DNA from: an uncultured Planctomycetaceae bacterium
GTDB lineage: Bacteria > Planctomycetota > Planctomycetia > Isosphaerales > Isosphaeraceae
Direction of reading: 5' to 3'
Assembly (NCBI GenBank): GCA_963833985.1
Contig: CAWIAD010000002.1
Coordinates: forward strand, 2,624,001-2,688,000
Length of the DNA stretch: 64,000 nucleotides
The notes beneath the pieces are model-generated. The model made no database searches, had not been told where the DNA came from, and was given only the letters and a program-made list of their open reading frames with translations. The position numbers were made by a program, and so were the translations under genes. This document shows positions 1 to 64,000 of this stretch, piece by piece. Position 1 is the stretch's first letter. The number at the start of each line of letters is the position of its first letter.

Positions 1-386
1 TCGCTGGCCCGCCAGTCCCGGCGCTGGCGCGCATGGCACATGGCCACGTGCGTGAGCACGTTGTTTCCACGGGCGGAGCCTCCAACCTCGGGCGTGAGCC
101 CGACCCGTCGAGCACCCGGCATGCAATAGCACGCCTTGCAGTCCGTCCGAGGCGTTCACGGCATCACGACCGGCCGCATTCACGCACTTCCCTTTCCTTC
201 AATCCATGGCCTGCCCGCGGTATGGGATATCGGCCGTCAGGCCGTCAGGCCAGGCCCGCTCACCTGAAAAACCTTGGCGAGCGAGCGTCGGTCGGTGGTA
301 GGATGCTCCTTATCTCAACATCCCGAGCGGCCGGTCGATCGACCGGAAAGCCAGCCCGTTTCTCCTGCGGGAACGGATACTTTTTT

Positions 387-3170
387 ATGCGACACCTGTG
401 GCTTGCGGACTGGCGTGGCGCGTTTCATCAGTGGCTGCTCGGAGGCGCGGTGTTGGGCCTGCTTGCGGTCCGGCCAGCCAGCGCGGGCGAGGCAGCCGCG
501 CCGGACGATGCGTTTGTCAGCGACTACTGCGCGCGCTGCCACGATGATGTGAACCGGAAGGGCCGGCTCGACCTGACGAGCCTGGAGTTTAACCCGAGTG
601 ATGCGGCCAACCTGTCCGTCTGGATCAAGGTGCATGATCGAGTGAAGGCCGGCGAGATGCCGCCCAGGAGCCGCGCCCGGCCGGACGAGACACGGCGGAA
701 AGCCTTTGTCGCCGGCCTCGCACAGTCGATCATCGCCGCGGAGCGGATGGCCCTGGCCGGCGAGGGCCGGGCAATTCAGCGCCGGCTCAATCGCAATGAG
801 TATGAGAACGCCTTGCGCGACCTGCTCGGCATCCCGTGGGCGCAGATCGCCAGCCGGCTGCCGGAAGACGGCGAGGCCTATCACTTCAACAAGAGCGGAG
901 AGGCGCTCGACGTGTCTTACCTCCAGATCGCGCGGTTCATGGAGTCGGCCGATCACGCCATGCGGCTGGCGATGGGGATGCACATCGAGCGGCCGGCGAA
1001 ATCGACCCGCAAGCTGTACGCCCGCGACGAGCGGAGCTTGCGCAACTGGTGGCCGCGCGAGAACGGCACTCTGCCGGATCGGCTGTCTTTCCCCGTGCTC
1101 GATGCGCACGCCCAGCCGGACGTGCGGGCCGGCCGTGCGCCGGCGACCAGCGCGGCAACGCGTGAGCGGGAGGCGGTCGGCAGGGTGTCGAGCATCTTCA
1201 GCGACGCGGGTGGCTATAGCTGGAGCGGCTGGCGGGCGCCGGTGGCGGCGCGCTACAGGCTGCGCATCGCCGGCTACACGATCTGGGTCGCCGGCGGCGG
1301 AGTGGCGCGATGGTTCTTTGAAGGCCAGGGGGCCGAGAAGGCGCCGGTGTATCACACGCTCCTGTGGCACCGCCCGAACCTGGACGAGGTCTATCCCGGC
1401 CGGCGCAACGAACCGATCGGCGTGTACGCACAGGGTGGCAGCCAGACCCGCCCGATCGGGGCGGTCGATTTCACCCCGCAGCCGACGGTGAGCGAGCTGG
1501 AAGTCTTCCTGCTGGCGAACGAGGTTGTGCGGACCGACGGCTCCCGGCTCTTCCGGACGCGGGTCAACGGCACGGACGAGCAATATGTCAATCCCCTGGC
1601 GACCGAGGACGGCATGCCGGGCTACGCCATCCAGTGGATCGAGGTGGAAGGCCCGTTCGGCGACGACCCGGCCGGCGGGGCGGGCACAGGCTATGAACGG
1701 TTGTTTGACAAGTTACGGCTGGTGCCGTCCGAGCGGCGCGCGGGGGAGTCGCGCTGGAGATCGTTCCGAGCACGTCGGCAAGTCCGGGCCCAGCCACAGG
1801 AAGAGGCACTGGCGGAGGGCGGCGCGGGCCGCCGTCAGCCCGGCCCGGCGGCGTGCGCGAAGCGTTTTTTGAAGTCGAATCCGCGGCGCCGCGGCAAGAT
1901 GCGGAGCGGCTCTTGCGGTCGTTCCTGAAGCAGGCGTATCGCCGGCCGGTCGCCGAGGCCGACGTGCAGCGGTTCCTGCGGCTGTTCGATGACCAGTTCC
2001 AGCACGGCTCCGGCTTCACCCGGTCGCTGCTCTCAACCTACATGGCCGTGCTGTCGTCGCCGGGCTTCGTGTTCGTCGAAGCCAATCCGGGCAGGCTCGA
2101 CGGATACGCGCTGGCCACCCGGCTGGCCCTCTTCCTGTGGAACTCGACTCCCGACGACTCACTGCGGGCACTGGCCAGGTGCGGCGACCTGAGCAAGCCG
2201 GACGTGCTGCGCGCCGAGACGAAGCGCATGCTCGAGGATGACAAGGCGCGCCGCTTCGTCGAGGCGTTCACCGATTACTGGCTTGACCTGCGGAAGATCG
2301 ACGACACCTCGCCGTCGACCACGCTCTACAACGATTACGAGCTCGACGACACGCTGAAGCTGGCTGCGCTGGAGGAGACGCGGCTTTTCTTCGCCGAGCT
2401 GCTGCGAGCCGACTTACCGGCGCGGAACATCGTCGCCTCGGACTTCACGTTCCTGAACGAACGGCTGGCCGAACACTATGGCATCGGCGGGGTCTCCGGC
2501 GCCAGGTTCCGCAAGGTGAAGCTGCCGGCCGATAGTCTTCGTGGCGGAGTGATGACGCAGGCCAGCGTGCTGAAGGTGACTGCCAACGGGACAACGACCT
2601 CGCCGGTGCTGCGCGGCCACTGGATCACCGAGCGAATCCTGGGACTGGAGACGCCGCCCCCACCGCCGACGGTCAAGGCGGTCGAGCCGGATATCCGTGG
2701 CGCGGTGACGATCCGCCAGCAACTGGAGAAGCACCGGGCCGACCAGAGCTGTGCCTCGTGCCATAGCAAGATGGACCCGCCAGGCTTCGCGCTCGAAAGC
2801 TTTGACGTGATGGGCGGCTACCGCGAGCGCTACCGGGCTGTGTCCGAGCAGGTACCTCCGGTCCGGGGTTTCGGCATCAACGGGCAGGCCTTCGCATTCC
2901 ATTATGCCCTACCAGTTGATTCGGCCGGTGCGTTGCCCGACGGTCGGCCGTTCCAGGACGTGCGCGAGCTCAGGAGAATCCTGGTTCAAGATGAACGGCA
3001 GATCGCCAGGAACCTGGCACATCAATTGACGATTTTCGCGACCGGCGCCGGTGCGGTTCTCCGATCGCGAGCAGATCGACAGGATCCTCGACGCGGCGCA
3101 GGCCAGCCAGTACGGCGTGCGCAGCATCGTCCACGCGATCGTCCAGAGCGACCTGTTCCGGAACAAATAG
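387..3170 (+). CDS. Planctomycete DUF1592/DUF1588-type protein with N-terminal cytochrome c-like motif (frameshifted near 1750-1850 and near 3050)
   Basis: Signal peptide, CARCH heme motif, 'GEMPP', '[17 protein letters not shown]', '[15 protein letters not shown]', '[10 protein letters not shown]', '[16 protein letters not shown]'. The C-terminus '[14 protein letters not shown]' lies in a third frame. Confidence 0.85.
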
Positions 3171-3182
3171 GAAACTCCAGAG

Positions 3183-4503
3183 ATGCACGCGCAAACCGTG
3201 TCAAGATTCGCGGCTGCATTCGCGTCCAGGCGCCGGCCGATCTCACGGCGGCGCTTCCTGCGGGGCTCGGCCGTGGCGCTGGCACTGCCGTTCCTGGAAT
3301 CGATGAATACCCCATTCGCGCGCAGCCGCCGTCCCGGAGCCGCGCCGGATGTTCTGCATTTGCAACAACCTGGGCGTGCTGCCCCAGCCCTTCTTCCCCA
3401 GCGATGCAGGCCGCGAGTACACCTCCTCACCGTACCTGAAGTTTCTCGAAGAGCACCGCGCGGACTTCACCGTGCTGAGCGGCGTCTCGCACCCGTTCGT
3501 GGATGGCGGCCACCCATCGGACATCAGCTTCCTGACCGCTGCCCCGCACCCGGCCAGCAGCTCGTTCCGGAACTCGATCTCGCTGGACCAGCTCGTGGCC
3601 GAACGGATCGGAATGTTCACGCGGTTCCCATCACTGACTCTGGCAGTCAACGGCGGCCGGAGCCTGTCGTGGACGCGCACGGGCGTGGCGATCCCGCCGG
3701 AGGGCCAGGCGTCCGGGGTCTTCAAGCAGCTCTTCCTGCAAGGTACGCGCGCGGAGATCGAGCAGCAGATTCATGAAATCGACACGGGGCGGAGCATTCT
3801 CGACGTGGTTTCCGAACAGGCCAGGGAACTTCAGCAAAAAGTCGGCGTCCGCGACTGGACACGGCTTGACCAGTATTATTCCAGCGTGCGCGATCTGGAA
3901 CACCGGCTCCAGGAGTCGCGCGGTTGGGCCAACAGGCCGAAGCCGGCCGTCAAGGCCAGTCCGCCGACCGACCCGGCCAGCCCTGCGCAGTACATGGCCA
4001 AGGTGCAGATCATGTATGACCTGGCGCGCCTGGCGTTCGAGACCGATTCGACCCGCGCGATCACGCTCATGCTCAACAGCGTCGGTACGCCTGTCGTGCA
4101 GATCGCCGGGGCGACGATCACCGACAGCTATCACAACCTGTCGCACCACGGCATGTCGGAGGAGAAGCTGACGCAGCTCAAGGTGATCGACGAATGGCAC
4201 ATGAAGCTGCTGGCCCACCTGTTCCAGGGCTTGAAGTCCTCCAGGGAAGGAGGCGCAACACTGCTGGACCGGACGATGGTCCTGTACGGCTCAAACCTCG
4301 GCGACGCGAATGCGCACTCGACGACGAACCTGCCGACCCTGCTAGCGGGCGGCGGCTTCCGGCATGGCCAGCACCTGGCCTTCGACCGCAGCCGCAACTA
4401 CCCGCTGCCGAACCTGTTCGTGTCGATGCTCCAGCGGATGGGGATCGAGGAGTCGCGGTTCGGCCCCTCGATGGGAACGGTGCGCGGGCTGGAAATGACC
4501 TGA
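3183..4503 (+). CDS. DUF1552 family protein, usual partner of DUF1592 (frameshift near 3320-3349)
   Basis: Tat-like 'SRRRFLRG...LALPFLESM' in ORF 3183. 'SISLDQLVA', 'YHNLSHHG', '[19 protein letters not shown]' and '[14 protein letters not shown]' in ORF 3349. Confidence 0.88.
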
Positions 4504-4506
4504 GCC

Positions 4507-5054
4507 ATGACGCACGCCCGCACAATGGTCCTGGCGGTTGTCATCGTCCTTGGCGCGCTCGCCGGCGCCGCACCCGCCGATGGCCCGGTCAGAATCACCT
4601 TCGACAAGGTGGAAACCGGCAAGACGATGCCGAGCTACACCGACCAGGGCGTCGTCTTCGCCCTGTCGCGTCCGCCGAGTCGGAGTCGTGCCGCCGGTCG
4701 GGTGATGTTCTTCCCGCACCTGAAGACACCGCGGAAGGGCATCCTGAACGCGATGGCGAACGAGTCGATCCCGGTCGAAATCCGCTTTCCGAAGCCGGTG
4801 GCAGCCGTCACTCTCGTGCTCTGGGGTTCGATCGGCAGCGCCGCGGTCGTCGAGGCCTACGATGCGGACGGAAAAGTGGCGGACCGGGTGTCCAGAGACA
4901 CGGTCCCGGCACGGACCGGGCCAGAGCAGCCGATTCCCAGCGTCGAGCTGACGGTGAAAGCATCGGCCATTGTGTCCGTTCGCTTTTCGGCGCGCCCCCC
5001 GGCGGCTACCTGGTCTGCGACGAGCTGCGCTTCACCCTCTGCCCGACGCAGTGA
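4507..5054 (+). CDS. Secreted hypothetical protein (probable frameshift near 4990)
   Basis: Signal peptide and beta-rich sequence, 3 nt after the DUF1552 stop. A plausible C-terminus 'GGYLVCDELRF' lies in another frame ending at 5054. Confidence 0.6.
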
Positions 5055-5332
5055 AATGAGCGTGCCGGATGACCGCACAATGAGTCCGCTTACCGTTTTG
5101 GTTAGTTGGCATTCTCTACAGATCTTTGAACAATCTCTATCCTTATGAACCCGACGCGAGTCGTGTGCGCCCGTACAATACTTGGCCACGGCCTAGCGAT
5201 CCCCGAGCAGCCTGGACCGCGAGCAGCGCTCAGAACCTTTCATGCAACTCCGCGTTCCGTCTGTTCCGGACTGGATCGCTTGCATAGAATAAAACTTTGG
5301 TACCAAATGTCCTGAACGGGAGTCGCGCATGG

Positions 5333-5752
5333 ATGTCTGTTCACCTAGAGTTTGTGGTTCTGGGGCCCCCGATTTCCAACCAACAAAGCACCCCGCAAGG
5401 AAGGGCGAACCTGACCACATGGCGGGCTACCGTCGCAGGAGCAGCGCAGAATCTATGGGCCTCTCCCATACTCACAGGGATACTTAAGGCGATCATCATT
5501 AACTTTCACACTGGGAACAGACCATCAGTTGATGTTGATAATATGTCAAAACCGATTCTGGATGTGCTGGAGAACATCGTCTATGGCGATGACCGTCAAA
5601 TCCGGCAGGCCCAGATCACACATCTCAAAATAGGTGCACCTTTCTCGATTGTCGGCGTTTCCAAGATCATCGTCGATGCCATCCAGACGGGGCAACAATT
5701 TGTTTACGTCCGCATTGAAGACCCGGTTGATCCTTACCCGCTCCCGAGGTGA
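5333..5752 (+). CDS. RusA-family endodeoxyribonuclease-like protein
   Basis: 'DVDNMSKPILDVLENIVYGDDRQI' matches the RusA catalytic pattern D-x-D-N-x2-K-x3-D...DD-x-Q. Confidence 0.8.
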   Translation: MSVHLEFVVLGPPISNQQSTPQGRANLTTWRATVAGAAQNLWASPILTGILKAIIINFHTGNRPSVDVDNMSKPILDVLENIVYGDDRQIRQAQITHLKIGAPFSIVGVSKIIVDAIQTGQQFVYVRIEDPVDPYPLPR

Positions 5753-5755
5753 TTC

Positions 5756-6421
5756 ATGAATACCCAGGAACGATTGGAGCAAGTGGCGGAACGATACCGG
5801 GATCAGGGATACAGGGTTATTCTTAACCCAACTCCGAAGGACCTGCCGTCGTTCGCGAAGGATTTCAAGGTGGAAATCCTCGCCAGCCGCCCGGACGGAA
5901 ATGTGTTGGCATCCGCCAAAGCCAGCTCCTTGGAATTCGAGAGAGATAAGAATCTCTCGGTCTATGCGGAGATTATCGCGGGTCAGCCAGGATGGAGGTA
6001 CGATGTGTTCGTTCTCGGGCCACAGCCGCCCATGCCAGCCTCCGGCGACATTACCGACGCCTCGGATGATGAGATCGAGCGAACTTTAGCCTCTGCGGAT
6101 CATCTCCTCCAGGCCGGGTTCCAACCTCAAGCGGTTCTTGTGTCGTGGGCGGCATTGGAGTCAGCAATGCGCCATAGACTTCGGTCTCTCGGCGAAAAGG
6201 CGGAATGGGGAGCGTCGCCACGATCCATGATCAACGAATTGGTCTCGTCCGGGGTTCTGACGCATAGCGATTTCCGCGACATCGAAGAACTTTCCCGCTT
6301 GAGAAACATCATCGCTCATGGATTCTCGGTGCCGGAGATAAGGCCAGACACCGTTTCATTTCTTGCCCGCACTGCTCGAAGGTTGCTCGAGGAATCCAAG
6401 GAGCATGAGCCGGCCGCTTAG
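5756..6421 (+). CDS. REase(AHJR-like)-HEPN fusion protein
   Basis: N-terminus 'AERYRDQGYRVILNP..DLPSF' resembles REase_AHJR-like domains. C-terminus has the HEPN helix 'WAALESAMR' and the R-x4-H motif 'RNIIAH'. Starts 3 nt after the RusA-like stop. Confidence 0.7.
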   Translation: MNTQERLEQVAERYRDQGYRVILNPTPKDLPSFAKDFKVEILASRPDGNVLASAKASSLEFERDKNLSVYAEIIAGQPGWRYDVFVLGPQPPMPASGDITDASDDEIERTLASADHLLQAGFQPQAVLVSWAALESAMRHRLRSLGEKAEWGASPRSMINELVSSGVLTHSDFRDIEELSRLRNIIAHGFSVPEIRPDTVSFLARTARRLLEESKEHEPAA

Positions 6422-6522
6422 TAGCTGGGTAAAGCATTGCCTACGACGGAACCCATGGAAGTGGCGACGGTGCCAGCCATGACGCCCTACCCGATCCAAT
6501 TACGCCCCTTGACCGAAACAGG

Positions 6523-6672
6523 AAGGGGCCACCCACAGTTTGGCGCTGTGTCCACTGCGGAGGTGAATGTGGATTGCCACCACGGCGCCAACGAGGGAGG
6601 GAAACCTGGATGGCTCCATGATGTTCCTGAATGGGAATGTGGATGGTCCCATGGTCCCACCATGGTCCCACC
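6523..6672. repeat. Degenerate copy of the AAGGGGCCATCCACATT...GGGAATGTGGATG inverted-repeat element
   Basis: Left end AAGGGGCCACCCACAGTTT (6523-6541). Right ends GAATGTGGATTGCC (6565-6578) and GGGAATGTGGATGGTCCC (6633-6650). Followed by tandem ATGGTCCCACC x2 (6651-6672). Confidence 0.7.
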
Positions 6673-6726
6673 GGAGGAAACAACCTTTCCGTCATGGTCA
6701 TGAAGCGGATGCACTTCAAGTTACAA

Positions 6727-7512
6727 TTATGGTAGATCGCTCAATGTCAGCAGATGGGATCGAGCGACCGACGGGTTAAAGTCGTATTCACCTTTTCGGC
6801 GGATGAGCAGTTTAACGGCTTGCTCAATCCAGTGGGTCTCTTTCGAGTTCAACGGGGTCCTTGTGGCCGCGGTGTTGAACTTTCGAGCTTCCCCTTCACC
6901 ACCTCGCGTAGAAGTTAATTCACCGAGTTCGTCGAGAACCGGTCGGTCAATATTGTATCGACGAGCGGCCTCACCGCGGGCGCCGTAAATCAGTCCGGTG
7001 CTTCCCTCAAGAACTGTTAAACAGAAATACGCCATGGAGAGTAAAGGTTCTCCATGTTTCTTATATAATAGATACATCGACCACATTATATTTACGTCAT
7101 CAGATGCCTTGAAATCTGTTGGAGGTGGCGGGTAATCCCGACGGGTTACCTGAACCACAGCCATATCGAGAAAGCCAATCGAATCGAGTGCAGTTACCTG
7201 TATCGTTTGGTCTTCACCAGGGCCTGGCGGATCACGGTCAATAATCTCTGATCGCTCGAACTCAAAGCGGAACGACTGCTGGTCATCTGCTAGACCAGCG
7301 GCAATTTCCCAAGCCCGAAGCCATGCCTCAATTCGCACTTTTGCGCTTTCTTCAGTTGGGTGGTGCTCCTTCATTTCGACCGTTAGCTGACCTTGGTTCA
7401 GTTTGGCCTCGAACGGGATGGTCTCATAAGCCACAGGAGACGGGTTGTCATAGTCGACCCTGTCTCCCGGGTGCAGGAGGTAGAAGAGCCTTTCAACATG
7501 CGGGTCCCTCAT
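6727..7512 (-). CDS. Hypothetical 261-aa protein, possibly a divergent HEPN-like effector
   Basis: Intact lower-GC ORF with a GGAGGTG RBS. The family guess rests only on the helical C-terminal pattern ('AYFCLTVLE', 'GEARK'). Confidence 0.7.
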   Translation of the reverse strand: MRDPHVERLFYLLHPGDRVDYDNPSPVAYETIPFEAKLNQGQLTVEMKEHHPTEESAKVRIEAWLRAWEIAAGLADDQQSFRFEFERSEIIDRDPPGPGEDQTIQVTALDSIGFLDMAVVQVTRRDYPPPPTDFKASDDVNIMWSMYLLYKKHGEPLLSMAYFCLTVLEGSTGLIYGARGEAARRYNIDRPVLDELGELTSTRGGEGEARKFNTAATRTPLNSKETHWIEQAVKLLIRRKGEYDFNPSVARSHLLTLSDLP

Positions 7513-7570
7513 TTATCACCACCTCCAGGTTGCTTGTCCGGTCATGTCCTGAAGTGAAGGGAGGCAGCAT

Positions 7571-7716
7571 AAGGGGCCATCCACATTTCAGGGCGGCATC
7601 ATTTCTGCCCGCACAGGATTCAAGGTCGGAAGGTGGTCTGACGGTTCGGCTTGCTGTGCCGGGCCGGTTGATGCGGTGCGCGGGTCGGAGGGGAATGTGG
7701 ATGACCTCGGGATTCC
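7571..7716. repeat. MITE/REPIN-like inverted-repeat element, copy A
   Basis: Near-identical to 10058-10203. Terminal inverted repeats GGGCCATCCACATT / AATGTGGATGACCT. Confidence 0.92.
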
Positions 7717-7731
7717 TCCAGGCGGCGCCGA

Positions 7732-8259
7732 TTACGATCTGGCACCTCTTTCCAGGACCAGCAGGCGACGACGAGCTTCTTCAGGGCCGAGCATTGACGC
7801 GAGCATGAGGATGTCCCTCTGTTCCGGTGGGGGTAGAGCGTTTTTCTCCAGTTCATGCTCCTGGATGGTCAGTGACAGCCGGGCACCGACCGCAGCAGCG
7901 TATCGATACAGTGTGTCCAGAGTCGGGTTCGGGTTCTTACCATTTTCAAGTCGGCTCAGAGCCTCCGAGTTGAGGCCAGCGCGCCCGGCGGCCTGCCGAA
8001 GACTCAGACCCCTCTCTTCGCGGATCCGCTTCAACCGGCACACCAGTTCGGTGAGCTGGTCGAGTTGTGCCGGGACGCGGATATCGCCATCCTGAACATC
8101 GCCCCGCTCGATCTGTACGGCGAGCCCCGGATTGTCCCGGAACTCCTCCCGAATGGATTGCTCCTCGGCCTGAGCTTCCGGGGTCCGGCGTTTGGCCCGA
8201 AAATTTGCCAGCCTGGCGGCTTGTTCGGGGGTCATGTCAGACTCATTGATCTTTTTCAT
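7732..8259 (-). CDS. XRE-family HTH protein, putative antitoxin
   Basis: 'LKRIREERGLSLRQAAGRAGLNSEALSRLENGKNPNPTLDTL'. Overlaps the upstream toxin-like gene by 4 nt (ATGA). Confidence 0.85.
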   Translation of the reverse strand: MKKINESDMTPEQAARLANFRAKRRTPEAQAEEQSIREEFRDNPGLAVQIERGDVQDGDIRVPAQLDQLTELVCRLKRIREERGLSLRQAAGRAGLNSEALSRLENGKNPNPTLDTLYRYAAAVGARLSLTIQEHELEKNALPPPEQRDILMLASMLGPEEARRRLLVLERGARS

Positions 8260-8549
8260 GATCCTCGATCCTCGTCCGGGTAACAGGCCGTGACAGGGCG
8301 GATGATGAGGAAATCGCCGTCTTCCTCACGCACGTGAACGGCACCGATATAATGGCCGTCAGCGGTGTAGCCATAGGCAATCCATCGCGTCTCGCCAGAT
8401 GGATTCTTACGGCGGCTGACTTCGAGGCCGAAGCGGTTATGGATAACGTCCTCGAATTCTTCCCTGGTCACCCCAGAATCGAGCACGTGCCGGGTGTTCC
8501 CTCCTGGGTCAGCCTCGTCATCCCAATCAAAGATGATTGAAAAAGGCAA
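8256..8549 (-). CDS. BrnT-like (RelE-fold) toxin
   Basis: 97 aa. 'FDWDDE...NTRH...GVTREEFEDV...RWIAYGYT..G...IRPVTA' follows the BrnT pattern. Toxin-first order with the HTH gene. Confidence 0.7.
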   Translation of the reverse strand: MPFSIIFDWDDEADPGGNTRHVLDSGVTREEFEDVIHNRFGLEVSRRKNPSGETRWIAYGYTADGHYIGAVHVREEDGDFLIIRPVTACYPDEDRGS

Positions 8550-8627
8550 AAGGAAGGCCCACGAGCCACGGCTGAAGCCGAGCCATCCGGCCGTACAGCC
8601 GATTTAAAAGTTATGGAACCCGACTCA

Positions 8628-8655
8628 AATATAGCGGCCCTGGCTAAAAAGTCAA
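8628..8655 (-). promoter_or_regulatory. Sigma70-type promoter of the toxin-antitoxin pair
   Basis: Minus strand reads TTGACT-N16-TATATT, about 80 nt upstream of the toxin start. Confidence 0.6.
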
Positions 8656-8673
8656 ACCACGACGCCACGGCTT

Positions 8674-9937
8674 CAGGGCCAATCATAGTTAGGAGATGCC
8701 CAACTTGGTGAAGAGTTCGCCGACTCGGGCAGCGTTTCTCCTCATGGCCTCCGCGATATTGTTCGCTTGCCACGAGCGCAGCAAACCGATGGCCAGGTTT
8801 CGGAACGCTGCCATGACCTCTGGCCCAGAGTTCTTGCGGATGCGGCTGGCATCCTCTCCCAGGGTCACGTCGCGTACGTAGTGAGACTTGTTTTCGATCG
8901 TCCAATGGCCTCGTGACCATTGAAGAAGCCGCTCAGCGCCGGCGACTGCACGCGGCACGCTCGTGATGAAATAGCGAGTCTCCGTCGTGCACTTGCCGTC
9001 GCGTTTGACAACCGACTCGATCCGACCCACCTGGCTGACACCCGGCCAGTCGAGGTAAGTATTCAGCGCGGTCGTGGCCGTCAGCGTGCGGCGCTCATGG
9101 CGGCCGTGCCCTTTGTCGATCGTCGTCGCCGTGTCCATCGCCTCAAGCCAGAGCCGGCGCTGCCGAGGGGGAAAAAGACCCGTCAGCCTGCGGGGCCATC
9201 GCCGCTTGGATGTCGGCCAGGAGCGTCGGCTGATTGTCTTTGACAACCCAGAGATAATGGCCACCGCTGTCTATGATTTGTCGACTCAGGTCGCGCTGGC
9301 AGAACATGGCATCACCGGTGATCACGCGACCCTCCAGGACCAAGTCCAAGAGCAATTTGAGGGCGGCCTTATGCTCATTGGTCTTATCGACCCCGCCGCG
9401 CGGTACCTCGGCTTGGGCGACCGTCAGCCCTGACTCGTGCGCCACCAGCGAGAGTAGATGGACCGCCTTGCTCAGCCCATCGAAGCTGCCGCGTGCCGAC
9501 TTGCCATCAAGGGCAAAAGCTTCAGGGGAACCCGTCTCGGCCGCCGGTAGTCGGCCCAGCATGGCGTCGGCCCACCGAGTTAAGGCGGCCTCCAGCGCGG
9601 CTGGATCCAAGCTCATGAGCACCTTGCGGATCCCGCCGGACTTGGGAGGGCGCCGCGTGAAGCCAAGCCGGTGCATCAGCGCGATGTCATGGTCCTGGGC
9701 CCATTGGGCGATCGCCGCATAGCTGCGGGCTCCGCACATGATGGCGCAACAGGTCAACGCCAGGATCGCTCTAAGCGGATGCTGGCGGCCATGACGGCTG
9801 CGAGGGTCCGGAATCTCGCCGAGGAAATGAAGCAAGCCTAGGAGTGGGGACGCGTCCATGCCATGGCCCTCGTTGGTGTCATCCTGAGCAACGAAGACTT
9901 AACTATCTACTCCAGGCTAAATCTGTCAATAGCCCTG
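8674..9937 (-). mobile_element. ISAs1-family insertion sequence
   Basis: Ends CAGGGCCAAT.../...AATAGCCCTG. Perfect 10-bp target duplication GCCACGGCTT at 8664-8673 and 9938-9947. Confidence 0.93.
8689..9859 (-). CDS. ISAs1 transposase in two overlapping ORFs (9143-9859, 8689-9264)
   Basis: 'IPDPRSRHGRQHPL', 'ALDGKSARGS', 'ITGDAMFCQR', 'VKDNQPTL', 'GHGRHERR', 'RGHWTIENKSHYVRDVTLGED'. The frames overlap at TTTTTCCCCCT. Confidence 0.92.
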
Positions 9938-10057
9938 GCCACGGCTTCAGTGATGGGTGCGAAAGCAAATTATCCCGCTTGTTTTCAGGACTCCCTCGTC
10001 CGACACAGCAGCGAATTCGGCCATGGCCGGAGGGGGAAGGCGGAGGGGGGAAGGGGG

Positions 10058-10203
10058 AAGGGGCCATCCACATTTCAGGGCGGCATCATTTCTGCCCGCA
10101 CAGGATTCAAGGTCGGAAGGTGGTCTGACGGTTCGGCTTGCTGTGCCGGGCCGGTTGATGCGGTGCGCGGGTCGGAGGGGAATGTGGATGGCCCTGGGAT
10201 TCC
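10058..10203. repeat. MITE/REPIN-like inverted-repeat element, copy B
   Basis: Perfect 14-bp TIR GGGCCATCCACATT (10061) / AATGTGGATGGCCC (ends 10194). Followed by tandem GATTCCACTCCAC x2 (10198-10223). Confidence 0.92.
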
Positions 10204-10243
10204 ACTCCACGATTCCACTCCACTGGTCTTGAACTGCTGGATG

Positions 10244-10278
10244 CCAGGCGCGGCAGGCGGGCCGCTTCCCGCGCCTGG
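10244..10278 (-). terminator. Hairpin downstream of the Gfo/Idh/MocA gene
   Basis: CCAGGCGCGG...CCGCGCCTGG stem just past the stop at 10290. No clear U tract. Confidence 0.4.
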
Positions 10279-10289
10279 GGTCTACCGGC

Positions 10290-11657
10290 TCAGGCCGGCT
10301 CGACGTTGGGGAGCTCGTAGCCTTTGCGGTACTCGCGGCCGAGCAGGACGTTCGCCTCGGTGTCGGGAGATCCCTTCTGGTCCAGGATCGTCTCGCTGGC
10401 GGCGTCCCAGTAGATCTTCCGGCCAAGCTTGTAGGAGATGTTGCCCAGGTGGCAGACGGCCGTCGAGGTATGGCCGGTCTCGACGTCGCTGATGCACCGC
10501 TCGCGCGACTTGACGCACTTCAGGAAGTCTTGCACGTGCGGCCAGTTCTGGTCCGAACTGCCGCTCTTGATGGCCGCGGTGCGCTGGCGCTCGGGGATGA
10601 CCTGGAAACCCGAGCGATCCAGGTGCAGCGTGGCGTCGGTGCCGTGGAACTGCATGCCGTGGCCGGGATCGCCGCCGATGCCGTGGTTATTCCCCTTGCG
10701 CATCTCGTAGACGTGCACGAACGGGCCGTGCGGGCCGTCGAACTCATAAGTGACCAGCAGGGTGTCGGGCGTGTCGCGGATGTCGTCGAGCGTGAACTTA
10801 CCGCCCGCGGCGTGGACGGACTTCGGCGCGGTCACGCCCATCGCCCAGTGGATGATGTCCTGAAGATGCACGTTCCAGTCGCCGATCATGCCGGCGGCGT
10901 AGTCGAAGAACCAGCGGAACGTGCCGTGGAACCGCACGCGGTTGAACGGGCGCACGGGGGCGGGGCCCAGCCAGCGGTCGTAGTCGACGCCCTCGGGGGC
11001 CGCGTCGGCATCCATGGGCTTGCCGCAGCCGTAGGGAGCCTCGTTGCTGAAGTTCCAGGTGCGGGTCAGGCTCACCCGGCCCAGCTTCCCGTCCTGAACG
11101 AGCTTCACGGCCTTCTGAAAGTGCTCGCCGGAGCGCTGCTGGGTGCCGATCTGGCTGACGCGCTTGTCGCGCCTGGCCGCGTTCACCATGGCCCGGCCCT
11201 CCCGGATGTTGTGGCAGATGGGCTTCTCGCAGTACACGTCCTTGCCGGCCATGCAGGCATAGACGAAGGGGATGGCATGCCAGTGATCGGGCGTGCCGAT
11301 GATCACCGCGTCCACATCCTTGCGATCGAGGATCGCGTGGAAGTCGCCGGTGGTCATGGGCTTCTTGCCGTACTTCTTCTCCACGCGCTCCGCCGTGCGG
11401 TTGAGGTGCCGTTCGTCGACGTCGCAGAGGGCCGCCACCGAGACTTCCGGCGCGCGCATGAAGACGCTCAGGTCATAGCTTCCCTGGCCCCCGCAGCCGA
11501 TGAGTGCCACGCGGAGGGTCTCGCTGGGCGCGGCACTTTCGCCGCGGGCCGTGCGGACTGCGGGATGCAGCGCCGACCAGGCGGCAACGCCGGCCGATGA
11601 CGCGGCCAGGCGGCCGGAACCCTCGATGAAGGTACGCCGATTCACGGTGTGGCTCAT
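10290..11657 (-). CDS. Gfo/Idh/MocA-family oxidoreductase, Tat-exported
   Basis: 'NRRTFI' Tat motif, 'IGCGGQG', 'TPDHWH', 'DVYCEKP', 'QIGTQQRS'. Confidence 0.93.
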   Translation of the reverse strand: MSHTVNRRTFIEGSGRLAASSAGVAAWSALHPAVRTARGESAAPSETLRVALIGCGGQGSYDLSVFMRAPEVSVAALCDVDERHLNRTAERVEKKYGKKPMTTGDFHAILDRKDVDAVIIGTPDHWHAIPFVYACMAGKDVYCEKPICHNIREGRAMVNAARRDKRVSQIGTQQRSGEHFQKAVKLVQDGKLGRVSLTRTWNFSNEAPYGCGKPMDADAAPEGVDYDRWLGPAPVRPFNRVRFHGTFRWFFDYAAGMIGDWNVHLQDIIHWAMGVTAPKSVHAAGGKFTLDDIRDTPDTLLVTYEFDGPHGPFVHVYEMRKGNNHGIGGDPGHGMQFHGTDATLHLDRSGFQVIPERQRTAAIKSGSSDQNWPHVQDFLKCVKSRERCISDVETGHTSTAVCHLGNISYKLGRKIYWDAASETILDQKGSPDTEANVLLGREYRKGYELPNVEPA

Positions 11658-11800
11658 GGGTGGCTCCTCGAGGCGTGGGTCGAAGGGGGCGGCAACGGCA
11701 GGAAACCGCCGCGCGCTCTTCAGGTGGTTCTAATGGCGGCTGGAGCGGCAAGCAAGAGCGAAGCGGTTCGCCGGCCTCGATTGCTAAGGACAATTCGAGG

Positions 11801-12595
11801 TCAGATCACCAGCCGTGCGGACTCGCGGTCGAGATAGAGGGTGGCTCCGGGATGTCGCCGCAGTGCGGTGGCGGGGCAGGCCTCGCTGATCGGGCCCTTC
11901 AGCGTGGTCAGGACCGCGCTGGCCTTGCGCGCACCGGGGACGACCACCGAGACCCTGGGCGCTGAGAGGAGGGCCGGGACGGTCAGAGTGTAGGCGTGCG
12001 TGGGCACGTCCTCGATACGCCCGAAGCAGCCGTCGTGCACCTGCTGGGCGCGACAGGCCTGGTCCAACCGCACGACCTTGACCTGCACGGGGTCCAGGAA
12101 ATCAGCCACGGGGGGGTCGTTGAAGGCAAGATGGCCGTTCTCGCCGATCCCCGCACAGACGAGGTCCGGCGGTTCGGCCATGAGCCTCTGCTCGTACTCG
12201 AGGCAGATGCGGAGCGGCCGATCGGAATGCTCGGCCGGGATCAGCCGCAGCCGGCCGGAATCCAGGCCCACCAGGCCGAAGAGATGTTCGGCCAGGTAGC
12301 GGCGGAATGCCGCGGGGTGGTCGGCTGTCAGCCCGAGGTACTCATCCATGTGAAAGGCGACGACGCGGGCCCAGTCGATTTCCTTGCTGGCCACCAGCCC
12401 GGCCAGGAACTCGTTCTGGCTCGGGGCGGCCGCGAAGATGACGCGGGCGAGACCGCCCGTTTGCTGGCACTCGCGAAGCGTCCGCGCAACGGCCAGTGCC
12501 GCGGCCCGTCCGGCCAGTGCCCGGTCGTCGTACACTAGGACCTGAAGCGAATCGACGGAAAAGCGCGCCGCCAGGCCGGAATCCGCAAGGCTCAT
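11801..12595 (-). CDS. Glucosamine-6-phosphate deaminase/isomerase family (NagB-like)
   Basis: 'VIFAAAPSQNEFL', 'AFHMDEY', 'GIGENGHLAFNDP', 'GPISEACPATALR'. Confidence 0.88.
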   Translation of the reverse strand: MSLADSGLAARFSVDSLQVLVYDDRALAGRAAALAVARTLRECQQTGGLARVIFAAAPSQNEFLAGLVASKEIDWARVVAFHMDEYLGLTADHPAAFRRYLAEHLFGLVGLDSGRLRLIPAEHSDRPLRICLEYEQRLMAEPPDLVCAGIGENGHLAFNDPPVADFLDPVQVKVVRLDQACRAQQVHDGCFGRIEDVPTHAYTLTVPALLSAPRVSVVVPGARKASAVLTTLKGPISEACPATALRRHPGATLYLDRESARLVI

Positions 12596-12742
12596 GGGCA
12601 GACCCTCGCACGTCCCGCAACGCCAGCGCACGCGGCGTGGGGGCCGCTCGCGGTGCTCCGGGGATGCGAGCAAGTTATCCGAACCGGGCGAGGTTCGCCA
12701 CCGGGACGGCCGGAGAACTGGCACACGCTCGGGATGTTTCGC

Positions 12743-12970
12743 TCAGGAGAGAGCAAGATCGGTGGCGTGAGCAACCGATCCCTTGGTTGCGGACCGATCG
12801 GACCGCAGGGCCTGGCAGAGGCGCTGGCATTCGAGCAGATCGCCGATCATTGCCTCGGTCAGGAACGATTGGGTGCTGCCGTCGCCAGCCCACTGTAGCT
12901 GGTCATGGCACCGGGACATGTGGTCGATGAGGTCTTTCATCCACAATAACGTCCGCCGCCGATTGCTCAT
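12743..12970 (-). CDS. Small helical hypothetical protein (75 aa)
   Basis: Protein-like composition, AAGGA RBS, and a sigma54 site upstream. Confidence 0.65.
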   Translation of the reverse strand: MSNRRRTLLWMKDLIDHMSRCHDQLQWAGDGSTQSFLTEAMIGDLLECQRLCQALRSDRSATKGSVAHATDLALS

Positions 12971-13093
12971 GGAAGTGATCCTTCACTGATTTCCAGAAAA
13001 CGCTGGGCCGGGGTTTCACTCACCCGGCGAACGCGTTGGTCACGTCGCGATGTCGCCGCCATGGCTCACCGAAGAGCCGACGAACAAGGAAAA

Positions 13094-13110
13094 AGCAAAG
13101 GCCGTGCCAG
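13094..13110 (-). promoter_or_regulatory. Sigma54 (-24/-12) promoter
   Basis: Minus strand CTGGCACGGCCTTTGCT matches the consensus TGGCACG-N4-TTGCW. It points to the 75-aa gene. Confidence 0.75.
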
Positions 13111-13240
13111 AGCGGAAAGCCGGCCGGCCGCGATGCTCAAAACACGGCCCCGTCCAAACTTGAGAAAAAATCGGCGGATTTCCCCATACCTCGTCCGGAC
13201 CGCCCTCGGGTTGTAAGGATTACAGGCCCAGAGCCGAAGG

Positions 13241-14299
13241 ATGCACGCCGTGAGCTTGCGGAACGAGCCGTTCTGGAGTCTGCCGGGAACCGCGACCACC
13301 GCCTTTCCATTGCCCGGGGCAGGCTCTAGACTGGGGGTAGACGATCCTGCAAGCGGAGGGAACTGGCCGATGCCCACGTGGGAGCGACTCGCGAGCACAG
13401 CACCCGCATCGCAGCAGCGCAGCCTGGCCATGGTGCGTGAGTGGCCCAGGTCCGTGGTGCGCTGGCTGCTCGGGCCCGGCGAGGAGGTGAGCGAGTCGCC
13501 GGACAGCGTGCGCAGCGTGGCGCGGTTCCAGAACATCTGCCTGAGCCGGGAAGCCGGGGCAGGGGGCGGGACGATTGCCCGCATGGTGGGCCAGCGCCTG
13601 GGCTGGAAGGTTTACGACCATGAATTGCTGGAAGCGATCGCTCACCGCATGGGGCTGCCCGTCGATGAGGTACGCACTTTCGACGAGCTGGCACCGAGCG
13701 TGGTGCAGGACTGGCTGCTGCCGCTCCGGGAAGAGCATTATGCTCCCCAGGAGGCGTACCTTGACCATCTTGCCAAGCTGATCGAGGCGATCGGACGGGC
13801 CGGCGAGTCGGTCCTGGTAGGGCGCGGCGCCGGGTTCTTGCTGCCCCGTGAGACGACGCTCTCGCTGCGGGTGATTGCACCCTTACGGATCCGCTCGGTG
13901 CGGCTGGCCGAGCGCATGGGGGTGTCCGTGCGCACGGCGCGGCGGGCCGCCCGGGACCTGGACCGACGGCGCGCCCAGTTCGACCGGACCATGCACCGCA
14001 TGGCCTCCGCGGACCCCCATAACTACGACCTGGTGCTCGATTCGCAGAGCCTGGGCCTGGACATTGCCGTCGAGATGATCGTGAAAGCCGTGGAAGCCGG
14101 CCGGCCTGGTACGCTTTCGTCCGCCGGCGGATCACGATGGGTCTTCACTCCGGGGAATCCCGGCGCGTCCCTGCCCGAGCCCGGGGCTGCTCCCGCCGGC
14201 GAGACGCCGCGATTCTCCATCCTGCCCGCATCCCCGCCCAAACTGGAAGCCCCCCCGAGAGAGAACGAGGCCGGTCCGATCGAGCCCTCCGGAGACTGA
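13241..14299 (+). CDS. Cytidylate kinase-like family protein
   Basis: 'ICLSREAGAGGGTIA', 'LGWKVYDHELL', 'VLVGRGAGFLL', 'DPHNYDLVLDS'. Start uncertain. Confidence 0.85.
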   Translation: MHAVSLRNEPFWSLPGTATTAFPLPGAGSRLGVDDPASGGNWPMPTWERLASTAPASQQRSLAMVREWPRSVVRWLLGPGEEVSESPDSVRSVARFQNICLSREAGAGGGTIARMVGQRLGWKVYDHELLEAIAHRMGLPVDEVRTFDELAPSVVQDWLLPLREEHYAPQEAYLDHLAKLIEAIGRAGESVLVGRGAGFLLPRETTLSLRVIAPLRIRSVRLAERMGVSVRTARRAARDLDRRRAQFDRTMHRMASADPHNYDLVLDSQSLGLDIAVEMIVKAVEAGRPGTLSSAGGSRWVFTPGNPGASLPEPGAAPAGETPRFSILPASPPKLEAPPRENEAGPIEPSGD

Positions 14300-14449
14300 G
14301 GCTGCTCTGCTCCGGAGCCCCGGCCAGGCCGGTGACCTACCCTGAGGAAGCATTCTTGCGGCTGCCACGACGCAGCCTTCTTGCCGTTGCACCGGGCAAG
14401 CCCATGACGGCTTGCGGCGACCCTGAACCTCCATCGCAGGAGCACACTC

Positions 14450-15796
14450 ATGCACGACTCCGTCCGGACTGAGCAGTCCTCGAGACGGCATTTCCTGTCG
14501 GCTTCCGCCACGGCGGTGGCCGCCGGCGCGGCACTGGAACGGGCCATCGCCGCCCGTGCCCACGCGGGCGAGGAGCACACGATCTCCATTGCGTTGGTGG
14601 GCTGCGGCGGGCGCGGCACCGGCGCGGCGACGCAGGCGCTGAGCACCAGCGGTCCGACCCGGCTGGCGGCCATGGCCGACGTCTTCGAGGATCGTCTCAA
14701 GGGGAGCCTGGGCGAGCTGACCCAGCAGCACTCGCACCAGCTCGACGTACCGCCGGATCGGCAGTTCCTGGGTATGGACGCCTATCGCAAGGCGATCGAC
14801 TGCGTGGCCCCCGGCGGCGTGGTGCTGCTGGCCACGCCGCCGGCGTTCCGGCCCATGCACGTGGAGTACGCGATCTCGCGGGGCTGCCATGTCTTCATGG
14901 AGAAGTCATTTGGCGTGGACGCCCCGGGCGTCCGGCGCATCCTTCAGGCGGGCGAGGCGGCGCGCAAGCAAAACCTGAAGATCGCCGGCGGGCTCATGAG
15001 CCGGCACTACCGGCCGCTCGAGCAGGCCGTGGAGCAGATTCACAAGGGAGCCATCGGCGAAGTCATCACCTGCTACGCGTACCGGATGCACTCGCCGGTC
15101 GGCCTGGGCCCGAAAGCTCCCGGCGAGAGCGAGCTGGCCCACCAGATTCGCAACTACTCCAACTTCACCTGGCTCAACGGCAGCTTCCTGCTGGACTGGT
15201 TGATCCACAACCTCGATATCTGTTGCTGGGTGAAGGGCGCCTGGCCGGTTTCGTGCCAGGGCCAGGGCGGGCGCCAGGTGAGGTCGCTGCCCGACCAGAT
15301 GTTCGACCACTACCTGGTGGAGTACACGTTCCCCGACGGCACGCGGCTGATGGCGGAGGGCCGCCACATGGACCAGTGCTGGGGCTTCTTCGGCGACGTG
15401 ATCCACGGCTCGAAGGGCTGTGCGGTGCTCGGTGAAGGGATCACCGATCCGCGCCTCTATCGCGGGCATCAGCCGGTTCCCAGGAACCTGATCTGGAAGT
15501 ACCAGGGCACGCCGAGCCACCACTACCAGGTGGAGCACGACTTGCTGTTCGAGGCGATCCGCCAGGACAGGCCGTACAACGAGGCCGAGCGCTGCGGGTA
15601 CGCGGCCCTGGTGGGCATCATGGGCCGCATGGCGGCCGAGTCCGGCAAGATGATCACCTGGGACGAGGCCCTGAATTCCACCAGGCAGCTCGCTCCGGGC
15701 CTGGACAACCTGACGATGCAGTCCCCCGCGCCGGTGCAGTCGGACGCCTCCGGCCGTTACCCGATTGCCATGCCGGGGTTCACGGACGTCGTCTGA
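14450..15796 (+). CDS. Gfo/Idh/MocA-family oxidoreductase, Tat-exported
   Basis: 'SRRHFL', 'VGCGGRGTGA', 'ATPPAFRPMH', 'VFMEKS'. Confidence 0.92.
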   Translation: MHDSVRTEQSSRRHFLSASATAVAAGAALERAIAARAHAGEEHTISIALVGCGGRGTGAATQALSTSGPTRLAAMADVFEDRLKGSLGELTQQHSHQLDVPPDRQFLGMDAYRKAIDCVAPGGVVLLATPPAFRPMHVEYAISRGCHVFMEKSFGVDAPGVRRILQAGEAARKQNLKIAGGLMSRHYRPLEQAVEQIHKGAIGEVITCYAYRMHSPVGLGPKAPGESELAHQIRNYSNFTWLNGSFLLDWLIHNLDICCWVKGAWPVSCQGQGGRQVRSLPDQMFDHYLVEYTFPDGTRLMAEGRHMDQCWGFFGDVIHGSKGCAVLGEGITDPRLYRGHQPVPRNLIWKYQGTPSHHYQVEHDLLFEAIRQDRPYNEAERCGYAALVGIMGRMAAESGKMITWDEALNSTRQLAPGLDNLTMQSPAPVQSDASGRYPIAMPGFTDVV

Positions 15797-15873
15797 CGGG
15801 CCGGGCTCGACGGTCCCGGGCCTCGAGTCGTGGTGCTCGAGCGTTCCCGTGGCCATCGAGCCCCTGGTCATAC

Positions 15874-15900
15874 GTTTGTCCCTCGTTCCCACGCTCCGCG
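15874..15900. repeat. REP-like palindrome interrupted by the IS4 element (remainder at 17484-17499)
   Basis: GTTTGTCCCTCGTTCCCACGCTCCGCG is identical to 17651-17677. Confidence 0.85.
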
Positions 15901-17483
15901 CTTGTCATTCCCGGAAAACTGCATCCATGCATATGAAATTAGTAGTGTACATGTGCATTGATTCTCGCGCGCTCAAGCTTTGCTCCCCTTACCAGCAGCC
16001 GGAGCACCTTCATGCCGCGCCAGAGCGTGATTCAGCCGGGCATCCCGTCTCGTCGCCGGTTCATATGCCCACCGAGCCGCCCCAGGGCAAGCAACACGTC
16101 TGCCACGGTCTTGAGTTCACGCTCGACCGCCAGACCGAGCACCTCCAGCTCGGGCTCCTCCAGGCCAGTGCTTGCCGCGGGAGCTCCCGGGAAGCCCTTG
16201 CCGAGGCTCGCGCAGATCCAGCAGCCGAAGCGCCACCACGCTCATCACGGCGATCGCAGCGAACAATCGGTTGCCCCGCTCCAGCTGCAAATCCTCAGCC
16301 TTCATGCCCGTCTTGAGGCCCTTGTGAAACTCCTCGATCAGAAAGCGTGTGCCGTAGTCCATCACCACCATGATCGCAGCGCTGAAGCTCTCCGTCGGGC
16401 TGTCCGTGTAGAGCACCCATTCCAGCGGCGCGACGCCTTCAGGCGGGTCTTGCTCCCAGACCCGCACGAACCAGCCGTCGATCGGCTCGCCCGTGCCGGC
16501 CGCGCGGCCCGCACGCTCGGGTGCCCGCACGCGCACCGGACCACAACTGATCAGGAGCTTCGCGCGCTGCGCGGCCTTACCATCGCGGCCACGCAGGTCC
16601 AGATACATTCCCCCCACGGACGCCACGCCCACGATGTGCTCGAAGACCAGCCCGAGCCGCTTACCATCGGCCGGATTGAGCAGAATGCGATTTTGACTGA
16701 CCCGGATCACGAAACCGTGGCCTGCTGCGCGACAGGACTCCATGTACTCATGAATATCTGCTTCTCGATCGGCGACGCGCACCCAGCGGACCTCCGGGTT
16801 CTCTGGTGCCGGGCCAATCCGCTTGCCCGACTCGAGCCAGCGATCCGACTCCCGATCCCGGATCTGCCGTTGCCGCGATCCGGCCTGTTTCGGCGTGTCG
16901 GGATCCCGCGGGATGCGGATGAGGTATTGCTGGTCGGCGAGCCCCAGGATCGTGACCGGGGGCCGACGACCGCTCGCATCAGGTACGGGCGACGAGTCGG
17001 CACGCATCGCAAGGATGGAGTGGAGGAGAAAGCCCTGCTGTCCCGGCTCCGAGTCACCAATCGGCCCAAGCCCGGGTATTGGCTGCTTGCGATGAGAGAA
17101 CGAGGGAAACGTGGTGTCTTCGATGAGGAGATATCGCCCCGGTTTGCGGAGTTCGGCCATCACCAGTCGGCGGTGAGTCGCCTGGATCGCATCGGGGACC
17201 ACCTCGCGTTCGTCGAGGAGGTCATAGGTCGCGTTGATGTCGTACTTGCGGGTGAACAACTCGGGGATCATCTTCCCGGGTTGCTCAGCGAGGGCCTCCG
17301 CAAACGCCATGAGGCGATTCCTCCTGGTGCAATGGCCGAGCCTGATCCCGTCGAACTGCATCCGAGCCCATTGGGCGGGCGGGGATTGGTGGACTGACAT
17401 CCCTGTGAACATAGTTGGCTCCATCCATGACCATGCTGGTAGAATCCAGCCAACCATGTTAACAAATTCTCGGGAATGACAAG
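15901..17483 (-). mobile_element. IS4-family (IS50/Tn5-like) insertion sequence
   Basis: TIR CTTGTCATTCCCG at both ends. 9-bp flanks CGCTCCGCG / CGCTCTGCG (one mismatch). Confidence 0.9.
15939..17457 (-). CDS. IS4-family transposase (frameshift near 16200)
   Basis: 'WARMQF..IRLG..RR.RL', 'IEDTT', 'VADREADI', YREK-like 'YGTRFLIEEFHKGLK'. The C-terminal 'DGMPGWITLWRG' is in a second frame. Confidence 0.9.
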
Positions 17484-17574
17484 CGCTCTGCGCGGGAACA
17501 AATCTGTGGCAAACCTGTTACAGCTTCCAGGGCGGTTTCTGAGGGATTGCAGGCGGTTTCTGAGATTCTGGAAA

Positions 17575-17602
17575 GGGGGGCAGACAGGAATGCCTGCCCC
17601 CC
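17575..17602. repeat. Palindrome GGGGGGCAGACAGGAATGCCTGCCCCCC
   Basis: Hairpin with a GGAA loop in the intergenic region. Confidence 0.65.
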
Positions 17603-17650
17603 GGTCTCAGTCTGCGATCCGAGTGAAAACCGCTCTAGTTATCCCTATAT

Positions 17651-17684
17651 GTTTGTCCCTCGTTCCCACGCTCCGCGCGGGAAC
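17651..17684. repeat. Intact REP-like palindrome
   Basis: GTTCCCACGC-TCC-GCGCGGGAAC hairpin preceded by GTTTGTCCCTC. Confidence 0.85.
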
Positions 17685-17779
17685 CAGTCTGCGGCATACC
17701 TCTTACCCGCTTCTCGTTAACACTTTTTCAACAGTACTGTGCCTGGATGAGCGGCTCACCTGCCCCGAAGACCTCCGGA

Positions 17780-19684
17780 TCAACTGTTGGTAGCCGGCAG
17801 GCCGGCGCTCTTCCGCCGTGCGAAGAAGCCGGCTCCGTAGTTGCCAAGCGCCGTCCTGCCGCCGGTGTTGATGGCTGCGCCGGGCATTGTCGCCTTCGAG
17901 TATGACGCGGCGTAGCGCCCATGGCCGAGCGCGGCCGTGCTGGTGCCGGTGATGGAGCCGTTGCCGAGCGTTGCCGTGCTGGTGCGGTAGACGTACTGCC
18001 CCGTGGTGGCGTTCCGCGCGGGACGGACCGTGGCCGAGTCGACGCTGTTGATCAGGTCGCCGCGCTGGGTCAGCCGCGCGATCCGGCTGGCCGCGCGAGT
18101 CGCCTCCAGACCGGCCAGGTACGACTGGTAGTCGAAGCCGGTCTTTATCTCGGAGTTGAGCTGGTTGCCGGTGACGCTGACGCTGCCGATGGACCCCTGG
18201 GTTGTGATGGCCGCGTTGGTTAGCGCGGTACCGGGGTTGACCATGTAGGCCGTGGCCGCACCGGTCGAGCCTGTCATGACGAACTTCGGGTTCTGGGCGG
18301 TAAGCGTTGTGTAGTTGGCCGCGCCGACCTTGAGCGACCTGATGTTCCGGGCCGCGATCACGCCGCCGAGGAGCCCATGCGCCGGGTATCCTTCGGACCC
18401 CAGCGGCACGCCGTAGCTGGTGGCCGGCAGATAGACGGTCGTTGCCGTGAGGTTGGGGTTGGTATTGGGCACGGTCGCCGTGGAGTTGAACACGTAGGCG
18501 GGGTTGCCCAGTCCGCGCTTGAAGTTCAACTTGTCGATGGATCCCTTGACCTGCAACGCCACGGCGTCCGCGTTGCCGCCAAAGGTGGCCTTCCTGATAT
18601 AGTTCAGCCCGTTCAAGCTGGAATTGAACGGCGTCGTGCCGCGCTGGGCGGTGAAGTTCACGGCGCTGCCGCGGACATTCAGGTTCTTGATCGCCAGCGC
18701 CGAGAGCGACGTCCGTCCGGTCGTTCCGACGACATTGAACTGGAACTGGTAGCCTGCCGGGATCGGTCCGGATTGCGGCACGCCGGTCCAGTCGTTGACG
18801 GTGCCGCCCTTTGACTGGGACACGTAGTTCGGAGGTACCGGCGACTGGGTGATTGAGACGACGTTGAAGTTTTCGACCACGCCGTTGATGCTGAACTGGA
18901 CGCTGGGGGTCGTCAGCGGGCCCGTGGGCACGGTCGTCGACGAGCTGTCGAAGACGGAGTTGTAGATCGAGTTGATGGTGATCGAGGGCGCGACCTTCAG
19001 CGGGGTGGAGGGGTCGCCGATGACGATCTGGTAAGCGGTCGGGTTCAGGTTGGTGTTGGCGGTCGACGAGGTGTCGATGAGCGCGTCGATGTTGTTGAAC
19101 TTGAGCGTACCCACGCCGCCGTAGAGGAAGATGCCCGGCGTCTGCACCACGGACGGGGTGACGTTGGCCGAGAGATCAAAGCCGTTGAGCACGATCGACT
19201 TCACGCCATTGGTCGCGATCAGGCGATCGAAGAGCACCGTCCCTGAGTCCAGCACCCGGTTCGAGCTGATCACGGTTCCTGTGACATATGTGGTATTGGG
19301 ATTGGAATTGATGATCTGGATGGTGGCGATGTCGTCGTCCAGGGAGCCGTCGGTGGGAGTCGTGTCGGTGACGATCACCTGGCCGGGCCCGTGCACGGTG
19401 ATCGTCCACTGATCGCCGGCGCGGTCCGTCCCCGAGACGATCTTCCCCTGGTTGCTCAGGAGCGAGCTATTGGGATTGTTGTGCTGGTTCAGCGCGCGGA
19501 CCGAGACCGGGATCCGCTGGTTGGTGATCGGGTTGGTGATGAGCAGATCGCTCGGGGTGTAGAGCGCACCATAGCCCGCGGAGCTGACGGAGAGCACCAG
19601 GCGGCTCTCGAGCTGTTCCGGAAGATCAAATTGCCTGCGCCGGGCCGGATCGGGCCGGTCAGACCGCTGTCGCGTGAACCTCAT
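17780..19684 (-). CDS. Planctomycete extracellular protein (T/N/S/G-rich, beta-rich)
   Basis: Arg-rich N-terminus with 'EQLESRLVLS' motif. 634 aa, no recognisable catalytic motif. Confidence 0.8.
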   Translation of the reverse strand: MRFTRQRSDRPDPARRRQFDLPEQLESRLVLSVSSAGYGALYTPSDLLITNPITNQRIPVSVRALNQHNNPNSSLLSNQGKIVSGTDRAGDQWTITVHGPGQVIVTDTTPTDGSLDDDIATIQIINSNPNTTYVTGTVISSNRVLDSGTVLFDRLIATNGVKSIVLNGFDLSANVTPSVVQTPGIFLYGGVGTLKFNNIDALIDTSSTANTNLNPTAYQIVIGDPSTPLKVAPSITINSIYNSVFDSSSTTVPTGPLTTPSVQFSINGVVENFNVVSITQSPVPPNYVSQSKGGTVNDWTGVPQSGPIPAGYQFQFNVVGTTGRTSLSALAIKNLNVRGSAVNFTAQRGTTPFNSSLNGLNYIRKATFGGNADAVALQVKGSIDKLNFKRGLGNPAYVFNSTATVPNTNPNLTATTVYLPATSYGVPLGSEGYPAHGLLGGVIAARNIRSLKVGAANYTTLTAQNPKFVMTGSTGAATAYMVNPGTALTNAAITTQGSIGSVSVTGNQLNSEIKTGFDYQSYLAGLEATRAASRIARLTQRGDLINSVDSATVRPARNATTGQYVYRTSTATLGNGSITGTSTAALGHGRYAASYSKATMPGAAINTGGRTALGNYGAGFFARRKSAGLPATNS

Positions 19685-19976
19685 CGAAGACTCCCTCCCG
19701 GCGACTCGCCAGGCAGTTCGGTCCCCCGATCCCGTGGATCGGTGACGCCCGCCCCTGGCCGCCCTCCCTGATTCGGATACTCGACCGGCAATGAACCGAC
19801 AGACGCGCCGCCACCGTCACCGGATTGATCCGAGGACGGCCGGGCCGCGATGACGTCTCCCAGGCCCGGCGCGGTGAGTCGCTGACACGTCTAAGAGTCG
19901 GACGGGGTGCGAGAACGACTTCATCCGACGTGGGAAGATGGGAAGGCCGGGGTGTCGAGGAAAGCGAAGGGATTGA

Positions 19977-20336
19977 TTAGACCGTAGAAACCGGACGGAG
20001 CGTGGCCATTGCGGCGTCCTCGTCATCGGCCAGGGTGAAGTAGCGATCGAGCTTCATGACCTTGAGCAGGTCGGCGACGACGGGATGGACCTGAAAGAGG
20101 ACGATCTTGCCCTGCCGGGTCTCGATACGTCGTTTCAGCCCGACGAGGATCGCGACGCCGGAGCTTGACAGGTAATCGATGCGCCCCAGGTCGAGGGCGA
20201 CGCGCGGCTCGGGGCGGCTCTGGACCAGGTCGTACAGCGAATCTCGCAGTGCGTTGTTCCGGAAGTCATTCAGCCCTGCGGCGCTATCGAAACTGATGAC
20301 CAGGGCGTCCGACTGGTCGCGCGTGTTGAACGTCAT
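19977..20336 (-). CDS. STAS-domain anti-sigma factor antagonist
   Basis: 'VALDLGRIDYLSSSGVAILV', 'LLKVMKLD'. Confidence 0.9.
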   Translation of the reverse strand: MTFNTRDQSDALVISFDSAAGLNDFRNNALRDSLYDLVQSRPEPRVALDLGRIDYLSSSGVAILVGLKRRIETRQGKIVLFQVHPVVADLLKVMKLDRYFTLADDEDAAMATLRPVSTV

Positions 20337-20705
20337 ACCTCGCAGACCTTTCCCGGAGACGAACCGAACCGGCAAGACGGCAGCGCCGGCCCATATCGCT
20401 GCCCGGTGCCGCAGCTCTGTTGCGCTGCGCGGAAGTACTCGACATGGGTTGATCTTATCGCGCCGATGACGAGAATTGCAATTCAACGTTGCCGGCAAAC
20501 CCGGTGCTCTGGCGGTTTTCTCGGAGGTTAGGGAATGTTAGATTAGGGACGGTCATGACGTGGTCAGCCGGCCGGCTCGTGGTGCCCTCACGAGCGGCCG
20601 GGTGGCGCGGTGCTCCGGTTCGTCCCGGGCTGCGCCGGGACCGGGCTGGCTGTCTCTGGACGATCGCGGTTCGATGACGGCCGATTTGGGCGCGGGGTTT
20701 CTGCG

Positions 20706-21182
20706 TTGAATCGACTCTTGCTGGCACTCAAAGTATTCTGGCGCATTCTCACCGAGCCCGACTTCGCCGCGCGGGTTGAGCCGCTCCTGTCGCGCGCGCC
20801 GACCGGCCCGGACCTGCGGATCCTCGCGGTCCTGCAACGCGACGGGCGGCTCGTGGACTTCCTCCAGGAGGAGATCGACGGCTACAGCGACGCCCAGATC
20901 GGGGCGGCGGTGCGCGACATCCACCGGGGTTGCCGCAAGTCGCTGCACGATTACCTGAGCATCGAGCCGATCATCAACGCGGCCGAGGAAGCCCCGGTGC
21001 AGGTCCCCACCGACTTTGACCCGGCCGCCATTCGTCTGCTGGGCAAGGTGGACGGCAAGCCCCCCTTCCAGGGAGTGCTCAAGCACCACGGCTGGCGTGT
21101 GCGTTCGGTTCACCTGCCGGTCCTGCCGGCCACCCGCGATGACACATCGGTTCTCTCGCCGGCCGAGGTGGAGCTGTCGTGA
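20706..21182 (+). CDS. DUF2760 family protein
   Basis: 'LAVLQRDGRLVDFLQEEIDGYSDAQIGAAVRDIH', 'GVLKHHGW', 'PAEVEL'. Confidence 0.85.
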   Translation: MNRLLLALKVFWRILTEPDFAARVEPLLSRAPTGPDLRILAVLQRDGRLVDFLQEEIDGYSDAQIGAAVRDIHRGCRKSLHDYLSIEPIINAAEEAPVQVPTDFDPAAIRLLGKVDGKPPFQGVLKHHGWRVRSVHLPVLPATRDDTSVLSPAEVELS

Positions 21183-21221
21183 GCCGTTGCCGGGGCTCTG
21201 GCCAATGCCAAAGGAACCTCC

Positions 21222-23055
21222 ATGTCCCGCTATGTCGTCGGCATCGATCTGGGCACGACCAACAGCGCACTGGCGTTCGCCGCGATGGATGCGAGTGAAG
21301 CCGCCGGGGCCGACCAGCAGCCGGGCCCCGTCGACACCCTGCCGATCCCGCAGGTGGTCGGCGTCAACGACGTGTCCGAGCGCGCGCTGCTGCCGTCGTT
21401 TCTGTACCTGCCATCGCCCCGCGAGTTTCCCCCGGGCGCGCTGGACCTGCCCTGGAAATCGCCGCCGGACCGGCTGGTGGGGACCTTCGCGCGTGACCAC
21501 GGCGCGCGGGTGCCCGGCCGGCTTATCGCCTCGGCGAAGAGCTGGCTCTCGCACGCCGGAGTTGACCGCCGCAGCCCGATACTGCCCTGGACGGCGGCGG
21601 ACGACCTGGTCAAGGTGTCACCGGTGGCTGCGTCGGCCGCCTACCTGGAGCACCTGCGTGATGCCTGGAATGCCCGGCTGGGCGGCAAGAAGGCCGACGA
21701 GCGGCTGGAGAACCAGGATGTGCTGCTGACCGTGCCGGCCTCGTTCGACGCCGTCGTGCGCGAGCTGACCATGGAAGCCGCGGGCCAGGCCGGGCTGAAG
21801 CAGGTGACCCTGCTGGAGGAGCCCCAGGCCGCCTTCTACGCCTGGCTGGCGATGCAGGGCGAGAAGTGGCGCAAGCAGGTCAAGGTTGGCGACATCATCC
21901 TCGTCTGCGACGTGGGCGGTGGCACCACGGACTTCACGCTCATCTCCGTGAGCGATGAGGGTGGCGACCTGGTGCTGGCGCGGCTGGCGGTTGGCGAGCA
22001 CATCCTGCTGGGCGGCGACAACATGGACCTGGCGCTCGCCCACGCCGTGGCGGCCACGCTGCCTCAGGGAATGGACGGGCTTGACGCCACCCAGCGCGTG
22101 GCGCTCGGCTACGCCTGCCGCAGCGCCAAGGAAACGCTCTTCGCCGAGCCGCGCAAGTCCGCCGCGCCGGTCACGGTGCTGGGCCGCAGCTCGAAGGTGA
22201 TCGGCGGCTCGATCAAGACCGAGCTCACGCGTGAATTGCTCAATCAAACACTTCTTGAAGGGTTTCTGCCGCGCGGCGCGGCAACCGACCTGCCGCTCCG
22301 CGGGCGGCGCGTGGGCCTGACCGAGATTGGCCTGCCGTACGCCGCGGACCCCGCGATCACCCGCCACCTGGCGCGGTTCCTGGGCCAGCAGGCCGGCTCG
22401 CTGCACACGGGAGGGTCCATGGTACGGCCCTCGGCCGTGCTCTTCAACGGCGGCGTGTTCAAGGCCCTGGAGCTGCGCCAGCGCGTGCTGGACGTGCTCT
22501 CCGATTGGGGCGGCCAGCCCGTGCCGGAGCTGCAAGCGACCGACGTGGACCTTGCCGTGGCCCGGGGCGCCGCGTATTACGGCCAGGTCCGCCGGGGCAG
22601 GGGCGTGCGGATTCGCGGAGGCGTGGCCCGGTCGTACTATGTGGGCCTGGAAACCTCGGCCCCGGCGGTGCCGGGAGTGCCGCCGCCGATCAAGGCGCTC
22701 TGCGTCGTGCCGCAGGGCATGGAAGAAGGCACCGAGACCGACGTGCCCAGCTCAGAGCTCGGCCTGGTGGTCGGCGAGCCGGCCGTCTTCCGCTTTCTTA
22801 GCTCCACCACCCGTCGCGACGACCCCGTGGGCATCATCCTGGAACGCTGGAGTCCCGACGAGATCCAGGAGCTTGCCCCGCTGGAGATGGCGCTTGCCGC
22901 CGAGGACGGCGCCGAGGGCGAGACCGTGCCAGTGCGTCTGCACTCGAACGTCAACGAGGTGGGTACGCTCGAGCTCTCGGTGCCAGAGCACCCGCGATCC
23001 GCGCCGCTGGAAACTGGAGTTCAACGTGCGCGAGCCGGCGGCGCCTGGAACCTGA
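21222..23055 (+). CDS. Hsp70-family protein (non-DnaK; frameshift near 22980)
   Basis: 'GIDLGTTNS', 'TVPASFD', 'EEPQAAFY', 'DVGGGTTD', 'LGGDNMD'. The C-terminus 'RWKLEFNVR' is in the frame ending at 23055. Confidence 0.9.
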
Positions 23056-23602
23056 CAGGCTGGCATGCGAGGCGGCCGGTCACCCGCAGGCCTCTTGTTT
23101 GCTTCAGCGCGGGCACGCCCCGGAATGGCCCACGGATCGGCGCTGGCGGATGGCGGTTCGCGTGTTGGACAGCCAGCGGTCAAGAGCTACCATCGGCGTG
23201 CCATGAGTGTGCATGCGCAGCGCGTCGATGCGCTCTTCCAGCGCCACGCATTCGGCCGGGCTGGATTTCCGCTTCAGCATCGCGTGCACATCGTGGGCAA
23301 TCTGCCGGACACCCTGTGCCAGGGCAGCAGGGTCGATTGCCGTGGCGGTGGATGCCCCGCTCCTGTGCCGAGATTGACACTCCAGAACTTCCATTGCAAA
23401 ACTCCCTGAACGATCAGTGGATCCTCTGCAACAACCCTAGGTCCGGCGCCTGCCGGGAATGCCGGATTTCATGATCGCGCCCGCCGGGTGGCGTGCCCGG
23501 GCAACACGAATTGCAAATACCCGGTTTCCGAAGTATGTTCGGACCAGCGACGGGAACAGCGATTGCCAATGCTCACGTTTCGCGAGACGGGGTACAGCGG
23601 GG

Positions 23603-24078
23603 ATGGCCAGCGAGAATGTCTTGATCGTGGACGGTGCCGTAAGCAACCGCCTGGAACTGCGGCTTGCGGACCTCGCGGCGTTTCCCGCGGCCGATCAGAT
23701 CGGGGACGTTTCCCGGTTCCATCCCGGGCGTCCGGGGGGCGGCGTGGCGCTGGAGGCGCTCCTCACCGCCGCGCAGCCGCACGCCGAGGCCAACTACCTG
23801 ACCCTGCACGCCGAGCGCGACGACTTCCACGTCTCGGTCCCGCTCGCGGCCGTGCGCGCGGAGGGGATTGTGGTCTATCACCGCGCGGCGCGCCGCTGCC
23901 GGTCGAGCAAGGAGGGCCGATCCGTTTCCTGATCCGCGATCCAGCGGCCTGCCATACCGACGAGCTCGACGACTGCGCCAACGTGAAGTTTCTCAGCCGC
24001 ATCGAGCTGTCGGTGCGGCGCGGCCGCGACACCCGCCCGCAGACCGAGGAAGAGCACGCCCGGCTGCACGCGGACTGA
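23603..24078 (+). CDS. Molybdopterin-oxidoreductase-domain-like small protein (frameshift near 23885)
   Basis: 'LIVDGAV...', 'GVALEALL', 'DDFHVSVPL', 'PLPVEQGGPIR', 'NVKFLSRIEL'. Confidence 0.65.
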
Positions 24079-24120
24079 ACGGCGGCAGCCGCCCGTTTCA
24101 GGCCGGGATGATGGCCGGGT

Positions 24121-24663
24121 CTACTGCACCCAGCCCAGAAGCTGAGCAAGCTTCCAGGACAGGACGGTCAGGGTGACGGCTCCCGAGCCGAAGGCCGCCA
24201 CGAGCACGCCGGCGGCGGCAATCTCGCGGGCCATGCAGAGCCGTGGCTCCTCGGGGTCGCCGATGGCGCGGGCCAGTGTATCCACGGCGCTGTGTGCCAG
24301 CTCGGCGATCAGGACCAGGGAGGCGGCGATCACCAGCAGGCACCAGCTCCACTGGTTCACCCCCAGCAGGCCGGCGGTGATGACGATGAGCGTGCCCCGA
24401 TAGGCGTGGGCGAAGAAGCTCGAGTCGCCCCGGATGGCGTGCTTCAGACCGCGCACGCCGGCCAGCATCTTGCTGCGCGTGTTGCGCCGGTCGGCGCGGG
24501 CGGTCAACTGGGGAACGGCGTCCAGGTCGAGCTGGAGCCGGGCCTCGTCGAAATCGGGGACTGGAAGCAGCCCGCGGGAGGAACCGCCCGCGGCCAGGGT
24601 TTCACGCGGAGTCTGTTGTGTGCTCGATTCGGTCATGGTCCCGGCGGTTCCGTCCTTGGTCAT
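24121..24663 (-). CDS. dgkA: Diacylglycerol/undecaprenol kinase family protein
   Basis: 'GVRGLKHAIRGDSSFFAH', 'AELAHSAVDTL', 'AREIAAAGVL', with hydrophobic helices. Confidence 0.75.
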   Translation of the reverse strand: MTKDGTAGTMTESSTQQTPRETLAAGGSSRGLLPVPDFDEARLQLDLDAVPQLTARADRRNTRSKMLAGVRGLKHAIRGDSSFFAHAYRGTLIVITAGLLGVNQWSWCLLVIAASLVLIAELAHSAVDTLARAIGDPEEPRLCMAREIAAAGVLVAAFGSGAVTLTVLSWKLAQLLGWVQ

Positions 24664-24684
24664 GAAAGGCCGTCAGCCTCGTGC

Positions 24685-27600
24685 TCACTGCGTCGGGGCG
24701 TAACGCGAGTCGAACTGGTTCAGTCCCACGGCACCGCCAAGCCGGAGGTTCGGCGACAGCCGGGGCGAGATTTGAACCGCGAAGGTCGACGCGTTGCGCT
24801 GAGGATCGTACGACAGGCCGACGGATGTCAAGTAGTCGGCCCCGATGCGGGTGAACGAGAACATCGAGCCCAGCGGAATCTTGTTGCCGAAGTCATACGA
24901 TGTGGAGAATGTACCAAACCATTTGGGGCTTAACCAGTACGAGACCGAGGCGTTGAGTGCCGAGGTATTGATCGTCCCGGTGTTGATCACCGTGTAGCCG
25001 ATGAACACGTTGCCCCGGGGCGGGCGGCTCAGCGAGACTCCCGTGGTGATCACGTTCAGTCCACGCGGGTTGTAGCCGGCGACGGTGTAGTTGGACAGCG
25101 GCTGGCTGCCGGTGATGGGGAAGTAGTCGAACCAGCCATAAGAGATCAGGCTCGTCCGGTCGCCGACGAACCACTGGTAGTTGTACATCGTCTGGCCCCA
25201 GGGCGTGCCGAAGTTGTCGCGCTGGGCGTCGGGGAAGTAGGTGCCCATGACGTCCACCGTCATCCAGTCAACGATCCGCCGCTTCCCCATGGGCCCGCGC
25301 TTGGTTTGCAGCCGCTGGTGAACGCCCATCTGAAGGGTCGTGATCGACGACTGGATATCGGTCGTGCCGGTGATCGGCGAGAGCGCGCGGCGGAGGATCA
25401 GGTGCCGCGGGTCGTACGGACCCGGGAGGATGCCGCCGGTCCAGTTGGTGATCGCGAAGTAACGGCGGACGAATTCGTACCAGTTGTCGTCCAGGTCATC
25501 CTGGACGGCGATCGAGTTGAGCTGGTGGTTGGCGTACGCGGCGCGGAAGTCGGCGTACAGGCTGATCTTGTTATTCAGGCCGTGGACGTTGAGGATCTCG
25601 TTCTCCACGTCGGGATAGAGCTTGTAGGCGGTGCTCTCGGCATGCATGCCGGCGGCGCCCCAGAAGCGGGCCATCCCGCCGGTGCTCTGCTGATTGAAGG
25701 GGCCGCCACCGAGCTGGTTGCTCCAGCCGACGATCTGCCCTTGCAGATAAGGCACGATCCGCACCACGTCGTAGATGTTCAGCGGCATGTCGATCTCGTG
25801 GTTCGTGTAGGCGCGGAACGACGACCAGGGGCCGCTGGTGTTGGAAACCGGGTCATACGGGATGAACGCGAACAGGTTGGGATTGTTCACCATGACGTCG
25901 GTGTGCACGTTGGCGTAGTCCGCACCCGTATGCGTGTAATAATTGAGCCTGTGGTTCAGCAGTGAATCGCCCAGGCGATAGTAGTCCAGCCGCGGCAGCC
26001 ACTGGGTGTCGGTATAGAAGTTCTGGAGGTTGACCTCGCCCCAGGCGTCCCAGGCCCAGTTATTCTTCTGGTACTGCATGTATCCCAGGGTTTCCTGGTC
26101 CATGCCGGTTTCCGCCAGCCGCTTGTAGTATTCCTCCAGGAAGTGCCGGTCGGAGACGTACCCGGCCTCGACCTGGAGCCGCAGGTCCTCGAACGGATGC
26201 TCGTCGTCGTCCGGCAGGAAGCGCTGCATGTGGCGGGTGTTGAACCGGCCGCGGATGCTCTGGAATGGTGGTACGTCGATGCGCTGGTAGCCCCGCTTGC
26301 CGGCGCCCGGCGGTCCGTTGGTGACGATCGCTGGCCCAGAGCCCAGCACGTCATTGCCCGAGTCCTTCAGTCCCCAGATGTCGAGGTAGCCGAAGTAGTC
26401 GTAAGTCAGGTGCTGGCCCGGATTGCGGATCTTGTGGTAAGGATCGGTGAGATCGCGGACCAGGTCGCTGCCATACCAACCCAGCTCGCTGCCCAGCGCC
26501 GGAAAGTCCTTGGTCCGGGCACTCAGGTAGTCAAGGTCCAGGTTCCAGATATCCACCCAGGCCGGCCTTCGCACGCCGATCACCTTGAAACCGTTCCAGT
26601 CGCTGAGCACCTGCTCGCCGAAGTAGTTGTTCTGCCGGAACGAGATCTGGCGCAGGGGCGCTTCCAGGTCGTCTGTCTCGCCGACGAGGCGCGGCCAGTA
26701 GAAGACCGGAACCGGTCCCATGTAGAAGAAATTCTGCCGCGCCTCGTAGCGCCAGAGGTAGTCAAGCGGAGCGCCGGGGTCATCCGGATTGCCGATCTGC
26801 TTGCCCGTGTTGGGGTCCTGCTGGGTCCTCTGCTTGCGCGTCAGATCGACGGTACGGTTGTTGATCTGGTAGGCGGGGTCCGGGAACCGGCTGCCCGTCA
26901 TGACGGTGCGTTCGGTGCGGATCTCCGGGTTGGGGTCCATGATGAGCGTGCCGTCGGCGCGCTGCGTGAGCCTGTGGAACTGCTCGATCTTCGGCGACTT
27001 GAGCTTCATGGGCGCGATGAAGCCCGGCGCGAAGACATCGACCTCGGCGTTGTAGGCCATGAGCCGATCGGTCAGGAAGTCGTAGTAGGCGCGGGGCGCG
27101 GAAGGTGCGCTGGTCTCCCTTGCCCGCCACCCGGTTCTCATCCTGCCGGAGGATGACGTTCCCTTCGAGGTAGACCTCCATGGGCTGGTTGGCGTTCTCG
27201 ATCAGCTCTCCGCTGGGCCCACGCACTTCCTCCCCCTTCTTCGGGTCGGGATGGCGCCAGACCACCGCCTCGTCGGCCTCGATGTCGATGATGCCGAACT
27301 TGGGAGACTGGGTGATCATGTTGATGCCGTTCCGGTAGATGATCACCCTTGTCCCGTCGGGGAGTGGAGGCCGGAAGTCGACATCGGGCTTGCGGCCACT
27401 GCGCGGGAAAATGTTGGTCACGCGCTGCGAACCCGGCGTGATGGGCGCAGTGGGCGAGGCGGGCCGCGCCGGCGCGGTGCGGGCCCCGGGCCCTTGTCCC
27501 CGCCCCGGCCTGGCCGGGCGGGCTGGCGCGGCCGGCTGGCCGCCGTTGCTTGCGCCGGTACCAGCGCCCTGCGCCGGCTTCCGGCAATGGCTGAGTCTCG

Positions 27601-28728
27601 CGGTACGTCCTCGGGGTTTGCCAGGTTGGGAACTTCCACCTCGCTGGCGCCCTCGATAGGGGGCAAGTCCACCACGGGCGGCTCGCCGCTCTCCGGCGCC
27701 GGCGCCGCGGTTGGCGGGACCTCGGCGGGCGTCGCGGGCTGGCTGTCGCCGGGTGCCTGCGCCCGCTGGACCGCGGGATCCACGCCATCAAACCGGGCGC
27801 GCTGAACCTGCGGGTCTCTGCGCGGCGGTCTGGGCACGGGCACGGGTTCGAGGGGCGGTAATTCCGGGGGCACAACCACGCTGTCCGTGGCCGCCACGAT
27901 CGGACTTCCCGCCAGCGTGGTGCCGGCCAGGGGACCGGCTCCCGGCGCGGCCGGCCCGGCGGTGACCGGAGCGGGCACCAGGTCTGGCATCGCAGCCGTG
28001 GACGCCTGGGAAGGTGGGGCAGGGGCCCCTGGAGCCAGTGCCGGCTGAGCCGGTAGGTCTCCGGCCTCCGGTGCGGCCAGGGCGGGCGGGGTTGCCGCGA
28101 GCGAAGCGGGCGTCCGCGTCGCGTACGCGACCTTGCGCGTCTCGGTCGCCACTCGCCTCTCCGCTGCCGCGGTCGACGCCCTCAGGCCCGAGCGGCGGAG
28201 GATCATGAGTTCTTGCGGGGGCTCGTGGCAATGGGTCACGCCACCGGGCCGGTAGGTGCGCAACTGGACGTGCTTGCGCGTCCGCAGCGCGAGACGTGAC
28301 TGGGGTCGCGGCGCCTCGTTTTTTCCAGAGACCTGGACGTCGCCCTCCGCGTAGACGTCGACCACGTACTCGCGGTCACCGTCGGCCGGCATCTCGCTGA
28401 TGCGCACGACGGCCGCGCGGCTGCGCAGGCCCTCGCCGGCCAGGAGCACGGCCGCCTCGCCGGAGAGCACGGCCCAGCGCTCGTTGGCAACTTCCCAGAC
28501 CTGCGCGCGCTGGGCCGACAGATCGATCACGTCGGCGCCCGCGTCCGTGGCCGTGGCCGTGGCCGTGGCCGTGGCCGTGGCCGTGGCCGTGGCCGTGGCC
28601 GTGGCCGGCGAAGTCGGAGGCTGAGCCGCCGATTCACGAGGAATCGCCAGCGCGAACAGGAATATCCACCACACGCATGGCCGCATGTGGCGTCTGGGCT
28701 GGTCGTGCTCTCGCACGGTTCCTCCCAA
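24685..28728 (-). CDS. LptD/OstA-like outer-membrane protein (split by frameshifts near 27100 and 27420-27600)
   Basis: Three consecutive same-strand ORFs. 'EVYLEGNVILRQ', 'NFFYMGPVPVFYWP', 'YVSDRHFLEEYY' and an aromatic beta-strand-rich C-terminal region. Confidence 0.7.
28545..28604. repeat. Perfect hexanucleotide repeat (CCGTGG)x10
   Basis: Encodes an Ala-Thr run just after the signal peptide of the LptD-like gene. Confidence 0.95.
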
Positions 28729-29367
28729 GGTACGACCGGACCCCTTTGCGGCCGGCCTTCCCTGGCCAGACCGCGATTGAGCGTCGCTCGGAGTTTCAAC
28801 GCATCCGCCACGAAGCCTTGCCGACGCGGCAGGGTCTCGCCGGCCTCGTGTTGCGTCGCGCCCGACCGGCCTGATTCCGAGAGGCGGCCAGGACGAGCGC
28901 GGAGCTCTGTTCGGAGATGCGAGTGACGGGACAATCGTCGGGAAGGCTAACGCTCCCGGCGATTCCGGTCAAGGTCGACAACGACGAAGTGCAGGGGCGC
29001 AGGGGCACGCCTTGTGCAATCGCCGTTCGTTCCGATCCATGTGGTCACTGATCGACTCGCAAAGGAAGTGCGCCCGGCGCACCCACCGGCCGACCCGGTG
29101 ATACCTCAGGGTCACGGAGGCTCGACCAGGAACGCCCGGGCCGTTCGTCGCGCACGGACCTCCATGCAAGATCCACTGAACACGGGATCGCACCGGGCCT
29201 GGCCATGCGGCGTCGCATGATCCCTCTTGGTACTGAATCTGACATTCTTCACAGTCCCTTGTTGTTCTGAATACGCAGGTTTCGGGATGTAGACCCCTGG
29301 TTGGCCCGGACAGGCGACGAATTTGTTCGGTTTTGAATGAGAAGAGCGGAAAAAAATTGAACGTCCC

Positions 29368-29397
29368 TTGACAAGCGCGTATGGCCGTAGGTATTTG
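29368..29397 (+). promoter_or_regulatory. Possible sigma70 promoter upstream of the PEP-CTERM gene
   Basis: Perfect TTGACA with an upstream A tract. The -10 match is weak. Confidence 0.3.
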
Positions 29398-29583
29398 TGC
29401 CTCACAGGATCAAATCAGCCTCGCCCTTTCAGAAAAGCGTCAAATCCGTTTTCAGGCGTCGCTGGGTCTCGCGGCAAATCTGTGCTGCACCGGATGCTCT
29501 GGTGAGGCTTCGAGGATTCAGAGCGAACGCAGGCCAGCGGTCACGAGCGTCACTGAACTGGAACCCTATTGAGGCCACTGACA

Positions 29584-30501
29584 ATGCACGAACCATCAAG
29601 GGCATCGCGGTTCCCCGCAACCTGCTGCACACGAGGAACACGCGTGGCGTGGCGTGGTGCGATGGTCGCCTCGCTCATGGGCGCAGCCATCTTCCTGCTC
29701 TCTGCCACATCGCTCCACGCCGAGGGCGGCATCTTCGTGACAGGCCACGATCCGGACTTCCACGCCTATCAAGGCTCCAATACGGCTGGCGCCCAGCACA
29801 TCATCCAGCAGGCACTCAACTTCGTCACCGACGGGCATTCCGGTAAGGTCCTCCTTGTCACCAGCCTGATCAATCCGGGAGGGGGATACAGCGACCCGCG
29901 CCTGGGGCTCCAGGCTGCCGGACTGTCGTTCGATGTGGCCGATGATGGGTCGGCAGGCGGAAGCGTACTGAACCTGCACACGGTGAACCTCTCCGCGTAC
30001 AGCGCGATCGTGGTCGCCTCGGACTTCGGCGGCTGGCTCCGGCAATCCGAGCTCAACATTCTCCTGTCGCGTGAGTCCGACCTTCTGAACTACGTCAACG
30101 CGGGCGGCGGCCTGATCGCCTTCGCCGAGTCCGGTCCACCACTACCGGGCCTGCTCACAAGCAACGCGTTCGGGTACCTGCCCTTCCTTGTCTCGAGCGC
30201 TGCGAAGAATCAAACCGAGGTGGGCAACACGCTCACACCATTCGGCTCGTCCCTCGGTCTTTCTGTTTCCGACATCAATGGGAATGCGTCGCACAACATT
30301 TTCACCGCGACCGGCGGTATGAACATCGTTGACAAGGATTCGTCGGGCGACATCCTGTCGCTGGCGGCCTACGGGAATTTCTCGCCAGGTGGTGTGGTAC
30401 CCGAGCCCGGCACACTGACACTGGGGCTACTTGGAGCCCTTGGTGGCGCAGCCTTGTGCATGCGGCAGAGATCGATTCGGGGCCGTGCAAAACAGGTTTA
30501 G
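29584..30501 (+). CDS. PEP-CTERM sorting-domain surface protein
   Basis: Signal peptide. C-terminal 'VPEPGTLTLGLLGALGGAAL' followed by a basic tail. Confidence 0.88.
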   Translation: MHEPSRASRFPATCCTRGTRVAWRGAMVASLMGAAIFLLSATSLHAEGGIFVTGHDPDFHAYQGSNTAGAQHIIQQALNFVTDGHSGKVLLVTSLINPGGGYSDPRLGLQAAGLSFDVADDGSAGGSVLNLHTVNLSAYSAIVVASDFGGWLRQSELNILLSRESDLLNYVNAGGGLIAFAESGPPLPGLLTSNAFGYLPFLVSSAAKNQTEVGNTLTPFGSSLGLSVSDINGNASHNIFTATGGMNIVDKDSSGDILSLAAYGNFSPGGVVPEPGTLTLGLLGALGGAALCMRQRSIRGRAKQV

Positions 30502-30855
30502 ACAGGCTGTCGGGACAGAGCGCCGGGAGTCGATTCGCGTCCGAACACCTCTGATCGTCAGCGAGCACCCGTCTCCAACGGGCACACGATCGGGTGGTTG
30601 CTCGTGCGCAGGCAGGCCGAAGCGGAAGCTGACGTTCGGGGGGTTCTTCCAGCGGGACGGCACGTTTGGCGTCGCCGGTCATGCGGGACTGGTCGATCTC
30701 GATCAGGCGGGCCGGCGGCTTCACGCCGTGGCGGGCAAACCTGAGCCCGAGCCGGGCGAGCCACGCTGCCTCCCGTGCGACCTCCGCGGTGGCCGGCCTG
30801 TGGCAGAAGACGGCCAGAAGGCGTGTCGGCCACGATTCCCGTCCGAGCACTCCGC

Positions 30856-32364
30856 TCACAAGCTCTCGACCACGAGAACCCAGTCGTTGAAGTTGTCGCT
30901 GTGGGCCGCAGGGTAGGGGACCGAGCGGCTGGAGTTCTTTGGCTCAGAAGCCGAGATCACCGTATGTGTTCCGCTCGTCGGATCATACCAGCGAAGCCTG
31001 ACCTTCCGCCCGCCGGCGATGGCTGTGGTATCAACCGTGATCTCGCGACTGCCAGGGAAATAGACGAGCCCTGCGGATGTTGAATATCCCGATGCAGCCT
31101 TGTCATCACCGCTGCCGAGGCCGCTTTTCAGGAAGGTTCCGTCGTCCGGCGTCCAGGAACTGTCCCGGACATAGGTGTCAACAAGCGTCCAGGCGTATCT
31201 GGCACAACGTTGCGGCGGTTCGGTGATGATTTTCATCCAGTCCGGCCCGCCGTCGAAAAGTCCGGTGACGCCAAAGGGCCACCACTTTTCGTGGCCATAG
31301 TTGATCCCGGCGCCACCGCGGATGAATGTCGCATAGTTGCGTTCGCGCAGCTCCTGGTTCTGCTGCCCCTTGTAATGCGGCGCGTTGACGTACGGCGGCT
31401 CGATATCGACGACCGGATAGCTCTTGGTGCCGGCTCGGTCGTAGACCGTGTCAAACTGCTGGACAGAATTGCTGCCGTAATCATAAACCGTGTTGGCGCT
31501 TTGCCTGAACCATTGATAACCTCCGGATCCTTCCTGTGATATGAACTGATCGAACGAGGTCGAGCCATTGACCGGCTCGGCGATGATCAGCCTGTGTGTG
31601 GACCCCTCTGCATCTCTGATACCATGGAAAATGGCATCGAGTCCGCGCGCGGGAGCTTGATTGTACGACCACCGGAAGTCCCCCATCACATGCCAGACGA
31701 TGTTGGGGTAGCGGGCATAGCGGGACTCCAGTGTCCTTCCAAAGGCATAGGCATCCGTCGTCGCTGCGCGGGCCAGATCGGGAGTCGTGCCGGTATTGTC
31801 CATGCTCAGAAACAGGGAAAGAACCACGGTCATCTGGAGCCTGGTCGCCTCTGACATGATCCAGTCCATCGTCGACCAGGCCGGGCCGAATGAGGAAGCG
31901 TACGGTGCACCGGTGAAGAAACGTTGCCGGGCCCTGTTCTGGTACCTGTCGCCGAAGCTGTCGTTCATGTGGACCCCGAACGGCGAGACGGTCACGGCAT
32001 TGAAACCGAGTCCTCTCAAACCCTCGAGAGCACTGGTGATCTCGGCGTTCGTGCAGTTCTGTGCCATGGCCCAGGAGGACATGGTCTTGAGCAAATAGAC
32101 ATTGCCATTCTGGTCGAGGAAACGCCGTTTCTCGGTACTCACGCGGACGGGCCAGGCAAAGGTTGAAGTGGTTCCCGGGGACCCCTGTGCGGACGAACGA
32201 CCCGGGTCGGCGCCAACATTTCCCGAGTTTGCGCTTCCGTGCCAGGTTCTGTTCCCGGGCGCTGAGCTCAGCGTGCCAGTTGAAGCGAGGGACAGAAGCA
32301 GAGCCGACCCGAGAATCATCTCAGCCCGGAACGCGTAGCGACGACGCAGAGATCGAGTATTCAT
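30856..32364 (-). CDS. DUF4038/apiosidase-like glycoside hydrolase with C-terminal collagen-binding-like domain
   Basis: 'RRFLDQNG', 'RYARYPNIVWHVMGD', 'EPPY', 'GINYGHEKWW', 'RWYDPTSG', 'DWVLVVE'. Confidence 0.75.
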   Translation of the reverse strand: MNTRSLRRRYAFRAEMILGSALLLSLASTGTLSSAPGNRTWHGSANSGNVGADPGRSSAQGSPGTTSTFAWPVRVSTEKRRFLDQNGNVYLLKTMSSWAMAQNCTNAEITSALEGLRGLGFNAVTVSPFGVHMNDSFGDRYQNRARQRFFTGAPYASSFGPAWSTMDWIMSEATRLQMTVVLSLFLSMDNTGTTPDLARAATTDAYAFGRTLESRYARYPNIVWHVMGDFRWSYNQAPARGLDAIFHGIRDAEGSTHRLIIAEPVNGSTSFDQFISQEGSGGYQWFRQSANTVYDYGSNSVQQFDTVYDRAGTKSYPVVDIEPPYVNAPHYKGQQNQELRERNYATFIRGGAGINYGHEKWWPFGVTGLFDGGPDWMKIITEPPQRCARYAWTLVDTYVRDSSWTPDDGTFLKSGLGSGDDKAASGYSTSAGLVYFPGSREITVDTTAIAGGRKVRLRWYDPTSGTHTVISASEPKNSSRSVPYPAAHSDNFNDWVLVVESL

Positions 32365-32804
32365 GCAGCCCTCCTGCCGAGAGAGGAGGAGTCGTTGATT
32401 CGAAATCGTACATGGCGAATGCGCGATTCTCGATCATCGGTCGTCGCAAGGGAAGAGACTGGAGCCCATGGGGATGGATGCCTTCGTCCTCACCGGCCGC
32501 CGGCAAGGCAGGGGAAGCATCATCATGCCGTGCTCGGCCGGAGGAAGGCCTCGGGCGGCAGGCCCTGTGGAGGTGCCAGGGTTTCGGAATGTCAACACCA
32601 CGCGGCCCCGGGTCGAGCGATCGAGTTTGATCGCGCAGTAGACTTGATTTGCCCGGATCATGCACGCAGCCTGGACATGGCGCCGGCGACCGAGGATGGA
32701 GAATCTCATTTTTTGTCCTTTCAAATCGCACTTTGGCGCTCATACTGTTGCTAGCACCGTCAGTACGCTGATCGTTTCGGCGAACCGCACCTGGAGATGG
32801 CACC

Positions 32805-34058
32805 ATGCCCCGCCGACCTCGTCGAACGCTTCGCGCTGGTTGCGAGCCGCTGGAGGATCGAAGCCTGCTGTCGATGCTGACTCCGGCGCAGGTGCGGGAG
32901 GCGTACGGGATGAACTCCGTGGCCTTCAATATCAACGGGCAGTCGCACGCGGGTACCGGCCAGGGGCAGACCATCGCCATCATCGGCGCGTACCATAACC
33001 CGAACGTCACGGCCGAATTGCGGGCGTTCGACGCAACCTACGGGCTGTTCAACCCTCCGGTCTTGCAGCTTGACCTGGCCGGGTCGACGACGAACCTCGG
33101 CTGGGCCCAGGAAGAAGCCCTGGACGTGGAATGGAGCCACGTGATGGCCCCCGGTGCGTCGATCATCGTGGTCGAGGCCGCATCGGATAGCACCGCCGAC
33201 CTGATGACCGCGGTCAATTTCGCGCGCACGCTGCCAGGCGTTTCGGTGGTCTCGATGAGCTGGGGCGGGGGGGAGTTCCGCGGTCAGGCCGCTTACGACC
33301 CGATCTTCACGACGCCGGCCGGGCACAACGGCGTGACTTTCGTGACGGCCAGCGGTGACAACGGTGCTGCCGGAGGGGCAGGCTGGCCCGCATCCTCGCC
33401 CAACGTCGTGGGCGTCGGCGGCACCTCGCTGTGGGTTGACGCCGCGGGGAACATGCTGCTGGAAACGGCCTGGTCCGGCAGCGGAGGGGGTTACAGCGTG
33501 CTCGAGTCGGAACCAAGCTATCAGCGGGCCGTCCAGCGCAGCGCGCGGCGCTCCACTCCCGACGTCGCGATGCTGGCCGACCCCGGTACCGGCGTTCCGG
33601 TCCTGCTGGTCGACCCCAACTCGTCCCAGGCGTCATGGTCGGTCTACGGCGGTACCAGTCTTTCCGCCCAGCTCTTCGCCGGCATCGTCGCCGTGGCCGA
33701 CCAGGGGCGGACGCTCGAGGGGGTAGCGACCCTGGACGGTCCCTCGCAGACCTTACCGCTGCTCTACTCGGTCTCCGCGGCGGACTTTCACGACGTGACC
33801 GCCGGCTCCAGCGGCCACCGGGCCACCGCGGGCTACGACCAGGCGACCGGGCTGGGCTCGCCCCGCGCCGCGAGCCTGATCAGCGACCTGAGCAACCCGA
33901 ACATCCGCATCACCATTCAGGCTCCGGTTTCGCGGGCCCGGTCGCGGGTCATCCGGTCGCGGGTCATCCGGCCGCGGATCGAGGCGCCGGCCTTGCTTTC
34001 GCTGAGCAGGGCGTCGCAGATGATCAGCCGGCGGCACGCTCCGTCGCAACGAGCTTGA
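32805..34058 (+). CDS. S53 (sedolisin-like) serine peptidase, planctomycete extracellular
   Basis: 'EPLEDRSLLS', 'EEALDVE', 'ASGDNG', 'GGTSLSA', 'GYDQATGLGSP'. Confidence 0.9.
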   Translation: MPRRPRRTLRAGCEPLEDRSLLSMLTPAQVREAYGMNSVAFNINGQSHAGTGQGQTIAIIGAYHNPNVTAELRAFDATYGLFNPPVLQLDLAGSTTNLGWAQEEALDVEWSHVMAPGASIIVVEAASDSTADLMTAVNFARTLPGVSVVSMSWGGGEFRGQAAYDPIFTTPAGHNGVTFVTASGDNGAAGGAGWPASSPNVVGVGGTSLWVDAAGNMLLETAWSGSGGGYSVLESEPSYQRAVQRSARRSTPDVAMLADPGTGVPVLLVDPNSSQASWSVYGGTSLSAQLFAGIVAVADQGRTLEGVATLDGPSQTLPLLYSVSAADFHDVTAGSSGHRATAGYDQATGLGSPRAASLISDLSNPNIRITIQAPVSRARSRVIRSRVIRPRIEAPALLSLSRASQMISRRHAPSQRA

Positions 34059-34108
34059 GGATGGGTCGAGCGAACTGCTTCGGTCGATCGGTGCTGTGCC
34101 GGCTCAGC

Positions 34109-34711
34109 TCAGTCGGCCTCGTCGAGCGGCACGTTCCAGTAAGCGTCGGAGAGGAACCGGGACCACGAGGCGATGCGCACCGACGAAGCGTCGTAGAGCG
34201 GCTTCCAGGCGGGCCGGATGGGAGACTTGCGCAGTTTCATGCTGGCCTGGTCGGGAGTGCGGTTCGCCTTGCGGGCATTGCAGGCGACACAGGCCAGTGC
34301 GCAGTTCTCCCAGGTGGTCTGCCCTCCCTGCGAGCGCGGAATCACGTGGTCGATGGTCAGCTCCGACGTGCCGGGTCGGCCTCCGCAGTACTGGCACGTG
34401 GAATGGTCTCGCTTGAAGAGATTGCGCCGGCTGAAGGTCACGGCGTTGTACCGCGGACGATCGTGATGTGTCAGCGTGAGGACTTCGGGGACGCGCAGCC
34501 GGAACCGCACGGTGCGGATGAAGAGCTCGCCGTCCTGCGGGGTTAGCTTCGCCCAGTCCGCCCACGAATAGAGCTGGAAGTTGTCCGGATCCACGACATG
34601 AGCGGCGTGGTTCCAGAGCAGGACGAGCGACCGCGCCACGGTGGCCACATGAACTGGCTGCCAGTGGCGGTTCAGCACCAGTGTCGGTCGTTGCAGAACG
34701 CTCACAGCCAT
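34109..34711 (-). CDS. HNH endonuclease family protein
   Basis: 'TLVLN', 'FSRRNLFKRDHSTCQYCG', 'TIDHVIPRSQGG.TTWEN..LAC..CN.RK'. Confidence 0.92.
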   Translation of the reverse strand: MAVSVLQRPTLVLNRHWQPVHVATVARSLVLLWNHAAHVVDPDNFQLYSWADWAKLTPQDGELFIRTVRFRLRVPEVLTLTHHDRPRYNAVTFSRRNLFKRDHSTCQYCGGRPGTSELTIDHVIPRSQGGQTTWENCALACVACNARKANRTPDQASMKLRKSPIRPAWKPLYDASSVRIASWSRFLSDAYWNVPLDEAD

Positions 34712-34928
34712 GATGTACGAACTCCCCGCCCCATCCGCTGTCTCCCTGGCTCGAGATCTCGGCTGGACAATCGGCAAAGACTCCGCTTGAGTCATCATAA
34801 CCAGGAGACACGGCACACCTGCAACCGGGTTCTCGGAAAAGCGGCAGGAACCGGCGGAACCTGGTAGACTGGGCGCACGCCCGGATGGCGCCCGGAGATG
34901 CTCTGCCCACAGGCAGGAACTCACGTTC

Positions 34929-36199
34929 ATGAGAGCCGAAATCATCGCCATCGGCAGCGAGCTGCTGAGCGGCCAGGGGCTGGATACCAATAGCCAGTGG
35001 CTGAGCCGGGAACTGGCGGCCCTGGGCATTCCGGTGGGGTTCCACACGACGATCGGCGACCAGCTCGGCGACCATCTCGCGGCGTTTCGGATCGCCGCGG
35101 GCCGGGCCGCCCTGGTGATCGTCACAGGCGGACTCGGTCCGACGCAGGACGACCTGACGCGTGAGGCGCTAGCCGTGACGGCCGGTGTGGCCCTGCGCGA
35201 GGACCCCGCGTCGCTGGAGGCAATCCGCGCCATGTTCGCCCGCCGCAACCGGCCAATGGCCGAGCGGAACAAGGTCCAGGCGCTCGTTCCCGAAGGCGCG
35301 GGCCCATTGCCAAACCGCGTCGGCACCGCACCGGGAATCTGGATGGGGCTGGGCACGGCCACGTTCGCCTGCCTGCCCGGCGTCCCTTCCGAGATGCGCA
35401 TCATGTTCCACGAGCAGGTCCTGCCCAGGCTCCGGCAGCTCGGCTGGGGCGGCCGGGTGATCCTCGAGCGCAAGATCAACCTCTTCGGGCGGGGCGAGTC
35501 CGACATCGAGGCCAGCGCCCTTGACCTGACGGCCCGCGGCCGTGTGCCCGAGGTGGGAATCACCGCGCACGACGCCACCATCAGCCTGCGGATCCGCGGC
35601 GAGGGTGCCACCCCGGACGAGGCGCTCCAGCAGACCGAGGCCACCGCCGCGATGATTCATGAGCGGTTCGGCGACCTGGTCCTGGGCGAGGGCACCACGG
35701 ACGTCTCCGACGCCGTCGTCCTGGACTTATTGCGCACCGGAGCGACCCTGGCCACGGCCGAATCGTGCACCGGCGGGCTGGTCGCCCAGCTCATCACGGC
35801 CATCGCCGGGGTGAGCCCGTTCTTCCTGGGTGGCGTGGTTAGCTACTCGAACGCGGCGAAGACCGCGCTGCTGGGCGTGCCGGCCGGGCTGATCCAGGCC
35901 CACGGCGCGGTCAGCCCCGAGGTCGCCGCGGCCATGGCGCGGGCGCCCGCGACCGCCTGGGCGCCGACCTCGCCATCAGCACCACCGGCGTGGCGGGGCC
36001 CACCGGCGGCACGGCCGAGAAGCCTGTGGGATTGGTTTACCTTGGCCTGGCCACGCCGTCCGGCGTTGAGACCCGGCGGTTGGACATTGGCCCGGAACAG
36101 CCCCGTGATATCATCCAGCGGCGCTCCGCCAAGCTCGCGCTGAACTGGGTGCGGCTCACGCTCCGCGGATGGCCGGACCGCCAACCCGCCACCCCCTGA
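34929..36199 (+). CDS. cinA: CinA / NMN deamidase (frameshift near 35940)
   Basis: '[18 protein letters not shown]', '[12 protein letters not shown]', 'LPGVPSEM', 'AESCTGG', '[15 protein letters not shown]'. Confidence 0.92.
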
Positions 36200-36299
36200 T
36201 CGAAGGCGTGCCGAGCCCGCCACGCAAAAAAGCGGGAACAAAGCTCCGGGTTGCCCGCAGTATCATGGCAGGAACACACTGTCACCAGGGAGCCCAGCA

Positions 36300-39200
36300 A
36301 TGCCGGTCGAGCCAGTGGTCCTGTTTCGTTCCATCGACCAGCTACTGCATCAAGGGACCGTCGCGGGTCTGGATGAGCGCGCACTGCTGGAGCGGTTCGC
36401 CACTCATCGTGACGGCCGTGCACTCGGCGCGCTGATCGCCGCGCACGGGCCGATGGTGCTGGGCGTGTGCCAGCGCGTCCTGCGCGAACCGCAAGATGTC
36501 GAGGATGCCTTCCAGACCACGTTTCTGGTCCTGGTTCGCAGAGCCGGCTCCATCCGCGACCCCGGCCGGCTGGGTGCCTGGCTCTACGGAGTGGCCCGCC
36601 GCACGGCCTTGCGGCTGCGGAGACGCCTGCAAACGCGCGGAGCCCGGGCCCTGGACCGGAGCGCTCTGCTCGCCGACCCCGCACCCGGACCCTCGCAGCG
36701 CGCCGAGGACGCCGAGATCGTGGGCCTGATCGACGGCGAGCTGGCCCGGCTGCCCAGGCGCTACAGGGACGTCCTGATCCTCTGTGACCTGGAAGGCCGG
36801 ACCTACACCGAAGCCGCGAAGCAACTGCGCTGCCCGCTGGGCACGGTGCAGAGCCGCCTGGCGCGGGGCCGAGCGCAACTCCGCGGGCGGCTGGAACGCA
36901 GGCGGCTCGATCCGGTGGCGTCGGCCTTCCCTTTAGCGCAGGTGCTGCCCGTGAGTCTGCCTCGATCGCTGGCCGACGCAACGCTCCGCGCCTGCGAGGC
37001 AGCGTGGCCGTCTGGCCCTGCCATGGGACCGGGCGCTGGACTGGTGGAATGGTCCGTGGGACTGGGCCAATCGACACTCCGCGGGATCGCGGCCCTGTCG
37101 CTCATCACCGTACTTGTGGCGACCTCGTTCGCCGCCTTTGGCTTCGCTCACCGCCGGAACCAGGCTGCCCGGCCGGATCCAGCCGCACCACCCCTCGCCC
37201 AGGAACGCGTGGCGGACCAGAAGCCCGAACACGAACGCAAACTTCAGCTCGAGGTCCGCTCGGCCGCCGAGAACCGCCCGTTACCCGGCGCATCGGTCTG
37301 GGTCCAGGTGCGGGGTGGCAAGTCATCGGTTCCCATCATCGCCCGGACAGACGAGGCAGGGCGGTACTCGATCGAGCTGGCGGGCGAGAACATCGCGGCC
37401 GTCGACGTCGTGGCCGCGGCGGAGGGCCATGTACCCAGGTTCATCCGCTGGCAAGGTGCAAGCCTTCCGGAAGACCCGGTGATCGGGCTGGAACGCGGCC
37501 TGCACATGGGTGGCAAGGTCGTCGACGAGCAAGGCCGGCCGATCGCCGGGGCGCGAGTCCTTCACTGGTCGGTCGTCGCGGAGGGCGAGGAGGTTGCCGG
37601 TGCGCTCACCGACGCACAGGGGCGCTGGCGGTCCGAGTCGTTGCCGTCCACGGCGGTCCGCAATGGAAAAGACAGCGCGATGGGCCTTCGCGTCAGCCAT
37701 ACCGATCATGTGACGGCGATGGCGGAGGTGAGTGTCGCCGCGGCGCGAGCGGGGACCTGCGTCGTCACGCTGAAACAGGGCGGACAGGTTGGGGGCCGCG
37801 TTGTCGGACCCGACGGCGGAGCGGTCGCGGGGGCCCTGGTCGTGCTCGACCAGACCGTGGGCACGCGCTGTTTCAACCGGACCACGACCGATGCCGCCGG
37901 GCGGTTCCAGTTCGGCCACTGGGCCGCGCCCGAGAGCCGCTCGGTAAGCATCAGCGTGCAGGCGCCCGGCCTGGCCGCGGCCGTCAAGTCGTTGCTTGTC
38001 ACGCCGTCCATCCCCCCGCAAACCATCCAGCTCACGAGGTTGAGCCCGCTCGCAGGCCGGGTGCTCGATTCTCAGGGCAGGCCGGTGGCCGGGGCATGGG
38101 TGGGAGCGTCGGAGATCCTTCCGGCTGGCTGGCTGGACTGGAATGCCGTCACCGATACCGAAGGCCGGTTCGAGTGGCCCCAGGCGCCCACGTCCGACGA
38201 GATCGCGCTCGACCTCCGCAAGCCGGGCTTCGAGGAAGCGATCGGCCGCCGTCTCGAGGCCGGCAGCCGGAAGATCACCATCACCATGCATCGTCCTTTG
38301 CACCTGCACGGCAGGGTGACCGACGCGGAGACCGGTCAGCCGATCGATCGCTTCACGCTCATTCGCGGCTGGGGCCCGCACCGGCCGGGAGCCGGCGTGG
38401 AATGGCTGCGCCAGGGGAGCAACCTCCCGAACATGGCGGGCGGCCGGTTCGATCTTCAGGGCGGCCTGTTCCCGGACCAGGGCCAGCCGCGCTCGATTCG
38501 CATCGAGGCCGAAGGTTACTTGCCCGCCGAGCTGATCGGCTTTCGCGACGATGCCGAGGACATTGCCCACGACTTCAAGCTGCGCAAGGCAACGCCGATC
38601 ACGGGGGTCGTGCGCGGACCCGATGGCCGGCCCGTGGCGGGCGCCGAGGTTTCCCTGAGCAACTCCGACAACCATGTGCGGCTCGAGAATGGCCGGCTGG
38701 TCACGAACCTCACCGTCGGCACGGCCACCCACACACGAACAGGCGCGGATGGCCGCTTCACGTTCCGGCCCCAGGAAGGTCCGGCTGCGGTCGTCGCGGT
38801 GCACGACCAGGGCTTTGGCGTCCTGAAATCGGCACGCCACGGCGGTTCTGCCGACGTGGAGCTGAAGCCGTGGGGACGGATCGAGGGGGTACTGAGGATC
38901 GGTAAGAACCCGGCGGCGCGGCGGAAGGTGAGTGCCTGGCTGAACAACTCACCGTTCTACGGCCGGGACGACTACGAGACCCAGACGGACGCTCAGGGCC
39001 GCTTCGTGCTCGAGCGCGTGACGCCCGGCGCGCTCACTGTTTATCGCTACGTTGATACCCCGGACCACCGCGGCTGGGTTCCCTCGAACCCGGAGTTCGT
39101 GGAAGTGAAGCCGGGCCAGACCGTCGCCATCGAGGTCGGTGGTCGCGGCCGACCCGTGATCGGCCGGATCCAGGCCCCCGCGGGCTTCGCGCTGGCGAAC

Positions 39201-40013
39201 CTGGTCCCGGGCTTCGCCGAGCTCAGCGCCATCCATCCCGAGCCGCGTCAACCCGACGATTTCCCCGGGTTCAACCGGGATCAGCGGAACGCCTGGTACG
39301 AAAGCTACTACAAAACCGCCGAGGGCCGCAACGCTTACCAGCAGGACCGCAAGTACGCCGTCGAGCTCGACGAGGCCGGCGCCTTCCACATCGACGACGT
39401 CCCCGCCGGGCAATACGCCTTGAGGCTCCCTTTCCGCGCGCGCACCGGCAACGACGCGTTCGAGCTGCGGGCACTCGCCTGGCGCGCGCTCACGGTACCC
39501 TCCATGCCGGGCGGCCGCAGCGACGAACCGCTCGACCTGGGCACGATCCGGCTCGACGTGTACCGGCTGAACCAGCTCAAGACCGGCGACCTCGTGCCCG
39601 CCTCCTCCCGCAACGCCGCGGACGGACGGCCCTTCGATCTGGCTTCCTACCGCGGCAGGTTTGTGCTGCTGCATTTCTGGGCGACGTACCGTGAGGAGTC
39701 GATCGCCGATCTTGCCTTCCTGGAAGAGGTGGATAGGGACTTCGGCTCCGATCCGCGTTTCGCCATGGTCAGCCTGAGCATGGACCTCCAGCCGGACGCA
39801 CCACGGCGCTATGCGGCCCATCGCGGCCTGCGCTGGGAGCAGCGGTTCCTGGGGATCAAGGGCGAGATCTGCGATCCGATCGCCGCGTCGCTGGGGGTCG
39901 AGTTCCCACCCCAGATGGTGCTCATCGGGCCCGATGGCCGGCTCATCGCCACGGACCTGAAAGGCCCGGAGACTCACCAGGCCGTCGCCCGCGCGCTGCG
40001 AGCCAGACCCTGA
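36300..40013 (+). CDS. Membrane-anchored ECF sigma factor with carboxypeptidase-regulatory-like repeats and C-terminal thioredoxin-fold domain
   Basis: Region 2 'EDAFQTTFLVL..WLYGVARR' and region 4 'LCDLEG..AA..L..PLGTVQSRL'. TM helix, repeated 'GRVVD..GRPVAGA..TD..GRF', then 'GRFVLLHFWAT...LIGPDGR'. Confidence 0.9.
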   Translation: MPVEPVVLFRSIDQLLHQGTVAGLDERALLERFATHRDGRALGALIAAHGPMVLGVCQRVLREPQDVEDAFQTTFLVLVRRAGSIRDPGRLGAWLYGVARRTALRLRRRLQTRGARALDRSALLADPAPGPSQRAEDAEIVGLIDGELARLPRRYRDVLILCDLEGRTYTEAAKQLRCPLGTVQSRLARGRAQLRGRLERRRLDPVASAFPLAQVLPVSLPRSLADATLRACEAAWPSGPAMGPGAGLVEWSVGLGQSTLRGIAALSLITVLVATSFAAFGFAHRRNQAARPDPAAPPLAQERVADQKPEHERKLQLEVRSAAENRPLPGASVWVQVRGGKSSVPIIARTDEAGRYSIELAGENIAAVDVVAAAEGHVPRFIRWQGASLPEDPVIGLERGLHMGGKVVDEQGRPIAGARVLHWSVVAEGEEVAGALTDAQGRWRSESLPSTAVRNGKDSAMGLRVSHTDHVTAMAEVSVAAARAGTCVVTLKQGGQVGGRVVGPDGGAVAGALVVLDQTVGTRCFNRTTTDAAGRFQFGHWAAPESRSVSISVQAPGLAAAVKSLLVTPSIPPQTIQLTRLSPLAGRVLDSQGRPVAGAWVGASEILPAGWLDWNAVTDTEGRFEWPQAPTSDEIALDLRKPGFEEAIGRRLEAGSRKITITMHRPLHLHGRVTDAETGQPIDRFTLIRGWGPHRPGAGVEWLRQGSNLPNMAGGRFDLQGGLFPDQGQPRSIRIEAEGYLPAELIGFRDDAEDIAHDFKLRKATPITGVVRGPDGRPVAGAEVSLSNSDNHVRLENGRLVTNLTVGTATHTRTGADGRFTFRPQEGPAAVVAVHDQGFGVLKSARHGGSADVELKPWGRIEGVLRIGKNPAARRKVSAWLNNSPFYGRDDYETQTDAQGRFVLERVTPGALTVYRYVDTPDHRGWVPSNPEFVEVKPGQTVAIEVGGRGRPVIGRIQAPAGFALANLVPGFAELSAIHPEPRQPDDFPGFNRDQRNAWYESYYKTAEGRNAYQQDRKYAVELDEAGAFHIDDVPAGQYALRLPFRARTGNDAFELRALAWRALTVPSMPGGRSDEPLDLGTIRLDVYRLNQLKTGDLVPASSRNAADGRPFDLASYRGRFVLLHFWATYREESIADLAFLEEVDRDFGSDPRFAMVSLSMDLQPDAPRRYAAHRGLRWEQRFLGIKGEICDPIAASLGVEFPPQMVLIGPDGRLIATDLKGPETHQAVARALRARP

Positions 40014-40029
40014 GCGCTGACGCGCTCTC

Positions 40030-40836
40030 TCACGGCGCGGCCGCTGGCGTGATGGAATTGCCTTGCACCGTCCAGCCCTGCCAGATGCGGGCGGTCTCCT
40101 GGTGATGCTCGCGGTTCCAGAGCGTGGCGCGGTCAAGGAGTGCAATGCGGTGCGGCTCGTCGCACTGGACGGCCTCCAGCAAGAGCGCGGCAAGCTCGTG
40201 TTCCGGGGCACTGGAGACGGCCGCCTGCTGGATCTCGACGCTCGTCTGGGGGTCCGGCCGGGTCTGCACGGCCAGCGCGTAGAGTGCCCAGAGGCGGAGG
40301 ATCGGGTCGCGCAGCCGGCAGATCTCGCCCAGCCGCTCGCGGGAGATGGCGTGTCCATGGGTCGCGGCGTAGGCCAGAGGCCGCACGAGCGCCAGCCGCA
40401 GCCAGCCGGGCCAGTCCGGGCTGCGGGCCAGGGCGGTCACGTAGCCCTGCGGATCCTCGGCCACGAACCCGACACCGATGCCCTCGGCCGTGACCGCACG
40501 GGCCATGTCGGGAATCTGCCGGCTCAGGCTCAGGTCCCACAACTGGCGCTGCTCGACGCGCGGATCGCGGCTCAGCGCGTAAGCGGCCTGCACCCGGCGG
40601 ACCTCGGGCTGGCGCGCGTCGTTCAGCACGTAGATGCGTGCCCACACGTCGCGCAGCGTCCAGGCACGATAGCCGAACCAGCTGACCAACGCGATCACGA
40701 TGACCAGACCCAGGATGCCGAGATAAAAGAGCGATCCGTATTTCTCGCTCTGGCTCCGGGCGGGGACCTGCGGATTGTTCAGGATGGGCAAGGAGGGAAG
40801 CTGAGATCGTTGCGGTTCGCTGGAATTCATCATCAT
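40030..40836 (-). CDS. Hypothetical membrane-anchored helical protein
   Basis: One N-terminal TM helix and a helical body. Confidence 0.7.
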   Translation of the reverse strand: MMMNSSEPQRSQLPSLPILNNPQVPARSQSEKYGSLFYLGILGLVIVIALVSWFGYRAWTLRDVWARIYVLNDARQPEVRRVQAAYALSRDPRVEQRQLWDLSLSRQIPDMARAVTAEGIGVGFVAEDPQGYVTALARSPDWPGWLRLALVRPLAYAATHGHAISRERLGEICRLRDPILRLWALYALAVQTRPDPQTSVEIQQAAVSSAPEHELAALLLEAVQCDEPHRIALLDRATLWNREHHQETARIWQGWTVQGNSITPAAAP

Positions 40837-41054
40837 TCCGGGACTTTTTCAGACGGAAGCCGCGCCGGCCATGCGGGGAAGGTGGGACTGAGGGTATTCG
40901 AGTCAGCGCTTTTGACCGGGCGAAGGAGGGAGCCTAGGCTTCTTCAAGAAGTCCCAACCCGCCGTGGCCAGGTGATTCGAGTTCAGGTCCATTGGAATCC
41001 CGCGGGCGCGACCACGACAAGACACGATCCCGGATTTTCTCTGAGGGTATTGCG

Positions 41055-41237
41055 ATGTTCAGGCCGTTATTGCAATTCTACCGGGATGACCAGGCGGCCA
41101 CTGCGGTGGAATACGCGGTGCTCCTGGCCCTCATCCTCGTGGCCGTGATGACCGCGATCAACGCAGTGGGTGATAGCACGCACGGCATCTGGGCCAACGA
41201 CGCCAGCACGATCGAGACGGCGACCGGAGGCTCCTGA
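41055..41237 (+). CDS. flp: Flp-family type IVb pilin
   Basis: 'DDQAATAVEYAVLLALILVAV' Flp motif, 60 aa. Confidence 0.85.
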   Translation: MFRPLLQFYRDDQAATAVEYAVLLALILVAVMTAINAVGDSTHGIWANDASTIETATGGS

Positions 41238-41435
41238 TTCCTGGCCGGCCGCTCCGCATCCAGCCGCTTGCGAGCACGATTCCGGATTTCCGCCGGCGGC
41301 GTGCGGCTGTTAGGATGGTACAGGCGTCCGGCCTGGATCGTATCGGCGGCACGGCCCGCGCGGGTCGCGCACCGCGGCACCCGAGCGCCGTCCGTCCGCC
41401 AAGCTGCCAGGCCGCCAGGCCCGCCCGTGTCGTCC

Positions 41436-42610
41436 ATGAAGCTCAAGTGCACCCCCGATGATTTCCAGGTCGAGGAGTTGACGTCGCTGGAGCCGGCGCC
41501 ACGGGGCGGCACGTCCTGTATCGCCTCAGCAAGCGTGGGCTGGGCACCATCGAGGCGGTCGAGGCGGTCTGCCGGCGCTGGAACCTGGCGAGCCAGCGCA
41601 TCAGCTATGGCGGGCTGAAGGACAGGCACGCCGCGACGGTTCAGTATCTCACCATCCGCGACGGGCCGGACCGGGCGCTCCACCAGACGAGCTTCGAGCT
41701 CCAGCCCATCGGCCGGCTGAATCATCCTTACGGCCCCCAGCACTTCCACGGCAACCGGTTTCGCCTGGTCGTGCGCGACCTCAGCCGCGCCGAGACCGAG
41801 CGCGCGCTGGAACGGCTGCAATCGGTCACCGCCGACGGCCTGCCGAATTACTTCGACGACCAGCGGTTCGGCTCGCTGGGCCGCTCCGGCGAGTTCATCG
41901 GCCAAGCCTGGCTGCGCGGCGATCACGAGCGAGCGCTCTGGCTGGCCCTGGCCGAGCCCTTGCCGTTTGACCGCTCGGCGGACAAGGCGCAGAAGGCGAT
42001 CCTGCGCGAGTGCTGGGGCCGCTGGGCCGAGGCCAAGGCCCGCCTCGACCGGTCGTCCGCCCGGAGCATCGTGACCTACCTGGTCGATCATCCGGCCGAC
42101 TGTCGCGGCGCGTTCGCCCGGCTCAACCGGCAGCTTCGTTCGCTCTATTTCTCGGCGTTCCAGAGCCATCTCTGGAACCTGTTGCTGTCGCGCTGGGTCG
42201 AGCACAGACCCGGCCCGAACAGCGCGCGGTGGTGGACATGAAGGCTGCCCTGCTGACATTCCCGCGGCGCTGGAGCCCGAGCAGCGCCAGAAGCTCGAGG
42301 CGGCGCCGCTGCCGCTTCCATCCGCCCGGACGCCCTTGCCGGGCGAGCCGCACGGACCGATCATCGCCGAGGTCCTGGAGCCGTTCGGCCTCTCCTGGAA
42401 CGACCTGCGCGTGCGGCACCTGAAGGACGTCTTCCTCTCCAAGGGAGTGCGGCAGCCCCTCTTCGTCCCGGGAACCTCCAGGCCGCGGGGTCCGACGACG
42501 AGCTCCACGCAGGCCGCCACGCCGTGACCATGAGTTTCGAGCTGGGCAAGGGCTCGTACGCGACCATCCTGGTGAAACGGGTCTTCGAGGTGGCCGAGGA
42601 ACAGGCTTGA
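41436..42610 (+). CDS. truD: tRNA pseudouridine synthase TruD (several frameshifts)
   Basis: 'KCTPDDFQVEE', 'GGLKDRHA', 'GNRF', 'LPNYFDDQRFG', 'SAFQSHLWN', 'FELGKGSYAT', spread across frames. Confidence 0.88.
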
Positions 42611-42626
42611 CCACGGCGGGCGGCGG

Positions 42627-43310
42627 ATGACCATCGACATCCTCTACGAGGACAATCACTGCCTGGCGGTGAACAAGCCCGCGGGGCTGCTCTCGCAAGG
42701 CGATGCGAGCGGCGACCCGTGCCTCGTCTCGTGGGCGCGAGACTACCTGAAAACGCACTACGGAAAGCCGGGGAACGTCTATGTCGGCCTGGTCCATCGG
42801 CTTGACCGTCCCACCTCGGGGGTGGTGCTGCTGGCCCGCACCAGCAAGGCGGCAGGTCGGCTCTCCGCGCAGTTCCGCTCGGGCCAGGTCGCCAAGATTT
42901 ACTGGGCCATCGTCGAGGGCCGGCCGCCCGCGGCCGAGGGCGAGTGGGTGGACTTCCTGGAGAAGGACCGCCGCCTCAATCGCGTTCACCGGATCGATGA
43001 TCCCGGCGGAGACGAGCAGGTGGCCCGGGTGAGTTACCGGGTCCTGGGTCCTGTCGGCAAGCTCTGCAAGCTGGAACTGCGTCCCGCCACGGGTCGAAGC
43101 CACCAGCTCCGGGTTCAGCTCGCCGGCCGCGGTTTGCCGATCATGGGCGATCTCAAGTATGGGTCCGTGACACGACTGGATGCCAAGGATGGGAAGCCGC
43201 GGATCGCGCTGCATGCGCGGCAGGTCAGCTTCACGCATCCAACGCGCGGGGAAGTGCTCTCGATCGTCGCGCCGGTGCCGGCAGACTGGCCAGAGTCCGG
43301 GTCAGGATGA
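42627..43310 (+). CDS. RluA-family pseudouridine synthase
   Basis: 'VNKPAGL', 'VHRLDRPTSG', 'TGRSHQLRVQ', 'LHA'. Confidence 0.93.
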   Translation: MTIDILYEDNHCLAVNKPAGLLSQGDASGDPCLVSWARDYLKTHYGKPGNVYVGLVHRLDRPTSGVVLLARTSKAAGRLSAQFRSGQVAKIYWAIVEGRPPAAEGEWVDFLEKDRRLNRVHRIDDPGGDEQVARVSYRVLGPVGKLCKLELRPATGRSHQLRVQLAGRGLPIMGDLKYGSVTRLDAKDGKPRIALHARQVSFTHPTRGEVLSIVAPVPADWPESGSG

Positions 43311-44952
43311 CGGGAACCGCGGAGCGGCCCCAGAGGGCCAGGGGAAGACCGACGCCCGTTGCCAGGATGGCGGCGTACGGTTGCCAGCCGGTGCTCTGGA
43401 CGGGTGCGGGATAGGAAGGGGTTGGCAAGTGAGAAGACAGCAGCGATCGGGAGGCCGAGGCTGAGAGCGGCGGAACCAGCGCGGCGTGCGACGGTCGGGT
43501 CTGCTCGTTCGAGGCCGCGCGATCGGGGCTGGCGGTTGCGGATGGCGGAGGGGCCGGATCGGTCGACGTGGTGCTTTCTCGCCGTGCCTGGGTGCGTTCC
43601 TGCTCGAGGTGTTCAAGGTATTGCCGCGCGGCGGTCCAGTACTCCTCGTTCTTCAGTCCCAGTGACTCGGCCTCGCGGCGCGCGATCTCGTTGCTGACCC
43701 GGTCCACGGCGATCCGCCGGATGTACCAGAGAGCGCCTGCGCGGGTGCCGTCGGAGTCGAAGAAGTAGAGCGGGCGGGCCTCGCCCATGGCGACCTCCAG
43801 GTCGAAGCGTGCCACGTGCGCGCGGTCGAGCGTCGTCCGATCCACGGGCAGGGCGACGTAACGCAAGCCGCGGCGTGCGGTCTCGGCGATGAACGCCAGA
43901 TCGGTCTCGGACGACGGCCGCAGGTCGACAAGGGTCTTGTAGCCCTTCTCGGAGAGCCAGTCGAGCCCGGCAGGTGTCGGTGCGGAGCCGGCCGCCAGCT
44001 TCAGATCGACGGCGACGAACCGGCGGATGCCGGGCGCCCCGCTCGTGGATCGTGAGACCTCGGCGCCCGGCAGGCCCGCCTCGGTCACCGCCGGGTCGGG
44101 CTCGCTCTCGGGACGTCCGCTGGCGGCATGATTCTCCGGGCTGGAGGCAGCCGAGGGCGCCGGCGCCGGCGGTGGCGCCGTCGGCCGCGCTGCCGCCGGC
44201 GTGGCGGCCGGTCTCGTGGGTGGCAGGGTGCGTGGCGCCGCGGGGGCCGGCGGTGGCGTGACCGTCCTCTCGGTCACGTCGCCGGGCAGGTCCAGTGGCG
44301 GCAGGTGGTCAAGCATGCTCGAGGCGGATCCGGTCACCTCGGCGGCCTCGGCTGGCAGCTCGTCGCGCGACGAGGAGGCCAGCCGCTGGGCAGACTCCTG
44401 CGCCGACCGGGTGGCCGGCACAGGTGTCGAGGTCAAGCTGCGAGCCACGGAACTGCCGGTGTAACCGTAGATTCGCGGATCGCCCCTCTGGGTTTCATAG
44501 CTCGAGGTCTTGCCCTTGGTGCTGGTGCTCCCGGTGTTGGACGGGTACGACCGCACCGGCGAAGAGCCGGGGCTGGCCTGGGGCACGGCCTCGAGATTGG
44601 TCGGGGAGTCCTGCACGTTGGACGGCGTGGTCCCGCCTGGAATGACAGTTCCGCCCGGCACGACGACCGGAGCGGCGCCCACTCCGACGGGCACTCCGCT
44701 GGGGAAGCATCCTCCGTCAGCCACGACCTCGGAGCCGCAGCTACTGCAACCGTGGCGGAACGGTCGCGTCAGGAAGCTGGTGGTGCGGCCCACGAAGCCG
44801 CAGGGACTGAACGGGCCCGACTGGCAGCCGGTCTGAAGCAGACATCCAGCCAGCAGGAGCCCGAGCGCCATGAGCCTTCGGCCATGCCCGCCGGGCAGGC
44901 CTGGCTTCCCGCGGTTGATCCCGCGGGCACGAAACCATCGCAAGCGGAACAT
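43231..44952 (-). CDS. Putative lipoprotein with P/S/T-rich linker and phosphatase-like (DUF442-type) domain
   Basis: 'LLLAGCLLQTGC', 'LDWLSEKGYKTLVDLR', 'GLRYVALPV', 'RPLYFFDSDGTRAGALW'. Start uncertain. Confidence 0.7.
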   Translation of the reverse strand: MFRLRWFRARGINRGKPGLPGGHGRRLMALGLLLAGCLLQTGCQSGPFSPCGFVGRTTSFLTRPFRHGCSSCGSEVVADGGCFPSGVPVGVGAAPVVVPGGTVIPGGTTPSNVQDSPTNLEAVPQASPGSSPVRSYPSNTGSTSTKGKTSSYETQRGDPRIYGYTGSSVARSLTSTPVPATRSAQESAQRLASSSRDELPAEAAEVTGSASSMLDHLPPLDLPGDVTERTVTPPPAPAAPRTLPPTRPAATPAAARPTAPPPAPAPSAASSPENHAASGRPESEPDPAVTEAGLPGAEVSRSTSGAPGIRRFVAVDLKLAAGSAPTPAGLDWLSEKGYKTLVDLRPSSETDLAFIAETARRGLRYVALPVDRTTLDRAHVARFDLEVAMGEARPLYFFDSDGTRAGALWYIRRIAVDRVSNEIARREAESLGLKNEEYWTAARQYLEHLEQERTQARRESTTSTDPAPPPSATASPDRAASNEQTRPSHAALVPPLSASASRSLLSSHLPTPSYPAPVQSTGWQPYAAILATGVGLPLALWGRSAVPVILTRTLASLPAPARRSRALPRALDA

Positions 44953-45504
44953 CTCAGTTTTCTCCCGTTTTCCGGCATCCTCCCGCGAATCGAACCGGCC
45001 ACGGCTGCACGAGGCAGGCTCCGGCCCGGTGGGCGACGGCACGACACACGGTCGCGCCCCGGCCTTGATCCGGACCAGCCATCGAGACGGCGACATGCCG
45101 GCAGCCTTTCTGGCCGGCCGGGGAACCCGGCGCGAGGCGAAGCACTGCCAGTGGTCAAAAGCGAAGACGCGCATCGGGATGCTCGGGGTGCTGCTCAAAG
45201 GGGATCGTTGACGGTTCCCGGACGCGACGAGAGGGTTCCTGGCCCGCAGACGCCAGGATGTCCAGATCGGAATCGGCCGGAAGCCGATCCCGCGGCTGGC
45301 AAACCTGGCCCGCACAGTCCGCCCTATCGGCGCCAAAGGGTGTGCAACCGTGGCCGACAACCCAGGTCAATCTGGGCAGTCGCTGAAACTTAGCCGACAA
45401 TCGGATGGTTGCCAAAGATTCAAGTGGGTTTCTAGAATCAGGTCTAAAGTTCATCTCGTGCAGTCGTTAAACTTTCCCAGGCTTCACCCCGAGACCCAGC
45501 CAAG

Positions 45505-46864
45505 ATGCCGACATCACAGGCTTTGCAATCGGCGAAAACGCATGGCAGCGCACGATCGCCGGCCGCCCTCTTCTGGCTCATCGGCCTGGTCGCGGCTGCC
45601 TGTTTCAGCCTGGGCCTGCGCAATGCGCCGTTCGTGGACGAATATGCTTACATCACCCAGTCGTACCAGCCCGATCTCGTCTTTGCCGGCAAGCTCAATG
45701 ACATCTCCTGGCTTGATACTCCGGGCTACGACCTGGTTCCCCTGCCAAAGTACTGGATCAACCTGGCGTTTCGCGCCGCCGCGATCGCGCGCCGCGCCCC
45801 GCAATGCCCTGAAATGGTATGACGATACCTCGTACCGCTGGGGCACCTCGTTCGACCTGCTGATCGCCCGGCTGCCCTCGGTCCTCCTGGGGGCGATCGG
45901 CTGCGCGGCGGTCTTTGCTCTGGGCACCATGATCCGGGATCAGTGCACCGGCGCCATTGCGGCACTGCTGCTGGCCATCAACCCGCTCTACGCCCTGCAC
46001 GCCCACCGCGCCATGTCCGAGCCTTCCTGCGAGGCGTTCTTGCTGCTGGCCCTGGTTCTGGGATTGAAAGGCTGCAAGCGGGTGGTGAGTAGGGACGGTG
46101 CCGCGGCGGGCGTGCGCTGGCTGATCGCGGCCGGAGGCGTTGCGGGCCTGGCGATCCTCTCGAAGTTCAGCGGCGTGCTCGCCTTGCTGGTGCTGGTGAG
46201 CTGGGCCGGTCTTGCCTCGGCCCTGCCGTTCGTGACACGGTCCGCGCACCTTCGCCTCGGTGCCGGCGCGGGGGGAGCCGTCGTGGCGGCCTGGGCCGTC
46301 TTCATCGCGCTGAACCCGTTCATGACGGCCCAGCCCGGCGGCGCCCTGCCGCCCCAGATCCAGACCGTCGCCGCGCTCTCACGCTGGCAGCGGCTTGGTT
46401 TCCTGGTGAAGCACCGTGCCCGGGTCTCCGCCGACCAGCAGGTCATGTTCCCGCACAATGCGCTGCACGGCCTGGGTGGGAGGGCCGCCGTGGTTCTCGT
46501 GCAGGGCTTCGGACGTTTCGGGCCGCTCGGCCCGCGCCAGTCGGATTCAACCCGCCGTTACGACCGAGCCCAGGACGCCGGAGTGCTCCTCTGGCTGCCC
46601 TGGGTGATCAGCGGCGCCCTCGCCGCCATCCGGCTGGGCAAGCAGCAAGCGGCCCTGGGGCAGGTGCCCGCCGCCTGGGCCCTGGTGGTCTGGGAAGCGC
46701 TCGCGGTGGCCGTGGTCACAGCGTACCTGCCCATGGCATGGGACCGCTATCTGCTGCCCATCCAGGCGCCGGCGGCCCTGCTGGCGGCCCTGCCGATGAG
46801 CATCGCCGCCGAGGCACTGCTGCTGCGGCTGCGCCGGCCGCGCTCTTTCCCGAGGCCCGGATGA
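45505..46864 (+). CDS. GT-C fold (ArnT/PMT-like) glycosyltransferase (frameshift near 45790)
   Basis: 'FVDEYAY', 'ARLPSV', 'AMSE', 'GLAILSKF', 'WDRYLLP', many TM helices. Confidence 0.75.
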
Positions 46865-48393
46865 CACTCCCCCGGGTCCGCGTGCACTGGCTGGTCTTTC
46901 TGCTGCTGCTCTCCAGCTATGCCTTCTTCCGGCATTCGCGTGACTGGAACACCGCCAGCCGGCTCATCCTCACCTACGCCCTGGCCGACCGGGGAACCGT
47001 TTGCCTGGACGGCCTTGACGGGCACACGCGTGACATCGCCCATTTTCAGGGCCACTACTACTGCGACAAGCTCCCCGGCTTCTCGCTGGTGGCCACCATT
47101 CCTTACGGCCTGGCGAGGCTGGCTCTCGGGCTCCCCGCGCACCCGCTGCATTCCTCGGCCGAGGACCAGAAGTACTGGCCGGCCGACTACTGGATCACGC
47201 TGGGCACGTCGGGGTTCTTCACGGCATGCACGGCCGTCTTGCTGATGAGCCTGGCTTGCGAGCTGGGATGCTCACCGCGCCGGGCCGCGCTCGTGGGACT
47301 GGCTTACGGCCTGGCCACGCCGGCCTACGTGTACGCGACTCTGGCCTACGGCCACCAGCTCAGCGCCCTGGCCTTGCTGGGCTCATTCGTCTTGATTGCC
47401 CGACCGGGAAACCGCCGGGACGCCCTGCGCACGGGAATCGCCGGCTTCCTGGCGGCGTACGCGCCGGCCACCGAGCTCCAGGTGGCCCCGGCCTCGGCGA
47501 TACTTGGTCTTTACCTGCTCTTCCAGTGTCTCAGGGGCCAGCGCAGGCCCGACGCCCTGGCATACTTCGGCCTTGGCGCGGCCGCGCCCGTTCTGCTCGT
47601 GCTGGGCTACAACCTGTTCACCTTCGGCTCGCCCTGGGACATGGGCTATTTCCACGAAGCCACGCCCCAGTTCGCCAGGGTCCACAACCGGCAAAACCCG
47701 CTGGGCCTGCGCATGCCCGACGGCCGATTGATCACCCGGCTGCTCTGGGGCGAGTATCGCGGGCTCTTCTTTTACGCGCCCATCCTGCTGCTGGCACTGC
47801 CCGGATGGCCCGTGCTAGCCTTGAACAGGCGCTGCCGCCGGCCGGGCCTGGCCCTGGTTTCGTTGTCCATCGCCACGGCACTTTTCGGGGTGAACCTGAG
47901 CTATCCCGAGTGGACCGGCGGCTGGTCGACCGGTCCCCGCCTGCTGCTGCCGTTGATCCCGTTCGCCATGATCGCCGTGGCCGCCAGCCTGGCGGGCGAA
48001 GGGCGCTGGACCGGGATTGCGACCGCACTTGCCGTGCTGCTCTCGCTCGCCGGCGGTGCGCTCATGCTGCTCTTCCAGGGCGCGGGGGGACGCGTTCCGC
48101 AGTACGTCGAGGCGCCGCTGAGAGAGTTTGTCTGGCCACTCTGGACGGCCCGCATGGCCATGCATTACCTGCCGCTCGTGGCCATGCAACTCGCCAGCAT
48201 GGCGCTCATCTTCGGGACCGCGCGGCCGCGCCCGCGCACGGTCCACGAAGCTGTATCCGGAGCCCAGTCCCGTCCGCGGTCCGCGATGTCACACCTGGGT
48301 ATTGATCAGCAGCAGCAGGGCCGTCGTGCCGATGAGGATGCCCAGGATCCAGAGCGACAGCCGGGCGGCGTGGATCCAGATCCTCGGCCATGA
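46861..48393 (+). CDS. Polytopic membrane protein, probable GT-C fold
   Basis: 'YYCDKLPGFS', 'GLATPAYVYA', 'GLFFYAP', 'WTGGWSTGPRLLLP'. Coupled to the previous gene. Confidence 0.7.
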   Translation: MTLPRVRVHWLVFLLLLSSYAFFRHSRDWNTASRLILTYALADRGTVCLDGLDGHTRDIAHFQGHYYCDKLPGFSLVATIPYGLARLALGLPAHPLHSSAEDQKYWPADYWITLGTSGFFTACTAVLLMSLACELGCSPRRAALVGLAYGLATPAYVYATLAYGHQLSALALLGSFVLIARPGNRRDALRTGIAGFLAAYAPATELQVAPASAILGLYLLFQCLRGQRRPDALAYFGLGAAAPVLLVLGYNLFTFGSPWDMGYFHEATPQFARVHNRQNPLGLRMPDGRLITRLLWGEYRGLFFYAPILLLALPGWPVLALNRRCRRPGLALVSLSIATALFGVNLSYPEWTGGWSTGPRLLLPLIPFAMIAVAASLAGEGRWTGIATALAVLLSLAGGALMLLFQGAGGRVPQYVEAPLREFVWPLWTARMAMHYLPLVAMQLASMALIFGTARPRPRTVHEAVSGAQSRPRSAMSHLGIDQQQQGRRADEDAQDPERQPGGVDPDPRP

Positions 48394-48480
48394 TTCGTGC
48401 CGCGAGGCGGAGTAGACCAGGCTGATCACCATGACCAGGGGCAGCACCAGCCAGTAGACGTTCGCGGGTGCCATGATCAT
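48289..48480 (-). CDS. Small two-helix membrane protein
   Basis: 'ISLVYSASRHE'. Coupled to the upstream gene. Confidence 0.65.
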   Translation of the reverse strand: MIMAPANVYWLVLPLVMVISLVYSASRHESWPRIWIHAARLSLWILGILIGTTALLLLINTQV

Positions 48481-49040
48481 GCGGCACCTCCGGCCTTGAC
48501 CGGCTCGCCGGTGACGAGGGTACCGGCGGCGACGGCGCTCGTGCCGGCGTCGGCGGGCTCCTCCGCTTCGATGTACGCCGGGCCTTCAAAAGCGTCGTAG
48601 ATCGCGAGCACGTTCAGCAGCCCGGCGACCGTCGTGTAGATGGTGCCAATCTCCACCAGCTTGCTGAGCCGGGGTTGCAGGCCGTTGAGCACGTTCTGGG
48701 AAGGCTCGGCCATGAATCCCCAGAGCAGCTGGCCCGTGTCGGGCCAGAGCGTGTGGATGGTGCCCTGAATCAAGGCGGGCAAGGCCGCCAGTCCGACCCA
48801 GAACTGCCCCAGGTAGTAGAGGCAGAACTTCTCGGGGTTGTTGAGCGGGTTGATCCAGCGCCAGTAGACGATCTTGCCCTCGCCCAGAAAGAAGCCCGCG
48901 AAGTAGAGCCCGAGAATGCAGATCGCGTACAGCCAGCCCTTTGCGGTACGCCCCTGGTAGAAGTGGCCAAGCCCGGGAACCAGCCAGGCGAGCAGTGCGG
49001 CTTGGTAGGGCTCTTTCAGAGGGACCGTCGGTTGGCTCAT
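48477..49040 (-). CDS. DUF6677-like membrane protein
   Basis: 'LAWLVPGLGHFYQGR..KG', 'GTIYTTVAGLLNVLAIYDA'. Confidence 0.75.
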   Translation of the reverse strand: MSQPTVPLKEPYQAALLAWLVPGLGHFYQGRTAKGWLYAICILGLYFAGFFLGEGKIVYWRWINPLNNPEKFCLYYLGQFWVGLAALPALIQGTIHTLWPDTGQLLWGFMAEPSQNVLNGLQPRLSKLVEIGTIYTTVAGLLNVLAIYDAFEGPAYIEAEEPADAGTSAVAAGTLVTGEPVKAGGAA

Positions 49041-49400
49041 GAGCAGAAGCTTGATCCGGGACCAGGAAAAGGAGGAGGTAACTCTCAGATGCTATCACGA
49101 GGCGGCACCGGGAATCTACCCGCGTTTGAGGCGCCGCCAGGTATGGCTCGATCTGGGCCGGCGCAGCCTGCGCGGGGGCGCACCGAGGCCGCCTGCTTCA
49201 GGGCCCGCTCGCTGCCGATGTCGGTGTCGATGACGCGGGGTTCCTCCTCCGGCGTCCCTGCCGTTCCATTCCCTCGGGTCTTATGTTAGGAGAGAAAGCG
49301 AGCTTTTCCCATGAACGTGCAGTCTGTCTGCGTCTGAGCGTGCACGGGATGGCCGTCCGAACGGCGAAATTCATGAGCCGATGAGGAAATCGAGCCGTTC

Positions 49401-51152
49401 ATGCTGACGAGAATCCAGATCAGGAACTTCAAGAGGTTTCACGACGTCGTCGTCGAACTGGGTAGCCCGGTGGTTCTCATAGGACCGAATGACTCGGGGA
49501 AAACCACGGCATTGCAAGCGATTGCCCTGTGGGACATCGGTCTGCGGCGCTGGATCGAAAAGCGCGAGGGAAGAACAGCGCCGGACAGGAGACCAGGCGT
49601 CACCATCAACCGCCGCGACCTGATCGCCGTACCGGTGCCCGATGCCGGATTGCTGTGGCGCAATTTGCACGTTCGCGCTGGTCAGAAGGCCAACGGCGTG
49701 CAGGAGACGAAGAACATCCGGGTCGAGATCATTGTGGACGGAGCAACCGCGAACCAGACCTGGTCATGCGGCCTTGAGTTCGACTACGCGAACGACGAGT
49801 CCCTCTATTGTCGGCCCTTGCGCCTCGCCGAGGGGAAAAACCCTCAACGGATGAAGGTGCCTGACCCGGCGAAGGTCGTTCGAGTGGCGTTTCTGCCGCC
49901 GATGTCCGGGCTGCTCGCCAACGAGACGAGGCTCGATCAAGGCGCCATCAATGTCCGCCTGGGCGAGGGCAGGACCGCCGAGGTCCTGCGCAACCTGTGC
50001 TACCAGATCTCCTCGACCGACGATGAATCGCAGCGATGGGATGGGCTCGTTGCCCGGATGCTCCGCCTCTTCGGAGTGACTCTCGAGCGGCCCAGTTATC
50101 TGGCGGAGCGCGGGGAGCTCACCATGAGCTACAGGGACCAGAAAGGATACCGGCTGGACCTGTCGGCCTCGGGACGAGGGATGCAGCAGACGCTTCTTCT
50201 GCTCGCGCACATCGAGGCGAACCCTCGCACCGTGCTGCTGCTGGACGAGCCTGACGCACATCTCGAGATCCTGCGCCAGAGACAGATCTACGAGATTCTC
50301 TGCACCGCGGCGCGCGAGCGAGCCTGCCAGGTCGTCATCGCCAGCCATTCCGAGGTCGTGCTCAACGAGGCCGCCGACAGGGACGTGGTCGTGGCGTTTG
50401 TCGGCAAGCCGCATCGCATCGATGATCGCGGCAAGGAGGTTTTGAAGTCCCTCAAGGACATCGGATTCGACCAGTTCTACCAGGCCGAGCTCACGGGCTT
50501 CGTGCTCTACCTGGAGGGCCCGACGGACCTGAACATCCTTCAGGCATTCGCAGGGGTTCTGGATCATCCCGCGATCGACGTTCTGGAGCGGCCGTTCGTC
50601 CACTACGTTCAAAACCAGCCTCAGAAGGCGAGGCGGCACTTCTACGGACTGCGGGAAGCGAAGCCTGACCTCGTCGGCTTCACGCTCTGTGATCGGCTTG
50701 ATAAGGTACTGGAACCCACGCCGGAGTTGCAGGAGTATGCCTGGCCGCGGCGCGAGATCGAGAACTACCTGTGCCAGCCGGAGACCCTGCTGGCCTTCGC
50801 CAGGGCGCAGGAAGAACTGGGGGCTCCAGGGCCCTTGTTCTCGCGTCAAGAGTCAGCGGCACGCGAGCAGGCCATGCGAGAGGCAATCACCGACAACATG
50901 CCGCCCGCCGCCCTGCGCGATCCGGGCCATCCCTGGTGGGTCAACGTGAAGGCAAGCGACGAATTCCTGGATCCCGCTTTTCGATCATTCCTGGCGAGGC
51001 TGGCCTTGCCTCCAGATCTCATGAAGAAGACCGATTACCACAGGCTGGCGCGCTTTGTACCCAGGCCCCTGGTCGCATCCGAGGTCGTCGTCGTTCTCGA
51101 CGCGATCGTGCAACAGAGCCGGCGGGCCGTTCCCGCGGCTCCGGAGACCTGA
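49401..51152 (+). CDS. ABC-type ATPase-TOPRIM protein (OLD-family nuclease-like)
   Basis: Walker A GPNDSGKT, Walker B 'LLLDEPDAHL', 'ASHS', TOPRIM 'LYLEGPTD', 'CDRLD', 'REIENYL'. Confidence 0.85.
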   Translation: MLTRIQIRNFKRFHDVVVELGSPVVLIGPNDSGKTTALQAIALWDIGLRRWIEKREGRTAPDRRPGVTINRRDLIAVPVPDAGLLWRNLHVRAGQKANGVQETKNIRVEIIVDGATANQTWSCGLEFDYANDESLYCRPLRLAEGKNPQRMKVPDPAKVVRVAFLPPMSGLLANETRLDQGAINVRLGEGRTAEVLRNLCYQISSTDDESQRWDGLVARMLRLFGVTLERPSYLAERGELTMSYRDQKGYRLDLSASGRGMQQTLLLLAHIEANPRTVLLLDEPDAHLEILRQRQIYEILCTAARERACQVVIASHSEVVLNEAADRDVVVAFVGKPHRIDDRGKEVLKSLKDIGFDQFYQAELTGFVLYLEGPTDLNILQAFAGVLDHPAIDVLERPFVHYVQNQPQKARRHFYGLREAKPDLVGFTLCDRLDKVLEPTPELQEYAWPRREIENYLCQPETLLAFARAQEELGAPGPLFSRQESAAREQAMREAITDNMPPAALRDPGHPWWVNVKASDEFLDPAFRSFLARLALPPDLMKKTDYHRLARFVPRPLVASEVVVVLDAIVQQSRRAVPAAPET

Positions 51153-51197
51153 GGCAGAGCGGCACATGGTAGTCTTGATCGCCACTCATGGCCCGGT

Positions 51198-52007
51198 TCA
51201 TGGGACTTGCAGGCATTCCTCGGGCAGATGGCACTGGCCCACAATGTTCTCGACCACGCCCGAGGCGATGGCCTCGAGCTTGCGGTCGGCGGCCGCCATG
51301 AGGCAGAGCGCTGCCAGACCGTCAAGTCTCGCGGGGTTGCCGCGGCTATGCAGGTGCAGGCGGGTCGCGGCGCGCTGGCCGAACACCTGCTCGCGGTTTC
51401 CGGCCGCGGCGAGCTTGGCCGAGAGATAGGTTTCGACCTCGGAACAGGAGAGCGGCTTCAGGCCAATCGCCAGAGTCCAGGGGTTCACGAGCCCCGACGG
51501 CTCGAGACCCTCGTCGCTCAGGACCAGCACAACGGTGACGCGTCCCGCCGACCTGCCGGCAAGGTGACGGAGGTGCAATAGGTCCATGGCGCCGCCGCCT
51601 GCAACCAGCGGCCAGCCCTCGTCCACCGCGAGCACGACCTGAAAGCCCTGCGCCACCCAGGCCCGCACCGCTTGCTCCAGTGCCTGCCAGGCCTGGATCC
51701 GGCCAGAGCCGTCCGGGCAGAACGTCCCCAGCGCCCCGGCCAGCTTCTGGAAGAGCTGTCCGCCGTCCAGCGGGTTGAGCACCCGGGCGAATCGGCGGCG
51801 CGGATGGCGCGCCTCGGCCAGCGCCCGGCTCAGCACCAGGCTCTTACCCATTCCGGTCGACGCACGGAGCACGGCCAGTGCATGTCCGGCATCGACGGCA
51901 TGGAGCAGCCGCGCGACCGCCTCCTCGTGCCCGGCAAGCGGAACATAGATGCCCCCCCGCTCGCCGAACGGGTCCCGTTTCAGTCCCCAGTGCTCGAGCC
52001 AGCTCAC
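51198..52007 (-). CDS. ExeA-like AAA ATPase
   Basis: 'WGLKRDPF', 'HEEAVARL', 'TGMGKS', 'LAVDEG', 'SRGNP'. Confidence 0.75.
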   Translation of the reverse strand: MSWLEHWGLKRDPFGERGGIYVPLAGHEEAVARLLHAVDAGHALAVLRASTGMGKSLVLSRALAEARHPRRRFARVLNPLDGGQLFQKLAGALGTFCPDGSGRIQAWQALEQAVRAWVAQGFQVVLAVDEGWPLVAGGGAMDLLHLRHLAGRSAGRVTVVLVLSDEGLEPSGLVNPWTLAIGLKPLSCSEVETYLSAKLAAAGNREQVFGQRAATRLHLHSRGNPARLDGLAALCLMAAADRKLEAIASGVVENIVGQCHLPEECLQVP

Positions 52008-52155
52008 TCCACGGCTCTCCTCTCCCCAGTCGTCGCCGATACGATGCGCTGCGTGCTTTTGGCCCCAGCCGCGATTCCAGAGGCCGCCGCATCCCACCCT
52101 GTCCCTACAATCGGATAGGATGCGGGAGGGACTTTGGCCCGAATCGGAGCCGAGC

Positions 52156-52911
52156 GTGTCGCGACGTTTTTATTGCCCCGAACCACCCCGGAGCGGCCGC
52201 TTCAGTCTTCAGGCCGAGGAATCGCGTCATCTCCTGCGGGTCTGCCGCCACGTGCCGGGGGACGTCGTGGAAATCTTCGACGGCCGGGGGTTTGCGACGG
52301 CCGCGCGGATCGTTGAATCCGGTCAGGACGCCGCCGTCCTGGTCGCCGAAGGTCCGCCCATCCCGGACACGCCCGCACCCTGCATCTTGACCCTGGCCAC
52401 CGCGATTCCCAAGGGCGACCGGTTCGACTGGCTCGTCGAGAAGGCCACCGAGCTGGGGGTGGCGCGGCTGATTCCCCTGCGCTGCGAGCATTCGGTGGTG
52501 GATCCGCGCGGTTCGAAGCTGGACCGCCTGCGGCGCACGATTGTCGAGGCATGCAAGCAAGCGGGACGGAACTCGCTGATGGTCCTGGATACCCCGAGCC
52601 GCTGGACCGACCTGGTGGCCTCCTCGGCGCAACCATTTCGTTTCCTCGGGCATCCCGCCGGCCTGCCGCCCTCGCGCTGGCCGCGGCTCACCGGACCGTG
52701 CGAGGTCGTCCTGGCGATCGGTCCGGAAGGGGGGCTCAGCCCAGCCGAGCACGACCTGGCGCTGGCCGCTGGCTGGCTGCCCATTCGCCTGGCGCCGCAC
52801 GTCTTGCGCGTGGAGACCGCCGGGCTGGCGGGCGCCGCGGCGCTGCTGTCCAGGTGCGAGCCCACAGACCACGGCGCCGGCCCGTCCTCTGGTTTTCAGC
52901 CGGTCCACTGA
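52156..52911 (+). CDS. rsmE: 16S rRNA m3U1498 methyltransferase
   Basis: 'KGDRFDWLVEKATELGV', 'EACKQ', 'IGPEGGLS', 'LRVETA'. Confidence 0.93.
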   Translation: MSRRFYCPEPPRSGRFSLQAEESRHLLRVCRHVPGDVVEIFDGRGFATAARIVESGQDAAVLVAEGPPIPDTPAPCILTLATAIPKGDRFDWLVEKATELGVARLIPLRCEHSVVDPRGSKLDRLRRTIVEACKQAGRNSLMVLDTPSRWTDLVASSAQPFRFLGHPAGLPPSRWPRLTGPCEVVLAIGPEGGLSPAEHDLALAAGWLPIRLAPHVLRVETAGLAGAAALLSRCEPTDHGAGPSSGFQPVH

Positions 52912-53309
52912 CCGCCCGACTTGTCCTGGTAAACCGACCAGACGAAGCCGTCGGGATCTCGCAGGGCGAACTCGCGCCAGCCCCATGCCTGGTCGGCCGG
53001 CTCGCCAGAGACGCTGAGGATCGCCCCCTGGTCCAGGCAATGCGTGTAAAAGGCGTCAACGTCGTCCACCTGGAGCTGAAGGTGGATGCCGACGCCCAGG
53101 CGGGTGTCGGTGAACTCGTCGGCATGCGCTTCCTGAGGGTGGATCATCAGGGTGAAGTCCTCGATCCGCAGAATTGCCAGGCTGAACGGGGCACCCTCGT
53201 GCTCGGCATGGACCTGGAGGATCTCCGCGCCCACCACCTCGTTATAGAACTCGAGCGAGCGGCGAACGTCCTTGACGTACAGGAAGACGCTCGTGACCCT
53301 GGTCGCCAT
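52896..53309 (-). CDS. VOC/glyoxalase family protein
   Basis: 'LYVKDVRRSLEFY', 'VDDVDA', 'WGWREFALRDPDG'. Confidence 0.9.
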   Translation of the reverse strand: MATRVTSVFLYVKDVRRSLEFYNEVVGAEILQVHAEHEGAPFSLAILRIEDFTLMIHPQEAHADEFTDTRLGVGIHLQLQVDDVDAFYTHCLDQGAILSVSGEPADQAWGWREFALRDPDGFVWSVYQDKSGGQWTG

Positions 53310-53719
53310 TCGCTCCCCCCTCTTTCACCTCGATGGCATGGTTCCGGCTCGAAGTTTTCGGCAGGATACTCCTAACCCCGGATCATGACAACGTTAACCG
53401 CTCCAGCAAGCAGGCTCGGCGGCTACGCCCGCAGGCACCACGTGCTTGCCGGGTGGTCATCGGCCCCGAACTGCTGCGCGTGCCGGCCCCCGATGACGTC
53501 CGGGCAAGTTCCTGGCACGCCTGGCCGCCCGCGCTGACTCCGGAGCCTATCGCGTCTTCGATCCGACTGTTTTCAGATCCGTCCCTGGTCTCGCCACGGT
53601 CCTGGCCTTGCCGGAATTCCTCTCCGGATACACGAACTCTCCGGTCGGCTATGCTGGTATCAGCCGGACGGTCTGCACTTCGATCGGGAAATCTGCCGCC
53701 GGCGCGGAGTCTTACCCGC

Positions 53720-54745
53720 ATGCGCATTGACAATGAGCCCAAGCTTGACTTTGACGATGTCCTGATTCGCCCCAAGCGGTCCGAGGCGCCCACCCGGGCG
53801 AGCGTGGTCCTGGAGCGCGAGTACCGCTTCCTGAACAGCAAGGGAAGCTGGAAAGGCATCCCCATCGTGGCCTCGAACATGGACACCATCGGCACCATGG
53901 CGATGGCCCGGGCGATCAGCCCCGCCATGATGACTTCCCTGCACAAGCATTACCCGGAGGACCGGCTCATCGAATTCTTCCGGGAGCCCGCGCACCAGAC
54001 CAGCGTCTTTTACACGCTGGGAATCAAGGACGAGGAGTTCAACAAGTTCAGAGCCGTGAAGGCCCGGATGGACCTGCGCCTTGTCTGCGTGGATGCGGCC
54101 AACGGCTATACCAAGTACTTCGTCGAACGGGTCAAGCGGATCCGCGAAACCTTCCCGCAGATGACCATCATGGCGGGCAACGTCGCCACGCCCGACATGG
54201 TGCAGGAGCTGCTCATCTCCGGCGCAGCGGATATTGTGAAAATCGGCATCGGCCCGGGCAGCGTGTGCACAACCCGGATCATGACCGGGGTGGGGTATCC
54301 CCAGCTCTCGGCCATCATCGAGTGCGCCGATGCGGCGCACGGGCTGCGGGGGCACGTCTGCGCCGACGGCGGCTGCCGCTCGCCGGGCGACGTCGTCAAG
54401 GCGTTCGCCGCAGGCGCGGACTTCGTCATGCTCGGCGGCCTGCTCGCCGGCGTCGACGAGTGCGAGGGCGAATGGATCGTCAAGGACGGAGAGCGCGCGG
54501 CCCTGTCGTTCTACGGCATGTCCAGCCGCAAGGCACTCGACCGGTACTCCGGCGGCCGGAGAGATTACCGGGCGTGCGAGGGGAGAGAGGTCGAGATTGC
54601 CGCCAAGGGGCCGGTCAAGGAAACCCTCCAGGAGATCACCGGCGGTATCCGCAGCGCCTGTGCGTATGTCGGAGCCACACGCCTCAAGGACCTCTCCAAA
54701 TGCACGACATTCGTCCTCCGGGCCCGTCCGCTGGGCCGGGAATGA
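53720..54745 (+). CDS. guaC: GMP reductase
   Basis: 'KLDFDDVLIRPKRS', 'NMDT', 'KIGIGPGSVCTTR', 'YPQLSAIIECADAAHG'. No CBS domains. Confidence 0.92.
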   Translation: MRIDNEPKLDFDDVLIRPKRSEAPTRASVVLEREYRFLNSKGSWKGIPIVASNMDTIGTMAMARAISPAMMTSLHKHYPEDRLIEFFREPAHQTSVFYTLGIKDEEFNKFRAVKARMDLRLVCVDAANGYTKYFVERVKRIRETFPQMTIMAGNVATPDMVQELLISGAADIVKIGIGPGSVCTTRIMTGVGYPQLSAIIECADAAHGLRGHVCADGGCRSPGDVVKAFAAGADFVMLGGLLAGVDECEGEWIVKDGERAALSFYGMSSRKALDRYSGGRRDYRACEGREVEIAAKGPVKETLQEITGGIRSACAYVGATRLKDLSKCTTFVLRARPLGRE

Positions 54746-54776
54746 GGCCGGCGCCAGGCTGTTCCGGCATTCGGTC

Positions 54777-55639
54777 TCAGGCGTGATGCTTGGGCGGCAC
54801 GACTTGGAGGCCGAAGACGCGGCTGGCATGGCCGACATGCCCCACTTCATCGACCGCACGGACCGCCAGGTGATACTTGCCGACAGCCAGCGGTGTGGTG
54901 ATGTGCAGCGCGTACTGGCCGTTCTGAGACACGATGGACGTGCCGATCACCTGTCCCGTGGTCACGTTCACCATCTGGATGGTCGTACCGCTCTCGTAGC
55001 TGCCCACATAGGTCGGCGCGGGCAGCGGCGTGACCGCGACCCGCGGGTTCACCTGGTGGCCCGTGCCCTTGGTGATCGTCGGCGCCCGGGCGCGGGCATC
55101 TGCTGGCCGATCACGAGGGCCAGTTGAAGGATGTACGCATTGTCATTCGTTGCCAGGAACGTGGGGTTGATGCTCGCCGTGTCCACCTGGCTCACGAGCT
55201 GATTGACGGACGTCACAATGTTGGTGAGGCCCGGGTTGGGGGTGTTGGCCGAGATGAGCACCGAGCTGAACAGGTGGTTGAGCCGCTGGGCGTTGGCGGA
55301 GCTGAGCGACGAGGCGAAGACGATGTTCCGCAGGGCCATGTTGTAATCGGTCAGTCCCTGTGGGGGCGGCGGGGTGATCTGCGACATGATCTCGTTCAGG
55401 CCGAGCTGAATCTGGTTGATGGTGATCGGCGGCAGGATCCGGTTCGGCCCCAGCGCGCGCAGATTGATGGGCATCTTCTGGATGCGCAGCTCTTTTTGCT
55501 GGAAGGTGATCGGTAAAGGCTGCGTGGTCGTGGTGTTGCCCAGGAAGTTGAAGCCGCTCCCCGTGGTGGCAAGGAGCATGCGGCCTTCCAGGCCCTCGCT
55601 CGAGGGAAGGAAGCGACGGCGGTGGCGGAGGCGGTCCAT
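54777..55639 (-). CDS. Planctomycete extracellular protein with C-terminal Ig-like domain (frameshift near 55090)
   Basis: 'EGLEGRMLLA'. Second ORF has 'PTYVGSYESGTTI...LAVGKYHLAVRAVD.VGH'. Confidence 0.7.
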
Positions 55640-55870
55640 CGCGCGGATCTCCAGCGGAGAGAGCGATCTGTTCGCCGGCACAGCGACGCCGGGACAAACC
55701 GGCGATTCCATCATTCCGAGACGCACCAACAATCCCGCGAAATGCAAAGCGGGGATTGGCGTTGCTCGCCAGAAACGACATGCCTGTACAGTCCCCTGCA
55801 TGAGGACCGGCGATGTCATACCACAAGGCCCGTGGCGTGCCTAGAGCGGCTTTGGGCCGGCGGCGAAACG

Positions 55871-57610
55871 GGGTGTAAGACGCGGTTCGCGCCGCCCGAG
55901 GCCGGTGGTAGCATGTCAAGTCAAGTTTCCCAAATTGTCCGTCACCGGAAGTCCAAGGAGGGACCTGCTATGCCTTTCCGTAAGTCACCATCGATGGATC
56001 GCACCGGGGTCGAGCAGATGGCCAAAGGGTGGGGGAAAACTGTGGCGCGACGGGTCCACGAAGAAGTTGGGCCTGACCTGGACCTCGATGCCGACGACAT
56101 GGAACAAATGGCCATGACCGCGGCCTGTGCCGTGGCCAAGGGAACCATCGAGGAACTCCTGAAGCAGAAAGCCTCCCTCTTGGGGGCCGAGCAGCCTTGT
56201 CCCAACTGCAAGCGGCTCTGTCCGGTGCAACGCAACGATCGAACCATTGAATTCTGGGGAGGCAAGGTCACCTACGCCGAACCGAAGTGCCACTGCCCGG
56301 CATGTCGCCGGGATTTTTTTCCCTCAGCGTCCGGCCTTGCGCCTCACGCCACATGACTACAGCCCTTCGGTGCTGCGCAAGATCGTCCGTTGCGGTGCCC
56401 GGGAGCCCTCCTTCCGGGAGGCGGCCGAGGCGATGGCGGAATTGGCCGAGGTGACCATCGGCAGTCGGCAGATCGGCCGCATCGCCCAGGAGGTCGGCCA
56501 ACAATTGCAGGCCGAGAGAGATCAGCATGTGAGCGAACTTCAAGCCCATAAGCTCGAGCCGCGAGTCGAGACACGGCCGGCTCTGGCAGTGGTCGAGGTT
56601 GACGGCGGCCGGCTGCAGATTCGCGGCCAGGGGGAAGGGCCCGGTGCCCATGATGCGTCCTGGCGTGAGGACAAGATCGCGATTCTGGCCACCATGGCCA
56701 ATGTCGTCTCGGACTGCGACCCGGAGCCGGAGTTGCCCGCCTGCTACCGCGACCGGGGATACGTCGAGAAGCTTGTCGGCGGGATCAGCGGGTCGAGCTC
56801 GATGGGCCTACAGGAGGCCCCGGCGGAGAACATCGACGAAGCATCTCTGCCGTCCCCCGGGGATCGGTCCGAGCCGAGGGAAAGGCCCGAACTGGTGGTG
56901 CGGACTTACGTGGCGAGCACCTGCTCCAGCGAGCAATTCGGGCCGATGGTGGCCGCGGAGGCGTGGCGACGCAATCTCATGAAAGCGGCTCATCGGGCGT
57001 TCCTGGGGGACGGCTCGGCCTGGATCTGGAAATTGCAGCAACGGCATTTTCCGACCTTTCTGGCCATCGTTGATTTTCTCCACGCCCTGGGTCACCTGTT
57101 CGCGGCCGCCAAGGCTGCGGCGATCGAGACCGAAGGCCGCTGGGAGTTGTTCCAGGCATGGGCGGAGGCCTGCTGGAAGGGACGCGTGGGCCAGGTGATT
57201 GAGGAACTCCGTACCCTGCGAGATGCCCAGGCGTCCTTATCCGGAGACGAGCTCGAACGGCTGGCCGACGATGACCCGCGCAAGATCATCGCCCAAGAAC
57301 TCGGCTACCTGGAGCATAATCGAGAGCGGATGGACTACCCTGCTTATCGACGCGGGGGATTGCCGTGGACGAGCAGTCACGTGGAGTCGACCGTGAAGAT
57401 CTTCAACCGGCGGGTCAAGGGGTCGGAGAAATTCTGGAGCGACGCCGGTGCCGAGACGATGCTTCAGCTTCGAGCGTCGTTCCTCTCGGAGGACGGACGC
57501 CTGGATCGGTACCTCAAAGAGAGGCCCAGCAGCCCCTTCCGCAACTATAAAGCCAGGGAAACTGGGAAAGCGGCGTAGGACCTCAGAAAAACGAACCGTG
57601 TCTTACACCC
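55871..57610 (+). mobile_element. ISKra4-family-like insertion sequence
   Basis: 19-bp TIR GGGTGTAAGAC(G/A)CGGTTCG. 9-bp target duplication GGCGAAACG at 55862-55870 and 57611-57619. Confidence 0.92.
55970..57578 (+). CDS. ISKra4-like transposase in two ORFs (55970-56356, 56247-57578)
   Basis: CPNC...CPACRRDFFP zinc ribbon, 'VDGG', 'LGDGSAWIW', 'DFLHA', 'MDYPAYR..GLP.TSS.VES'. Confidence 0.88.
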
Positions 57611-57952
57611 GGCGAAACGGGAAACCGGGCAAAATGAGAGCCAGAGTGGTCCGATCGCGGGGTTTTGTCGCTCAATCCTTGCATTGCCGCTGGCTGCTCC
57701 ACTCTGGCCATGGCGCGTCTCGCGGCATCCCGACTTCCTGGGCACCGGCCATTCGGTGCCGGTCGGCCGCAGCACCAGGATCGGTGACTGGCCCTGTTTC
57801 CCCAACGCCCTGATGCTTCCTGGAGATCGTCCCTGTATCATGGCCCTGGCGACCTGACCTTGCGGCTCTCCTCTCCCGTCCCCGCACTCCACCCCGCCGA
57901 CGCTTCGACCGGTGAAGCCCGGCTCGGCACACCACTTCGGAGACCTGCATTC

Positions 57953-59837
57953 ATGATTGCTGTCGTCAAGAGAAGACTTCTGTTGCTGACCATCTCCACG
58001 TCATTGCTGCCGCTGGCCCTGCGCGCCCAGGAACCGCCGCCGGCCAGGCCCGCCAGTCCTGAAGCCGCCAGGCCGGCCGCGACCGCCGCGGAACCGAAGG
58101 CGGCGACCGACCCGATCGAACGCATCAAGGACCAGGGGCTACATCATTCCCAGGTCATGGCGACACTGTCGTACCTCACCGACGTGATCGGCCCGCGGCT
58201 CACCGGGTCGCCCAACCTGAAGCGGGCCAATGAATGGACCTGCCAGACCTTGACGAAATGGGGGCTTGCCAATGCCCACCTCGAGGCCTGGGGACCCTTC
58301 GGCAAGGGCTGGACGCTGAAGCGCTTCTCCGCCCAGATCATCGAGCCGCAGTGCATTCCGCTGATCGCGTTTCCCAAGGCCTGGTCGCCGTCCACCGAGG
58401 GGCCGTTGGCCGGGCAAGTCGTCTACTTCGACGCCAGGACCGAGGCCGATTTCGCGAAGTTCAAGGGCAAGCTGAAAGGGGCCATCGTGCTGACTGGCCC
58501 GCCGCATGCCGTGTCGCCCGGCTTCGAGCCGATCGCCACGCGCCGGACCGATACCCAGTTGCTCGAGATGGCCGACGCCGACATGCCCGGGGCCGCGCGC
58601 TCTGGCATGGGCGGGCCGCCCGCCAGTCGCAATGCCGGCCAGAACCCGAGCCCGGGCCAGAACGCATCGCCGAATCGCGCCGCCGGAACAGGCCCGCAGG
58701 CGAGCGCCTCGGCGCCCGGCAGGCGCCCCGCCGAGCGCGCGGCGGAACCGCTTCAGTCCCGAGATGCGTGCCCAGCGGGAACTGGCCAGCAAGAAGGCCA
58801 AGTTCCTGGCCGACGAGGGCGCTGCCCTGCTGGTCGATTGCAGCAACCAGGGCGACGGCGGCACGCTTTTCGTTGCCCAGGCCAGCGTGCCCGGCGTCGC
58901 GGCGTTCCCGGTCCCCGGCCAGGCGCAGCAGGCCCGGCGGGTCTCGGCCTGGGACAAGGACGCGCCCAGGATCCCGCCCCAGATCGTGGTGGCCAAGGAA
59001 CACTACAACCGGATGGTGCGGATGATCGAGCAGGGCGAGACTCTGAAGATCGTCGTCGACATCGCGGCCCAGTTCCACGACGACGACCTCATGGCGTATA
59101 ACACCATCGCCGAGATTCCCGGGTCGGATCTCAAGGATGAGGTCGTCATGCTGGGCGGCCACCTCGACTCCTGGCATAGCGGCACCGGCGCCACGGATAA
59201 CGGGGCCGGCTGCGCCGTGACGATGGAGGCCGTGCGGATCCTCAAGACGCTGGACCTGAAGCCCCGGCGGACCATCCGCATCGGTCTTTGGTCGGGCGAG
59301 GAGCAGGGCATCTACGGCTCACGCGCCTACGTGGCCCAGCATTTCGGCAAATCGTCGGATCCCATGGCGGCAATGATGGGCGCGCCCGAGAGTTCCGCGG
59401 CGCGCACTGAAGGCGAGAACGGCAAGGCCGCGCCGGAGCCCAAGCCCGAGTTCACCAGGTTCTCCGGCTACTTCAACCTGGATAATGGCACCGGCAAGAT
59501 CCGCGGCGTCTACATGCAGGGGAACGAGGGCGTCCGGCCGATCTTCCGCAAGTGGCTCCAGCCGTTCCGCGAGATGGGTGCCGCCACCCTGACCCTGAAC
59601 AACACCGGCGGCACCGACCACCTGTCGTTCGACGGCATCGGCCTGCCCGGCTTCCAGTTCATCCAGGACGAGATCCACTACAGTACCAGGACCCACCACT
59701 CCAACCAGGACGTCTACGACCAGATCCAGGCCGACGACCTGAAACAGGCCTCGGTGATCATGGCGGCGTTTGTCTACAACACAGCCATGCTGGACGCGAA
59801 GCTGCCGCGCAAGCCGCAAGCACGCGCGGCCCGCTGA
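57953..59837 (+). CDS. M28-family metallopeptidase (frameshift near 58730)
   Basis: '[13 protein letters not shown]', '[15 protein letters not shown]', 'WSGEEQG', 'NLDNG', 'GGTDH', 'HHSNQD'. Confidence 0.9.
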
Positions 59838-59880
59838 GCGAGTGACCCGCTGAGCGAGTGAGCAGGCGTACGAGCCGGGA

Positions 59881-59920
59881 GGGGCCGTCGCGAACCTGGA
59901 TGGGGTCGCGACGGCCTTTT
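59881..59920 (+). terminator. Rho-independent terminator
   Basis: GGCCGTCGCGA...TCGCGACGGCC stem followed by TTTT, between convergent genes. Confidence 0.7.
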
Positions 59921-59938
59921 CACTGGCGTCGGTCGTCT

Positions 59939-60241
59939 TCAGGCGGCCGAGGGATAGCGCCGCTCCAGGTCGTCAAGGAACCGCTTGATCTGGCGCGTGC
60001 CCGAACGGTGCATGCCCGGAAACTGTTTCTGGAACCAGATCTCGGCCCTGGAAAAGAGACGCGGCCAGAGCGTGACCGCTCCGAGCAGGAGGAACGGACT
60101 GCCCACCGGGCCGGGTAGGAGAATGCCGCCCACGCCGGCGACCAGCAGCAGCACGCCCACTTCTCTGGGCAACTGGCCAATTCGCTCCGGGGGATCATTG
60201 GTCCATGAGGATTCCGGAATACGCGAGCTCCTGGACGCCAT
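59939..60241 (-). CDS. Small membrane protein
   Basis: Hydrophobic hairpin 'GVLLLVAGVGGILLPGPVGSPFLLLG' and 'FLDDLERRYP'. Confidence 0.7.
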   Translation of the reverse strand: MASRSSRIPESSWTNDPPERIGQLPREVGVLLLVAGVGGILLPGPVGSPFLLLGAVTLWPRLFSRAEIWFQKQFPGMHRSGTRQIKRFLDDLERRYPSAA

Positions 60242-60292
60242 GATCAGTGCCCCCGGGTCTGGTTTTGCGAGACGGCCCCCCGTCCGCACTTT

Positions 60293-61129
60293 TCAAGATT
60301 CCCTGCGAAACCTGGGCCAGACGCGGTGGCCGCCCGCGGCGACCGGCTCTCGCGCGGTGTCACGGAACGATGCCGCGGCGTGATGCAGCCCACCTTTTCC
60401 CTGGGCAGGGCGTTCTGATTCGCTGGACGAATCCTCGGCGTGGGCGCCGTGCGCGCCGGGCCACCACCACCGGGTGGTCAGGCAGATCGCGAGAATGCCG
60501 ATGCGCAGGGTCCACGCTGCCCAGTGCGGGAAGGCCAGTTCCACCCCCTGGGCCATCCGGGTGCGGTAGAAGACCTCGCAGTCCTGGAGCATCAGGTCGG
60601 CCGCGGTGAGTGCGAGCACGGCAGTACCCACGTAGGCAATCCAGCGATAGCGGCTCATGATCTCCACGATCACAGCGCTCAGGAGCAGCAGCATGGAGAT
60701 AGACAGAAAGAGGCCAAGGATGATGCGGATCGGGTCGGACTGGCTGGCACCGGCGATCGCCACCACGTTGTCCAGGCTCATGATAAAATCGGCCATCGCA
60801 ATGCGCGTGATGGCCTTCATGAGTGAGCCCGGCGGCGGTTTGGTCTCGTCGCCGGCATCGTCGTGCTCGAGGATCAAGCGGCAGGCGATCCAGACCAGCA
60901 TCAGTGCCCCGGCGAACCGCAAACCGGGAAACAGCAAGAGCTGAGCCACGAGCAGCGTGAGGATCACGCGCATCACGATCGCCATGCCGCAGCCCCAGAG
61001 CATGGCCTGACGGCGCTGGGGCGGGGGCAAGAGGTGAGCCGCGAGCCCGATGACGACGGCATTGTCGCCCGAGAGGACAAGGTCGAAGAGAATAATCTTG
61101 AAGATTGAGCCCAGGTAATCCAGCGTCAT
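60293..61129 (-). CDS. TerC/YjbE-family membrane protein
   Basis: 'DLVLSGDNAVVI', 'ADFIMSLDNVVAIAG'. Confidence 0.9.
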   Translation of the reverse strand: MTLDYLGSIFKIILFDLVLSGDNAVVIGLAAHLLPPPQRRQAMLWGCGMAIVMRVILTLLVAQLLLFPGLRFAGALMLVWIACRLILEHDDAGDETKPPPGSLMKAITRIAMADFIMSLDNVVAIAGASQSDPIRIILGLFLSISMLLLLSAVIVEIMSRYRWIAYVGTAVLALTAADLMLQDCEVFYRTRMAQGVELAFPHWAAWTLRIGILAICLTTRWWWPGAHGAHAEDSSSESERPAQGKGGLHHAAASFRDTAREPVAAGGHRVWPRFRRES

Positions 61130-61575
61130 GGGCAAGACCTGCGTTCCAGCAAGGGGCGGTCGGTCATGGGTCCACCTCGACCCGGACGAGCGATCGCCGA
61201 GCCGCCTCGTCCTCTTCGGCTGCTGCTGGCTTCATCGGGTCATGGAAGCGGATGGCTCGTGAACAACGGGCACTTATGCCTGCCGGCATGCACCAAGCCA
61301 GGGCAACCGCCCCTGCCGGCACCTTTTCAGGCCGGCTTTGCCTGGTCGAGTCACGGCAGCCCGTTGCAGCAGCCTCCGCTTTCATTGTGGCGGTGCAGGA
61401 AACACGGATGCAACTGGCGAGTCCATTGCCCGGAGCTTGATCTCGTGCGTGAGGCCCTCAGTCTACAGAATGGAAACCCGAATTCAAACCGCAAGTTGGC
61501 CGCTTGCAACATTCGTGGATTTTGAGGATGTGGCGGGGCCGTCTACCGCCGGGAACCGTCCGTGTGCCGCCAGTC

Positions 61576-62919
61576 TCATTCACTTGCGGATTCCGGATCG
61601 CCGGCCGGGACCCTGTCGACCTGGCTGCGGAAACCACGCGTTTTCCAGGCTCCGTAGGCCAGGCCGGCGGCCAGCCAGGCCAGCCCCGCCCCCTTGGCCA
61701 CGGGCTGGAGGCTCCACCAGAGGTACAGGCAGACGACAAAGCCTGCCAGCGGCGCTGCCAGGTTCACGGTCTTCCTGCGCTCGGCGCGCACGTAGTACCG
61801 CACCAGGGCCGCGAGGTTCACTCCCATGAAGCCGATGAAGGCCCCGAAGTTGAGCAGCTCCGCGCCGAGCTGGTAGCTCAGCGTGAGTGCGCCGAGGAGT
61901 GCAAGCGCCCCCACCAGCAAGATGTTGTTGCGCGGGACGCGGGTGTGCGGATCGACGGCACCGAAGAAGCGGGCGGGGATGGCGTGGTCCCGGCCCATGC
62001 CGTAGAGCAGCCGGCCCGCGGCCAGGTGCGATCCCGCGCCGGAGCCGATGGTGGCCAGCAGCAGGGCCAGGTTCACCGTGAGGAAGAGCGCAGGCCCTCC
62101 CGCCTGGCCGGCGATGAACACGAACGCGGTGTCCACGTCCGGGAAGCCCTCATGCCGCGGCCAGATGAGCTGCGCGGCGTAGACCTGGGACGCGGCCAGG
62201 ACACCGGTCACCAGGCATACCAGCACGGTCGCCAGCAGGATATTCCGCCTCGGGTCGTGAGCCTCTTCCGAAAGCGTCGAGATACCGTCAAAGCCAATGT
62301 AGGTGAGCATCGCGATCGAGGTCCCCGTGGAGATGGCTTTCCACGAGAAGGTCGACGGGTCGTAGAACGGCCGCAGGAAGTAAGCCGCGTCGTGATCGGG
62401 CATTCTCAGGACGAACCGCGCCGCGGCTGCGAAGAACAGGACGATGACCACGCCCAGGCCGGCCGTGATCACCTCGTTGGTGCGCGCACTGGCCTCGATG
62501 CCGCGCAGGTTCAGCAGCGTGAACAGTCCGGAGAAGCCCACTGCCCAGAGGACGAACGGCACCTCGGGCGCCAGGTTCAGCGCCGCCTTGCTGCACCAGA
62601 TCACGCAGATGATCGGGTTCAAAACATAATCAAAAATCATCGACCAGCCGGTGAGGTAGCCCAGCGCCGGGTGCAGCTCGCGGCCGACGTATGTATAGGC
62701 CGAGCCCGCGCTGGGGTAGGCGCGGGCCATGCGCCCGTAACTGATCGCCGTCAGCAGCATGGCCACCATGCCGATGAGGATGGTGGTCACGACATGCCCT
62801 CGGGCCTCCTGGCAGACCACTCCGTAGAGCGGCATGGGGGCCGTCGGCTGGATGAGGACGATCCCGTAGATCACCAGTTGCCTGAGGCCGAGTGCGCGTT
62901 TCAACCCGGCTTCTGGCAC
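61576..62919 (-). CDS. APC-family amino acid/polyamine permease
   Basis: 'SYGRMARAYPSAGSAYTY', 'GWSMIFDY', 'YIGFDGISTLSEE'. Confidence 0.92.
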   Translation of the reverse strand: MPEAGLKRALGLRQLVIYGIVLIQPTAPMPLYGVVCQEARGHVVTTILIGMVAMLLTAISYGRMARAYPSAGSAYTYVGRELHPALGYLTGWSMIFDYVLNPIICVIWCSKAALNLAPEVPFVLWAVGFSGLFTLLNLRGIEASARTNEVITAGLGVVIVLFFAAAARFVLRMPDHDAAYFLRPFYDPSTFSWKAISTGTSIAMLTYIGFDGISTLSEEAHDPRRNILLATVLVCLVTGVLAASQVYAAQLIWPRHEGFPDVDTAFVFIAGQAGGPALFLTVNLALLLATIGSGAGSHLAAGRLLYGMGRDHAIPARFFGAVDPHTRVPRNNILLVGALALLGALTLSYQLGAELLNFGAFIGFMGVNLAALVRYYVRAERRKTVNLAAPLAGFVVCLYLWWSLQPVAKGAGLAWLAAGLAYGAWKTRGFRSQVDRVPAGDPESASE

Positions 62920-62974
62920 GCTCGCGTCTCCCTGATGAACACCGAATGCCGGCTCACACCGCCGCGCCGTGCGG

Positions 62975-64000
62975 TCACCGCACCTCGAACCGGTCGGTCA
63001 CCCGGATGTCCTGGGACGATGAGCCCACCAGCACCCGGAACTCGCCCGGCTCGACCACGCGTTTCAGGTTCCTGTCGTACAGTGCCAGATCGTCGGGCGT
63101 CAACCGTAGGGTACAGCGCCTGGACTGTCCCGGATCCAGGAACACGCGCGTAAAGCCGCGCAGTTGCTGCACTGGCGTGGCCACGCTGCCCAGGACGTCC
63201 TCAACGTAAAGCTGCACGGTCTCCGTGCCCGGGTGCCTGCCGGTGTTCGACACCTCGACCTGAAGTTCAATCCCCTCGGACGGCGTGATCGAGTGCGCGC
63301 TGAGGTGCAGCCCGCGATACGCGAACGAGGTGTAGCTGAGGCCGTGGCCGAAGGGGTACAGGGGCGACGGTTCCAGGTCGACATAGGCATGCCCCCAGCC
63401 TCTTTCCACCCACATCCGCTTCGATTTCTTGAAGTTGTAATACACCGGCAACTGGCCCGCATGGCGCGGAACCGTCACGGGGAGCCTGCCGCTGGGATTC
63501 ACCGCGCCGAAGAGGACCTCGGCCACGGCCCGGCCCCCCTGCTCGCCCGGGAGCCAGGCCTCGACCAGGGCGGGCACGTGCTCCGCGATCCAGCGCACGG
63601 CCAGGGCACGGCCGTTGACCAGCACCACGACCGTCGGCTTGCCCGTGGACTGGACGGCCTCGACCAGTTCTTCCTGCCTGCCCGTCAATTCCAGCGTGGC
63701 GGCGTCGTGGCCCTCACCATCGGTGGGCCCGCTCCCCTGGGAATCGTGCTGGTTCTCGCCAACCACGACGATGGCCACATCCGCTCCGGCCGCCGCTTCC
63801 CGGGCCCTGGCAATCTCATCAACGCCGCGTCCCGTCACGTCGCATCCCCGCACGTAGGTCACCTTCGTGCCCGGCGAAACCATCTCCTTGATGCCCTCGA
63901 GGACCGTGACCACGTGCTGCGGGATGACCGTCGGCGCGTAATCGCCCAGCAGGTTCCGCGCGTCATCCGCGTTCGGGCCGATCACGGCGATGGAACCGAG
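62975..64000 (-). CDS. GH3 beta-glucosidase/xylosidase, C-terminal part (truncated by window edge)
   Basis: 'IGPNAD', 'AWLPGEQGG', 'NPSGRLP', 'PFGHGLSYT', 'ETVQLY'. Confidence 0.93.
   Translation of the reverse strand, partial: LGSIAVIGPNADDARNLLGDYAPTVIPQHVVTVLEGIKEMVSPGTKVTYVRGCDVTGRGVDEIARAREAAAGADVAIVVVGENQHDSQGSGPTDGEGHDAATLELTGRQEELVEAVQSTGKPTVVVLVNGRALAVRWIAEHVPALVEAWLPGEQGGRAVAEVLFGAVNPSGRLPVTVPRHAGQLPVYYNFKKSKRMWVERGWGHAYVDLEPSPLYPFGHGLSYTSFAYRGLHLSAHSITPSEGIELQVEVSNTGRHPGTETVQLYVEDVLGSVATPVQQLRGFTRVFLDPGQSRRCTLRLTPDDLALYDRNLKRVVEPGEFRVLVGSSSQDIRVTDRFEVR

Follow-up and report, generated by a model that had tools for sequence, protein, structure and literature searches.

Within a 64,000-nt stretch of the genome of an uncultured member of the Isosphaeraceae (here, the window), three successive intergenic spaces among toxin- and defense-like genes carry the same repeat. 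The first-pass annotation regarded these repeats as borders of gene cassettes mobilized in trans by an HUH enzyme or a tyrosine recombinase, which raises the question of whether genes at this locus are captured by means of the repeat. The favored answer, with a probability of roughly 0.55, is that the repeat is a non-autonomous miniature (a MITE, or a dimer of terminal inverted repeats [TIRs]) of a Y1/HUH element, which likely forms some joints of the island.

Repeats and genes of the islet

The features of the region, with gene calls made by a crude gene caller of our own, are as follows.

1..105, minus strand: repeat from the right end of T1, a second Y1 transposase family, within the same 13-kb variable region
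5333..5752, plus strand: RusA-like gene, 139 aa (PF05866, E = 3.4e-7), first of a conserved two-gene module
5756..6421, plus strand: REase_AHJR-like gene with weak HEPN match, 221 aa (E = 1e-14; HEPN, E = 0.004)
6521..6672, plus strand: R1, deleted element at ~6521-6585, then a second right end at 6633-6650 and stutter
6727..7512, minus strand: gene between R1 and R2 for a 261-aa protein, whose family is widespread and unnamed (DUF8168-like lead)
7571..7716, plus strand: R2, full family-A element with left end, ~100-nt interior, and right end
7732..8259, minus strand: HTH antitoxin-like gene, 175 aa, stop codon 16 bp from R2
8256..8549, minus strand: BrnT-like toxin gene, 97 aa (PF04365, E = 3.7e-6, under the curated cutoff)
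8628..8655, minus strand: sigma-70-like promoter match (10/12) upstream of brnT, a consensus match only
8674..9937, minus strand: ISAs1-family element with two open reading frames, an independent insertion with a 10-bp target duplication (8664-8673 and 9938-9947)
10058..10203, plus strand: R3, full family-A element with a purine-rich stutter to the left (~10030-10057) and a short tandem stutter to the right (up to ~10227)
10290..11657, minus strand: Gfo/Idh/MocA gene, the conserved right flank of the island

The near identity claimed for the repeats at 7571-7716 and 10058-10203 is borne out (98% over 146 nt): R2 and R3, of 146 nt each, share 97-98% identity, and their 3 differences all fall in the right arm. 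In R3, the 14-nt TIR has no mismatch. The third repeat is also real, but what had been taken for a degenerate copy at 6523-6672 is best aligned as an internally deleted element of ~65 nt, nearest to other sub-lineages than R2 and R3, followed by a spare right end. With up to one mismatch allowed, the end motif has 6 matches in the window (1.31 expected), of which 5 lie within the islet. An Rfam search with the element gave no meaningful match. The name “STIR” found no support in the literature searched, where TIRYT is the published term.

The lower GC content noted for the islet is confirmed by the values of 0.55, 0.51, and 0.59 for the three modules versus 0.67 in the flanks. The limits of the islet need correction: comparison with relatives shows a variable region of ~13 kb that runs left past the window start. 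The proposed gene identities (RusA, REase_AHJR-like with weak HEPN, BrnT below the cutoff, and HTH) also hold. The RusA-like partner adjoins 25 of the 29 loci with REase homologues, and homologues of the REase_AHJR-like gene are found in 28 of 120 genomes of the family. This gene has no PADLOC match, and for the cargo as a whole PADLOC named nothing apart from generic HTH models; no description of the RusA/HEPN pair was found in the literature searched, whose coverage excluded most subscription journals. The 261-aa protein, previously considered an orphan, has 452 homologues and resembles DUF8168-type clusters; its predicted structure is confident (pLDDT 91) and has no Foldseek match at E = 0.001. 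The HTH and BrnT-like genes occur as a pair at 26 of 28 homologue loci (tblastn), the remaining 2 showing one partner. The promoter scan found 3 matches, versus 2.0 expected in shuffled sequences. The ISAs1 element, which has 4 copies in the genome, does have its own separate ends, in addition to the target duplication.

A dispersed family of probable miniature elements

A profile search of the genome returned 24 matches above a score of 25, 18 of them near full length (~134 nt); with R1, entered by hand, the family comprises 25 copies. Elements with the same ends are dispersed as singles, dimers, and clusters, and the genome holds two miniature families (A and B) and four regular arrays. The element shows the traits of a MITE, being 70-300 bp long, non-coding, and multicopy, with TIRs and a putative cognate transposase that shares its ends. 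Inspection by eye of the flanks of 19 copies, whose borders are blurred by stutters, revealed no target-site duplication of the kind seen with DDE-type MITEs. Units consisting of an element and its flank have been duplicated within the genome.

For the interior, both a coding origin (codon periodicity is absent, p = 0.84) and a conserved hairpin (family-wide mean fold z of -0.1/-0.5, with low covariation, -0.32) were rejected. The fold of the window copy (z of -3.9/-4.7) is owed largely to the terminal repeat. The GTAG pattern, with 179 occurrences versus 162 in the reversed control, is not above control. Against the miniature reading, the interior is unlike any transposase end examined, and a search of 40 relatives recovered no DNA of the element, so that the parent of the element was not seen. 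A paired-end pattern search of 120 family genomes was positive in 1, a pattern scan of metagenomes gave 2 chance-like matches, and two soil sequencing runs contain 6-7% of the words, too sparse for joints. No RNA run with the stretch was listed, and no run covers it at useful depth.

A Y1 transposase with the same ends

The statement that there is no cognate transposase is correct for the window but not for the genome. An intact gene for a 455-aa Y1/HUH transposase (G000, C2:551448-552815), ~2 Mb from the window, is framed on both sides by inward end motifs, with left and right ends as in the repeat. Because these ends match, the repeat probably represents a miniature of that element without its gene, and mobilization in trans by an HUH enzyme, one of the two movers proposed earlier, gains support. 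The other, a tyrosine recombinase, does not: the 80 kb to either side of each family-A copy encode none, the nearest being 83 kb away. The protein carries the motifs NHLH (residue 71), FWE (194), and YVDLNP (216), with 123 residues from HUH to WE. It matches the NCBIfam model REP_Tyr_transpos (E = 4e-10) and Pfam (E = 0.0065), both under the cutoff; a domain search found Y1_Tnp only and no C-terminal HTH (Bac_DnaA_C, HTH_23, or HTH_28). By its motifs alone, it can be provisionally typed as TnpA-Y1 subclass 2.3.

The suggestion to look for a copy beside a Y1 transposase proved fruitful in relatives too, where end motifs frame the orthologues. Other genomes contain 7 distinct loci with close homologues (47-69% identity; L028 was left out). 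One or both inward motifs are present at 6 of these loci and both at 4, no motif is in the wrong orientation, and the motif-free locus is truncated. Within the genus, genomes with the transposase gene contain 60, 33, 20, 121, 41, 55, and 5 motifs, and those without it 7, 4, 8, 4, 19, 6, and 49 (p = 0.02, although kin are not independent). The counter-case is G010, a 75% complete genome with 49 motifs and no transposase match.

Arrays and island joints

All 9 neighboring pairs closer than 3 kb among the 25 copies (0.18 pairs expected) are co-oriented and lie 0.9-2.3 kb apart, or, with insertion sequences discounted, 0.9-1.6 kb, forming four triplets. That a strict replichore bias accounts for this co-orientation was not supported, although the skew is weak. 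Toxin-antitoxin pairs occupy 4 of the 8 gene-bearing intervals, a ninth interval with only an insertion sequence being left out of this count. The repeat is enriched near toxin-antitoxin genes, yet 31 of the 36 toxin-antitoxin loci have no motif nearby, and a de novo search for enriched 10-mers around these loci gave no dominant motif. Random scatter of the repeat, named in advance as evidence against a cassette role, is not what the genome shows, because the copies are clustered and enriched near toxin-antitoxin genes. The other sign named against it, module borders in relatives that do not coincide with the repeat, is partly seen: island borders lie off the outer repeats, and homologues of the three cargo modules are not flanked by such repeats.

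Three of the arrays correspond to empty sites in relatives. In genome G011, homology to close relatives ends 8-22 bp from the TIR at 3 of 3 sites, picked by eye from 15 loci among 121 motif matches; one of the joints is intragenic. At one of the three sites, two relatives hold other inserts without the end motif, and at the window's own site G011 has a different gene pair and lacks this repeat; therefore, hot spots occur without the element. Of the 36 internal breaks in T1 transposase fragments, 12 have an end motif no more than 80 bp away, versus 8.5% in the local control, with repeat patterns chosen after the loci had been viewed; for the window's own motif, there are only 2 of 36.

Origin of the arrays

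Enzymes of the RAYT/TnpA-REP type are known to cleave single-stranded repeats and to carry out strand transfer with them (PMC8266576). For the 455-aa enzyme, the prediction is that it cuts single-stranded DNA, and rejoins it, at the end motif shared with the element; it would move the element, with copies piling up head-to-tail in variable islands. One-ended or sloppy joining could drag adjacent DNA along, and the same process might duplicate the element locally, as in R2/R3, and yield the tandem stutters at its ends. The element would then likely supply some of the joints that link accessory genes rather than being a site carried by each gene. On this reading, the transposase ends mark, and likely help to make, joints in variable islands.

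The regular 0.9-1.6-kb spacing, however, fits equally well or better a dedicated HUH-driven cassette system, in which each module would leave as a circle carrying one element and enter at an element already in place, building arrays in the manner of integrons. We consider such a system rather unlikely, although the excess of close pairs, the triplets, the orientation that is not strictly tied to one replichore, and the share of toxin-antitoxin intervals are all consistent with it. So are the higher similarity of near than of far copies (79% versus 67%, p = 2e-4), a second array of family B at C2:489-511 kb, a T1 gene interrupted by a toxin-antitoxin-like pair that lies between direct repeats of 20-odd nt from another end family, and, by eye, a Y1-type repeat within ~300 bp of 4 of 6 close homologues of toxin-antitoxin modules of this genome, G000 (~500 bp for a fifth). 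Homologous cargo argues otherwise. With patterns again chosen after viewing, the motif was found at 0 of 5 loci, with 6 hits versus 6.3 expected in 29 loci and 4 versus 5.3 expected in 28 loci, although the distance of the homologues at these 62 loci (29-61% identity) limits this test. Because the repeat beside close homologues is mostly of a different family, the genes do not bring the site along. Furthermore, the inserted regions, of 13 kb here and of 6.6 and 9.7 kb at two other arrays, reach beyond the outer elements. Genes next to elements point in random directions (8/7/5/5), and third members of triplets often belong to other lineages. Of the original cassette proposal, the HUH enzyme in trans is supported, whereas neither a site that travels with its cargo nor insert borders at the sites were found. 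A cassette role of such repeats was not described in the literature searched (coverage as above).

The MITE and accessory genes could also have reached dispensable intergenic hot spots separately, the element moving no genes. Local hopping or duplication would account for the clustering, the same hot spots accept other inserts without the element, and ISAs1 and several other insertion sequences gather in these islands too. Most toxin-antitoxin loci are away from the motif, and 26 of 36 are near no tested Y1-type repeat, with patterns chosen after viewing the loci. This explanation is nevertheless unlikely, as intragenic breaks coincide with end motifs, co-orientation is complete with gene-sized spacing, and near-identical pairs bracket cargo both here (R2/R3, 97%) and at C2:1450/1460 kb (99%). 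An integron remnant (CALIN), a dif module, or a recombinase att array, for which a direct-repeat array with toxin-antitoxin cargo would speak, is already largely refuted and highly improbable. As noted previously, there is no integron integrase above the cutoff (the best has 99 bits versus 265) and no attC in the spacers by pattern scan, the two loose attC-like patterns both lying within the 261-aa gene. The best match to a 28-bp XerC/XerD dif consensus is 17/28, the recombinase nearest to any copy is 83 kb away, and the ends correspond to a Y1 transposase.

Going beyond the miniature reading, the head-to-tail copies spaced about one gene apart around toxin-antitoxin pairs hint at a role in gene stacking. 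It is possible, if doubtful, that subclass 2.3 Y1 transposases and their miniature ends carry out integron-like gene stacking on single-stranded DNA with no recombinase. Resident end dimers might then serve as landing pads, duplicated as toxin-antitoxin or defense modules join, to give co-oriented triplets; since the site would stay in the chromosome, the pad family may differ between hosts. This genome brings together, as a matched set, an intact enzyme, its ends on both sides, two miniature families, and four regular arrays. If the ends recruit genes, they provide a route to defense and toxin-antitoxin islands that is invisible to integron finders. If they do not, terminal repeats and miniatures can still be assigned to subclass 2.3, which is described as lacking them.

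Comparison with known systems

Like integron arrays and CALINs, the arrays have co-oriented sites one gene apart and many toxin-antitoxin pairs; they differ in the absence of IntI and attC, in cargo that lies in either orientation with its own promoters, and in homologous cargo that does not carry the site. With REPIN/RAYT systems (REPtrons) they share non-autonomous repeat doublets and a Y1 enzyme acting in trans, but the GTAG foot and the conserved interior hairpin are absent, and the ~25 copies lie in islands. TnpA-REP genes beside prochlorosin genes likewise combine a Y1 enzyme and its fragments with variable small genes, for which a diversifying mechanism was proposed; there, the enzyme is of subclass 2.1 with one cargo family, and according to the authors' added note causation is neither strongly supported nor strongly contradicted (bioRxiv 10.1101/2020.03.09.984088).

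TIRtrons/TIRYTs, according to the available sections of PMC3733652, have a Y1 HUH gene between inward terminal repeats that are also dispersed as singles, dimers, and clusters, just as here. Their end consensus, GGGGWSAS, given there for some TIRs only, is close to that of the element, which departs from it in having C as the fifth base. The dimers described here differ in their conserved 100-nt interior and in their arrays of accessory cargo, which those sections do not mention (nor does the word “toxin” occur in them). The 455-aa protein lacks the C-terminal HTH of subclass 2.1, the usual one for TIRYTs, and the 26 published TIRYTs belong to subclasses 2.1, 2.2, and 2.5, in contrast to the 2.3-type partner here (PMC6006769, as far as available). 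The same portion of that source describes subclass 2.3 as having NHxH, WE, and YVDLNP motifs, long insertions, a long tail, and several divergent copies per genome, all as here, with NHYH where the 455-aa protein has NHLH, and as being without flanking repeats. Judged against that description, the terminal repeats found here on a putative member of this subclass, and their regular triplets, are likely new.

Repeat elements and cargo of the islet

The intergenic spaces of the islet at 5333-10223 contain three copies (R1 to R3) of a repeat element, here referred to as family A, and an insertion sequence:

6521-6672: R1, in the best alignment an internally deleted element of ~65 nt followed by a second right end
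7571-7716: R2, 146 nt, 98% identical to R3
8674-9937: ISAs1, with its own ends and a 10-bp target duplication; four copies
10058-10203: R3, 146 nt

The near-identity of R2 and R3 noted in the first-pass annotation is real, with only three differing positions, all within the right arm. R1, which had been called degenerate at 6523-6672, is indeed an altered copy, but one best aligned as an internal deletion plus a spare right end; its closest kin are other sub-lineages of the family. The end motif has 6 matches in the window versus 1.31 expected, 5 of them inside the islet. The lower GC content of the islet (0.51 to 0.59 in the modules versus 0.67), the separate ends of ISAs1, and, on a family scan, the gene calls for the cargo modules were all borne out. 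Two inverted half-palindromes (8564-8580 and 8664-8676) lie on either side of the putative brnT promoter, and the ISAs1 insertion hit one of them.

The 261-aa gene, previously considered an orphan, has 452 homologues and neighbours of the DUF8168 type; its confident predicted structure model had no Foldseek match. The genes for the RusA-like and REase_AHJR/HEPN proteins (5333-6421) form a conserved two-gene module (partner present at 25 of 29 homologue loci) that is patchily distributed across the family and had no match in PADLOC; it is a candidate toxin-antitoxin or defence pair. Left of the islet, the DUF1592/DUF1552-type operon (33-5148) carries several overlapping, frameshift-like ORF breaks and falls within a 13-kb region that relatives lack at the same site.

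Element families in the genome

A family-A profile built from 13 seed copies gave 24 matches above score 25 in the source genome (G000), 18 of them near full length and almost free of indels. The interior shows no codon periodicity, no fold common to the whole family and little covariation; conservation as a pair is confined to the element ends. Family B (15 matches) combines the same end motif with a different interior. The element DNA had no match in the 40 relatives searched, and the end motif is abundant across part of the genus.

A second array, on contig C2 at 489-511 kb (L004, L016), is built on family B, with approximately nine co-oriented copies or halves, and holds PemK and PIN toxin-antitoxin pairs as well as Uma2, LRR, and ankyrin genes; at C2:488 kb, another ISAs1 copy is inserted in the end of a B element. 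In the relatives G011 and G003 (L160-L175), 43-bp end-motif dimers occur repeatedly at the borders between conserved genes and accessory ones, the latter being, as judged by eye, toxin-antitoxin-like, nuclease-like, and reverse-transcriptase-like.

The probable partner Y1 transposase

Two genes in G000 are framed by the inward-facing end motif:

C2:551448-552815: intact transposase gene, 455 aa, open frame
C2:2519136: frameshifted transposase gene, 110 kb from the window

The ends of the transposase gene match those of the element separately, left to left and right to right, and the 455-aa enzyme can be predicted to move the element. The earlier statement that there is no cognate transposase holds for the window only. 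The NHLH, FWE, and YVDLNP motifs of this protein are consistent with subclass 2.3 as listed in PMC6006769 (Table 1), and a domain scan found no HTH tail typical of subclass 2.1. Among 7 distinct loci of close homologues in other genomes, 6 have the inward motif on one or both sides, 4 of them on both; most of the more distant homologues have a related motif. Motif counts are higher in gene-carrying genomes than in gene-less ones, with the exceptions of G010 and G005.

G000 also encodes a second subclass-2.3-type transposase, T1, in ∼15 long copies (83 to 96% alike) with asymmetric ends, several of them interrupted by accessory genes. Its right end (e.g., window 1-105) is itself a repeat with >100 motif matches. 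Transposase homologues in the relative G004 (L135:14066-16147 and L136:7548-11334) are accompanied by the end motif repeated in tandem, from ten to several tens of times, with variable, purine-rich spacers, and a milder stutter lies beside nearly all ends in G000. Such runs suggest iterative end addition, although they may stem from assembly error.

Origin of the arrays

The favored explanation, to which we assign a probability of roughly 55% and every step of which we infer, is that end joining by the Y1 enzyme makes the copies and some of the joints in islands. Most likely, the enzyme would use the end motif as a nicking site in single-stranded DNA and join the nicked strand to other DNA, as described for related RAYT enzymes in vitro (PMC8266576). 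Two-ended events would move the miniature, while one-ended or slipped events could duplicate the element locally, drag flanking DNA along, and leave tandem stutters. Element-plus-flank duplicates do occur, and tandem stutters are found at nearly all ends. In dispensable hot spots, the outcome would be co-oriented copies between accessory modules, with the first module needing no left repeat.

A true cassette system, in which modules move with their repeat sites, is unlikely, although several observations favour it. Among 25 copies (the 24 profile matches plus R1), 9 neighbour pairs lie <3 kb apart (0.18 expected), each with both members in the same orientation; an insertion sequence separates the members of one pair, and the other pairs are arranged as four triplets. 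The R2-R3 gap is ∼1.07 kb once ISAs1 is removed, and other gaps are 0.9 to 1.6 kb. Copies that lie close together resemble each other more than distant ones do. Among the 8 gene-bearing intervals, 4 contain a toxin-antitoxin pair (Phd-PIN, TacA1-GNAT, PemK with a small gene, or BrnT-HTH), and 5 of 36 independently found PIN/PemK/Phd loci are within 1.5 kb of the motif, versus 2.2% of small genes (p = 1e-3); however, the other 31 are away from it. In G011, homology to close relatives ends 8 to 22 bp from an end dimer at all three tested sites, one of them within a gene, and 12 of 36 breaks in T1 gene fragments are close to end motifs, versus 8.5% locally. Three arrays (the window site, C1:457-463 kb, and C2:91-101 kb) are insertions relative to relatives, with the C1 site empty in 3 of them and the C2 site in 4. 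However, the inserts (∼13 kb for the window site, 6.6 and 9.7 kb for the remaining arrays) overrun the outer repeats, contrary to the expectation that module boundaries in relatives would coincide with them. The 13-kb insert lies between the Gfo/Idh/MocA gene and the next conserved gene, an interval of 0.4 to 0.7 kb in G006 and G007. Motif flanking of the window cargo homologues, which are distant, was not above chance at 5, 29, and 28 loci. Close homologues (82 to 86%) of toxin-antitoxin modules from the other arrays adjoin other Y1-type repeats or none, so the repeat site is not carried along with its cargo. Genes next to elements are randomly oriented, and the same hot spots accept other inserts without the element. 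Passive accumulation of element and accessory genes is about as unlikely as a cassette system. An integron or dif remnant is highly improbable: as had been noted, the spacers show no attC pattern; G000 has no integron integrase, no dif site was found, and no tyrosine recombinase, one of the mobilising enzymes suggested earlier, lies near the element copies.

At the orthologous site of G011 (L030:5780-6190), a long heptamer tandem repeat lies beside a two-gene toxin/antitoxin-like pair. A two-gene block is common to L147 (G002 C36) and G000 C2:95305-98425, with 88 to 93% identity. In one of the two genomes, this block stops ∼55 bp short of a family-A element and in the other ∼30 bp short of a B-like element, the two elements adjoining opposite sides of the block.

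Relation to known systems

The feature is real, and its general kind, the TIRtron or TIRYT, is already known. Cassette arrays of this kind were not found described in a literature search. The boldest reading, a recombinase-free gene-stacking system, is doubtful. Because the triplets are regular and co-oriented and the enzyme is intact, whether such ends recruit genes can be tested directly. A similar diversifying role has been proposed beside prochlorosin genes, with the later remark that there was no strong evidence either way (bioRxiv 10.1101/2020.03.09.984088). The arrangement seen here, a Y1 gene framed by the inward end motif, is that of the TIRtron in PMC3733652. As PMC6006769 places the 26 published TIRYTs in subclasses 2.1, 2.2, and 2.5 and describes REP-like structures around subclass 2.3 genes as not identifiable, terminal repeats and miniatures on a 2.3-type enzyme would, by that account, represent a variant.
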